A DNA stretch of 48,235 nt from Candidatus Bathyarchaeota archaeon (GTDB lineage: Archaea; Thermoproteota; Bathyarchaeia; Bathyarchaeales; Bathycorpusculaceae), in assembly GCA_963775465.1 (NCBI GenBank), contig CAVZIW010000014.1:1-48235 (forward strand), written 5' to 3'. Shown in pieces: positions 1 to 48,235 of the stretch. The notes under the pieces were generated by a model, which was not told where the DNA came from, made no database searches, and saw only the letters and a list, made by a program, of their open reading frames with translations. Position numbers and translations under genes: made by a program. Position 1 is the stretch's first letter. The number at the start of each line of letters is the position of its first letter.

Positions 1-73
1 GGCCGCTGGGATTTGAACCCAGGATCGCATGCGCCCCAGGCATGTATCCTAATCCATGCTAGACGACGGCCCC
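1..73 (-). tRNA. tRNA-Pro(GGG), 3' end cut by the window edge
   Basis: Reverse complement GGGGCCG TC GTCTAGCATGGATTAGGAT A CATGC-CTGGGGC-GCATG CGATC CTGGG-TTCAAAT-CCCAG CGGCC: full cloverleaf, anticodon GGG, no intron. Confidence 0.9.
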
Positions 74-370
74 ATGGGGATACATGTTTTTTGAAGGAGC
101 TAAATGAAACAGAGCAAGCAATCATAAAAACCTTAACTTTTCTAGAAAACAATGCCAAGACCAAGAGCTTAATTTATCAGACTACAAGTAAGTTTGATCC
201 ATATCGAGGCAAGTGGGCTTGTTCAACCTCGAAGAGCAAAAAATTATATTCTAGACCAAAAATGAGAAGAACAAAAATTGATTCCTGATACGAAATATTT
301 GGTGGCACACCCGTTTCTTTTATGGGAAAAAATGAAGCTCTCTGCAAGCAACTTACGCATCGCTCATAAA
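74..370 (+). pseudogene. Degraded remnant resembling the N-terminal core-binding part of an archaeal tyrosine integrase, in frame with the antisense tRNA
   Basis: Frame reads ...ARRRP HGDTCFLKELNETEQAIIKTLTFLENNAKTKSLIYQTTSK. Shifted frames then give LIHI..QVGLFNLEE..AKNYILDQK*..LLWEKMKL. Resemblance to tRNA-associated archaeal integrases is from recall, and no catalytic residues are present. Confidence 0.4.
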
Positions 371-460
371 TGAAGCCGTTATGATCTTATAAAAGAGCAA
401 TATGTCCGACAAAAATTCCGTAATTCGAAGCTCAAAAAGCTGTCTTTCTACTATGGAAAG

Positions 461-507
461 CTGGTAGAACAACAACAAGAATTTTTTAGGTGTTGTTGTT
501 CTAGCAG
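461..507. repeat. Perfect 13-bp inverted repeat (hairpin), possible terminator
   Basis: TAGAACAACAACA (465-477) / TGTTGTTGTTCTA (491-503) with a 13-nt loop, extendable by CTG/CAG. Lies about 70 nt beyond the stop of the 573..1376 gene. Confidence 0.6.
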
Positions 508-572
508 ACAAACAACTTTTCTTGAAAATAAACAATTTTTCATCTGAATTTTGCAGAAACCTAAATTGATAG

Positions 573-1376
573 CTAAGAGTTAATAGGAGATTTTTTTACG
601 TTGTATACTTTGTATCCTGTGATTGACAAAACCATTATTGAAACAAGAACTAACACAGCAATTCCTGCTTCCAGGGTTAGGTCTTCATTTTTTGAAACTT
701 GTTGTGGGGGCGTTGGCTGATTCGTTACAGGGGGATTGGTTGGAGATTCGAGCTCAATATTTGATGGATTTGCAGGAGTTGTTGGCTGAGGCTGTGGCGT
801 AACTTGCGTTTGCTCTGCTAATTCTGGGGGTTGAGTTGGCAGCGTTTTAGGTAAACTGCCTCCTCCCACAGTTACTCCTTCAGGGTAGTTAGCTCCCGTT
901 GTACTCATTGTTATAGATGTAATCATTGAAATCCAAGCAGCACCGTTAGCTCCTGGGAGAATCAAACGGAGCTCTTCAACTAGCGGTTCGCCATCTTTCT
1001 GATAGGCTATTATAGTTTCTGGTTGTATTGCTAAATCATAAGGTATGTTAGCTTTGTACCCATCTGAAGCTGTAAACTGAACTGAACCGACTTCTCCAGC
1101 TGTGTCTATCTCTGTAAGTAGATAACTTAAACGGATTCCACTCCAATTGCCAGAAGTTAAAAGGCTGCCATCGCAGTACAGATCGGCATTTACAGTTGTT
1201 TTTGGCATATCAAAAAGTTGTTGATCGGTAAAAAAGAAGGGTTCATCAGCTAAATTTGTGATTTCAAGGTTAAAATTATTTTCAGCTTTTACAAGTGTCG
1301 TGGTGCTTGTTAGTATTAAGATAAGTACTGCTGTGGTTGTGAAAGCTACAATTAGTTTACTCTTTCCACAAGTCAT
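573..1376 (-). CDS. Secreted, membrane-anchored molybdopterin-dependent oxidoreductase-like protein (sulfite oxidase/MsrP-type domain)
   Basis: Signal peptide; motifs LYCDG..GNWSGIRLSYLL, F.ASDGY, IIAYQKDGEPL, LRLILPGANGAAWISMITSI; Pro/Thr/Gln linker and C-terminal TM helix. Start moved to ATG 1376. Confidence 0.75.
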   Translation of the reverse strand: MTCGKSKLIVAFTTTAVLILILTSTTTLVKAENNFNLEITNLADEPFFFTDQQLFDMPKTTVNADLYCDGSLLTSGNWSGIRLSYLLTEIDTAGEVGSVQFTASDGYKANIPYDLAIQPETIIAYQKDGEPLVEELRLILPGANGAAWISMITSITMSTTGANYPEGVTVGGGSLPKTLPTQPPELAEQTQVTPQPQPTTPANPSNIELESPTNPPVTNQPTPPQQVSKNEDLTLEAGIAVLVLVSIMVLSITGYKVYNVKKSPINS

Positions 1377-1394
1377 TGCGTAATCATCTCTATA

Positions 1395-1418
1395 TATGAC
1401 ACATGTCATACCTTTAAA
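1395..1418 (-). promoter_or_regulatory. Palindromic operator candidate plus TATA box
   Basis: TATGACA-CA-TGTCATA (1395-1410) lies between TTTAAA (1413-1418) and the ATG at 1376. Confidence 0.45.
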
Positions 1419-1525
1419 CTTTGCCAAACGCATCTACTCATTTTTCTTAAACTAACCTACTTCCTCTCAGTTAACCTTTAAACGCTAAAGGTGTGTTGTT
1501 CTATAATGCTCGATAGTGATGTTTA

Positions 1526-2899
1526 TTGAAGAAAACAAAGATTATTTGCACTTTGGGACCAGCTAGTTCTTCAAAGCAAGTGATTGAACGGTTGTTCCAA
1601 GCGGGTATGAACGGTGCAAGAATAAACACTGCTTATGGGAATCTGGCTCAATACCAATCGATTATCGAAACAGTAAGGGAAATTGCTGATATACCTATTA
1701 TAATTGACGTCAAAGGACCAGAAATCAGAATTAAAGCATCTAAACGAGAAGTCTTCAGAAAAGGAGACACTCTGCAAGTAGGCTTTAGCGACGAAGAAGT
1801 ATCTTTCAATCACGATTTTTATGATGAAATGAAAATTAACGATGTAGTATACATTGACAACGGAAAAATAAGAACTCACGTGGTTGATAAGAAAAACCGG
1901 AAACTCCTACTTCAGACTTTGAACGATGGCGTGATAGAAGATGGAAAAGGCGTTAACATCCCAAACAAGCATCTTCAAATTCCCACTTTTCCCGAGAAGG
2001 ATCTAGAAATCCTAAAGTTCGCAAAAAAACATGATGTAGAATACATTGCACTATCATTCACACGAAATGTTGACGATGTGAAATGTTTATCTCAGACCCA
2101 TAATTTTAAAGGCGGAATAATCGCTAAAATTGAAAATTACGAGGGAGTCCAAAACGCAGAGAAAATTCTTGACGCCGCCAATGGATTAATGGTCGCCAGA
2201 GGCGATCTAGGCGTTGAAATCGAACCCGAAAAAGTGCCATTGGTTCAGAAAGCTCTAATTAAGCTATGCAACCAAAAAGGCAAACTGGTGGTCACTGCCA
2301 CCGAGATGCTTGAATCTATGATTAACAACCCTAATCCTACTAGAGCCGAAGTTAGCGACGTTGCAAACGCCATTCTAGACGGATCTGATTCAATTATGCT
2401 CTCAGGAGAAACAGCTGTAGGTCAGTTCCCTGTAAACTCAGTTGAAATGATGGCTCGAATTGCGAATGAAACAGAAAAAGCTGTCAAAAGCATCATTGAG
2501 GATACCCCATTTATCAACATTTCTGACACCGTGAGCAGGGCAATTCAGAGAATAAGTCAAAGCATGCCAATTAACAAAGTCATACCTTTAACCCGATCGG
2601 GTTACACAGCACGAATGATAGCACGCTTCAAAATTGAGCAGGTAATTATTGCCGTTACTCCTGAAATTAAAGTCAAAAAACAACTGGAACTTACATTTGG
2701 TGTATATCCAGTTTTTATAAACTACCGTGAAACAAAAGACAGATTATTGACAGTTGCAAATAAGCTTCATGAAATGAATTTGGTTGATGATGAAGAAACT
2801 GTTTTGTTCACTGAAGCTAGAAGAACCACAGTAGAACACGCCAGCAACTCAATTGAAATACACAAAATAAAAGAATTGAGGGAATTTGCGATTTCCTAA
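1526..2899 (+). CDS. pyk: Pyruvate kinase
   Basis: KTKIICTLGPAS, DVKGPEIR, IAKIEN, MVARGDLGVE, ATEMLESM..NPNPTRAEVSDVANAILDG, MLSGETA. Confidence 0.97.
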   Translation: MKKTKIICTLGPASSSKQVIERLFQAGMNGARINTAYGNLAQYQSIIETVREIADIPIIIDVKGPEIRIKASKREVFRKGDTLQVGFSDEEVSFNHDFYDEMKINDVVYIDNGKIRTHVVDKKNRKLLLQTLNDGVIEDGKGVNIPNKHLQIPTFPEKDLEILKFAKKHDVEYIALSFTRNVDDVKCLSQTHNFKGGIIAKIENYEGVQNAEKILDAANGLMVARGDLGVEIEPEKVPLVQKALIKLCNQKGKLVVTATEMLESMINNPNPTRAEVSDVANAILDGSDSIMLSGETAVGQFPVNSVEMMARIANETEKAVKSIIEDTPFINISDTVSRAIQRISQSMPINKVIPLTRSGYTARMIARFKIEQVIIAVTPEIKVKKQLELTFGVYPVFINYRETKDRLLTVANKLHEMNLVDDEETVLFTEARRTTVEHASNSIEIHKIKELREFAIS

Positions 2900-2923
2900 G
2901 AGCTAGCTTTCTTCACTAAAAAG

Positions 2924-4393
2924 TTAGCTCTTTAACGTTGCAAAGAATCCCCTAATCACATCTCTAATCGATTGCAGAAGGGGATGCTTAATTTTTTCAG
3001 ACGATAGTTTCTCTAATCTATCCACACGGAAATAGATTGGAGGGTGAGGATCCAAACCAAGCCATTCCTGGATCCGAAAAGATGGCGTTCGTTCGTATAG
3101 CAACCTTTGAAACCCAATCTTTTCCAATGAATTAGCTAATATCTCAGGTTTCCCAACTACCATGGCTGATACTAAATCTGCTCTAGCCTCAAAGAATTTT
3201 GCTATAAAGAAAATAACCACCATTATAGCCCAGAAGTAAGCGATAAATAGAAAAGAAGTGAAAATCACTGGAAGCAAAGGAAGCAACACATAGAAACGAA
3301 AGAGAAACTCTGCTGAAACCAACCCATATAAAATCAGGGGGTCTCTTCCTCTAAGATGCCCGAACTCATGACCTAGAACACTTAGAACTTCTTCATCGTT
3401 TAGCCGAACCAGAAGTCCAGTCGTAATTAAAACTAGTCCCCTGCTTGGACTTGGACCAGAAGCCGCTGCATTTGGAACCATAGTGTTGGAAACCACAATC
3501 TTAGGCATTGGAAACCGAAATCTATCTGCAATACTTTTAACCAGTTCGTAAACGTTAACCCTCTTGGCTTTTAAATTATCTAACTCACAGGGCACACCAT
3601 ATTTTAGAAAAATCTGTTGAGCTGCTTGACAATCAACCTGTCCTTTTTTTGCTATTATTTCATCATAGATTTCTTTCTTAATCTTTAGCAACGTTTCCCG
3701 CGGATACGTTTTGTTAAAATCACCCTTTGAGGTAACAGGCAAATAATACTCAAGAAAGTGAATAATAGGGTTGTTTTGCGTAATGTGCCAGTCGGCAGTT
3801 CGGGCGATGAAACGGTTAGAGTAAAAAACAAAAGCAAACTGGATAGCTATTAAAATTAATGGTGCAATCAGAAAAGCTCCTGGAGAAACAGCTGCTATAG
3901 TAATGAAGATTGCCATGCCGAAAACGATGAAAACAACGAAGAAAAGAATCTGTGTTTCAATAAAGAAGCGGTTAAAAGATTTTTCAGGCTTGGTGTACGC
4001 TTCAGGAACAATTTCTTCACCTTCGCGCCAAGCGAAGTAAACAGTTGCGCTTCTGACATTTTGCGCAAAAGTCTGCATTGCTATCAGAACATCTTGTTTT
4101 GCTTCTTCTAAATTTGTTTGCGTAACTGAAGGCTCAAGCGGATTTATCTTCAGTTCGAACGGAGTGCCACTTTTAACTTCCACTTGAACAAGTTGCTTTC
4201 CCTGTGAATCCGTCACAAAATAGGTTAATTTATCTCCTTGACTATTTGTTTCCCTAATTATATCCGTGAACCTTGTTTTTTGAGGGAGCAAATATTGAGT
4301 GTATATAAAGTCAAATAATTTTTCATAGTAACTTGGTGGAACTTCAGGGGTAATTCTGTAAGAAGACGGCGCGCTCATCATATATCTACTCAA
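2924..4393 (-). CDS. HtpX-like M48 zinc metalloprotease with N-terminal extension
   Basis: PNAAASGP, ITTGLL..L...E...VLGHEFGHL (HExxH), EARAD, HPP...R; several TM helices. Confidence 0.88.
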   Translation of the reverse strand: MSRYMMSAPSSYRITPEVPPSYYEKLFDFIYTQYLLPQKTRFTDIIRETNSQGDKLTYFVTDSQGKQLVQVEVKSGTPFELKINPLEPSVTQTNLEEAKQDVLIAMQTFAQNVRSATVYFAWREGEEIVPEAYTKPEKSFNRFFIETQILFFVVFIVFGMAIFITIAAVSPGAFLIAPLILIAIQFAFVFYSNRFIARTADWHITQNNPIIHFLEYYLPVTSKGDFNKTYPRETLLKIKKEIYDEIIAKKGQVDCQAAQQIFLKYGVPCELDNLKAKRVNVYELVKSIADRFRFPMPKIVVSNTMVPNAAASGPSPSRGLVLITTGLLVRLNDEEVLSVLGHEFGHLRGRDPLILYGLVSAEFLFRFYVLLPLLPVIFTSFLFIAYFWAIMVVIFFIAKFFEARADLVSAMVVGKPEILANSLEKIGFQRLLYERTPSFRIQEWLGLDPHPPIYFRVDRLEKLSSEKIKHPLLQSIRDVIRGFFATLKS

Positions 4394-4680
4394 AACCCTT
4401 GCTTAATGCAACGATCTCCATTTTAATAACTTTATTGTATCACCAACAGCTCTAAAATTCATCACTATCCAGTCATTTCAAAAGTAATTTATGAGTGGTT
4501 TAAGTAAAGGGGATAGAGTTTATTAATCTCGAAAAACACTTGTTAGAATGTCCAAAACTAAAGGGCAAAATCTTTGTCATTGAACCAAATCTCTTTTTGA
4601 TTTGGCTTCACAAGAGTTAACAGAAAATCAATATACTATAAAATGGTTATACGGTCTGTTAAAACAATAGGAAGGAACTG

Positions 4681-5064
4681 ATGGAAGTGAAAACATCCCA
4701 AAAAACAATTTTAGTAGTTGATGACGACAAATCAATACTCCGAACATTTACCCGTATTCTCCAAAAAAACGGCTACGAGATCGACACAGCTGAGACCGGA
4801 AAAGAAGCTATGGAAAAAGCAGAGAATCGCCAATACGACTTAGCGTTAGTCGATATCAGGCTTCCGGATATGGATGGTACTGATTTGCTGGCAAAACTCA
4901 AAAAACCACTCCAAAATACCGTTAAGATCATGATTACAGGTTTTCCTTCTCTTGAAACAGGTGTTAAAGCTCTTGATGAGGGTGCAGATGCTTATTTGGT
5001 TAAACCTGTGAAGCCTCAAGAGCTCTTGGTGCTCTTAGAAGAGAAACTTAAGAACCGGGAGTAA
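4681..5064 (+). CDS. Stand-alone response regulator receiver (CheY-like)
   Basis: ILVVDDD, LVDIRLPDMDG (phospho-Asp), MITG, AYLVKP. Confidence 0.93.
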   Translation: MEVKTSQKTILVVDDDKSILRTFTRILQKNGYEIDTAETGKEAMEKAENRQYDLALVDIRLPDMDGTDLLAKLKKPLQNTVKIMITGFPSLETGVKALDEGADAYLVKPVKPQELLVLLEEKLKNRE

Positions 5065-5218
5065 TCTGAAAAGGTTAGCCATTAAGAGGATTTTGTCTAA
5101 CTAATCAATTAAATCCGTAAAAGTGATTTTTGATTGCTTTATTTGCTGAATTACTGGCATAGATCTAACCTTACGAAAAAAGTCATTTTACATCATCATG
5201 TTTTGGAGGTGAATATTT

Positions 5219-5380
5219 ATGGACGAGAAAAAGAAAGGGCAAATAACAATAATGCAAAAGAAAAAGAGGCGTGAAATAATCGAAGAGCAAGGAAAAGCAG
5301 TGAACCTTCCACCGGATGTTAGTGACGAAAAAAAGAAAGCGCTGCAACAGACAGGCGACGATGCAACTCAAGGATGGTGA
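5219..5380 (+). CDS. 53-aa charged small protein (not in ORF track)
   Basis: Perfect SD GGAGGTGA 6 nt before ATG; MDEKKKGQITIMQKKKRREIIEEQGKAVNLPPDVSDEKKKALQQTGDDATQGW*. Confidence 0.7.
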   Translation: MDEKKKGQITIMQKKKRREIIEEQGKAVNLPPDVSDEKKKALQQTGDDATQGW

Positions 5381-5509
5381 CTGAAAAATTAGCCTTAAGA
5401 GTAAAATTCAAATTCGAAAATTGAAGATAACAAGTCTTTTATTTACACCAATTGAGCTATATCAAACTAAAAGAGTAAAGAGAAAGAACTTCTTCATGCA
5501 AGACGTTAA

Positions 5510-6517
5510 GTGAACCCTATGAATCAACAATTTAGATTCAAAAGCAAAGAAGTCAACTGGGAAGTTGACGGAATAACAATTTACGGTACCCTTACAAGAC
5601 CAACTGGAGCAGAGACAAGTAATGCAGTTGTTTTTGTTGCAGGCAGTGGTCCAACAGATCGAGATTGGTGTTCGCCGCTTCTACCTGGAACCAACGGGAG
5701 CGCAAAGCTGATAGCAGAAGAATTGTCTCAAAGAGGCTTTGTTACTTTACGTTACGACAAACGAGGATCTGGACCCAACATAAAGGAAGACATGGCCAAG
5801 ATGATTGGCAAAATAAGCATGAAAAGCTACACAGACGAACTTGAAGGAGCCATAAAAACAACATTGTCTTACGTAAAAGCAAACTCAGGAAGCATATTTG
5901 CATTAACAAACAGTGAGGGCGCCATACACGCTTTAAACTACCAAGTTCAGTCGAACTCGAAAAGATTCAAAGGGATTGTTCTCACAGGTGCCCCTGGAAG
6001 GTCCATCTGCCAAGTTGCTCGAAGCCAAGTTCAAAATCAACTCAAATCATTGCCAAACGCTGAGGGTCTTTTGAAAAGTTACGATGCTTCTATTGCTTCA
6101 TTTGTCTCAGGTCAACCGATTGCGCCAGACCCATCTCTTCCTGAAGGAATAAGATTGTTGCTTCAAGGGTTGGCAAGTCCAGCCAATTTACCCTTTGCCA
6201 GAGAATTATGGACTTATAACGCTTCAGATTTTATCTCAAAAGTACCCGAACCAGCACTTATAATGATAGGTAAGAAGGACATACAAGTTGACTGGCACGC
6301 TGACGGCAAAGCATTACAAGAAGCAACCATTGGGAAAGGAAATATTTCTTTTTCATACCCCCAGAATGCTGATCATGTGCTAAAGTATGAGGAAAGGTCG
6401 CGCGAAAAAATTTCTCCTGACGCTACTCTTCGGTATAATGCTGAAGACCGTGTGCTTGACAGAGAAGCAATGAATACTATTCTAGAATGGCTATTGCGAA
6501 TTAGTAATCTAACTTAA
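5510..6517 (+). CDS. Alpha/beta hydrolase
   Basis: VAGSGPTDRD, RYDKRG, nucleophile elbow TNSEGA, GKKDIQV (Asp), ADHVLK (His). Confidence 0.85.
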   Translation: MNPMNQQFRFKSKEVNWEVDGITIYGTLTRPTGAETSNAVVFVAGSGPTDRDWCSPLLPGTNGSAKLIAEELSQRGFVTLRYDKRGSGPNIKEDMAKMIGKISMKSYTDELEGAIKTTLSYVKANSGSIFALTNSEGAIHALNYQVQSNSKRFKGIVLTGAPGRSICQVARSQVQNQLKSLPNAEGLLKSYDASIASFVSGQPIAPDPSLPEGIRLLLQGLASPANLPFARELWTYNASDFISKVPEPALIMIGKKDIQVDWHADGKALQEATIGKGNISFSYPQNADHVLKYEERSREKISPDATLRYNAEDRVLDREAMNTILEWLLRISNLT

Positions 6518-6640
6518 ATAGAAAAACTCGATTGCTGGAGAGTCTATTTGGGGTTTAATGTATTAAAGAAGTTAAATCAATTTGGCTTCATTACTATTCA
6601 TGTTTGGATTGGTTCATACTTAGAAAAGTTGTGACAAATC

Positions 6641-6760
6641 GTGAAGAAAGAAATTGTTAAAAGGTGTATTGACTGCTCTTCGTCTCAACAAATTAAGTGC
6701 TTTGGTATTGGAGTTGTAGGTCAAGGAATAGGTAGAAATAGAAAATGTCAGAAAAAATAG
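6641..6760 (+). CDS. Putative 39-aa four-Cys microprotein (not in ORF track)
   Basis: GTG start; MKKEIVKRCIDCSSSQQIKCFGIGVVGQGIGRNRKCQKK*, pattern CxxC-x7-C-x15-C; fills the intergenic gap; SD is weak. Confidence 0.4.
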   Translation: MKKEIVKRCIDCSSSQQIKCFGIGVVGQGIGRNRKCQKK

Positions 6761-6790
6761 AGTGCACCACTGATTTAAGATGCGATACTT

Positions 6791-7339
6791 TCATTTTTGG
6801 AAACTGTTTAAGTTAAACAATTCCTCGAAAGCTTTTTTCTTCTTAGGCTTGGGCTGCTCGGAAGGGTAGCCCAGTGTTACTAAAGCGACTACTTTCCATC
6901 TGTCTGGGATCTTTAGGGATTCTTTAACTTTTTTTTCGTTAAAGGCGCCAATCCAACATGATCCCACTCCTAAAGTCCATCCAGCAATAACCATGTTCTG
7001 CATCGCTATTGTTGCATCAACGACAGCCCATTTTCCAGTTAATAAGGAATTTACTTCTGCACAACCAACAATTACAACAGGGGCATCTCTTATGAAACGA
7101 TTAAACAAATCGCTTGAAAATTCTTTTGCTATTTCATGATTATTTACGATGACGAATCGAATAGGCTGCCTATTTGCTGCAGATGGCGCTTGTCTTCCAG
7201 CTTCAAGAATTTGTTTCAGAACATCCTCAGGGATGTCTTTGGTTTGATATTTTCTAATGCTCCTTCTGCTAAGAATAGAATCAATACATGACATGAATGT
7301 TACACTTTCTCCTTCAACAATGGTTGAATTTTTACTCAA
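6791..7339 (-). CDS. Nitroreductase family protein
   Basis: RRSIRKY, APSAANRQP, DATIAMQNM, LGVGSCWIG, LGYP. True start probably MSCID. Confidence 0.92.
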   Translation of the reverse strand: MSKNSTIVEGESVTFMSCIDSILSRRSIRKYQTKDIPEDVLKQILEAGRQAPSAANRQPIRFVIVNNHEIAKEFSSDLFNRFIRDAPVVIVGCAEVNSLLTGKWAVVDATIAMQNMVIAGWTLGVGSCWIGAFNEKKVKESLKIPDRWKVVALVTLGYPSEQPKPKKKKAFEELFNLNSFQK

Positions 7340-7510
7340 GCTTTTAGTAAGCTTTAATCTTTTCGTCGCAAGATTTTTGAGTTAAGGTCTAATCCCATCA
7401 AAGTCGTTCACGAAATCCATTAATCAAGCGAAATTCTTTTGTTAAGATCTATGAGAAAAAATGCTTATGTTTTCAGGGAGATCAGCCAACTCAAAATTTA
7501 GATCTAAGTC

Positions 7511-7540
7511 TATTGTGATTGTGACCGTACACTCACAATA
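7511..7540. promoter_or_regulatory. Inverted repeat, candidate operator
   Basis: TATTGTGA (7511-7518) / TCACAATA (7533-7540), with an extra ATTGTGA half-site, about 45 nt upstream of the 7583 ORF. Confidence 0.35.
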
Positions 7541-7582
7541 CTATATTTTGCACCAACGTGTTGGTATTTTAGGTGTTATGTA

Positions 7583-7756
7583 TTGTCGAAAGCCCAACCT
7601 CATCTAGGTCATGAGAAGCACCTCTGCAAAATGGTAGAGGATAAAGTGCCAATTGAAAAGATAAAACCCCTTGTAAAAGACGCAAAATACATTTGCAAAG
7701 GCTGCATGCGAACAGCTGCTAAAGCAGAAAATCTCTGTGCTCCTGAGGCACTTTAA
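7583..7756 (+). CDS. 57-aa His/Cys metal-binding small protein (not in ORF track)
   Basis: SD AGGTG, TTG start; MSKAQPHLGHEKHLCKMVEDKVPIEKIKPLVKDAKYICKGCMRTAAKAENLCAPEAL*; T8 tract at 7761-7768 just after the stop. Confidence 0.8.
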   Translation: MSKAQPHLGHEKHLCKMVEDKVPIEKIKPLVKDAKYICKGCMRTAAKAENLCAPEAL

Positions 7757-8189
7757 CATCTTTTTTTTGATAGTAATTTTGTGGTCTTTTAACAATCACA
7801 ATGCTTAATTCTTTTGATCAAACCTAAGACTGCAACTTTCTAAGAAAAATTTTGGACAATAAGAGGAAAATCGAAAATTAACAAACAGAATAAAAGTAAG
7901 CAACGATCCATTTGTTCTGGATTCTTTTGTGTTATTGTATTTTAGCTCACATCTACAGGTGTGCCAAATGCTTGGATTTTGATTATTTCTTTTTTTACCT
8001 TTATAAGCACAAGAGCATCTTTATGTGTGTTTGTAGTTTGGAAAGTCTCCATTGTTCTTTGGGTTTAGCCCTGTAAGGTCACTGATTCTTTTCGAAATAC
8101 AATCAAAGAGAATCAGAATTGAGGCAATAAGCATAAAAAATTGCGAGAATCTTCTCGCTAATTTACTACAAGTGGATGATATCAGAAAA

Positions 8190-9164
8190 ATGAGTGCAAG
8201 CAAAACCCACGACGCATCTAAACCAAACCGGCGGTTAGTTGAAGAATGCCCCGAGTGTAAAAGCAAGAACTTAGTTCACGATTACGACACGGGTGAAACC
8301 ATTTGTGGGGACTGTGGTCTAGTTTTGTATGAGCAAATGTTAGATAAAGGGCCAGAATGGCGTGCTTTTACTCTGCAAGAAAAATCATCAAGAAGTCGTG
8401 TTGGTCTTCCAGCATCATATGCAGTTCACGACAAAGGATTATCCACAACTATAAGTCAAATTGATAGAGATGCATATGGAAAAAAATTACCTATTGCAAC
8501 TAGGCTGCAAATGTGGCGTTTAAGAAAATGGCAAATAAGAAGCCGAGTGCACTCATCAAGCGACCGAAACCTTGCTCAAGCTATGAGTGAACTTGACCGT
8601 TTATCTGGAACCCTTCACATACCTTTTCAAATTAAAGAAAAAGCCGCTGTTCTATACCGCAAAGCATTAGACAAGCATTTAGTTCGAGGGAGATCAATCA
8701 ACTCAATTACTGCGGCTGCTCTTTATGCTGCTTGTCGCGGGAGTGGAACGCCTCGTACACTTCGCGAAATTTCTGAAGCAAGTCTTGTTGATAAGAAAGA
8801 TGTTGCACGTTGCTATAGACTATTACTACAAGAACTTAATGTTCAAATGCCCAATGCAGATCCTTTAACGTACGTTTCAAAAATTGCAGGAAAAAATGCA
8901 ATATCAGGCAAAACACAGGGTGTGGCTATAGCAATCCTCAGAGAGGCTAGGCGAAAGCGAGTTGTAGCAGGAAAAGACCCCATGGGTTTAGCCGCAGCAG
9001 CTCTCTATATAGCTTGTCTTCAGCACAACGAAAAGAAAACGCAAAAAGACATTGCAGAGGCATCTGGAGTTACGGAAGTCACTGTTAGAAACCGATACAA
9101 AGCGTTAAGGCAGCAACTCAATCTCCCTGTTCCGGATTCAAAATCCTGTGTTAACAATACTTAA
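8190..9164 (+). CDS. tfb: Transcription initiation factor IIB (TFB)
   Basis: Zn ribbon CPEC..CGDCGLV, DKGPEWRAF, HDKGLST, two cyclin repeats (RGRS, GKDPMGLAAAALY, GVTEVTVRNRY). Start moved to ATG 8190. Confidence 0.96.
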   Translation: MSASKTHDASKPNRRLVEECPECKSKNLVHDYDTGETICGDCGLVLYEQMLDKGPEWRAFTLQEKSSRSRVGLPASYAVHDKGLSTTISQIDRDAYGKKLPIATRLQMWRLRKWQIRSRVHSSSDRNLAQAMSELDRLSGTLHIPFQIKEKAAVLYRKALDKHLVRGRSINSITAAALYAACRGSGTPRTLREISEASLVDKKDVARCYRLLLQELNVQMPNADPLTYVSKIAGKNAISGKTQGVAIAILREARRKRVVAGKDPMGLAAAALYIACLQHNEKKTQKDIAEASGVTEVTVRNRYKALRQQLNLPVPDSKSCVNNT

Positions 9165-9240
9165 ACCGTAATTATAAGCTTCTGAAAAAAGTAATGGTTT
9201 CGATCACATTCCAGGAGTATTTTGGTTGAACTAGTGTTTT

Positions 9241-10467
9241 TTGGTAACCCTGAAATATTTCAACTCCTGTCTATTCATGATTAATTCTATGGCGATAGAT
9301 CAACGGCCTTTGCTTAGTCCTTCAATCGGCAAGTGGATACTTGTTTCAGCCTTGCTCGGGTACACAGCATTAATTTTTTACCTTCTCTACTTCGTCGGCA
9401 TAGGCGAATTGATCGCAGTTATTGAAAGAGTAAACATCAGCATCTATTTTCTGGCAATTATCAGCGTTTTGCTGTCTCTAACGTTTCACACTCTAGTATG
9501 GTTTCAGCTTCTCAATACCTTACAAATTAAGCTAAGTCTCCGTAGAACATACGTTTTGTATTGGGTTGGAGTATTTGTGGATAATCTGATTCCAGGGGGC
9601 TGGTCAGGCGACTTGTTTAAAGCGTATCTTCTGAACAAAGACCCGAAGGTAGAAAGTGGAAAAGCAGTAGCTTCTGTTGTCGCTAAAAACGTGTATGAAG
9701 CTATATTCAACTTAGGCAGCATGGTTCTCGGTATTGTTCTGCTACTGCTAAACTACACTCTTGAGGGCTCTCTTCTTATCACTCTAGGAAGCATAATGCT
9801 TTTACTAACTCTTCCTCTAGTTATATTGCTCCTGGCTAGTTTTAAACCTGAAAGTGCAAAAAAAGTTGTAGATTATTTATTTCGTTTTATCTCTCGTTTA
9901 GGCAGAAACCGCTTAAGGTTAGCTGCATTGGAGGCAAAGGTTGTGAAAGCGTTGGGTGACTATCATGATGGTATGAAAATGTTGCTGCAGAATCCCCGAG
10001 TTCTTTTAAGACCTATTGTTCTTTCTTTTTTTGCATGGGGTTTCGAAGTTCTTGCCCTGCTTTTTGTGTTTGCATCGCTTGGGCAGTTAATTCCTCTTGA
10101 TAAAGTTGTGATAGTTCGCTCCATTGCGGGTAACGTTGAGGCTCAAGGATATGCTTTTGTTGGGTATGCTCAAATTATTTCAAGCGAAATTTACAACGCG
10201 CTTGGTGTGCCCTTTGCCGTAGGTGCGTCTGTGGCTTTGTTAAGTGGAGTGGTAATTTTCCTAATAAAGACAGTAATTTCGTACATTGCTTTTCAATTTA
10301 CTGTTCTCACTCCCGGTTCAAGTTTTATCAATAGGAGACGCAGACGAAGAGCAGCAAAAAAAACCAGTGACGAAAACAGGCAGAGTGTTTCCCAAGGAGA
10401 AAATAAGGCACAAGAAGACAAACCTAAAAAACAGCAAAATGAAAATCGAGTTGAGTCTGATCTTTAA
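9241..10467 (+). CDS. Flippase-like membrane protein (lysylphosphatidylglycerol synthase TM / UPF0104 family)
   Basis: Multi-TM protein with the motif VGVFVDNLIPGGWSGDLFKAYLL and a charged C-terminal tail. Confidence 0.8.
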   Translation: MVTLKYFNSCLFMINSMAIDQRPLLSPSIGKWILVSALLGYTALIFYLLYFVGIGELIAVIERVNISIYFLAIISVLLSLTFHTLVWFQLLNTLQIKLSLRRTYVLYWVGVFVDNLIPGGWSGDLFKAYLLNKDPKVESGKAVASVVAKNVYEAIFNLGSMVLGIVLLLLNYTLEGSLLITLGSIMLLLTLPLVILLLASFKPESAKKVVDYLFRFISRLGRNRLRLAALEAKVVKALGDYHDGMKMLLQNPRVLLRPIVLSFFAWGFEVLALLFVFASLGQLIPLDKVVIVRSIAGNVEAQGYAFVGYAQIISSEIYNALGVPFAVGASVALLSGVVIFLIKTVISYIAFQFTVLTPGSSFINRRRRRRAAKKTSDENRQSVSQGENKAQEDKPKKQQNENRVESDL

Positions 10468-10537
10468 TTGCTTAGATCCTTTTTTTAGTGGAATTAGACT
10501 GACTTCTATGCAATGGTTAGATTAAAGCTTAGAATTA

Positions 10538-10598
10538 GGCGGGGGCTGCTGGGAAAGAAGGGTTGAGAAGGGGAGAAGGATTTGCAGCCCCAGACCAT
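10538..10598 (-). ncRNA. Candidate small hairpin RNA with a CU-rich loop
   Basis: GGGGCTGC/GCAGCCCC 8-bp stem closing a 34-nt pyrimidine-rich loop with CCTTCT x3; TATA-like CGCTTTTATG about 25 nt upstream on the minus strand. Confidence 0.45.
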
Positions 10599-10619
10599 TT
10601 TCTTTTCAATCAAACGAAG

Positions 10620-10841
10620 CATAAAAGCGTTTGTGACATTCACAGATATACGTCAAAGATAAAAATTCTTCAGGTTGTTTCGTATAAATTTTGGAGCTTC
10701 TTATGTTGCGATTTAGAACGGAGATTTCGAATGCAAGCCCTCTTTTTTAGCTGTTAAACATCTGACGCTTTTTATTTCAGCGTAATGAATGTAATGCAGG
10801 GATTTTGTGGTTGCTAGGTGACAGTCACATCGCTTTTTATC
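10620..10841. promoter_or_regulatory. Divergent promoters sharing a GTGA-NN-GTCACA-(N1-2)-CGCTTTT(T)AT motif
   Basis: Minus strand GTGAATGTCACAAACGCTTTTAT (10643-10621); plus strand GTGACAGTCACATCGCTTTTTAT (10818-10840). Confidence 0.5.
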
Positions 10842-10887
10842 ATTCGAGAGCATATATCATATATTAAGATATGATAAAAGGTGTTTC

Positions 10888-11358
10888 ATGATGCTGAATA
10901 AAGACCCAACAAACCACTTCATCAAAAAAACGATGTACGCCGCAGCCTTCATTTTAACAATTTTAGCCTTCAGCATAACAACCGCAGATCTTAATTCAAA
11001 CAGAAACATTGTCCAAGCCGGATCCGTGACCGGTATAGGAACTGGAATATATTGGGATCAAATCTGCAAAAACAACACAAATGCATTAGAATGGGGCAAA
11101 ATAACGCCAGGCTCAAAAAATAACTTAACAATTTACGTTAAAAACCAATGCAATTCAGCAGTCACTTTATTGTTAAAAACATCGGATTATAAACCAACCT
11201 CCGCTTCAAGCTACATCACATTAAACTGGAACTACACTGGTCAAATTCTAGAAGCAAATCAACTGATTCCAATAGAAATAACACTAACCATCTCACCCTT
11301 AATACGCGAAATAGCCGATTTCAGCTTCACGACAACCATAACATCAAGAGGCGAATAA
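10888..11358 (+). CDS. Secreted or cell-surface beta-rich (Ig-like) hypothetical protein
   Basis: N-terminal signal/TM segment; GIYWD..C, WGKITPG, TIYVKN, ITLNWNY, Thr-rich strands. Confidence 0.7.
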   Translation: MMLNKDPTNHFIKKTMYAAAFILTILAFSITTADLNSNRNIVQAGSVTGIGTGIYWDQICKNNTNALEWGKITPGSKNNLTIYVKNQCNSAVTLLLKTSDYKPTSASSYITLNWNYTGQILEANQLIPIEITLTISPLIREIADFSFTTTITSRGE

Positions 11359-11553
11359 CAGCGAAACATCATAAAACAAAATTGGACGGTGCAGTATCAC
11401 GAAATCTAATGACCGAGTAGCTATTAAGTTCTTCTTCAATTTCTATTCTAATCCTAATGTTTTTTTGCTTTATCAGTTTGTCGTATCTCTTTGCAGTTGC
11501 GTACCGTCAGACATTGTTTTAACTTCTCTTATTAGCAAAAAGGAGCTTTGAGG

Positions 11554-11694
11554 ATGGTAAAATGTCCAAAATGCTTTGAAGAAATTAAAAAGCCTGATAA
11601 ATTGATTAACAACTCTTTTTTCCGCATAGAATCTTACACCTGCAATAAATGCAGACATAACTTTAAAGTCACAAATTGCCCAGTTTTTATCTAA
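11554..11694 (+). CDS. 46-aa zinc-ribbon microprotein (not in ORF track)
   Basis: SD AGGAG 8 nt before ATG; MVKCPKCFEEIKKPDKLINNSFFRIESYTCNKCRHNFKVTNCPVFI*, pattern CxxC-x22-CxxC. Confidence 0.8.
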   Translation: MVKCPKCFEEIKKPDKLINNSFFRIESYTCNKCRHNFKVTNCPVFI

Positions 11695-11886
11695 AAATTT
11701 TGTATACGCAATAGCCAATATCGTTTATAGACAATCCTTGACAACAATTGTTCATAGCAATTTTGTTTGGTGAGTATCCAGATGACGAAGTTCTTAACCA
11801 CCGGCGTTTGCAACATTAAGACTGAAAAAGAGGTAAAATTTTACGCATATTAATTTTCAGAAAGGGGCATTCCAACGGTATTTGAC

Positions 11887-12126
11887 TTATTTCACTATTT
11901 CTGCATCTGCAGCGCCGTCGATTAAAGCAGTTACCCTTATTTTCACATGATCGTTGAGTTTTGCGTTTTTAATGAATGTCGGATAGCCTTTAATTTTGGC
12001 GACGCCTTCACCGTTAGGAGCTATATCAAAGATTTCAACTTCAAATTCATCTCCAATTTCCATTGGGTAACTTGCTTTTCCGCGCCTGTTTTTGGCGTTT
12101 CTTGGTGCACGTTTTTTTGGGCTTAT
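11887..12126 (-). CDS. Single TRAM-domain protein (archaeal RNA chaperone/cold-shock type; not in ORF track)
   Basis: PMEIGDEFEVEIFDIAPNGEGVAKIKGYPTFIKNAKLNDHVKIRVTALIDGAADAEIVK*. First ATG is at 12063, but a basic N-terminal tail stays open up to an ATA at 12126 that follows GAGGA. Confidence 0.85.
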   Translation of the reverse strand: MSPKKRAPRNAKNRRGKASYPMEIGDEFEVEIFDIAPNGEGVAKIKGYPTFIKNAKLNDHVKIRVTALIDGAADAEIVK

Positions 12127-12449
12127 GTTTTATCTTCCTCGTAATGTATGGGGCAATTCAATGACATAAGGTTATTGTGTAGAAGCAACAAATCTGATGG
12201 TAGCAGGATTTGAATTTAACGATGAAACTTACGATTGTGAACTTTTTATAAAAAGAACGTAGAGCCAACTCAAAATATAATGAATTATATTATAATTGTT
12301 CTGTTTAGTGAACTACGGATTTCAAATTAGATTTCTAAGCTTACATATTTCCTTTTTTGATTTTTGTCTTAAATTTGGCGTAATAAAGTTTAAGTGACCT
12401 GTAAACTTTTGATTTTCAATAATGAAATTAAACCAAAACTGAATTAAAT

Positions 12450-13610
12450 ATGACACTTACAACTTTAGTTATATTCGATATCAATTGCTTTAAAAAGATT
12501 GTAGATTTTTGGGATATGGAGGTTGCAGACCATGTTGATAGCCCGTTCCTTTCTAGTTGTATGCTTGTTGAGCATTGGAAGTCATCAATCGCTCTTGGGG
12601 AGCATCCTTTTCTTATAATTTTTCTATCTGGTAACCGAATTGTTGGGTTTGCACCTCTACTAATGAAATCCAGCTTTGGATTAAGGAGGGCAAATAATCT
12701 TGCCTACTACATAAATCCAGATTTCTTTTATGACGATTATCGTGAAGTCGGTATTGATATTATGGTTCATTACTTGTTTGACGAGCTTAATTGTGAATCA
12801 GTTGAGTTAACATTTGAAAATGAATCAGCTAACTTGATGATTTTGAAAAAAATTTGCGACAGAAAGAATATCAATTACGAAATGCTGGCTAATGAGGGAC
12901 AGGCAATCATCCCAGTAAAGAATAGTTTGGATTTTTTCAAAATATCTCTGGACCGTAAAACAGCCAAAGAATTTCGACGAATCAGCAAAAAAATAGACAG
13001 AATAGGTTCTTGGAAAATTTCTTGTTGTAGTATGAATTGCAGTTCAATAGAGAAAATTCGGGAGATTGAACGATTTAGTTGGAAGACTAATTTACGAGGA
13101 AAGCAAAGAGCCGCAAAGGACCTGGGTCTGGAATGTATTATAAATGGCGCTCAAGTAAATAGAAACTGCAAGGCTTCTTTTGAATCCGAGGTTTGGATTT
13201 TAAACATTAATGAAATACCAACTGCCTATGTTATTGCTGTAAAACGAAACAAAACCTTGTTTCTCCTGAAAACCTCTTTTGATTTGCGATTTAAAGAATT
13301 TTGGCCCGGAAAATTTCTTATGAATAATTTAATTGAAAGGGTTTTTATAAATAAGATTTTTGACAATATTGATTTAATCTCTAATCTTCACTTTGTCCAC
13401 ACTTGGAAGCCTTTGGTTAAGAAGAGAACGACTGTCAAACTTTCGCGGAACTCATTATTGTCAAAAGCCATTTTTATAGTTTTTGAAAATAGAATTAGTC
13501 ATAAGTCCCTTCAAATAATTGAGCGATTTAGATGGGACCGGATGCTTCGCCAAAAAGAATCAAAAAAACTGGTTCAAAAGTCTGGAGTGCAAAAAGATAG
13601 ATATATTTGA
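12450..13610 (+). CDS. GNAT-family protein (Acetyltransf_6 / CelD-BcsL type)
   Basis: VGFAPL, IERFSWK, LKTSFD..F..FWPGKFL; two-domain FemAB-like GNAT layout. Confidence 0.75.
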   Translation: MTLTTLVIFDINCFKKIVDFWDMEVADHVDSPFLSSCMLVEHWKSSIALGEHPFLIIFLSGNRIVGFAPLLMKSSFGLRRANNLAYYINPDFFYDDYREVGIDIMVHYLFDELNCESVELTFENESANLMILKKICDRKNINYEMLANEGQAIIPVKNSLDFFKISLDRKTAKEFRRISKKIDRIGSWKISCCSMNCSSIEKIREIERFSWKTNLRGKQRAAKDLGLECIINGAQVNRNCKASFESEVWILNINEIPTAYVIAVKRNKTLFLLKTSFDLRFKEFWPGKFLMNNLIERVFINKIFDNIDLISNLHFVHTWKPLVKKRTTVKLSRNSLLSKAIFIVFENRISHKSLQIIERFRWDRMLRQKESKKLVQKSGVQKDRYI

Positions 13611-13901
13611 TTTTCCAAGAAAACAGATAACTTTTCTGCATTTTTTTATGGTGACACCAATATTTTCTTGATTTTTTTACACAGTCCACAGAACCTTAGC
13701 GACAAAGCTACAAGCTCTTCTTGGGTTCCAAAATTCTTCAAAGAATTAGACTATTAACCAAGATTTTTTTTACTTAGGCTCTCCCGTCATGATTGTTCGC
13801 ATAAGTGCAGGGATACTTCCAATTGTTGGATGTTTTCCGGGATAAGAATAATGATTTGCACTTTAATTTTTGGAATTGTTTATTTAAGAAATAAGTGATA
13901 T

Positions 13902-15065
13902 ATGGAGTTAAATCAATCTAAATTCCCTAAAAGTTTTCACCTATGGAGAGTTCACACTTTAATAGTAACTGAAATTAATACTGTTGAAGGCTTTCTTGAG
14001 TTGCGAAATGACTGGAATAATGCTCTTAAGAAAAGCAGCGACGATACGATATTTTTAACGTGGGAAAAAATGTTGCCTTCAGTTAAATACTTAGAAAGAA
14101 ATAAGCGGCTGAAGATTTTGTGTGCAAAAGAAGGCAAAAAAATTTTAGGTATTGCACCATTCAAAGTAACACATCACACTTTTAAGGTCTGTTTTAGCTA
14201 TAACACAATTGAACCACTTGCATATGGAAACACAGACTATTCAGGAATAATATTGACTGAGCGCAAGACTGAGTGTTTAGGATTGTTTCTAGAGTATTTG
14301 TTCAGTCAGAAGGATTGGGATGCCATTTGCCTCAGCGATGTCCCAGAAACATCTGTATTGTTTAGTTTATTTAGCAAGAAATTTTCTCAACTTCCTAACT
14401 TTTTGGTAGAACAAAGTTTGATTTGTCCTTATCTGCCCATTCCTAACTCGAAAAACGAATTAGTGAGTGGTCTAAATACTAGATTTAGGAGAGATCTTCG
14501 AAGACTCTTGCGAAAACTTGAACGTGAACAAGGGAAGGTGGCGCTCAGGGAATATTCTCATCTAGGATCTCTTGAGGAGTCGATGCAGGTTTTTTTTGAT
14601 ATCCACCAGCGGAGATGGAATAGTAAGGGCGAGGCAGGTGTATTTGGGACTCAAATGATGCGTGATATATTTCTTGATACGGCATTGTTGTTTGAAAAAA
14701 ACAACTGGTTAAGACTGTACTTCTTGACTGTAAATAACAAACCAATTGCAACTTTGTTGGCACTTGAATACAATAACAAATTGTACGCGAATATTTCTGG
14801 GATTGACCCTGAATATTCTGTTTATAGTGTTGGAAACCTTATGATTTTGAAAGTTCTAGAGTTATGTGTTGAGAATAAAATTAGAGAATTTGATTTTATG
14901 CAAGGTGAGGAATCGTACAAGTTTAGATGGACGAATAATTACAGGCGTAACTACAACATTAGATTTGTTAACAATAAACTCAAATCTAGATTAATTCAAT
15001 TTGGTGCAGAAGTCTTGCCAAGGGTCGGGATGAGTGTTTTTTTAGATAAAATTTTATCAATTTGA
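13902..15065 (+). CDS. GNAT-family protein (Acetyltransf_6 / CelD-BcsL type)
   Basis: IFLTWE, LGIAPF, TDYSG, CPYL, HQRRW, SGIDPEY..YSVGNL, FDFMQGEESYKFRW. Confidence 0.88.
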   Translation: MELNQSKFPKSFHLWRVHTLIVTEINTVEGFLELRNDWNNALKKSSDDTIFLTWEKMLPSVKYLERNKRLKILCAKEGKKILGIAPFKVTHHTFKVCFSYNTIEPLAYGNTDYSGIILTERKTECLGLFLEYLFSQKDWDAICLSDVPETSVLFSLFSKKFSQLPNFLVEQSLICPYLPIPNSKNELVSGLNTRFRRDLRRLLRKLEREQGKVALREYSHLGSLEESMQVFFDIHQRRWNSKGEAGVFGTQMMRDIFLDTALLFEKNNWLRLYFLTVNNKPIATLLALEYNNKLYANISGIDPEYSVYSVGNLMILKVLELCVENKIREFDFMQGEESYKFRWTNNYRRNYNIRFVNNKLKSRLIQFGAEVLPRVGMSVFLDKILSI

Positions 15066-15116
15066 AAGGTATTTGTTTAAGCGCTTGATTGTTGTATTAA
15101 TACGCAGATAGCGTTT

Positions 15117-16382
15117 TTATTTGGAAATTTTAGTTTTTCTTAGGTGGCTTGGTCCGTACGTTTGTAATATGAATTTGGCATAGAAGTGGAAAAAAGGAAT
15201 TATGTCTTTATGGCTAAAATAGGCGCAGACTTTTTTCCCTATCAGGGATGAAGTGTATTCTGAGATGCTTAGTTCTCCTCTCTGTATCATGGTTTTTGAG
15301 GATTCTCGGTCGCTTGGGAAGTGAAGACTCTTGACGCCGACAGCATAATTGTTTGAATTATGTATCTTCTCACCCAATGCATCCAGATAGCTTGCATAAA
15401 GAATATCCACTCCGCATTCTGTGGGTAACCAGAAGTGGAGCCAAAGTCTAGTGTTTATATCTAGGAGTTTTAGTCTTCCGTCTGTTGGGTCCCTCTTAAA
15501 GTCAGCGCTCATGATTCCTGTATATTTCATCTGTTGGAGTAGTTTGCTTATTTCTCCTCTTTCTTGTGCGAGATCAGATAGGGGAATGCTATGACATAGT
15601 GTGGTGTTTCCAAAGTTTAGAGGCCAGATTCTTATGGCTTGTCTTGCGAAAAGAACCGATGGACGATTCTCTTGATTGTAATAGCCTTCTAACTGGTACA
15701 AGTTGGTGGCGTCACCCGGGATGATTTCTTGAAACAGAACGTCGACTTGTGCAGACGAAAGTAATCGGTAATACTTTATGAGTTCTTCATTCGAATTAGC
15801 TACAAAGCCTTTTTTGTCAAAACCAAATGCTTTGTTGAAGAGGTGCGTCATTGAAGGTTTTACGAATATAGGATAAGAAATTTTTGAAGATAGCTCAATT
15901 GCATCAGTTATATTTTTTGGAAAAAAAGTTGTAGGATGTTGAATATTGTTTTTCTTCAGCGTCTGGTAAAACTTTTTTTTGTTAACTAGCGTTTCAACGA
16001 TGTTTTTTTTGCCTACTGCAAAGTGAAAGTCGTCGGGAATTTCCTCTTTGATCCTCGAGAGACTTAAAGCCAAATCGTCAGTTCCTGGGTAAACTACGAG
16101 CCGTTTGCTTGTGGCACGAGCTGCCCTTTTGAGTATCTTAATTAGAACGTAGTAATCCCAAGGCATGGCAGTGATAATTTTTTTCTTGCAGTATTTGCTT
16201 GATAAAGCGAAATCTTGTTGTTTGTCTGTGACTATGTATACGTCAATGCCCTTTTTTCCTAGAATTTTAGCTGCCCATAAACCTCCCAAGTCGCCGCCCA
16301 GTATCAGCGCCGGATTTTTAATTTCTCGATCGAATGGCATAATTTTCCATTTCCTTTTTGTCTTTGACAAGGGTTGTTTCAA
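15117..16382 (-). CDS. ATP-grasp carboxylate-amine ligase (D-aspartate ligase-like)
   Basis: SKYC, PGTDD, NKKKFY, YPIFVKP, QEIIPG, DFKRDPTDGRLKLLDINTR. Confidence 0.85.
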   Translation of the reverse strand: MKQPLSKTKRKWKIMPFDREIKNPALILGGDLGGLWAAKILGKKGIDVYIVTDKQQDFALSSKYCKKKIITAMPWDYYVLIKILKRAARATSKRLVVYPGTDDLALSLSRIKEEIPDDFHFAVGKKNIVETLVNKKKFYQTLKKNNIQHPTTFFPKNITDAIELSSKISYPIFVKPSMTHLFNKAFGFDKKGFVANSNEELIKYYRLLSSAQVDVLFQEIIPGDATNLYQLEGYYNQENRPSVLFARQAIRIWPLNFGNTTLCHSIPLSDLAQERGEISKLLQQMKYTGIMSADFKRDPTDGRLKLLDINTRLWLHFWLPTECGVDILYASYLDALGEKIHNSNNYAVGVKSLHFPSDRESSKTMIQRGELSISEYTSSLIGKKVCAYFSHKDIIPFFHFYAKFILQTYGPSHLRKTKISK

Positions 16383-16690
16383 AGATTGGTTCTATTACTT
16401 CCAAGATTGGCTGTAGCTTTTCTGTCCGGACTTGGTCTGTAGAATTATCTTTAAGCACCTTATAACTGTTGAGCGGTATTAATCCGTAGCACAATTTAGT
16501 AAATGTTATAGTTGATGTTAGATTATATTGACTTCAACAAGAAAAAGCGGAATCAGTCGCAATCACGTCATTTCAAAAGTAGGCTATAATTCAAAAAAAC
16601 AGGTGACTTGGTCCACTAAAAAATGGGAAATAAGATGACGGTGTTAAAATCTTTAGAAAAAGAGCGTGATACAATGAATAATTCTTATAT

Positions 16691-17822
16691 TTATGGGATT
16701 ATTTCGCAGCCGTTGTACTTTAGGTAGTCAAAATCTTGCAAACTTATTTTTTTCTGACGAATTAAGCTTTGAATCCTTGGTATCTCTGCTTTGATTGTCT
16801 CGATGAGTTGCTCGACAGTGTAGCAGACTTTTTTGTAAGCATCATCATTCCACCTCTTAACTATGTTAGTGTAGAGACATCGGCCACCGCAGACCTTTAG
16901 AAGTTTGCAGTCAATGCATGGCTTTTGGTTCACAAAAATTTTAGGCATCTGCAAGGGATTTGCATCTTTTATGTGTCCAAGATAGTGTTTTTTAATGCCC
17001 CACATGGTTGGGCAAGGCACAATGTAGCCGTCTGTTTGGATAGCATAGTTAATCCAGCCGCCGCCGCAACGCATAAGACAATTATTCTCGTCATTAAGAA
17101 GTGACTCAGCAATGCCTAGCAAAGGGTAAATCTTTAGCACGAACTCCTTCTTTCTCCATTTTATCAACCCAAAATTGGGCAAGACGTTTAACCCCTGGAA
17201 TGTAGCTGGTTTTTGTCCATTGTTCAAAGTTGCGTCTTTGGAAATCGTTGCCCCAGAATCCAGCGTTAAGTTGCCAATGTATTGAGGTAAAAGAGATTTC
17301 TTCGTTGGTTATGAGCCATTTTACTTGTTTTTCGATGTCAGTTAGCTCCATTACAGTCATTCGAGCAATTATTTCTCCTTCGAAACCGTTTTTCTTTATG
17401 AGTTTCAAGTTGTCTATTACTTTTTGAAACGTGCCGCTGCCACGGTAATAGTCAGTTAACGTTTCTTCGCCATCAATAGATACAAGGATTGTGTGGAAAC
17501 GGTTGACGTATTTTGGCTCTATCTTGTCAAGAAGTAATCCGTTTGTTTGGATCATGAAATGTTTGGGTTTGACTTTATTCATGATTTCTCTTAATTTATC
17601 TGCTTGAAGTAAAGGTTCTCCACCGTAAAAAGTCAAGACGCAATCAGAATCTTTGCCACAGAACTTTTTCAGAAGCTTTACATTATAGTTGAGATTGCGT
17701 GGTAAGTTGTAATCAACATCTATGTCGTCTCCGAAGTCGTCGTCAAAATCTTCTAGGCTTTCGCCAAAGCAGTACTTGCATTGCAGGTTGCAGTCGCTTG
17801 TGAGAATCACATGGAAGAACAT
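16691..17822 (-). pseudogene. Radical SAM/SPASM protein (AF0577 / TIGR04084-like) split by a +1 frameshift near 17141
   Basis: CNLQCKYC, FYGGEPLL, QTNG, SIDG in the 5' ORF; CGGG, DGYIVPC, CIDC..VCGGRC..C SPASM in the 3' ORF. Removing one base in GGAGTTCGTG gives ...MEKEGVVLKIYPLL. Confidence 0.8.
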
Positions 17823-18030
17823 GTTTTAATAGTGGATGAATCTGGTTTAATAGTATTTTTCCGTTAACTTGGAGGATTCTTCGCTCTAAAAGTGTGTAAA
17901 TTTCCTTTCGCTCCAATTATGGCTATCAACGAGCAGTTTATGTTATGATATATTGTTGTTCTCAGAATTTTATTTATATGAGTTATTGCAGATAATTTTT
18001 GCTACAGGATTCTGGTCATTGGTGTAAGAT

Positions 18031-18273
18031 TTGGCGGGTTTGTCTAAGAATCAAAAGAAAATAATTGCGATGTTGGAGATAAAACCTGACATGACCACTA
18101 AGGAAATCGCTGAGATGATTTTTGGCAGAATTGTCGAGTACAAATCAAAAGAATATGCTTCAGTGTATCGAAGTCTTATCTCTATAGAAAAGCAGGGTTT
18201 CATCCAGCGTGTACAGGTTCAACTTCGTTGGCGAAAGTCCGACAAGATGCTGAAATCAAAAACGGTTGCCTAA
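18031..18273 (+). CDS. Small winged-helix DNA-binding protein
   Basis: LSKNQKKII..L, MTTKEIAEMIFG, YASVYRSL..IEKQGFI. Confidence 0.75.
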   Translation: MAGLSKNQKKIIAMLEIKPDMTTKEIAEMIFGRIVEYKSKEYASVYRSLISIEKQGFIQRVQVQLRWRKSDKMLKSKTVA

Positions 18274-18335
18274 TTCCATGTTATTAGAAACATTACTCAA
18301 TTCTATGTGAGAACTAACTTAATAGTCTCTCTGAT

Positions 18336-19676
18336 TCAATAGTATTTTTCTGCTAATTCCCGCGCTTTTTTATCCTCAGGGCTCTCTTGAGTTTCTCCAG
18401 TTGACTCTTCGTCTTTGTCATCGGTTCTGTTTCTTTTTTGTTTCTTTGCATTTTCTTTTTCAACGATTTTCTTTGCCTTTTCAACGTAACTAGTGAGATC
18501 TCTATCCTTCATAGTCTTCTCTGGCAGTGTCTCAGGTGCGTAGATCAAAGGTAGAACAGCGATAAATAGGAAGAAACTCGCAATAGAAAATGCCGAAGCC
18601 GGATTTTCTCCAATAATCTTAGCTGAAGGTCCCATTAATATAGGTACAAAACCAGCTAAGAGATAGGGTAGTCCTCCTAAAACATAGTATTTTTCCCTTT
18701 GAAAGCCTTCCGAAAGGTCCCCCCAAAGTGTCATGAAAAACACAGCTGCAAACATTCCCCAAGCTGCGCCATCTAAGCCTATGTAAATGTAATGTGAAAT
18801 GGCGTTGTCAGAGAATAAGCTAAGTATTGCGTACTCTATGCCAAAGAAAATAAAGCCTGTTATGACGACTCGCTTTCTACCAATACGATCTGCTAATGTT
18901 CCGCCAACGATTGCAAAGATGCCTGAAATTGCGAAGGTAATGATTCCTGCTATAGATGCAAAATCTCCAAGTATAAATTCAGTGATTGGGGATTCAGTAA
19001 AGTTAACAAGCGAAAACATTATCCATGGTACTAAATACAGGATTAGATCGCGTCGTCCCAGGATTCGTTTATACTTTTCAGAAGGTTTTGAGGTACTCGG
19101 CTCGTATTTTGCTTTGGTTAGTGCGAGAAAGAAGATAAGGCCAAGGGTTCTCCAAAGAGTGAGCAATCCGGATCCGAATAAGGGTGCCGTGGTTTCACCA
19201 AGTGTTAGTATATAGCTCCATGTTAGAACGCCGATTAGAACACTAAATCCTGTCGTGAACCAAATGATCCCACCTAGCATACCTCTTTTTGCTATTCGTG
19301 TTGAATTGGCGAAGAAGGATAGAGCGGATGGTAATCCTATTCCGACTGATGCGCCTAAGAGTATAAACAGTATCAAATTTGTGGATACGTTATTGTTTGG
19401 AATAGTTGATAAGGGGACTGTCATGATTGCTCCAAAAAGCATCCATAAAGCGAGACCATTTTTTCTTGCTCGAGGTAAGAGCCATGCTCCAAGGAAAGCG
19501 GTTGAAGCTATTGTGGCGAAGAAAGCTCCGTATAATGAGATTCTTGTGAAATATGTCAGGTTGTTTAGTGGGTCTGTGAATAGGAAAAAAATTAGGGTGT
19601 ACCAGATGAGGCTGTTGGCTACTATTATTAGTGCGGGCGCGAATTCTGGCCATTCGATTCCTTTAGGGATGTTCAT
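18336..19676 (-). CDS. MFS transporter
   Basis: About 12 TM helices; MFS motif A GGTLADRIGRKR; C-terminal APETLPE. Confidence 0.88.
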   Translation of the reverse strand: MNIPKGIEWPEFAPALIIVANSLIWYTLIFFLFTDPLNNLTYFTRISLYGAFFATIASTAFLGAWLLPRARKNGLALWMLFGAIMTVPLSTIPNNNVSTNLILFILLGASVGIGLPSALSFFANSTRIAKRGMLGGIIWFTTGFSVLIGVLTWSYILTLGETTAPLFGSGLLTLWRTLGLIFFLALTKAKYEPSTSKPSEKYKRILGRRDLILYLVPWIMFSLVNFTESPITEFILGDFASIAGIITFAISGIFAIVGGTLADRIGRKRVVITGFIFFGIEYAILSLFSDNAISHYIYIGLDGAAWGMFAAVFFMTLWGDLSEGFQREKYYVLGGLPYLLAGFVPILMGPSAKIIGENPASAFSIASFFLFIAVLPLIYAPETLPEKTMKDRDLTSYVEKAKKIVEKENAKKQKRNRTDDKDEESTGETQESPEDKKARELAEKYY

Positions 19677-19793
19677 TAGACCGGCCTATTTGTATCTGGT
19701 CTATTGATGATTAATCGGGTTTAACATATAACGTTTATTAATTTACCATACTGTATTTCTGTTCTACAGAAAATTTTAAGTAGTAGTTATGTT

Positions 19794-19862
19794 CTACACA
19801 TCTACTTGAGGAAAGAAAGGTGAAGGCAAAAAGAACCATTCCAGTACGGACTCTACCTCCAT
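19794..19862 (-). CDS. Putative 22-aa Trp-containing peptide (16 aa if CTG start); not in ORF track
   Basis: ATG 5 nt after the synthase stop; MEVESVLEWFFLPSPFFPQVDV*. Internal GGAGGT lies 10 nt before an in-frame CTG. Confidence 0.45.
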   Translation of the reverse strand: MEVESVLEWFFLPSPFFPQVDV

Positions 19863-19867
19863 AAGTA

Positions 19868-20857
19868 CTACAAATCCTCTAACATGGAAGATACCCACAG
19901 TTCAAGTTGATTTCGTAATAATACCTTACCATGTAGTACACGCAACAAGCAAATTGCCTGTGTGGAAAAATCTTCCATCTCTTTTTTTAGTTTTTTGACA
20001 GATTCTGTTTCAAAGACTGTTTCAATTAGTTTTTCTGCATCTTTCTTTGTTATTTTTGGTTTTGCTAAAATCTCATCGATTTGGTTTTTTGTGTTGCAAT
20101 TTTGCATTGCGATAATTATTGGGATAGGTAGGCGATCGATGTTTACTTTTTGCCGCAGCTCTTCTGCTTCAAAGACATCGATAAATTCCTCCCTTAAAGT
20201 GGTTAGGATGCCAAGTATTCTGCCGTATTGGCCCAGTGCTTTTATCTGATCTTCTGTTGCGCCGCCAAAAAGGGCTCCGAGACTCATATCAGCTTCGATG
20301 CTGGCAGCTTTCTTTTTAACAAAATCCAGATATTGTTCTGGTTTGCCTGTCACTTTTCCTTTAAATCTCAGTTCTAGTGCGTGTGCGTTGCCTACTTCAA
20401 ACAAGTTTGTTTTCAGAATATCTATGCTTTTTTGTATTTTGTTTGGTGCAATTTCGGCAGCTGATTTAACTAGAAGAGTAAAACCCTGTATTAGAAATGC
20501 GTTTCCCAAAAGAAGTGTTAGCTCTTGACCGTACTTGCCGTAGACAGTTGGTTGATTGTGTTTTGTTTCTGATTGGTCTATTATGTCGTCGTGTAGATCA
20601 AAGGCGGCTGCGACCATGGCTATGCTGGCTTGTATTGGTACGGAGTCATCTGGGTTTCCGCCTGAAGCTTCACATGCCAGAGAAAACAGGCCTGCATGGG
20701 TGAAATCGTACCAGTTGGCGATATAATGTTCCAGAGCTTCACGGAGTTTGGGGTAATCCATTTTTATGTTATTCATCGATGTTTTTGCTGATTCGAGTCC
20801 TTTGTTGCCCCTTAACGCGAGGTCAGCCATTAAGATTTTGGTGTTTTCGGATGGCAT
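19868..20857 (-). CDS. Polyprenyl synthetase-fold protein with degenerate active-site motifs (ComQ-like)
   Basis: First Asp-rich motif DLHDDIID intact; second motif reads REEFID; RRG loop replaced by TKHN; no GKRxR motif; GQ motif replaced by NAH. Confidence 0.85.
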   Translation of the reverse strand: MPSENTKILMADLALRGNKGLESAKTSMNNIKMDYPKLREALEHYIANWYDFTHAGLFSLACEASGGNPDDSVPIQASIAMVAAAFDLHDDIIDQSETKHNQPTVYGKYGQELTLLLGNAFLIQGFTLLVKSAAEIAPNKIQKSIDILKTNLFEVGNAHALELRFKGKVTGKPEQYLDFVKKKAASIEADMSLGALFGGATEDQIKALGQYGRILGILTTLREEFIDVFEAEELRQKVNIDRLPIPIIIAMQNCNTKNQIDEILAKPKITKKDAEKLIETVFETESVKKLKKEMEDFSTQAICLLRVLHGKVLLRNQLELWVSSMLEDL

Positions 20858-21001
20858 GCTGTACCATTATATAATTTGTTGTTTAAAAGACTGATTATTT
20901 GCTTCTAAATGAAGGCAGCTGTGAGGGACGGTTATTTGGTTTTTTTGTTTGTTGAGCCTGAGCATAACTCTTAATAGTTTACTGAGGCATTCAACAGTTT
21001 T

Positions 21002-23884
21002 ATGAGTGGACTTAAGCAAATCGAAGAGAAATGGCGAACCAAATGGGCAGATGCCCACTTGTTTGAAGCAGATCCGGATCCGAAACGGCAGAAAATTTTT
21101 GTTACTTTTCCGTATCCGTACATGAATGGGCCACTCCATGTAGGTCATGCTTTTTCTGCTTCGCGTGTTGATGCTTATGCTCGGTTTAAGCGTATGCAAG
21201 GTTACAATGTGCTTTGGCCTTGGGGTTGGCATTGGACTGGTCAACCTATCCTTGGAGCTAGTCAGCGTGTTGCTCGAGGCGATGAAGCGTTTTTGAAAAT
21301 ATTAAGAGAAGCCGATGGTGTGCCAGAATCTGAGCTTAAAAAATTTATTGACCCCATCTACATGGCTCAGTATTATACAAATGAAGGGCGTCTTGCCGCT
21401 ATAGGAGTTGGTTTTTCGGTTGATTGGCGCCGAGAATTTACTTCAGTTTTGCCAACCTATCAAAAATTTATTGAATGGCAGTATAAGAATCTGAAAGAAA
21501 AGGGCTATGTTACGCGTGGTACTCATCCCGTGGTTTGGTGTCCCAAAGACCAAAGTCCAACTGGTGACCATGACCGCCAAATCGGAGAGGGTGTTACCCC
21601 TGAAGAATACACTCTTATTAAGTACAAGCTGGATGAGAAGACTTTTTTGCCTGCTGCGACTTTTCGCCCTGAAACCGTCTATGGCATAACTAACATGTGG
21701 ATTAACCCCGATGCTACGTATGTTGAAGCAGATGTGAATGGAGAAAATTGGATAGTTAGTTTGGAAGCTGCTGAGAAGCTAAAAGAGCAGGAAAGAAAAG
21801 TTGAAGTGAAACGTTCTTTTAAGGGCAGAGAACTTATTGGCAAGACTTTCCAAAACCCCGTTACGAAGCTGGAATTTCCTATTTTGCCGGGGTGGTTTGT
21901 TGATCCCAAAACTGCGACGGGAGTTGTGTACAGTGTTCCTGCTCATGCGCCTTTTGATTGGTTGGCCCTGCGTGATCTAAAGCAAAAACCTGAGGTCCTA
22001 GCTCAGTTTGGGGTTGATCCGGAGGTTGTTTTATCAATTAAACCTGTTTCCATCATTAAAGTTGAGGGGTATGGAGAGTTTCCAGCGGTTGAAATTGTGG
22101 AGAAGTTGGGTATTAAGGATCAGAAGGATCCTAAAGCTGAGCATGCAACTGAAGAATTGTATAAAAAAGAGTTTCATGGAGGCGTTCTCAAGTCTAATTG
22201 TGGAATGTACGCTGGAAAGACTATTCGGGAAGCTAAAGATATCTTGATTGCAGATTTTGGCAGGCTTGGTTTTGCTGAAAAAATGTATGATCTGCGTGAA
22301 CCAGTGGTGTGTCGGTGCATGACGCCATGTCTCGTAAAGGTTCTTTCTGATCAATGGTTCCTAAACTATTCGGATGCCGCGTGGAAAGAGCAAGCTCATG
22401 CGGTCATAGCCCAAATGACAATTTATCCTGATTCGGCTAGACCTTGGTTTAATACTGTGATTGATTGGTTGCGGGAGTGGGCTTGTGCTCGGACGACAGG
22501 TTTTGGGACACCATTGCCTTGGGGTAAGGGCTGGATAATTGAAACTCTTAGCGACTCCACCGTTTATATGGCGTTTTATACCATAAACAAGCACATAAAT
22601 CAAAACCGCATCAAACCTGAAGCTTTAACGCCTGAAGTTTTTGATTACATTTTTTATGGCAAAGGAAACAAAGCTGAAATATCCAACTTAGTTGGGTTGT
22701 CTGTGGATTTGTTGGATTCGATGCGATCTGAGTTTCTTTATTGGTATCCTTTTGATTTGCGTAACTCAGCTAAAGAGCTTGTGCCAAACCACCTCTCTTT
22801 TTGTATTTTTCATCACGCTGCGCTTTTTCCGCCGGAACATTGGCCCAAAGCAATCGGCGTTAACGGCATGCTCATGATTGAAGGACAAGGCATGCATAAG
22901 AGCAAAGGCAACTTTGTAACATTAAAAGGCGCCATTGAAGAATATGGAGCTGACGCTACACGTTGTGCTTTGCTTTTGGGGGCGGAGGGCATGGATGATC
23001 CTGATTGGAGAGCGGAAAACGTTAGAGACCTGAAAACAAAGTTTGAAAGCCTTATGGGGTTTGCCAGCGGAATCCTTTCTTCGGCTACGAATGATGAGGC
23101 AACTGCCCTTGAACGGTGGCTTCAAAGTAAGCTCCAATACCGAATAAAAGAGGTAACTGCCGCTCTTGATGAACTTAAAACTCGTACGGCACTGCAGGTG
23201 GCGTTGTTTGAAGTTTGGAATGATTTGCGTTGGTACATTCAGCGGAAAGGTGCTGCTGATGCTTTAGTTTTGGGTGAAACGGTTAAGGTTTGGCTTAAGA
23301 TGCTTGCTCCGTTTTCGCCTTTTATATGTGAAGAGCTTTGGAGTCAAGCTGGCGAGGAAGGTTTTATCAGTGTGGCGGCTTGGCCAAGGTTTGATGCAGA
23401 TAAATTGGATTTGGCGGCGGTGGAGCAGGAGAACCTCGTAATTGAAGTCATGGCTGATACCCAAAATATCTTGAAAGCCATGAAGATATTTCCCAAACGG
23501 ATCTGCTACTATACTGCAGCGCCATGGAAATGGAAAATTTATCTAAAAGTTTTGGAGAAAACTCTTGCCGGCGGGGCAAACGTTGGTGCATTGATGAAAG
23601 AGTTTGCATCTGACCCAGACCTAAGAAACCGTATGAAAGAAATTTCAGGTATGGTTCCACGAATCATCAAAGCCTTAACTAAGGTTTCAGGGGAAAGAAA
23701 AGCCAACATGCTAAAGGTAAAAGTTGCAGATGAAAAAGCAATCTTGGAAGGTGCAGCTGTTTTTCTTGGGGAACGATTCAAATCTGAAACTTCAGTTTAC
23801 AGCGAAGAAGACCCACAACGCTTTGACCCCAAAAACCGAGCAGCCATGACCATGCCCTATCAACCAGCTATTTACATTGAATAG
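21002..23884 (+). CDS. leuS: Leucyl-tRNA synthetase (archaeal type)
   Basis: FPYPYMNGPLHVGH, HWTG, DHDR..GEG, editing domain AATFRPET/SVPAHAPFD, IETLSDSTVY, KMSKS variant GMHKS. Confidence 0.97.
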   Translation: MSGLKQIEEKWRTKWADAHLFEADPDPKRQKIFVTFPYPYMNGPLHVGHAFSASRVDAYARFKRMQGYNVLWPWGWHWTGQPILGASQRVARGDEAFLKILREADGVPESELKKFIDPIYMAQYYTNEGRLAAIGVGFSVDWRREFTSVLPTYQKFIEWQYKNLKEKGYVTRGTHPVVWCPKDQSPTGDHDRQIGEGVTPEEYTLIKYKLDEKTFLPAATFRPETVYGITNMWINPDATYVEADVNGENWIVSLEAAEKLKEQERKVEVKRSFKGRELIGKTFQNPVTKLEFPILPGWFVDPKTATGVVYSVPAHAPFDWLALRDLKQKPEVLAQFGVDPEVVLSIKPVSIIKVEGYGEFPAVEIVEKLGIKDQKDPKAEHATEELYKKEFHGGVLKSNCGMYAGKTIREAKDILIADFGRLGFAEKMYDLREPVVCRCMTPCLVKVLSDQWFLNYSDAAWKEQAHAVIAQMTIYPDSARPWFNTVIDWLREWACARTTGFGTPLPWGKGWIIETLSDSTVYMAFYTINKHINQNRIKPEALTPEVFDYIFYGKGNKAEISNLVGLSVDLLDSMRSEFLYWYPFDLRNSAKELVPNHLSFCIFHHAALFPPEHWPKAIGVNGMLMIEGQGMHKSKGNFVTLKGAIEEYGADATRCALLLGAEGMDDPDWRAENVRDLKTKFESLMGFASGILSSATNDEATALERWLQSKLQYRIKEVTAALDELKTRTALQVALFEVWNDLRWYIQRKGAADALVLGETVKVWLKMLAPFSPFICEELWSQAGEEGFISVAAWPRFDADKLDLAAVEQENLVIEVMADTQNILKAMKIFPKRICYYTAAPWKWKIYLKVLEKTLAGGANVGALMKEFASDPDLRNRMKEISGMVPRIIKALTKVSGERKANMLKVKVADEKAILEGAAVFLGERFKSETSVYSEEDPQRFDPKNRAAMTMPYQPAIYIE

Positions 23885-24175
23885 CCCATCTGAGTAGATT
23901 ATTTTCTACCTTACCATATTAGGAAGAATGATAAGAAGACTTGAAGACCTAAAACTAGTAAGCATAACCTATGAAAGAGGCAAAAGAGGAATAAGGAAAA
24001 TCAGCAAATCTAACCTAGAAAAAATTACATTAATCCTTCAATTATCTTACCATTTCATTATTTCTATTCAACTATGTTTATTCAGTACTTGAGAACCTAA
24101 GCAAAGTATCTTGAAAGATATTGACTCATAAGACTTGATTTTAGAAAGATTGTACTTGAAGAAAACTGGGGTATT

Positions 24176-24403
24176 CTAATTTTTTCTGGGTTGTTTTCTC
24201 CTAAACACAACTGTTCCAAGCAAGGTTGCTGTAGTAATGACTGCTATTATGAGAAGAATTACTGATGGAGACTCTGGAACTATTGGTGAAGGATTAACTG
24301 TTTGGTTGCTCATATTGCCAATTCCACTAAAGCAATGTGCTGAAGAGCAATTAAGTTTAAAGGGAGCAATTATCAGTAAAAGAGCTAAAGCTAAGCCTAA
24401 AAT
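24176..24403 (-). pseudogene. Remnant of a surface protein: signal-like segment joined to a PEF-CTERM-like sorting tail
   Basis: ILGLALALLLIIAP...MSNQTVNPSPIVPESPSVILLIIAVITTATLLGTVVFRRKQPRKN*; an in-frame TGA sits directly upstream. Confidence 0.5.
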
Positions 24404-24492
24404 TCAGTCAATGATAATGTGAATACCATTGACTTAATGCCTAGAAACATTGACGAAATAAAGCTGAATCGAGCTTGAAACCAAAAATAGAA

Positions 24493-24570
24493 GGGGCCGT
24501 CGGCTAGTTTGGTCCAGGCTTGTAGCCTCGGGCGCTATAGACCCCGGTTCAAATCCGGGCGGCCCCACCA
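24493..24570 (+). tRNA. tRNA-Pro(CGG) with encoded CCA
   Basis: GGGGCCG..GTAGC-CTCGGGC-GCTAT..CCCGG-TTCAAAT-CCGGG CGGCCCC A CCA; full cloverleaf. Confidence 0.95.
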
Positions 24571-24745
24571 AGAAACCTTGATTTTTGCATGAATTAACGT
24601 TATTTTTGGTATATATTGTTGAATATCCAGTGATTAGGTGGTTTCAAGTGTTTTTCAATGGTTTTTGAAAGATTAAACCTAATTCTTTGGATTTTGACAC
24701 TAATTCCTTGTCGAGATACAATACAACATTGCCTTTTTGTGCCAT
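24571..24745 (-). pseudogene. CcdA-like ribbon-helix-helix ORF (possible Int(N) fragment) with compensating frameshifts, reading into the antisense tRNA
   Basis: ATG 24745: MAQKGNVVLYLDKELVSKSKELG|FNLSKTIEKHLK|HLITGYSTIYTKNNVNSCKNQGFLVGPPGFEPGS... A -1 then a +1 shift restores the original frame. Confidence 0.6.
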
Positions 24746-25008
24746 AGCATTCGCATCCGCGGGCAGGCGAGAACAAACAAAGTAATAATTTTGTTAATGA
24801 AAAATAGTAAAATTTTCTTTCTAATGAAATATGTTTGGTGAATGAGATACAAAGATTATACTTACCATTTTCCCAGTCTTTTAACAAAGAGCAAAAATTA
24901 ACAAACTATAGCATAAAGCCACAGCTAACATTTTTTACTCGTTTCTTGCATAACGCTTATCCGCTACTACACAGAAAACTATCCACAGCCACTACAGGAG
25001 AGAAACGA

Positions 25009-25260
25009 ATGGGCAGTACAGAAACTGTTGAGCAGATACAACTTCGAGAATTCTTAAGACTAGTAAGTGAACTACAATCAAAAGGTAAAATTACAGGAAA
25101 ACAATTTCGAGAGTACCGCGAATTATGGATAAATCAACAACCGAATGATCGAGATGTTACAGTATGGAATCTTAAGCAACTTCTAAACGAAACAAAACCT
25201 GCATTGCCGAAAAATCAATCTGATGAAACGAAAAAAAAGCTAACTCGACAAAAACTTTAG
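25009..25260 (+). CDS. Hypothetical helical protein (83 aa)
   Basis: SD AGGAG before ATG 25009; QLREFLRLVSELQSKGKITGKQFREYRELW. Confidence 0.65.
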   Translation: MGSTETVEQIQLREFLRLVSELQSKGKITGKQFREYRELWINQQPNDRDVTVWNLKQLLNETKPALPKNQSDETKKKLTRQKL

Positions 25261-25834
25261 AAAACAATTGCACGATCCATCCTTCTTTACTAATAATTAT
25301 TCTCCACTTTCTTTCAACATTCAATATGATTTTTTTAAGCCATCAACGATTTTTCATTCGACGTCGTCAAGGAACTGACATTTGTCCTTTCTTTGGTTAA
25401 TACTTAACCCTTATCAGGATCGATAGTTTTTCAATTCCTTAATTGCTTGAACCCAATCCCAAAAAAGAGAAAAAGACTGATCTTAAAACGAAATCAGTTA
25501 AAATGTATCTTTAGAGTTCTTTATCGATGCAGAAATCTTAACGACAGTGTTAACTAGATCTTACGAAGATTTTTCGTTACTTATTTTAGTTATATTTGGT
25601 AGGAGGTCTCTTTAGCTTGATTCTTTATCTGGAAAGAAGATATCGTGGAACCGTGAAACAGAATGACATCTGCAAGTTAAGGTTAAAAAACCATCGTCAT
25701 TATCGTAGACCAGGATTTTCAGAATAGACTTTAATCAATTCAACCTTCTTAACCTAATGCGTTGAAATAGCTAGCTGCGGCAAATTGTAGTGAGGTCGTG
25801 CAATTGACTAAGTTGAAAACTTCGAGAAGATCAA

Positions 25835-26221
25835 TTGAAAAAGATAAGACAACTTATAAGAATTGGAGAAGACCACACATACCAATTTTTAGGGTTTGCT
25901 CTTAATTTAGAGACGAATCAACTTCATGACAAGTTTCATAAAGACATTATATATAACGATTGGTTTGTTCAAACCATTACGCTCCTGCTGGCTCATTATT
26001 CTTTAGTTAACGACGTAGCCAAGAAGGGTAAGTTGGTGAAGTTTAAGGATCTGCCAGGAGGATACGCTTACGAACGTGCGTTTACACAAAAGGGAGTTGA
26101 TCCCATAGCACAAGCTTTTGGCAACGTCACAGTTGAACTCGTGTAAACTGCAAAGCTATTTAGTGGGAAACAGTTGAATTACTGGGATATGTCTGTGGAG
26201 ATCCTGAATTGGAGGGAATGA
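25835..26221 (+). pseudogene. DUF3786-like protein, premature stop at 26146 and truncated
   Basis: LLAHY..GKLVKFKDLPGGYAYERAF....PIAQAFG. The frame continues past TAA as TAKLFSGKQLNYWDMSVEI, and the expected C-terminal part is missing. Confidence 0.6.
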
Positions 26222-26260
26222 TAAACTTAACCCAAACCATTTAGGATCGAAGGGTGTAAC

Positions 26261-27253
26261 TTGATGAATAAAAAAAAGATAGCCGCAGCTGCAGGAATAG
26301 TTGTTTTCCTTTTAGTTGCAGGATCATACTTTGGGACTCTAAATACACCTAGCGCAAATGCTGAAATTGAGTTAGGTGTTTGTCTTCATCTTTACCAATT
26401 TGACACTAACACCATAGAGCTTTTGGAACAAATAAATTCTAGATGGGTTAGAATAGATTGGATTCCTAACCAAATGGATAATGTTGTAAACGCTATGGAA
26501 GCAAATGGAATTAAAATTCTGGCGATTCTTGATCACAACACCATGAACTTTGCCGATCCTCCTAATCTTAATTTTTCCCTCTCTCAATGGACAATGACAG
26601 TCCAAAGTATAATGGCAACTGACGTCGCAAAGAAAGTTGATGCTTGGGAAATCTGGAACGAGCCTAACGTTGAAAAATTTCAGTTTGGTTACATGAATGG
26701 CAACCCGCATAACTATGCTGAGATGTTGAAATCTGCATCTCTCGCAATAAAATCCGTTTCTAACGCTTCGGTGCTTGCCGCAGGGTTATCTCCAGACTAT
26801 CCCGATTCGGCAAACCCCAATTGGAAAACATGGTTAATCGCTTTCAACGCCACTTCTTCTCAAAGCTTTTTTGATTTCCAGGGTGTTCATTTGTACGATG
26901 ATTTGGTCACAAACAGTCACATTTTAAGTCAAACTGAAGATATAATGAAAAAAGGTGTCTGGATAACTGAAATCGGTCGTCCTTCTGCACCAAGTCCATA
27001 TTCGAACCAAGATCAATCATCATATCTTTTTTCTAATTTCCAAATGTTAAGCGAAACAAATAATCCTGTTTTTTGGTACCAACTCAAAGATGAAACCGCT
27101 GGATCTCCTGAAAAAGAAAATCATTTTGGACTATTTGACGCCCAGAACAATCCCAAGGATGCATCAATCGCTTTTAGCGCATTTACTTCCATACCCTTAA
27201 CGGTTTTTCCTGTATTCGTAAACAAGCGCTCATTTTCTCATTTTTACTTCTAA
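26261..27253 (+). CDS. Secreted clan GH-A glycoside hydrolase (GH5/GH39-like)
   Basis: N-terminal TM/signal; WVRIDW, WEIWNEPN (acid/base), GVHLY, VWITEIG (nucleophile), FWYQLKD, HFGL. Confidence 0.85.
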   Translation: MMNKKKIAAAAGIVVFLLVAGSYFGTLNTPSANAEIELGVCLHLYQFDTNTIELLEQINSRWVRIDWIPNQMDNVVNAMEANGIKILAILDHNTMNFADPPNLNFSLSQWTMTVQSIMATDVAKKVDAWEIWNEPNVEKFQFGYMNGNPHNYAEMLKSASLAIKSVSNASVLAAGLSPDYPDSANPNWKTWLIAFNATSSQSFFDFQGVHLYDDLVTNSHILSQTEDIMKKGVWITEIGRPSAPSPYSNQDQSSYLFSNFQMLSETNNPVFWYQLKDETAGSPEKENHFGLFDAQNNPKDASIAFSAFTSIPLTVFPVFVNKRSFSHFYF

Positions 27254-27298
27254 TTTTACAAAGTTGGCAAACACGGATACCAAAATATCACCCGTTCA

Positions 27299-27436
27299 CT
27301 AACTCCATATTTGTTTTTCATTACATGAGAACCATGGAGCTGTTTGTTTGTGGAATCGTTGACATGTAGAGTATGAACGATTGAATTGTGGGCACTTGCT
27401 ACATTTAATTGAGTCCTGACTTCTTTGATTTTCCAC
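27299..27436 (-). CDS. 45-aa four-Cys microprotein (different frame from the tracked 27256..27444 ORF)
   Basis: SD AGGTGA, 4 nt, then GTG; MENQRSQDSIKCSKCPQFNRSYSTCQRFHKQTAPWFSCNEKQIWS*, pattern CxxC-x9-C-x12-C. Confidence 0.6.
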   Translation of the reverse strand: MENQRSQDSIKCSKCPQFNRSYSTCQRFHKQTAPWFSCNEKQIWS

Positions 27437-27611
27437 GATGTCACCTACAGAGAAAAACCTCAGATTGCTTATAATGCCTTATTTCTAAAAACGCAATATT
27501 ACCACTATCACCCGACAGCCGAATAAGCAATAAGTGTTCTGATTTTTTCTGCTAGAGAAAAGTTTCTGGTCAAGTGATCCACCAAAAATGATTTTAGTGA
27601 AACTTTAGGAT

Positions 27612-28682
27612 TTATCGATTTCTGGCCTTTTCATAAGCATTTGCGACAGCTTGGTTTGTTAAAACGCCAACCACCTTAAGAGGCTCCTCTTTAGCAACAA
27701 CGGGAACTAAATCCATTTTTTCTCTAATCATTATTTTGTTTGCTTCAAGGATCGATTCATCTTGATGAACTGAGACCTGTTTAAGGGGCATTTTTTCAAC
27801 GCTAAGAACACTGCGTTGTTCGGGTGTGACCTTCATTAATTCTCCCCATGTAATTACTCCTTGAAATATGCCCTCCTTTTCTACCAGTGCATCGTGATAA
27901 CGGTTTTTGAACATTACTTCCAAAGCGTCGGATAGGCTTTGCTGGGGATTTACTGAGCCTATTTCTGACTGCATAACATCTTTAACTCTTACGCCTGCCA
28001 GCGCAGTGGAAACAATTGTTTGTTCTCCTTCTTCGCTGGCGCCGATGTAAACAAAGATGCCGACTAGAATAAGCAAAAAGTAGTTTGGGAAGATAAAACC
28101 TACAATAACCATGCCGATACCTAAAATTCTGCCTATGTAGACTGCGTATCTTGTTGCGTCCGAGAATTTCATTCGTTCCGCAAGCAATGCTCTGAAAACT
28201 CTTCCTCCATCCATTGGGAAAGCCGGTATTAGGTTAAAGACGCCGAGAAGCAAGTTAAGGGAAGCAAGGTCAATAGCAAAGTTTCCTGTTATTGTTGTAA
28301 AGACGCCAAAGTTGAAAAGTTGCGGATAAATAACCAAAGCTGCGGCAAGTAAACCAAAGCCTAGGACTATGCTGGTGAGTGGTCCCGCAATTGCCATCCG
28401 CCATTCTTGTGATGGGTTTTCGGGGATTTCTTCAATTTCTGAGACCCCGCCGATTGGGTATAGAATTATTTTCCGAACCTTAATTCCGTAGTGTCTTGCA
28501 ACCACTGAATGGGCAAGCTCGTGAAAAACTACGAAGACAAACAGAAAAAGCACGATGAAAAAAGTGTAATATTGCTGTGTTGGAAGAGATAGGGCAAACA
28601 CTGCTGCAATTAGCAGTATGAAAGTAAGGTGTAGTTCTATGGGTATCCCCCATATGGAGCCTATCTTGAAGGAATATTTCAT
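27612..28682 (-). CDS. Site-2 (M50) intramembrane metalloprotease with CBS pair
   Basis: HELAH, AIAGP, FNLIPAFPMDGGR, C-terminal tandem CBS domains. Confidence 0.93.
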   Translation of the reverse strand: MKYSFKIGSIWGIPIELHLTFILLIAAVFALSLPTQQYYTFFIVLFLFVFVVFHELAHSVVARHYGIKVRKIILYPIGGVSEIEEIPENPSQEWRMAIAGPLTSIVLGFGLLAAALVIYPQLFNFGVFTTITGNFAIDLASLNLLLGVFNLIPAFPMDGGRVFRALLAERMKFSDATRYAVYIGRILGIGMVIVGFIFPNYFLLILVGIFVYIGASEEGEQTIVSTALAGVRVKDVMQSEIGSVNPQQSLSDALEVMFKNRYHDALVEKEGIFQGVITWGELMKVTPEQRSVLSVEKMPLKQVSVHQDESILEANKIMIREKMDLVPVVAKEEPLKVVGVLTNQAVANAYEKARNR

Positions 28683-28766
28683 GAGTTAAAGGGAATACTG
28701 TAGGCTTTTTAAATTTTCGATTAAACTCATGGTATGTTCTATCTATGGTACAATATAGATATATAA

Positions 28767-29156
28767 TTGGCTGAAGGTAAATTATTGGGAATACTTTTGT
28801 CTGAATTTTTATGGAGTAAACCTGTTTTGAGTTTATATCGAGAGAATAATGAGCAACCAGAAACCGAAGCTTTTGCAGTAATTAAGGCTAATAAGCTGAT
28901 TATTTCAAAATTGGAAAATGGAGGATTCAGCGGTAAGATTGAAGATTTCTTCAGTTTGATGGGGAATTTGGACAAGGTTCAACCCGCCAAGAAGTATGTT
29001 GTCTGCTGGTTTGATGATTCGGTTGAAGATTTTCATGCTGCGTTTAGGCGTCTATCAGGAGTAACCTTTCCCACTGAATTAAAATATGTAACCGACAACC
29101 GAAACAAACGAACCTACAACGCAACTTTCGAAGCTAAACATGCGAAACTAAAATAG
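28767..29156 (+). CDS. Hypothetical protein (129 aa)
   Basis: Clean ORF with protein-like composition filling the gap; no family recognised. Confidence 0.6.
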   Translation: MAEGKLLGILLSEFLWSKPVLSLYRENNEQPETEAFAVIKANKLIISKLENGGFSGKIEDFFSLMGNLDKVQPAKKYVVCWFDDSVEDFHAAFRRLSGVTFPTELKYVTDNRNKRTYNATFEAKHAKLK

Positions 29157-29306
29157 CCACAACAAACCGCTTTGTTTTCAGCCTAAATCAACATCTTAAC
29201 ACTTATTTCTTCTAGATTATGATGTGACTTTAACCTTGAATTTTGCAATTTTTTTAAACTCACTCTTAAATATAACTGCTTAAACTACATTGGTAAGGTC
29301 GGAATC

Positions 29307-29708
29307 ATGGTGGAGCAAAAGTTAAAGGTAACTTTGCTTACAGGTCGCACGATAGAGCAAGGCGTTGGCAAGGAAAAAGGCAAAGCTTCTAAAGAATACT
29401 TTAATGCCTGTTCAATGTGCTACATGGATGCAGACGACATGAAGAATCTTGGCGTCAAGAATAACACTAACATTTTGGTAACAACCCCTGATGGCTCAGT
29501 TGTTCTAAGGGCAGTTAAGTACCCCCGTTCCGCAACTCCAGGGTTGATTTACATTCCTTACGGTCCTTGGGCAAACGCTATTTGCAGCAACAAGACCACA
29601 AGCATAGGTATGCCGTCGTTTAAGGGCACTCCCGCTGAAGTGCAACCTGCTCCAGCCGAAAAAGTTCTCACAATGGAAGAGCTTCTAAAAAGTGAATTTG
29701 GAAGATAG
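29307..29708 (+). CDS. fwdD: Formylmethanofuran dehydrogenase subunit D
   Basis: LLTGRTIEQG, YIPYGPWAN, GMPSFKG. Confidence 0.93.
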   Translation: MVEQKLKVTLLTGRTIEQGVGKEKGKASKEYFNACSMCYMDADDMKNLGVKNNTNILVTTPDGSVVLRAVKYPRSATPGLIYIPYGPWANAICSNKTTSIGMPSFKGTPAEVQPAPAEKVLTMEELLKSEFGR

Positions 29709-29712
29709 AAAA

Positions 29713-31182
29713 ATGTCAATCATTAAATCTGTAACCTGTCCAATCTGCGGCTGTCTCTGCGACGACATTGAATTGACAGTGGAAAAAAATGAAGTTGTTA
29801 AAGTTAGAAACGGCTGCGCAATATGTGAATCTAAATTCATCGGGTATAAGGGTCATCATCGTGTAAAGACGCCGCTCATGCGGAAAGATGGCAAACTGGT
29901 TCCCGTTTCTATGGATGAGGCTGTTCATGCCGCCGCAGAAATTCTTGCGAACGCTAATTATCCCATTCTTTATGGTTGGAGTTCAACCAGCTCTGAAGCT
30001 CAACGTGTCGGTGTTGAGTTAACAGAAGAAGTCGGAGGAATTATGGATAACACCGCTGTAGTTTGTCATGGACCCTCTATTCTTGGTGTTCAAGAGGTTG
30101 GCATTCCAACTTGTACATTGGGGCAGATTAGGCATCGCGCAGATTTGATTATTTACTGGGGCTGTGACCCATGGAGTGCGCACCCAAGGCACCTAGAACG
30201 ATATACTAGCTTCACGGAGGGTCGTTTCGAGAATAGCGAATGGAAAGCGTTCATGCAGAAACTCAAAGCTCAGGCGGGTCAAAAGAAACTTGAAAGCGCA
30301 GCCAGAATAGAAATAGGTTCCACGCATCCAAAACCCCAAACTTGCACTGTACCCGGAATGCCTCAATCTATGAATAAAAGTGGACGTAAACTCATTGTTG
30401 TCGATGTAAGGAAAACCATGTCTGCTGAAATGGCGGATTACTTCATTCAAGTTCAACCAAACAAAGACTACGAGCTAATGCAGGCGTTGCGTGTTCTGGT
30501 TAATGATGGTGAACTTGACGTAGATAGCGTTGCAGGTGTTCCAGTTGAATACCTAAAAGACGTTGCAGATGTATTAGTCAACTGTGAGTTTGGTGTCATC
30601 TTCTTTGGGATGGGTTTGACTCAAACTGCCGGTAAATTCCGTAACATCGAAATCGCAATTCAACTAGTTCGGGACCTCAACTCACGCACAAAATTCACAA
30701 TCATGCCCATGAGAGGGCACTTTAACGTTACTGGTGCTAACGTAGTTTCTGCTTGGCAAAGCGGCTACCCATACGGCGTTGACTTTTCTCTGGGTTACCC
30801 GCGATACAATCCGGGTGAAACAACCTGCATGGATGTGCTTCTGCGAGAAGAAAACGATGCGTCTCTGATTATTGCATCGGACCCTGGGGCGAACTTCCCA
30901 AAGAAAGCCGTTGAGAACATGATTAAACATCCACTCATCGTCATCGACCCACACATGAACGCAACTTCAATGTTAGCTGACATAGTGTTTCCATCTGCGT
31001 TCGTCGGTATAGAAGTTGAAGGTACTGCATACCGAATGGATCATGTTCCCCTTCCGTTAAAGAAAGTAGTTGAACCGCCCAAAGGCGTCTTGTCTGATGA
31101 GGAAATTCTTACAAAAATCCTTGAAGAAGTCAAAGTAATCAAATCATCATCCAAAAAGTCAACTAAAAAGGTTGTATCTTAA
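29713..31182 (+). CDS. fwdB: Formylmethanofuran dehydrogenase subunit B (Cys form)
   Basis: CPICGCLCDD, VCHGPS, CTLGQ..RAD, HPRH, MPMRGHFNV, GTAYRMD. Start at ATG 29713. Confidence 0.95.
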   Translation: MSIIKSVTCPICGCLCDDIELTVEKNEVVKVRNGCAICESKFIGYKGHHRVKTPLMRKDGKLVPVSMDEAVHAAAEILANANYPILYGWSSTSSEAQRVGVELTEEVGGIMDNTAVVCHGPSILGVQEVGIPTCTLGQIRHRADLIIYWGCDPWSAHPRHLERYTSFTEGRFENSEWKAFMQKLKAQAGQKKLESAARIEIGSTHPKPQTCTVPGMPQSMNKSGRKLIVVDVRKTMSAEMADYFIQVQPNKDYELMQALRVLVNDGELDVDSVAGVPVEYLKDVADVLVNCEFGVIFFGMGLTQTAGKFRNIEIAIQLVRDLNSRTKFTIMPMRGHFNVTGANVVSAWQSGYPYGVDFSLGYPRYNPGETTCMDVLLREENDASLIIASDPGANFPKKAVENMIKHPLIVIDPHMNATSMLADIVFPSAFVGIEVEGTAYRMDHVPLPLKKVVEPPKGVLSDEEILTKILEEVKVIKSSSKKSTKKVVS

Positions 31183-31184
31183 AA

Positions 31185-32876
31185 ATGACTGAAGTAATCA
31201 TAAAAAACGGTTTCGTTTTCGATCCTATAAATGGGGTTAAAGGCGAAAAGATGGATATATCCATCAAAAATGGGAAAATTGTTCAAAAAGTAACTCACAA
31301 CGCTAAAGTGATAGATGCAACCGGCTTGACAGTAATGCCCGGAGGCGTCGACATCCACACTCACATTGCGGGCGGAGAAGTTAACACTGGTAGAATGATA
31401 CGACCTGAAGATCATGTTAAAGATACCGTGACCAAAACAGCAATGACTCGTTCAGGAACCGGCTATTCCATCCCTTCCACTTTTGTTACTGGGTACCGCT
31501 ACTCACAGATGGGTTACACAACTGTTATGAACCCATCAATGGCTCCTCTGGAAGCAAAACACACCCATGAAGAACTAAATGACATCCCCCTTGTAGACAA
31601 AGCTACTTATCCATTAGTTGGCGACTGGTGGTTTGTCCTTGAATACCTCAGAAAAGGTGACTTGGAAGAGTGCGCTCGTCATGTCGCATGGATGATGGAT
31701 ATTACCAAAGGCTACGCCATAAAAATTGTCAACCCAGGTGGATTAGAATCCTGGGGTTTTGGACGCAACGTCCACAGTATAGACGACCAGGTTCCTAACT
31801 TCTGCATAACTCCCAGAGAAATCATGGTTGGGTTAGCTAAAGTTAACGAAATGCTCAACTTGCCACACTCTATTCATCTGCATACAAACAACTTGGGGTT
31901 GCCTGGTAACTATTCAACTACATTGGAAACCATGAAGGCGCTTGAAAAAGTCCCCTATCATGGGAAACCAGTTGGGCACATTACTCATTTACAGTTTAGC
32001 AGCTTCGGCGGAGACGGTTGGGGCAACTTCAAATCAGCGGCAGAAGAAATATCAAGTTACATTAACGCCCACAACCACTTGACATTTGACATGGGGCAAA
32101 TTATATTCACCGACACGACGACTATGACTGCTGATGGTCCCTTCGAGTTTACGCTCTACCAGCTAAGTGGTCACAAATGGGTTAACAGCGACGTAGAAAC
32201 TGAGACTAGCGGCGGAATTATCCCATTCCACTATAAGAAAAACAACGCTGTTAACGCCACTCAATGGTCAATTGGTTTGGAACTTGCATTGCTAGTTAAA
32301 GATCCATGGAAAATGATGATGACAACCGACCACCCCAATGCAGGTCCCTTCTTTAGTTACCCAAGAATCCTCGCATGGCTAACGAGCAAAAATGCACGAA
32401 TGGCAACACTCAAAAATTGCAACAAGAAAGCCCAGAAAAAGAGCTTGTTGCCCTCCATCGACAGAGAAATCACGCTATACGAACTTGCAATCATGACCCG
32501 CGCCGCGCAAGCCAAAGCGTTAGGCCTCAAACACAAAGGACACCTAGGTGTTGGCGCGGATGCTGATGTTGCTATCTTTAATATTAACCCTGAAACAACC
32601 GACATAGCCCTCAAATACAAGACAGCCCGCAAAGCCTTCAAGAATGCAGCATACACAATAAAAGACGGCCAAATCGTTGTTAAAGATGGCGAAGTGGTAG
32701 GGCACGCAGACGGCAGAACCATGTGGCTAAACGTTAAGACAGCTGAGCCTTGCCGGATTGACGAGCAGATGAAAAGCAAATTCCATCAATACTGGACTGT
32801 TGACTACGATAATTATCCAGTATCAGATCACTATGTCAAGGTTAAGGACCCCATAACTATCAAAGCGAGCGTCTAG
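31185..32876 (+). CDS. fwdA: Formylmethanofuran dehydrogenase subunit A
   Basis: GGVDIHTHIAG, KIVNPGG, HLHTNNLG, MTADGP, TTDHPNAGPF. Confidence 0.96.
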   Translation: MTEVIIKNGFVFDPINGVKGEKMDISIKNGKIVQKVTHNAKVIDATGLTVMPGGVDIHTHIAGGEVNTGRMIRPEDHVKDTVTKTAMTRSGTGYSIPSTFVTGYRYSQMGYTTVMNPSMAPLEAKHTHEELNDIPLVDKATYPLVGDWWFVLEYLRKGDLEECARHVAWMMDITKGYAIKIVNPGGLESWGFGRNVHSIDDQVPNFCITPREIMVGLAKVNEMLNLPHSIHLHTNNLGLPGNYSTTLETMKALEKVPYHGKPVGHITHLQFSSFGGDGWGNFKSAAEEISSYINAHNHLTFDMGQIIFTDTTTMTADGPFEFTLYQLSGHKWVNSDVETETSGGIIPFHYKKNNAVNATQWSIGLELALLVKDPWKMMMTTDHPNAGPFFSYPRILAWLTSKNARMATLKNCNKKAQKKSLLPSIDREITLYELAIMTRAAQAKALGLKHKGHLGVGADADVAIFNINPETTDIALKYKTARKAFKNAAYTIKDGQIVVKDGEVVGHADGRTMWLNVKTAEPCRIDEQMKSKFHQYWTVDYDNYPVSDHYVKVKDPITIKASV

Positions 32877-32878
32877 AA

Positions 32879-33694
32879 ATGATAGTCCTCTCTCCACTTA
32901 GAAAATTCACCTATCCAATCACAGCAGAATGCATAAACCCCGATGTTTTCCAGGGCAAAGACACCTCAGAAATAGCTAAATTGCCAGTATTTGAAGGAAA
33001 CAAACCAAAAGCACTTAGTGACCTTTTCAAAGTTGAAAAAGGCAATTTGGACACCCCGACAATAACCATTAATGGAGACGTGAGTGAAGTCCGCAGAATA
33101 GGCATTGGCATGAAAAATGGTGAGATAATTATCAACGGCAACGTTGGTATGCATCTTGGCGAGAAGATGGGGGGTGGAAAAATTACTGTTAACGGGAACG
33201 CTAGTCAATGGGCAGGCTGCTCAATGAAGAAAGGCACCATTGAAATTCATGGTAACGCAGGCGACTACTTAGCTTCCCCATACCGCGGCAGTACCGATGG
33301 CATGAAGGGCGGCAAAATCGTTGTCGACGGCGATGTTGGTGCTGATTCAGGCTGTTACTTGCAAGGCGGATTAATCAAAATAAAAGGCAACAATACAGGT
33401 CAATTTCTCGGTTTCCATATGAGCAAAGGAACAATTCACGTTGAAAAAAACGCTTCTACAAGGCTGGGCGCAAACATGACTGGTGGAAAAATTATTGTTT
33501 CAGGTACCTTGGAAGAATTAATGCCGAGTTTCACAATTGACAGCGTAAAAGCTAAAGTCAAAGTCGACGAAACCGAATCTGCAGCTGGACCATTCTATGT
33601 GTTTTTGGGCGATCTTGCCGAGAAAGGCACTGGAAAAATTTTTGCCTCCAAGGCCAATAATCCGCATCTAAAATCATATGAAAAATACCTTTAG
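32879..33694 (+). CDS. fwdC: Formylmethanofuran dehydrogenase subunit C
   Basis: AECINPD, EGNK...L.DLF, repeated GxxMxGGxIxVxG beta-helix, GDLAE.G.G. Confidence 0.95.
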   Translation: MIVLSPLRKFTYPITAECINPDVFQGKDTSEIAKLPVFEGNKPKALSDLFKVEKGNLDTPTITINGDVSEVRRIGIGMKNGEIIINGNVGMHLGEKMGGGKITVNGNASQWAGCSMKKGTIEIHGNAGDYLASPYRGSTDGMKGGKIVVDGDVGADSGCYLQGGLIKIKGNNTGQFLGFHMSKGTIHVEKNASTRLGANMTGGKIIVSGTLEELMPSFTIDSVKAKVKVDETESAAGPFYVFLGDLAEKGTGKIFASKANNPHLKSYEKYL

Positions 33695-33757
33695 ATTCGC
33701 TTGTTTTTCAAGCTAAAGCCCTATATTTTAACTTCCAATAATTTAAGATAGTAATAG

Positions 33758-34555
33758 GTGTCGCCGATGGTTAGTCAAGTTTACATAGAAAAGATCGACT
33801 TATCAACAGGCAAAAAGAACAAAATTGTCGACTACATTGCGGAAGAAATACCTCTGCAACTTTTTGTCAACTCAACTTTTTGGGCAACTATTTTGTGTAC
33901 TCCATCTAACCTTAAAGAACTTGCTGTGGGGCACCTGCTGAGCGAAGGCATTATAAAATCTATCCAGGAAATAGAAGATATAATCCTTAAAGAAAAAGAG
34001 AGTACTTGCATAGTTAAACTCGATCCAAAAGTCAATGTTGAGAGTCGAATAAGCATTTCGAGACTTCACACTCGCGTCATTGCATCTGCATGTGGCAGTG
34101 GCTCACCTTATCAATATAAAGGCAAAACACCGTTTGTTGACTCCAAATTGAAGGTTAAAGCGCAAGTTATTTTTGAGAGTGTTAATCAGCTTAACTTCAA
34201 AGCTGAAGGCTTTAGGCAAACAGGTGGTTTGCATGTAGCGGCAATCTACAAGGCTGACGGCTCGATGTTAGCTTTGGCGGAGGACGTTGGCAGACACAAC
34301 GCTGTGGACAAAGTAATCGGAATGACCGCTTTGAATAAGGTTGATTTTGCTGAATGCTTTTTGACTTTATCTGGACGCATGTCTGGTGATGTGGCTTTCA
34401 AAGCTGCAAAGGTCGGTTTACCAATAATAGCTTCTTTAGCGGCAGCGCTTTCTTCAGGAATCGCAACAGCTGAAGAATCAAACGTTACTTTAGCAGGTTT
34501 TGTACGTGGAAAACGATTAAATGTTTACACATCGCCTGAACGGATAATTATTTGA
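33758..34555 (+). CDS. fdhD: Formate dehydrogenase accessory sulfurtransferase FdhD
   Basis: EEIPL, CTP...ELAVG.L.SEG, SACG, QTGGLHVA, EDVGRHNAVDK, SGR, GFVRG. Confidence 0.93.
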   Translation: MSPMVSQVYIEKIDLSTGKKNKIVDYIAEEIPLQLFVNSTFWATILCTPSNLKELAVGHLLSEGIIKSIQEIEDIILKEKESTCIVKLDPKVNVESRISISRLHTRVIASACGSGSPYQYKGKTPFVDSKLKVKAQVIFESVNQLNFKAEGFRQTGGLHVAAIYKADGSMLALAEDVGRHNAVDKVIGMTALNKVDFAECFLTLSGRMSGDVAFKAAKVGLPIIASLAAALSSGIATAEESNVTLAGFVRGKRLNVYTSPERIII

Positions 34556-35557
34556 TTTGTTTTTGGCACCATGATGCGTCGGATTTTGCTCTTTCTCCAA
34601 GAAGATAGCAATAGTTTTGATCGAAAATTTTTGCTTCTGCGTTATAGTTTTTTGCGGCTTTCAGAAAAGCATCTTTATTTTGTTTCGTTGATGCTGGTAG
34701 GCTTTTGGCTTGGTGCTCACGACTCAAAGCAGCCCAAAAATGAAGTTCCTTTCTCTCCAATCTATCCGCGCAACTTGCAAACATTTCCGATGAATCCAAA
34801 AATTCTTTTTTGCCTCTTTTTTTAGAAGCTTCCAATAGTTGTGGGATCTCTTCCAGAGGGGGCTCTCCTAGGTTTAACCGTAAGTTTGCAGCCATTGAAC
34901 CTTGTCCTTGGCGAGGTTTTAGCAGTTCTTAAATCTTGTTGAGAATTAATATTAACAAAGCTTTTCAATTTGGGATCCAACATTTTGATATCTCCAAGCG
35001 GCGAAACAAACAATGTTCTTAACGTACCTCTGATGATGTCGTCGGGATGCGAGCGTCCTAAATGGCAGAGTAAATCGGTGATTCTAAAGCAGACTTTTCT
35101 GGAAAGAACCATGAGTAACGTTTCAAGTCTGCCGTTTGGCCACATCGGAACAGCAACATAGGAATCTTCTATTTTGGTAAAAAGATATTCAGCTACTTTT
35201 TGGTCAAGCATAGGTACATCGGCGGGAACTGTTAGATAATAATCTGCTTTGACAGTTTTTAGTCCAGTATAAATCGCAATCAACGGTCCGCTTAAACCAT
35301 TAATTTTCAGATCCGTAGCTAAACTTACCTTTGGAGCATCAAAAGCTGCCAAAACTTTACCATATTCTATTTTGCGTGCCTCTTCATTTACAACAACGAT
35401 GACCTCATCTACAACCTCACTTATGCTTTCAACAGCTGAGAACTAGGAGAGGTTTACCCCATAACTCTGCGAGCGCTTTATCTTGCCACTTACCGTTTGT
35501 TGTCTGAAACCTTTGTCCTTTTCCCCCAGCAAGAACGATTGCAGCTCGCTTATTCAT
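34548..35557 (-). pseudogene. mobA: MobA-like Moco guanylyltransferase with a helical C-terminal extension; two +1 frameshifts (near 35440 and 34929)
   Basis: ATG 35557 MNKRAAIVLAGGKGQRF..DKALAELWGKPLL, then GPL..IYTGL, PADVP, SFVNINS..DL, then a roughly 120-aa helical tail. Confidence 0.78.
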
Positions 35558-35598
35558 CTAATAACCTTGCATAGGTAAACCACCGCGGTTTATCTAAT

Positions 35599-36153
35599 TT
35601 ACTTGACCAAATCTTTTCTTTTTGTCACTAATAGTTTTTTGACCAAATCAAGAAGCTGGGCTCTTTCATCAGGCAAATTTATGAAAGGGATGCTACTTGT
35701 TTTTTGCTTGTTTTTTGCAATCAACCCAGTTATTGCCAAGATTGGAGGAACGCTATTGCTGAGCGTTTTATCTAGATCTTCATTTGTCTTAGCTGTAATA
35801 ATTTTTGTTATATCTGGTCGTTTAGAAATGTAACCGTGAAAACCCTCGATGAATATAATGTCAAGTAACTCATTCTCTAAATGTTTTATTACCTTATCCA
35901 AATTTTCAATTGAAGCTTTAGTTTTTTCTATAATCGCAATTTCGTCAGGTGAAACAGCGACAGTAATCTTGCTGCCTGCTTTGCTGAAGCGCCAGGTGTT
36001 TGTGCCTTCTTTGTCGATAGTGAAGTTTTCTCGGTGAATATGTTTGATTGCGCCAACTTTGTAGCCCATTTCTGTTAGCCTGGAAATTAAGAATTCTACT
36101 GTGGTGGTTTTTCCTGAACCGCTTATTCCCACTGCAGCGATTAACACAACCAT
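35599..36153 (-). CDS. mobB: Molybdopterin-guanine dinucleotide biosynthesis protein B
   Basis: GISGSGKTT, VGAIKHIH..FTIDKEGTNTWRF..AG, DIIFIEGF. Confidence 0.93.
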   Translation of the reverse strand: MVVLIAAVGISGSGKTTTVEFLISRLTEMGYKVGAIKHIHRENFTIDKEGTNTWRFSKAGSKITVAVSPDEIAIIEKTKASIENLDKVIKHLENELLDIIFIEGFHGYISKRPDITKIITAKTNEDLDKTLSNSVPPILAITGLIAKNKQKTSSIPFINLPDERAQLLDLVKKLLVTKRKDLVK

Positions 36154-36255
36154 TCAGATGTGCCCTCGTTTGAACTATCGAGGGCGGTTTAATAAATGCC
36201 TCGATAATAGGCTAATTAAGATTTTTTTTAAAAAACTCGCCGATAAGAACTTTTT

Positions 36256-37056
36256 TTATTTGCTTTTTATGTAAGTAACGTTGAAGCTTGAGCCTTCGGA
36301 GCTAAGTCCTGAAATAGCTGTCAATTGTGTGGCTTGCTGGTTGGTCATTGCTATTTTTGAAGAGGTGAAATTACCGATTGGCCCGACTGTATTTGTCAGA
36401 TTGATAAAGCAGTTGCTAAATGTGAGGGTTCCAAAGTTTGCTAGGGTGCTGGTTTGGTTTCTTATGGTTGGTCTTTCAATTATCCATTCCCCTGAGGATT
36501 GGGTAGAATTATAGGCGATATTCTTGCTGAAAGTTTGGCCATTAGCAAGATCACTCAACTGAATACTCCAAACATTTGAGGTTGAGTTAATCAAAGAAAT
36601 AGAAGCAAGAACAGTGTCTCCAGGATTAATTTCTAAGTTGGGTATTGTTATTGAAAAATCAGGCAAAATTTCATACCACGCATAGTAGGTTGCTATTTGA
36701 TTGGACGCGTCATGTTCAGTTCCAACTTGAATTAAGGTTTTATCGCTTTGTCCTCCTATTCCAATCCATGCGGAAGAATAGCCGTTTGTAGTTGATGCGT
36801 TCACTTGGGGTACAGTCCATTGCCCCGTAATTGAATCGATGGGTTGTTTTTGGTTGAATGCTTTGGTTACTATAAATCCAGACCAGCTCAGGCTTCTTAT
36901 TGTTGAACTTTCTGGGTCTCCACTGAAGGACTCGCTGAGAAATGAGAGAAATAATAGTGTGAACATCACCAAAACTAGCCAGAGCGCCAATAGCAGAATG
37001 AAACGTTTTCTAATTTTGTTAGTTGCATGTCGAATAATTATTTCCCTATCTCCCAA
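36256..37056 (-). CDS. Membrane-anchored family G1 glutamic endopeptidase
   Basis: SWSGF, WTVP, SAWIGIGG, LIQVGT (catalytic Gln), YAWYE, SGEWIIERP (catalytic Glu), LANFGT..F. Confidence 0.85.
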   Translation of the reverse strand: MGDREIIIRHATNKIRKRFILLLALWLVLVMFTLLFLSFLSESFSGDPESSTIRSLSWSGFIVTKAFNQKQPIDSITGQWTVPQVNASTTNGYSSAWIGIGGQSDKTLIQVGTEHDASNQIATYYAWYEILPDFSITIPNLEINPGDTVLASISLINSTSNVWSIQLSDLANGQTFSKNIAYNSTQSSGEWIIERPTIRNQTSTLANFGTLTFSNCFINLTNTVGPIGNFTSSKIAMTNQQATQLTAISGLSSEGSSFNVTYIKSK

Positions 37057-37185
37057 AAAATTGTTTAGTTCGAAACATTAAAAACAATCTAGTTTTTATG
37101 TTGATAGCTTGAAAAATAAAGGTTTTGATGTATTGATAAATGAGCTTATTTTTATTTGATTTTTCAGAACAACAAGCACACTTAA

Positions 37186-38052
37186 TTGAGAGCCCAATCT
37201 ACAGGGTATTTAATGTTCAAAGTAAAACTGATGAGTGAACGAGACTATTTTTTTGCAACTAAATTAGCAAATACTATGGACTGGAACATGGCAAAAGCAG
37301 ATTTTAAGTTCATGAAATTTTTAGAACCCAGAGGTTGCTTTGTTCTATATGAGAGTTACAAAAAAATGGGAATTGCCACATGCATTAGCTATGGCGAGTT
37401 AGGATGGTTTGGGAACCTAATTGTTAAAGAAGAATATCGAAATATGGGCGGCGGAAAGGTTCTTGTAAACCATGCAAGGGATTATTTGTGTGCTAAAGGT
37501 GTTAAGACAATCGGGCTTTATGCGTACCCAAACCTTACTAACTTTTACGGTTGTTTGGGATTCGAGTTGGATGAGGATTTCTCTGTTCTCTGCGCGCATT
37601 CTCTTGATTCATTTAAGAGTGAACATCTGCCAACGATTGGAGAGCTGAATATTAAATCAGTAACTAAGATGGATAGAAAATGCTTCGGAGGCGACAGAAA
37701 AAAACTCCTTGAATCCATCATTTTTGGAACAAACAACGTTAACTTTTATTTTTCAGAGGATAACAGAGTTCTGGGATATGTGGCATCAACAGTTAACCAA
37801 TCAATGGTTTGGATTGGACCTTTAATCTGTGATCCGTCACGACCTGATATTGCTATTTTGCTTGTAAAAGCAATCTTGTCAAAACTGCATGGCAAAACAA
37901 TTTACACTGTAGTTCCTAAGAAAAACTCTTTTCTGTATAATTCATTTATTAATCTTGGATTCAGGGAATCGTTTTTTGTTTCAAGAATGTATTTTGGTGA
38001 AAGACCTGCAGGAAATTGTATATACCTGCCAGAATCATTAGAAAGAGGATAA
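37186..38052 (+). CDS. Tandem GNAT acetyltransferase (YitH-like)
   Basis: GWFGNLIV..EYRNMGGG..L, FY..LGF, second domain with FGGDR..LL and IGPLIC. Confidence 0.82.
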   Translation: MRAQSTGYLMFKVKLMSERDYFFATKLANTMDWNMAKADFKFMKFLEPRGCFVLYESYKKMGIATCISYGELGWFGNLIVKEEYRNMGGGKVLVNHARDYLCAKGVKTIGLYAYPNLTNFYGCLGFELDEDFSVLCAHSLDSFKSEHLPTIGELNIKSVTKMDRKCFGGDRKKLLESIIFGTNNVNFYFSEDNRVLGYVASTVNQSMVWIGPLICDPSRPDIAILLVKAILSKLHGKTIYTVVPKKNSFLYNSFINLGFRESFFVSRMYFGERPAGNCIYLPESLERG

Positions 38053-38055
38053 TTT

Positions 38056-39420
38056 ATGGAAGATTACTGTAAGCTGCTTGTCGAGGATTTTTTAAAGAAT
38101 TCTTTTTCAACCGTAAAAGTACTGGTTGAAAATGCCCAAGAAGCCAAGAAGCAAAAGGCTCGCCGCAAAGTCACTCTATTTCGTTGTGTTAATGGTAAAA
38201 AAGTCGCTGTTCCTTTTACGGATGAACATTTCTACTTGAGGGGTTCTGTAGAGTACACTAATCCTCAAGTGACAGTTGAAGAGACTCAAGGGGTTATTGG
38301 AACACGCTTGCTCGAGACTTGTGCAAACTACTATTTTGAACAAGGATTACGTCAACCCAACGAAAGTGATGTTAAAGCGTTGGCTGATCTTCTAAAGGAA
38401 CCTTCGGGAGAAGGCTACATAGTTGCATTTTTATTAAACACTGACGATGTGGAACCAGACCGATATTCGATGAACCCACTCAAGCAATCGCTTGTTGAAA
38501 GTGGGCAAAGTGCTTTTCCTGCTTCTACAGTTAAAACTGACCAACTAAAAGTTGATCAAAAATTTGTTAAGAAGTACAGTGGTTCTTTAATCTCCCAAAA
38601 AGAAGTTGCGCTCATAGAGGAGGGGCTTAACGACTCAAATGGTTCCTACCTTGATTTAGTTGATTTAATCAAAGATATCCAATTCATTGAGCTATCCGAG
38701 TTTTTCGGAATGGATTTGTCATTATATTCTTTGAGGATGCCAATTGCAACATTGAAAACAGAAGGCAAAGAAGGTCTAGTGCATCATATTATCAGTGAAA
38801 GCCACAAAGATTACTCCACAATTGAACAAGCTTACGCTTGTATGGGGCGCAGTATTAAAAAGCGGACAACTCTTTTGACTGTGCCGCATTCCAGAAAAGG
38901 TTTTGGTTCTAAGAGAGCTGCTAGAGGAAAATTGCATTTTGATAACGGGAACTTCTTAGATGCCTCAATTAAATACAAGACAACCGCCTTATACCCGAAT
39001 GGGGCAGACCCCAAAGATATTGCTGTTGCTGTGTGCGACGACAGCTTTACTGTGGACAGGAAAAAACTTGTTGAATACGATTTTAGTGAGACTCCTTCTT
39101 CACCGCAATTTTTTCTCTATTCCTTGGGGTCACCTGAGGATGCAGCAATTTGGCATGGGGTTGGGGCCTTTGGAGCTTCACATCTTCTTCAAAGCTACTC
39201 TTCCGCTCGCAACGAATGTAAGAATGGGAAATTTATAAGAGATTTGATCGCAAAATACAACATCAGGTTGGGTGGTCCCTTGCATTTTAACATGGTGCCA
39301 ACTGGTATGTGGAGGCATCCAGAGTTCAACAACATCGACGCAAGCATAGGCTGTGTGGGCGACCTAGCTGATTTAACAAGTTGGGGAATGAAAATGGAAT
39401 ACCTTTCAGATTTCAAGTAG
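38056..39420 (+). CDS. Hypothetical protein (454 aa)
   Basis: Long clean ORF 3 nt after the GNAT stop; no family recognised. Confidence 0.8.
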   Translation: MEDYCKLLVEDFLKNSFSTVKVLVENAQEAKKQKARRKVTLFRCVNGKKVAVPFTDEHFYLRGSVEYTNPQVTVEETQGVIGTRLLETCANYYFEQGLRQPNESDVKALADLLKEPSGEGYIVAFLLNTDDVEPDRYSMNPLKQSLVESGQSAFPASTVKTDQLKVDQKFVKKYSGSLISQKEVALIEEGLNDSNGSYLDLVDLIKDIQFIELSEFFGMDLSLYSLRMPIATLKTEGKEGLVHHIISESHKDYSTIEQAYACMGRSIKKRTTLLTVPHSRKGFGSKRAARGKLHFDNGNFLDASIKYKTTALYPNGADPKDIAVAVCDDSFTVDRKKLVEYDFSETPSSPQFFLYSLGSPEDAAIWHGVGAFGASHLLQSYSSARNECKNGKFIRDLIAKYNIRLGGPLHFNMVPTGMWRHPEFNNIDASIGCVGDLADLTSWGMKMEYLSDFK

Positions 39421-39436
39421 GGGCAAACTCGGTAAT

Positions 39437-39964
39437 TTGACGGCAATTGAAAACATAATGTTTAGAATACTGCGTTTGTTTAGAAAGCTCCCTTTTAACA
39501 TATTGGGTATTGGTAATAGAAAGGTAATATTTTCAGAGTACTTTAAAGATTTTGAAAAAATAGAAGCAGTAAAGGGAATTTTTGGCGACAAAACCCAAGA
39601 GATACTAAATACCTTAGAGGTTGAATTGAGCTGGGTACTGGGTTATATGTATGTGGATGACTCAGATGGGCACCTTGTCATAAGCAAAGGCTACTTGAGA
39701 AGCGGGGATAAAACGGATATCTACCTGGATTTAATTCATGAGTTATGCCATGTCAAACAATTCATGGATGGAAAAGAACTCTTTGACCCTAAATATGAAT
39801 ACGTTGATCGACCCACCGAAATTGAAGCTTACCGTTACACTGTGCAAGAAGCTAGACGGTTGGGCTTGAGCGATGAAAGAATTTGCCTTTACTTGAGAAC
39901 TGAATGGATGGATGAGCATGATTTTAGACGGTTAGCTAGATATGTTGACGTCTTTGTCCGCTAA
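39437..39964 (+). CDS. Small zincin-like metalloprotease
   Basis: LIHELCHVKQ (HExxH) followed by Y..RPTEIEAY. Confidence 0.75.
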   Translation: MTAIENIMFRILRLFRKLPFNILGIGNRKVIFSEYFKDFEKIEAVKGIFGDKTQEILNTLEVELSWVLGYMYVDDSDGHLVISKGYLRSGDKTDIYLDLIHELCHVKQFMDGKELFDPKYEYVDRPTEIEAYRYTVQEARRLGLSDERICLYLRTEWMDEHDFRRLARYVDVFVR

Positions 39965-41152
39965 CACTTCACGATAAACCGTAAGCATCTTTTGAGCAGA
40001 AATATCCCACGTAAAATTTTCAACAACAAACTTTCGTCCATTGACACCCATTCTTTGGCGCAAATCTCTATCATTTAAGAGTTTTATCAATGAATCTGCC
40101 AATGCATCGCTTTCTACCACATTAACCAGCAAGCCCGTTTCTCCGTTCTGAACAGCTTCTCTTACACCGCCAATATCAAACCCGACAACTGGTTTACCTG
40201 ATGCCTGGGCTTCAAGAAGAACAATTCCTTGTCCTTCTTGAATAGATGGTAAAACAAAAACATCCGAACAATTGTATAGAGTCGGAAGCAATTTCTCGCT
40301 AACTCTCCCCAGAAACATGAAGTTAGTTGTAAGTTTTGCATCTTGGACTGTTTTGATTAGATAGTTTTTGAGTGGTCCTACACCAGCAATTAAGAATTTT
40401 GTTTCGGGTTGTTGTTTGACAATTTTTTTTGCTGCTTCAACCAAAAGAGGGAGTCCTTTTCTTGGAATTAAATTGCCTATAAAGAGTACGCATGGTCCTT
40501 GCCCTAAGCCAAATTGTTTCTTGAGTTCTTTTTGGTTCTCTAAGGGTTTGAAAGCTTCGACATCAACCCCGTTTGGGACAATACAAATTTTTTCTGAGTC
40601 CACATCGTAATAATGCTGGATTTTTTCAACCGAGTATTTGCTTATTGTCACAATAATTGATGCGTTTTTTGCTGTTTCGGCTTCCAATTTTGCAAGGTGA
40701 TTCATGAATAGGTTTGCAATCCTGTCTCTCAGTGTTTGATAACCGTTTCTTTTTGCTTGTTCATATTCGTCAGCTAAAACTCCGTGAATGGTATGAATAA
40801 ACGGCTTTTTGTTGTTGTGTTTCTTTAATGTTTTTGGGATTCCATACCCGCTTACTGCGTGACCTTCGAAAACATCTGCTTCAATGTTTTCCACTCTTTT
40901 GGTTAGATTTCTATTGAATGACCAGTTGTCCAATGGGAACAGTTTGTCGGTTGAATTGATTGGAGTAAAGCTTGCACCGTTGATTACAATTGGTTGCTTA
41001 AAACCCGCTTTTGTGCCACTATAAACGGAAATTTCTGCTTGGGATTGTAGTCGTTTAGTCATTTCCATAATGCGCCTTTCGACTCCTCCTTCGTACAAGT
41101 GAGGTGGCTGAGTGTTAAAGACTGCCAATCGAAACTTTTCCATTAGACGCAC
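39932..41152 (-). CDS. Glycosyltransferase family 4
   Basis: GGVE, HTIHG, VPNGVD, RKG, LPSIQEGQGIVLLEAQASGKPVV. Confidence 0.93.
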   Translation of the reverse strand: MRLMEKFRLAVFNTQPPHLYEGGVERRIMEMTKRLQSQAEISVYSGTKAGFKQPIVINGASFTPINSTDKLFPLDNWSFNRNLTKRVENIEADVFEGHAVSGYGIPKTLKKHNNKKPFIHTIHGVLADEYEQAKRNGYQTLRDRIANLFMNHLAKLEAETAKNASIIVTISKYSVEKIQHYYDVDSEKICIVPNGVDVEAFKPLENQKELKKQFGLGQGPCVLFIGNLIPRKGLPLLVEAAKKIVKQQPETKFLIAGVGPLKNYLIKTVQDAKLTTNFMFLGRVSEKLLPTLYNCSDVFVLPSIQEGQGIVLLEAQASGKPVVGFDIGGVREAVQNGETGLLVNVVESDALADSLIKLLNDRDLRQRMGVNGRKFVVENFTWDISAQKMLTVYREVLADKDVNISS

Positions 41153-41258
41153 TTCTCAAGCTTTAGTCTGCGTTTAAGTTTGCTTTTTTAGATATAAGTT
41201 ATACCTAGTGTTGACATTTTTCTTCTAATGGCATTAGATAGTTTAGCAAATCGTTAAT

Positions 41259-41501
41259 TCACGGGTTTGAGCTTTTTGGTTGTTTTTTAAGTCTACAACT
41301 ATTTTTGTTATCTTTAAATTGAGAATTGATGTTATCTCTTACTCCTTGAAAAAGTTCTATGAAGTTTTCCCTGCAGTTAGCTGAACAAAAAGCAAGGTCT
41401 TTTAGTTTTTCATCAAAAACGTATGTAAGATTACAGTTTTTATTTGTTAATGGTTTTTTGCAATATGTGCATTCTTGATTTTCCATTCTTAACTCCTTCA
41501 A
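41259..41501 (-). CDS. Small TRASH/MYM-like zinc-finger protein
   Basis: CTYCKK...FCSANC..F; GGAG precedes the internal ATG (MENQEC). Confidence 0.65.
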   Translation of the reverse strand: MKELRMENQECTYCKKPLTNKNCNLTYVFDEKLKDLAFCSANCRENFIELFQGVRDNINSQFKDNKNSCRLKKQPKSSNP

Positions 41502-41648
41502 ATAAAGCAGGTTCTTTTCCGGGGGTGTTTATCAAGCGTCCTTTTTGGTCTGCCTTAACACGATAGAGGATTGCGCTGAATTGTTTAATTATTTTATAAA
41601 TTGTTTTAATAGAAAAGCTTTACTTTTAGTTATGTTAAGTTAGAATAG

Positions 41649-41885
41649 GTGCATTGTATGTCTGTTCCTTTCTACATGATGCTTCGAACCAAGATCGGGG
41701 AAAATCGAAATGTTGTTCATGAAGCCCAAAAGATTGAAGGTGTCAAAGTAGCCCATTCAGTTATGGGCAATTACGATGTAATCCTCTACGCCGAGGCAAA
41801 AGATCTTGAAGATATAAGGCGCATCCGCGAGGCTATAAACGACATTAGTGCTGTAACCCAAAGCGAAACGCTTGTCCATGCCTAA
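41649..41885 (+). CDS. Stand-alone Lrp/AsnC ligand-binding (RAM) domain protein
   Basis: KIEGVKVAHSVMGNYDVI...I..I..V..SETLV. Confidence 0.88.
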   Translation: MHCMSVPFYMMLRTKIGENRNVVHEAQKIEGVKVAHSVMGNYDVILYAEAKDLEDIRRIREAINDISAVTQSETLVHA

Positions 41886-41973
41886 TTCAAGGAAAAATTT
41901 TAAAGACGAAATAACTCAATGAAATTAACCATCAAGTATATTGACAATATTTAGGATCCCTGCAGTTAAACAA

Positions 41974-42855
41974 TCAGGTATTTTTTCTTTCTGCTAATTT
42001 CAGCAAATTTCCATTTTTCCAACAATCGTCAAAGTAGTTTTTTGCCAAAGATATTACTGCTGGACTATTCGTCCACAAGCCAGGAGTCTCTGCAAAATTG
42101 CCTTCTTCAAAAACAGCTAAGACAATCTCTCTTGTGTCTTTCATTCCAAATTTTACCGAAACGGAGTTAGAGATACATTTGACACTAATGTGAGGGTTTT
42201 CTGACAAGATTTCACAAATTTTCTCTCTATTCCCTTGATTTGGAATTTGAGTTATCCATCTTACTTCAACGTCTTTGTTTTTTATCGAATAAAGAGAGTC
42301 TGCTAAGATTGTTAGGCATGACAGGAATTCTCTACGAGGAGAAATAGTGTAATAAGTTTGCTGAGTTTTTTCGATTAATTCCTGAATTTTGTGAATTATA
42401 GATTGTTTTTCTGTAATTAGTGTGAACCTATCTTTTTCAATTGATTGAATTGTCTTGGAATAACGTTGATTTGCTTTGCTGACAAATATTTCTGCCTCAT
42501 GATTTAATTCATTGATGTGCCGAATTTTGTTTTCCATTAAAAGAGATACAGCTTTTTTTGGTTCAAGGGCAATGTACCTTATTGGTTTTGTAATTATTTT
42601 CTCAACTAATCCTATCTTCTGCAGTTCAAGTAAAACTCTATAAACATCTTGTCGTGCAACATCTGAGATTTGAAATATTCTAACGGCCTTGGCGGGTGCT
42701 TCTAGCTTGAGAAGCGCCAAATAGATTTTAATTTGATTATTCGTAAGCCCCAAATCTGAGAGAACTTTGATATCTTCACTATCAGGAACTAATTGCATAG
42801 CATCTATATTGGTATAAAATACTTTTAAAGTTAACTTTTGTCGTAAGCTTGACAT
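41974..42855 (-). CDS. TrmB-family transcriptional regulator
   Basis: LSDLGLT..Q.KIYLALL, VARQDVYRVL..L...GLVEK, C-terminal PLD-like effector domain (LWTNSP..YFD..W). True start may be MQLVP. Confidence 0.88.
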   Translation of the reverse strand: MSSLRQKLTLKVFYTNIDAMQLVPDSEDIKVLSDLGLTNNQIKIYLALLKLEAPAKAVRIFQISDVARQDVYRVLLELQKIGLVEKIITKPIRYIALEPKKAVSLLMENKIRHINELNHEAEIFVSKANQRYSKTIQSIEKDRFTLITEKQSIIHKIQELIEKTQQTYYTISPRREFLSCLTILADSLYSIKNKDVEVRWITQIPNQGNREKICEILSENPHISVKCISNSVSVKFGMKDTREIVLAVFEEGNFAETPGLWTNSPAVISLAKNYFDDCWKNGNLLKLAERKNT

Positions 42856-42874
42856 ACGACTTCATTTTATAAGC
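42839..42874. promoter_or_regulatory. Candidate TrmB operator next to a TATA box
   Basis: GTCGTA-N9-TACGAC (42840-42860), overlapping TGTC-N8-GACA, just upstream of TTTTATAA (42865-42872). Confidence 0.5.
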
Positions 42875-42954
42875 ATTTTATTGATAAATGGGTTTTTTGA
42901 ATAAGAGCTTTTCAACATGCCTCTTATTCCATTTGGAATTAAGGAGAACAAAAA

Positions 42955-45468
42955 ATGAAAATATCAAACAAGAAAATGACAACGGCAATTGCATTGTTTC
43001 TGATAGCGCTATTTTTTGCATCAATAATTGCAGTACCTTCATCGAATGGAGCAGTTGAACGTACAAAAAAAACCTATGCAGTTTGCGGTCTCATGCCAAA
43101 TCCAGTTGGTGTCGGCCAAGAAACCTTGGTTTGGCTGGGAATTACCGACTACGTAGAAAATCAATCATGTGGATGGACTGGGCTAACAGTCACGGTTGAA
43201 AGACCAGATGGTGTAACCGAAACTCTTGGGCCCTTCACAACTGACGCAACAGGATCAACAGGTACAACCTATACACCCAGCATGACTGGCAACTTCACTT
43301 TCCAAACACACTTTCCAGCACAATGGTTTAACTGGTCAACCTCACCTATGTTCGACCCAGAAATCTATGGAAACATATACTATCAAGCAAGCGACAGCGA
43401 TAAAATAACACTTCTTGTAACATCTGAACCAGTGAAAGACTACCCTAATACTGCCCTTCCAGAGGAATACTGGACACGCCCAATAAATGCACAGCACTAT
43501 ACATGGAACACGATTTCTTCAAATTGGCTAAGCATCCCAGTCAACAGGAATGCAATTAACAACGACAATGCCCCAACAAGCTCACACATCCTTTGGACAA
43601 AACCGCTCGCCCTTGGCGGTCTCTCAGGGGGATTCCTAGGCGTTCATTCCGCTGAATCCGGAGATGCATACGAAGGAAAATTCGTGAATACAGTAGTTCT
43701 CAATGGCATGCTTTATTACAACAGATATGCCCAGGGCTTTGGCGGTGGCTGGGCTCAACAAGGAATTTCTGCAGTTGACCTAAGAACCGGAGAAGAAATC
43801 TGGTTCAAGAACAATAGTAGACTAGCATTTGGTCAAACACTCTATTGGGACTCATTTAACATGCACGGAGTATTCTCATACATCTACACTACCGTTTCAG
43901 CATTCGACATGACTACATTCACAAGCGTAACAACTTGGAATGCATACGATCCATTGACAGGCGAGTATCAATTTAGCATAAGCAACATACCTTCAGGCGG
44001 AGTACAGTTTGGCCCAAGTTTCACGCAAACTGGAGCCAATGGTGAGTTCATAATCTACAACATCGACCTAGTACACGGCTGGGTAGCAAAATGGAATTCT
44101 ACTACAGCAGTTATTGGCCCTCAATTGCCAGGAGCAATGGCTGCTGGAAGTTGGGGTTCAGCAGCTAACACCCAACGAACCTTCGACGGTAACAGAGGTT
44201 ACGATTGGAATAAAAGCATCGCGGCAGGACCAAACGCGTTTTCTGGAAGCATCAGCGCAGTAACTGCAGACAGAGTAATTGGTTGCTCAGCAGGCGGCTG
44301 GACAGCGATAGGAGACAAACCCGTCGATATTTGGGCATTCAGCTTAGTCTCAGCAGAGAACACTGATCTACCTACACTATACACCACATCATGGACGCCA
44401 CCAACAGGAGACTTAACCGTTAGCTTCGGCGATTCGAGCCCAGACGACAAAGTCTTCACCTTAGAAATAAAAGAAACTAGACAAATCTATGGCTTTAACA
44501 TGGATACTGGACAACTAAAGTGGGGACCAACAGCATCACAGACTGAACTGCAAATATACGGCATGACAGGAGCAGTCTCTGACGGCAGACTATTCTCAAC
44601 TGGCTATGGAGGAATACTCTACTGTTACAACATGACCACTGGAGATCTTCTATGGCAGTATGAAGCTAAGGATGCCTACAACGAAATTCTCTGGAGCAAT
44701 GACTGGCCACTTCAAGTTGCTTTTGTAGCAGGCGGAAGAGTGTACCTATCACACAATGAGCACTCACCCGTTAATCCTCTTCCACGAGGTGCACCGTTCC
44801 TTTGCATTGACGCACAGACTGGAGAAAAAATCTGGGAAATACCCCTCCGATCAACAAATTGGGGTGGCGGACCAGTTATAGGCGATAGCATAATAGCGAT
44901 GTGGAACTCTTACGACGGTCAAATATACAGCTTAGGAAAAGGTGAAAGCGCAACATCCGTAACTGCACCAGACATAGGCGTACCCGCAGGAACATCTGCC
45001 ATCATAAGAGGCACAGTAACCGACCAATCCCCAGGAGCTAAGGGAACACCAGCCATTTCCGACGCATCAATGGATGAATGGATGAACTACATATACATGC
45101 AGTTTGAACGTCCGAAAAATGCCACAGGAGTACCCGTATCAATCGATGCTATTGATCCCAACGGAAACTACATCCACATTGGAGATACGACAAGCGACTC
45201 AAGCGGCACATTCAGTTACAGATGGGTTCCACCAGACATTCCTGGACAATACAAAATTATCGCAACTTTCGCTGGCTCTAACTCATATTGGCCTTCATTC
45301 GCAGAAACAGCAATGTCAGTTGACTCAGCTCTGGCGACACCAGCACCAACAGATACACCACTAACTTCGATGTCTGATACGTACTTTGTTCCCGCAGTTG
45401 CAGGCATAATCGTCACAATAGCCCTAGTCGGCGCAATAATAGTCTTGGTTCTCAGAAAAAGACCATAG
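42955..45468 (+). CDS. Large secreted PQQ-like beta-propeller surface protein with Ig-like ends and a C-terminal TM anchor
   Basis: Signal peptide, PNPVGVGQ, repeated D/N-xx-TG-xx-W blades, Y...ATFAGS.SYW.S, TM helix followed by RKRP. Confidence 0.85.
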   Translation: MKISNKKMTTAIALFLIALFFASIIAVPSSNGAVERTKKTYAVCGLMPNPVGVGQETLVWLGITDYVENQSCGWTGLTVTVERPDGVTETLGPFTTDATGSTGTTYTPSMTGNFTFQTHFPAQWFNWSTSPMFDPEIYGNIYYQASDSDKITLLVTSEPVKDYPNTALPEEYWTRPINAQHYTWNTISSNWLSIPVNRNAINNDNAPTSSHILWTKPLALGGLSGGFLGVHSAESGDAYEGKFVNTVVLNGMLYYNRYAQGFGGGWAQQGISAVDLRTGEEIWFKNNSRLAFGQTLYWDSFNMHGVFSYIYTTVSAFDMTTFTSVTTWNAYDPLTGEYQFSISNIPSGGVQFGPSFTQTGANGEFIIYNIDLVHGWVAKWNSTTAVIGPQLPGAMAAGSWGSAANTQRTFDGNRGYDWNKSIAAGPNAFSGSISAVTADRVIGCSAGGWTAIGDKPVDIWAFSLVSAENTDLPTLYTTSWTPPTGDLTVSFGDSSPDDKVFTLEIKETRQIYGFNMDTGQLKWGPTASQTELQIYGMTGAVSDGRLFSTGYGGILYCYNMTTGDLLWQYEAKDAYNEILWSNDWPLQVAFVAGGRVYLSHNEHSPVNPLPRGAPFLCIDAQTGEKIWEIPLRSTNWGGGPVIGDSIIAMWNSYDGQIYSLGKGESATSVTAPDIGVPAGTSAIIRGTVTDQSPGAKGTPAISDASMDEWMNYIYMQFERPKNATGVPVSIDAIDPNGNYIHIGDTTSDSSGTFSYRWVPPDIPGQYKIIATFAGSNSYWPSFAETAMSVDSALATPAPTDTPLTSMSDTYFVPAVAGIIVTIALVGAIIVLVLRKRP

Positions 45469-45477
45469 ACAAAAAAA

Positions 45478-45497
45478 TTTCCTTTTTCTTTTTTTTT
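45478..45497 (+). terminator. Oligo-T terminator
   Basis: TTTCCTTTTTCTTTTTTTTT starting 10 nt after the stop codon. Confidence 0.65.
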
Positions 45498-45834
45498 AAT
45501 CCATTGGAGTAAATGTGGGCTGAGAAGGCTTTGAGTAGATTTCATGAAATAGCTATTTGCATTTTCTCTTTTCTTCATTTAACTCCAGAACCTTAGCAAA
45601 CCGCTTCCAGAAAATCCAATGTATCACCTTCCAAAATTTTGTTTCTATTTGTTTAGAATCAGCACCAATGCAATAGCAATATTAGCTGCAAACTCAAATA
45701 CGCAGTTTCTAGAAGATGTTATTTCATATTTAAAATTCATTAACAAACAATTTTATTGAACGGTTAAATATTCAAGAGTAAAAGAACACATAAAAATCAG
45801 AAAATCTTTTAGTCTAGAGTTAAGGAGAAAATTC

Positions 45835-46764
45835 TTGTCTGCTTCTGATTTAAAGCAAGGAAGCAAAATTGCGCAAATAGCTTTTGTAGTAATGTTAACG
45901 CTCGGTTTGACTGAGCTCATTGTAGGTTCTCTTGCTAGGACAGTTTCGCTATTAGCTGATGGAATACACTCCATTTCTACTGGAGTAATTTTTTTTATAG
46001 TCTGGATTGGGTTGCGCCTTTCTGGCAGGTCACCTGATGGTACCTTTCATTTCGGTTACTATCGGGTAGAAGCCCTTGGGAGTTTAATTGCGGCCTTTGC
46101 TTTAACCGGGTTTGGAGGGTTTGTTCTATTTGAAGCTTATAACGTTTGGATTGAGGAGAGAGTTATTCTACATCCAGAAATCGCCATAGTAGTTGCTATA
46201 ATTGCAATAGTAATAACCGGTGTTGTTTCTTGGCGGACCGAAAGAGCATCGGAAGAATACGGTTCAACGTCATTAGGTGCAGGAGGATTGACAGGAACTA
46301 TCGATGTTCTTTCCTCTGTGGGCGTGGTAGTGAGCGTTATTTTAAGCAAGTATTTTGGAATTTTTCATGCAGATTCGATAACTGGAATCTTGATTGCGAT
46401 TGCGATCTTTGTGAGTGCTTATTCGATTTTTAAGGAGTCTTCATTGGTTCTCATTGACGCTTGTAAATGCGGTGATGTTGTGAATGCAATTGAAGACATA
46501 GCTAGAAATATCAAGGGAGTAAAAGAAGTACACAGCATCCGCATGAGAAAGCTTGGAAGTCACATGACAGGTGATATGCATATAGTTGTTGAAAATGATA
46601 TGCTTGTAAAAGAGGCTGATGATATCGCCACCAAAGTTGAAGAAAAAATAAAAGAGAAGTTTGAAAGTGTCATAGACATGAAAGTCAGAATAGAATCAAA
46701 CGAAGCGCACGATCGCCATTCAAAGGAATTTGAAATAAAAACAGAAAAATCAGGTGTCGACTAA
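45835..46764 (+). CDS. Cation diffusion facilitator (CDF) transporter
   Basis: LLADGIHS, PDGTFHFGYYRVE, HADS, C-terminal dimerisation domain (VHSIRMRKLG..DMHI). Confidence 0.9.
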   Translation: MSASDLKQGSKIAQIAFVVMLTLGLTELIVGSLARTVSLLADGIHSISTGVIFFIVWIGLRLSGRSPDGTFHFGYYRVEALGSLIAAFALTGFGGFVLFEAYNVWIEERVILHPEIAIVVAIIAIVITGVVSWRTERASEEYGSTSLGAGGLTGTIDVLSSVGVVVSVILSKYFGIFHADSITGILIAIAIFVSAYSIFKESSLVLIDACKCGDVVNAIEDIARNIKGVKEVHSIRMRKLGSHMTGDMHIVVENDMLVKEADDIATKVEEKIKEKFESVIDMKVRIESNEAHDRHSKEFEIKTEKSGVD

Positions 46765-46844
46765 CAAGTTAAGAAATAAATAGTATTTTGTTCTAGAATG
46801 ATTAATTGAGAATACACTTGATAAATGGTTGTTAGATTTTTTTG

Positions 46845-47848
46845 TTAAATGTTTAGGAAATAGACAATGGCGCTTAGAATGATGAAGAGTGCGGCAAGAA
46901 TTGCTATCGAATAGGCGAATTTTCTTTTTGCTTCTTCTTTCTCGTAATAGCGGCGAGGTGTAACTCCTCTAATTCTAAGCATAATGCTGGAACCCAACTC
47001 TAATCCAATCATGTACACAAACATTAGTGCCAGAGCTCCGGCAAACAGTCCATTATTTTCTAAGGCTAAACCTATTCCCGCCACAGTAGCTGGCGGCACA
47101 AGAGCAACAGCGATTGCTACTCCAACAAGTAATTCTGGAAGACCCACAAATAATGCCAAGCCTCCTGCGAGCCCAATAACTAAAGCTATTCCGATGTCAG
47201 AAATAGAAGCGTGCGTGCGTAAAGCAATTTGACCCGAACTGATTGGGACGCTGGCAAATTGTGAAACAAGAAAAGTTGTAATAGCAGACAAAGCTATTAT
47301 GGCGACTAGAAGACCCAGAATCGATAACTGGCTAACTAACACTTTTCTTAGCCTTCCCAAATTGGCATTGACGGCAAATGCATTTAGTGGACCTAGCAAG
47401 AGGAGAAAGAAGCATTGCTCCAATTACGATAACAACATTGTCTAAGAATAATCCCGAGAAAGCTACTATGGTTGCAAAGAGAGCCATAATTAATGTATCT
47501 TTTTTTAGGTGGACATGTTTGTCTGTTGCGTTTACCAATCGCTCTAATGGGTTATTTGTGGATTTTTCCTTTGCAGCTTTCTCTTTGGCCTTATCAAGTG
47601 TAGCGGAAACAAAGGCCTCAACGTCATAAATACTTATCACGTTTTCTTTTATTCGATTATCCATATTTTTCGTTAGTTCTTCCAGAGCATTATCTACAAG
47701 TTCATCAGGAATTAAGAGCGGAAAAATTGGTAACCCTCTCTTCGCCCTGAGTCGCGTCTGAACGAACTACTGGGATGTTTAGTTTCTCAAAAGCTTCACG
47801 AATCTTTTCAGACTGCTTTGCAGTTACTGTGACATTGATTCTTTTCAA
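46845..47848 (-). pseudogene. DUF389 / TIGR00341-like membrane protein with two +1 frameshifts (near 47715 and 47400)
   Basis: TTG 47848 MKRINVTV...FSA|LIPDELVD...; GL..DN..IVIGAMLLSP|LLGP; LVGVAIAVALVPPA..GIGLA. Confidence 0.78.
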
Positions 47849-48014
47849 AAAACATCATGTTGATCTAGTGTTGCGAGAATAAGAATCTTTTGAGTCATTC
47901 TAAAAAGACCAAAATTGACATACCGAATACCTTCAAAGGGACTTAATCTAGTAAAATTTAAAATTATTTCTCAGAATTGATTAACAATTATTCATTCTCA
48001 GTTTTTTTGATTGA

Positions 48015-48235
48015 TTAACCGAATATAAACGTCCAATTAAGAACAAAATAGAAGATTACACCAAAGAATAGAGTTGTTAACCATAAAATAAAAGTGGCGA
48101 GCATAAATTTTTTCTTAGCTGCACAAAACTTGGTTGACTGTCTCAAACGCCATCCACCAACAATCCATATGCCTAGAATAGCTGTTATTAATCCTGCTAT
48201 CCCATGAAAAGATGAGAATGCGACAATCAACATTG
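48015..48235 (-). CDS. C-terminal part of a membrane protein (DUF420-like), runs off the window
   Basis: HGIAGL..ILG.W.V..W, then KKFM..TFILW..TLFFG..FY; TM helices with a conserved-looking His. Confidence 0.55.
   Translation of the reverse strand, partial: MLIVAFSSFHGIAGLITAILGIWIVGGWRLRQSTKFCAAKKKFMLATFILWLTTLFFGVIFYFVLNWTFIFG

Follow-up and report, generated by a model that had tools for sequence, protein, structure and literature searches.

The window analysed here, a stretch of 48,235 nt from a Candidatus Bathyarchaeota contig, carries on its reverse strand a gene for a protein of the trans-IDS fold (19868..20857) and, next to it, a gene for an MFS transporter (18336..19676). The question raised by this locus is what a degenerate relative of the prenyl synthases does beside a transporter. 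In a preliminary description, the pair had been read as an archaeal counterpart of the ComQ/ComX system, i.e., an enzyme that does not elongate prenyl chains and instead prenylates a small Trp-containing peptide, which is then exported. The two genes belong, together with an opposite-strand gene for a tiny peptide, to a cassette that is conserved in one lineage of Bathyarchaeia, and a role in peptide prenylation and export is the account tentatively favoured here.

The enzyme (329 aa) matched PF00348 with 91.7 bits (cut-off 27), and its sequence marks it as a paralogue derived from GGPPS. The nearest solved structure was that of the P. horikoshii GGPPS (1wy0, E 1e-27), a closer match than any solved bacterial prenyltransferase. 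None of the NCBIfam synthase equivalogs was above its cut-off, the best being IdsA (109.1 versus 468), with GGPP_syn at 84.7 versus 500, and none of the 17 NCBIfam matches of the enzyme was to a ComQ model. The motifs were aligned to those of 1wy0 and of the canonical GGPPS of the same genome, and the residues of each column were counted over 191 distinct members of the family (type-1). The fold and most of the motif changes listed in the preliminary description were borne out: the first Asp-rich motif is kept (DLHDDIID), THAGLFS stands in place of GGKRxRP, KH occupies the position of RR in the RRG loop, and GNAHALE that of GQxxD. The second acidic motif, which had been taken as lost (REEFID), is actually a conservative EExxD/DDxxD: in EEFID, E and D were counted 139 and 44 times in column 223 and 137 and 54 times in column 224, and none of the 191 members lacks D227.

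Concerning the donor side, the catalytic residues D90, D91, D94, K99 and K183, the [ED][ED]xxD motif and D227 are all retained, with the three Asp of the first motif (DDIID) and the donor-side lysines found in every one of the 191 members. On the IPP side, the basic residues are replaced family-wide (THxGLF, K-H/N/Y, E-E-L-x-Q-R); in FPPS structures, the IPP diphosphate is bound by GGKRxR, by the second Arg of RRG and by the GK that follows the second motif. With invariant donor-side residues and replaced IPP-phosphate-binding positions, the enzyme is very likely non-elongating, as had been proposed. Position 222, just before the second motif, is Arg in 189/191 members and Lys in 2/191, while the type-2 enzymes described below have Lys or Asn there. 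The C-terminus is acidic and invariant (...MLEDL).

For the gene context, 79 loci related to the window cassette were compared. Of the 74 loci with enough sequence, 72 have an MFS homologue one or two ORFs downstream of the enzyme, which upholds the association noted in the window, where the transporter (446 aa, a putative exporter encoded on the strand of the enzyme) matched PF07690 with 45.3 bits (gathering score 33.4). The peptide gene converges on the enzyme gene and diverges from the MFS gene, a layout that is conserved across related loci. Between the MFS gene and the radical SAM gene considered below, the forward strand of the window encodes a small winged-helix protein of 80 aa (18031..18273) with weak TrmB and FUR matches, below cut-offs; homologues occur near the cassette in L003, L004, L005, L017, L034 and L060, and it is possibly a local regulator. 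A ComP/ComA-like partner was not supported, as no conserved pair of kinase and response regulator of this type was recognised near the cassette. No kinase gene adjoins it in the window. The single flanking ORF that was compared with Pfam, one of 427 aa in L006, is a histidine kinase, and ORFs of 402-427 aa occupy the same place in other loci. A search for fused forms of the enzyme (577-2000 aa) at E up to 1e-30 gave none, a result of little weight.

The peptide gene is an unannotated micro-ORF on the forward strand (19820..19864), which starts with GTG and encodes a Lys-rich peptide of 14 aa, MKAKRTIPVRTLPP, followed by a stop codon that 3 nt separate from that of the enzyme gene. A Shine-Dalgarno-like GAGGAAAG (19808..19815, forward strand) has its GAGG core 8 nt upstream of the start. 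A strict rule recovered the micro-ORF in 65 of the 79 loci and a relaxed rule in 72, the 7 additional cases being variants, versus 1/79 on the other strand, 4/3950 in shuffles and 0/75 in upstream regions. The seven loci without a micro-ORF at this place were L015, L023, L027, L028, L032, L062 and L071. The strict rule gave just 2 matches across the 2.4-Mb genome, so the element is effectively single-copy, and an SD-like 4-mer was present at -16 to -4 in 56 of the 65 distinct micro-ORFs. With regard to possible acceptor residues, the window peptide is devoid of Trp, Tyr, Phe and Cys; Trp occurs in just 24 of the 65 micro-ORFs, the tail is without aromatic residue in 19 of the 65, and no conserved Cys, Glu-Tyr or Val-Tyr target motif was found. 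Pfam gave no match for four 20-aa micro-ORFs. The eL41 model (PF05162), searched for in the genome with E values as high as 10, gave no match either, and the idea of a tiny ribosomal protein is thus unsupported. Judged by sequence conservation, the small peptide gene is a constant partner of the enzyme family, and the micro-ORF is a candidate peptide partner or substrate of the enzyme. The variable tails of the peptides suggest lineage-specific products.

Deeply divergent paralogue cassettes display the same layout, with an opposite-strand peptide of 73-87 aa that has a Trp-containing tail, and with type-2 enzymes that are 22-25% identical in alignment to those of the window type. An opposite-strand ORF of this class lies between the enzyme and MFS genes in L091, L092, L100, L102 and L103, and by the enzyme in L090, where the MFS gene is absent downstream; a profile search with the 73-aa family placed an opposite-strand ORF between both genes in 7 of the 9 loci found. 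The family has a conserved body, invariant K68 and P70, W69 in 21 of 22 rows, and a hypervariable tail of 3 residues. By eye it resembles a RiPP leader of the Nif11/NHLP type, a candidate that was rejected in the comparison with curated leader models, with no Pfam match at E up to 0.01; the 22 members had no relevant NCBIfam match at E up to 5.

A co-fold of a type-2 enzyme with its 73-aa peptide, i.e., of the paralogue pair rather than of the window's pair, and run with small custom alignments (8 and 22 rows), gave an ipSAE of 0.70 (runs 0.65, 0.78 and 0.70), the best of 3 controls reaching 0.01; among solved complexes, 116 of 157 attained that mark, as did 2 of 215 mismatched pairs. The contacts agreed in at least 73%, the pLDDT of the partner was at least 77, and the interface corresponds in the window enzyme to residues 98-103, 229-235, 271-287 and 326-329. 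The model supports the binding of the 73-aa peptide to its enzyme beside the mouth of the active site.

The explanation that we prefer, tentatively and as a little short of an even call, is that the locus is an archaeal trans-IDS-like cassette for peptide prenylation and export. The enzyme would hold an allylic prenyl diphosphate via Mg2+ and ionise it, and the small peptide, docked through its leader, would act as the acceptor instead of IPP. In the window, the polybasic N-terminal part of MKAKRTIPVRTLPP would lie against an acidic surface formed by E230, E232, E233, E275, E279, E283 and the EDL end. The MFS protein would then export the lipidated peptide. Tailoring would fall to the radical SAM enzyme and the reductase where they are present, and the product could be a signal, a membrane-active peptide or an anchor. 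Several findings weigh against peptide prenylation: many micro-ORFs are without Trp, the residue that all characterised relatives target; Arg, and not the Gln shared by those relatives, precedes the second motif; and seven of the 79 loci have no micro-ORF. A precursor of 10-20 aa would also be unusually short, and there is no protease gene among the cassette members. A more specific form of this explanation would see in Bathyarchaeia a family of ribosomal lipopeptide cassettes, with GGPPS-derived enzymes prenylating polybasic micro-precursors of 10-20 aa at a non-Trp residue or terminus, with the MFS protein exporting a signal or membrane-active product, and with the 73-aa K-W-P type as the ancestral, Trp-using form. 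Taken as a whole, it is decidedly doubtful; if true, the non-Trp acceptor would be new chemistry for trans-IDS-like transferases.

The alternative that survives best, unlikely and yet viable, is a cassette for isoprenoid or lipid tailoring and efflux, in which the enzyme would perform prenyl transfer or cyclisation on a small molecule or a membrane lipid. The product would be tailored by the radical SAM enzyme together with the reductase, and flipped or exported by the MFS protein; the micro-ORF would then encode an unrelated small regulatory or membrane-active protein sharing the divergent promoter. In line with this alternative, genes of the geranylgeranyl-reductase family (TIGR02032; 179.9 and 185.1 bits versus a cut-off of 158.8) occur in or beside the cassette, sometimes after it, in the fetched flanks of 11 of the 79 loci, and PadR regulators, an ABC ATPase and an amidohydrolase are encoded upstream in many loci. 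A lipid or an efflux reading fits these reductase, PadR and ABC genes too. The lack of an obvious prenyl acceptor in many micro-ORFs points the same way, as does the report, in preprint 10.1101/2025.10.20.683597, that archaeal lipid-modifying radical SAM genes have PF07690 transporters in 56% of their neighbourhoods. On the other hand, lipid tailoring leaves unexplained why the opposite-strand peptide gene is kept in two enzyme families as divergent as type-1 and type-2, and also the docking predicted for the 73-aa peptide, and the reductase is missing from 68 of the 79 loci.

The radical SAM gene weighs on the same side. This accessory gene (TIGR04084, radical SAM/SPASM) follows in 43 of 59 loci. 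TIGR04084 is absent from two complete genomes (L057 and L058; best score 41 bits) in which the other three members, enzyme, micro-ORF and MFS gene, are retained, so the radical SAM gene is dispensable. The window copy (16691..17822, reverse strand) is split into overlapping frames (17106-17822 and 16691-17227), the fragments scoring 198.4 and 99.2 bits versus 304.5 and 312.5 for intact relatives (cut-off 225). The frame changes at about 17121-17140, and an environmental contig is one base shorter, at 17141. After TIGR04084, the next-best named matches of the protein were peptide maturases (PapB, 113.5 bits; nif11-type, 88 bits), and neither an RRE nor a PqqD-type partner was found. The genome of L046 has an unlinked TIGR04084 copy, whose neighbourhood gave no peptide or MFS clue; it adjoins ORFs that, judged by eye, are stomatin/SPFH-like. 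A literature search on TIGR04084 and AF0577 returned nothing but accession-number noise.

It is very unlikely that the intergenic element is untranslated, acting as promoter or operator DNA or as a small RNA with an incidental open frame. A promoter-like character is nonetheless clear for part of the element. Two 9-bp boxes, TGTTCTACA (19760-19768 and 19790-19798, forward strand), flank an A/T-rich, TATA-like stretch within 19760..19798; they match TGTWSWACA, which has 3 matches in the 48-kb window, 2 of them being these boxes. At least two boxes were found in 30 of the 79 loci and one box in 40, compared to 1/731 random windows of 230 nt, and the spacing was 24-30 nt in 29 of the 30 loci with at least two. 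On the reverse strand, GTTATATG (19725..19732) lies at the place of a conserved GTTTTATC element, with the MFS start codon 49 nt downstream of its last base; this element is conserved across loci, even in those without a micro-ORF. We interpret the boxed region as a putative regulated promoter/operator of the micro-ORF, divergent from the MFS promoter, and GTTATATG as a putative TATA box for the MFS gene. The contigs of one RNA library lay on 17245-17282 (less than 90% alike), 19184-19317 and 20576-20843, and none over the micro-ORF; this would fit an untranslated element but is evidence of neither expression nor silence.

Translation of the micro-ORF is nevertheless favoured by its pattern of variation: loci differ at third codon positions and in the Arg codon family but retain the start codon, the SD-like site, the stop and the frame. 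Synonymous changes made up 195 of 578 changed codons in the micro-ORF frame, versus 69/695 and 57/637 in the shifted frames, and, at the conserved P-x-R of the micro-ORFs, every one of the four Pro codons and of the six Arg codons is in use. The length varies among loci, between 10 and 20 aa, by whole codons. Moreover, Rfam, run on the whole window and on 19500-20000, gave no family for the intergenic element.

We consider it highly improbable that the enzyme is a non-catalytic or regulatory subunit of a canonical GGPPS, as in heteromeric prenyl synthases, with neighbours that are unrelated. Such a role would suit a paralogue without the IPP-side residues, and a canonical GGPPS with every motif present is indeed encoded elsewhere in the same genome (L001:1333-2427), adjoining a gene that resembles, by eye only, a type-2 IPP isomerase. 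Known non-catalytic subunits of prenyl synthases have lost the metal-binding carboxylates and the donor-side lysines; in the present family both are kept across 191 sequences, and the cassette partners are conserved.

The peptide originally proposed as the substrate was a different one, the 22-aa MEVESVLEWFFLPSPFFPQVDV (19794..19862, reverse strand). The ORF does exist 5 nt past the enzyme stop, with a single Trp, but it is unconserved and on the wrong strand. Its W..P.P.F pattern, for which conservation had been suggested as a check, is kept in 1 of the 79 loci (L003, whose enzyme is 92% identical); in L018, with an enzyme 73% identical, its frame contains two stop codons, and in the remaining loci the conserved bases are spread over all three forward frames. 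By these comparisons, chance suffices to account for the ORF. Its sequence, being the complement of the micro-ORF, which is under coding selection, needs no further explanation; the ORF mirrors the micro-ORF and its SD-like site in antisense and is not a gene. Likewise, the GGAGGT noted as its SD is present but arises from the Pro-Pro codons of the micro-ORF, read as their reverse complement. The prenylation of this same-strand peptide by the enzyme is, therefore, practically untenable. The broader ComX-like reading may have hit on the right kind of system, which we hold at the tentative level stated for the preferred explanation, but with the wrong peptide, the window's own being without Trp.

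To our knowledge, Bathyarchaeia are an uncultured, globally abundant lineage of sediments and soils from which neither chemical signalling nor peptide natural products are known. The cassette may be the first archaeal relative of the bacterial prenylated-peptide systems. If this is right, peptide prenylation of the trans-IDS-like kind would have its first case outside bacteria, one that arose independently, out of the archaeal GGPPS. It also exposes an unannotated class of genes, 10-20-codon polybasic ORFs and a 73-aa family without a family name, for which the partner enzyme is clear and testable; 10-20 codons is below the usual minimum gene length of gene callers. Literature searches on ComQ/ComX with archaeal prenylation, and on archaeal RiPPs with Bathyarchaeota, found no such system. 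Section 2.4 of a 2026 review (PMC13290415) and its passages mentioning 'archaea' name no archaeal example, and the words 'prenyl', 'Bathyarchae' and 'radical SAM' are absent from a 2025 paper on archaeal RiPPs (PMC12144867). Archaeal terpene synthases are the subject of preprint 10.1101/2024.01.29.577750, which concerns a family other than that of the window enzyme, because its proteins are described as carrying no Pfam domains.

Compared to ComQ/ComX of Bacillus, the cassette is alike in the trans-IDS fold, the intact first Asp-rich motif, the predicted loss of elongation with IPP and the adjacency of the enzyme gene to a small peptide gene with a variable C-terminal end; a near-invariant Trp close to the C-terminus is shared by the 73-aa paralogue type only. 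It differs in that the peptide gene converges on the enzyme gene from the opposite strand instead of following it downstream in the same orientation, in its fixed MFS partner and the lack of a conserved ComP/ComA-type sensor pair nearby, in the window peptide, which is 14 aa long, polybasic and Trp-less, and in the second acidic motif, which is kept as EExxD.

According to section 2.4 of the review PMC13290415, ComQ, PalQ and ChrPC are established trans-IDS-like peptide prenylating enzymes, the characterised members all target Trp, and they share, for indole recognition, a Gln right before the second motif. PalQ, the P domain of ChrPC and Ord1 belong to the same superfamily as the window enzyme and use the first motif to hold the donor, with the IPP side repurposed for a peptide or Trp acceptor. 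Their Gln is replaced here by Arg (189/191 type-1) or by Lys/Asn (type-2), and they act on Trp, which is absent from many micro-ORFs; the preference of PalQ for a terminal Trp, as given in that section, recalls the near-terminal K-W-P of the 73-aa family.

In peptide-derived cofactor and RiPP systems with radical SAM/SPASM maturases, such as PqqA/PqqE, MftA/MftC and the ranthipeptides, a very small precursor gene lies beside that of a SPASM-domain radical SAM maturase. The tiny peptide gene found here near a SPASM-domain radical SAM gene is similar, with the difference that the latter gene is not obligatory. Finally, archaeal type-I GGPPS (1wy0 and the genome's own) are the best sequence match of the window enzyme, which is like them in fold and length and has the first motif, the KT lysine and an acidic second motif in common with them. 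It departs from them at GGKRxR, at the second Arg of RRG, at GQ and at the GK that follows the second motif, all of which are replaced; it also lies far below the NCBIfam synthase cut-offs and has its own conserved gene neighbourhood.

The enzyme gene (19868-20857, minus strand, 329 aa) matched PF00348 with 91.7 bits, while its scores on the NCBIfam synthase equivalogs did not exceed 109 bits, versus cut-offs of 275-600, so that it is considered a divergent member of the fold, not a synthase that can be named. A protein search gave 797 relatives, with identities of 48-92% in the best 120 of the 797; the few relatives with an organism name were from Bathyarchaeia or Bathyarchaeota. Residue conservation was counted in the alignment columns of 191 distinct full-length family members. 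D87, D90, D91, D94, K99, E162, K183, D227 and E233 were present in 191/191, R222 in 189 and H54 in 181, and almost all members ended in E-D-L. Position 223 was E in 139 and D in 44, and position 224 was E in 137 and D in 54. The second motif, thought to be lost in the preliminary description, is thus EExxD or, in about one quarter of the family, DDxxD. On the other hand, alignments to 1wy0, the geranylgeranyl diphosphate synthase (GGPPS) structure of P. horikoshii, and to the GGPPS of the same genome showed replacement of the GGKRxR loop, the second Arg of RRG, GQ, and the GK that follows the second motif. From FPPS structures, we take the allylic diphosphate to be held via Mg2+ by the first motif, the first Arg/Lys of RRG, the KT lysine and the second motif, the lost basic residues being presumably the holders of the IPP diphosphate. 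Since the latter are replaced and the allylic-side residues are kept, the sequence makes it reasonable that, as proposed earlier, the enzyme would not elongate with IPP.

Concerning distribution, a scan of 301 genomes of the class, at least 80% complete, found the family (E up to 1e-40) in 90, concentrated in a few genome families, namely f1 (60/77), f5 (15/16) and f4 (5/8); at the same threshold it was not found in f2 (0/22), f13 (0/11) and f30 (0/44). The enzyme is a lineage-specific accessory and no core lipid enzyme. The genome of the window contains a separate canonical GGPPS (G000:C3:323842-324936, which is L001:1333-2427) with all the classical motifs: GGKRWRP, DDIED, RRGK, GQ, KTG and DDILD. 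The GGPPS gene overlaps the final part of a 364-aa gene lying upstream, which resembles type-2 IPP isomerases by eye only. Tandem duplication of the enzyme gene was seen in several genomes (L032:4001-6250, L055:10-1714, G120 and G071), and locus L094 carries two complete, adjoining enzyme-MFS cassettes. Loci L009, L018 and L063 show the Bathyarchaeial cassette on contigs filed as bacterial MAGs (Caldiserica, Cytophagales and Anaerolineales), which are probably mis-binned.

The MFS gene (18336-19676, minus strand, 446 aa; PF07690, 45.3 bits) is the fixed neighbour of the enzyme. In agreement with the synteny previously noticed, 72 of the 74 loci with enough sequence had an MFS homologue as first or second ORF after the enzyme on its downstream side; in L044 and L065 it came third. 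A TIGR04084 radical SAM/SPASM gene is next in the same orientation in 43/59 loci, and intact copies of it scored 304.5 and 312.5 bits (cut-off 225). In the window this gene (16691-17822, minus strand) is broken into two overlapping frames, the shift lying near 17121-17140. An almost identical contig from the environment has one base fewer at 17141, and either an assembly error or a strain difference may therefore account for the split; L003, with a 92% identical enzyme, has an intact 376-aa gene. TIGR04084 was absent (best score 41 bits) from the complete genomes of L057 and L058, which retain the enzyme, the micro-ORF described below and the MFS gene, and in the L046 genome it is unlinked to the cassette. 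The radical SAM gene is dispensable, which leaves enzyme, micro-ORF and MFS as the constant core. Elsewhere in the window there are a tRNA cut by the window start (1-73, minus strand), a tRNA-Pro (CGG) at 24493-24570 (plus strand) and, at 29307-36153, molybdopterin oxidoreductase pieces with amidohydrolase, FdhD, MobA-like and MobB genes, the Mo-binding domain and the dinucleotide-binding domain being encoded by separate adjoining ORFs.

The 150 nt past each enzyme stop were translated in three frames at 79 related loci. The 22-aa Trp ORF of the preliminary description (19794-19862, minus strand) does begin 5 nt after the enzyme stop, and was found together with the 329-aa enzyme and the 446-aa MFS ORF where they had been placed. 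It recurred, however, in only 1/79 loci (L003) and contains two stops in L018, with a 73% identical enzyme; it is a wrong-strand artefact. The DNA itself is clearly conserved, with the conserved bases falling in forward frames that differ per locus. Read on the opposite strand, it gives a candidate micro-ORF, GTG-MKAKRTIPVRTLPP-TAA in the window (19820-19864, plus strand), with the layout GAGG-type ribosome site, start, Lys/Arg-rich run, invariant P-[VIM]-R, a tail of 3-8 mostly hydrophobic or aromatic residues, and a stop a few bases from that of the enzyme. The GGAGGT taken earlier for a ribosome site is the complement of its Pro-Pro codons. By a strict rule the micro-ORF was present in 65/79 loci, 57 of these 65 with an SD-like site, versus 1/79 on the other strand, 4/3950 shuffles and 0/75 regions upstream of the enzyme; in the 2.4-Mb genome of the window the rule gave two matches, one of them the window locus. 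A relaxed rule added seven variants, with P-K, P-R or L-V-R-type motifs instead of P-[VIM]-R. Neither rule found a micro-ORF in 7/79 loci (L015, L023, L027, L028, L032, L062 and L071). The first four form an AT-rich clade lacking it at the usual place, three being long enough to judge; L015 carries frameshifts in both its MFS and its radical SAM gene, the radical SAM gene is truncated in L023, and L027 is intact. This state may correspond to cassette decay or to poor assemblies.

The micro-ORFs vary between 10 and 20 codons in whole-codon steps, and their conserved core uses all four Pro and all six Arg codons. Among changed codons outside the core, 195/578 were synonymous in frame versus 69/695 and 57/637 in the shifted frames, counts that are descriptive, with no formal test, because the pairs are related. 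Lys and Arg make up 298 of 495 N-part residues. Two residues past the Arg, 43 of 64 tails have F, Y, L, W or I, the position after it being occupied by Pro in 25 and by Gly in 12. Upstream of the micro-ORF, two TGTTCTACA boxes (19760-19768 and 19790-19798; two of three matches in the window) surround a TATA-like stretch. At least two boxes occur in 30/79 loci and one in 40/79, the frequency in random windows being 1/731; together with the TATA-like stretch they would be a putative regulated promoter of the micro-ORF, divergent from that of the MFS gene. The contigs of a single RNA library, of little weight, fell only within the MFS and enzyme genes, covering each in part.

Some genomes contain further, weaker enzyme copies, of which 14 were fetched. 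In 6/14 of these paralogue loci, an opposite-strand ORF of 73-87 aa lies just downstream of the enzyme gene, exactly at the site of the micro-ORF and between enzyme and MFS, except in L090, which has no downstream MFS gene. Multiple alignment gives these type-2 enzymes an identity of 22-25% to the window enzyme (type 1), and local BLAST 24-28%; they keep the first motif and the equivalent of K99, and their second motif is degenerate (KDFHVSVN). The closest solved structure to both types is the archaeal GGPPS 1wy0, which suggests from sequence that both were recruited from an archaeal synthase. The 73-87-aa ORFs matched no Pfam or NCBIfam family, and the 73-aa form comprises at least 143 sequence clusters, all without a family name. 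A profile search found it in 9/301 genomes: seven loci between paralogue enzyme and MFS, one cut by a contig end and one without enzyme. Aligned over 22 rows, the 73-aa family is well conserved up to about residue 65; further on, K68 and P70 do not vary, W69 occurs in 21/22 (the remaining row has Tyr) and the three final positions are hypervariable. Such a combination of conserved body, fixed Trp-Pro and variable tail is the expected form of a modified-peptide precursor, and the micro-ORF tails are a weaker version of this pattern. A ParA/MinD-like ATPase and TrmB-like winged-helix pair (L041:6409-7590, minus strand; L092:4163-5382, plus strand) adjoins both micro-ORF-type cassettes (L041, L046, L051, L052 and L079) and 73-aa-type ones. 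Overlapping the MFS 3′ end on the opposite strand, 73-aa-type cassettes also have a gene for a 315-aa class-II aminoacyl-tRNA-synthetase-like core (L092:526-1473, plus strand, and L103-L110; PF00152; best NCBIfam scores 218.6 bits for AsnRS and 155.5 bits for asparagine synthetase A, with none reaching cut-off), which could serve for amino acid addition or activation in the pathway.

The 73-aa peptide meets the length need for co-folding, which was run with our own alignments (8 and 22 rows). The type-2 enzyme with the 73-aa peptide scored an ipSAE of 0.70 (runs 0.65, 0.78 and 0.70), the best of three controls being 0.01. The 0.70 mark is reached by 116/157 solved complexes and 2/215 mismatched pairs, counts that are only a rough guide because own alignments were used. 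At least 73% of contacts were common to the runs, and partner pLDDT was at least 77. As no comparable complex is known to us among solved structures, it seems unlikely that the predictor merely reproduced one it had been trained on, and the model supports, without showing, binding of the peptide to the enzyme. The confident interface comprises peptide residues 4-32 and 55-62, the Trp end not being confidently placed, and enzyme residues 99-104, 228-235, 272-288 and 330-338. These correspond to the loop following the first motif, the stretch behind the second, a late helix and the C-terminal end, and jointly make up the modelled active-site rim. By alignment these are positions 98-103, 229-235, 271-287 and 326-329 of the window enzyme, with acidic and conserved residues in its family (E230, E232, E233, E275, E279, E283 and the EDL end). 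Since this acidic patch matches the Lys/Arg-rich N-part in charge, the 14-aa micro-peptide may dock at the same site.

The main alternative to peptide modification is a cassette for lipid or isoprenoid tailoring and efflux, with an unrelated micro-protein. It agrees with the geranylgeranyl-reductase-family genes (TIGR02032, above cut-off) in the fetched flanks of 11/79 loci, with the PadR regulators, ABC ATPase and amidohydrolase upstream in many, and with a preprint (10.1101/2025.10.20.683597) that reports co-occurrence of lipid radical SAM and MFS genes in archaea; yet the enzyme-peptide-MFS layout recurs in two distant paralogue families, and the type-2 co-fold also argues against it. That the enzyme is a non-catalytic subunit is unlikely in view of the invariant catalytic carboxylates, and the codon pattern of the micro-ORF makes a purely non-coding intergenic element unlikely as well.

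The peptide-prenylation idea is thus partly supported at the system level in a corrected form, with the named Trp peptide abandoned. According to a 2026 review (PMC13290415), the trans-IDS-like peptide prenyltransferases are ComQ, the ChrPC P domain and PalQ, while Ord1 acts on free Trp; Trp is the target of all the characterised members there described, and a common Gln just before the second motif aids indole recognition. Unlike them, the family studied here has Arg in place of this Gln (189/191), and the window micro-ORF is without Trp. Compared with ComQ/ComX, the order and strand of its genes are different, no kinase-regulator pair is conserved, and the MFS is a fixed partner. In outline, however, it resembles the trans-IDS-like peptide prenyltransferases, with the donor side kept, the IPP side remodelled and a peptide partner.
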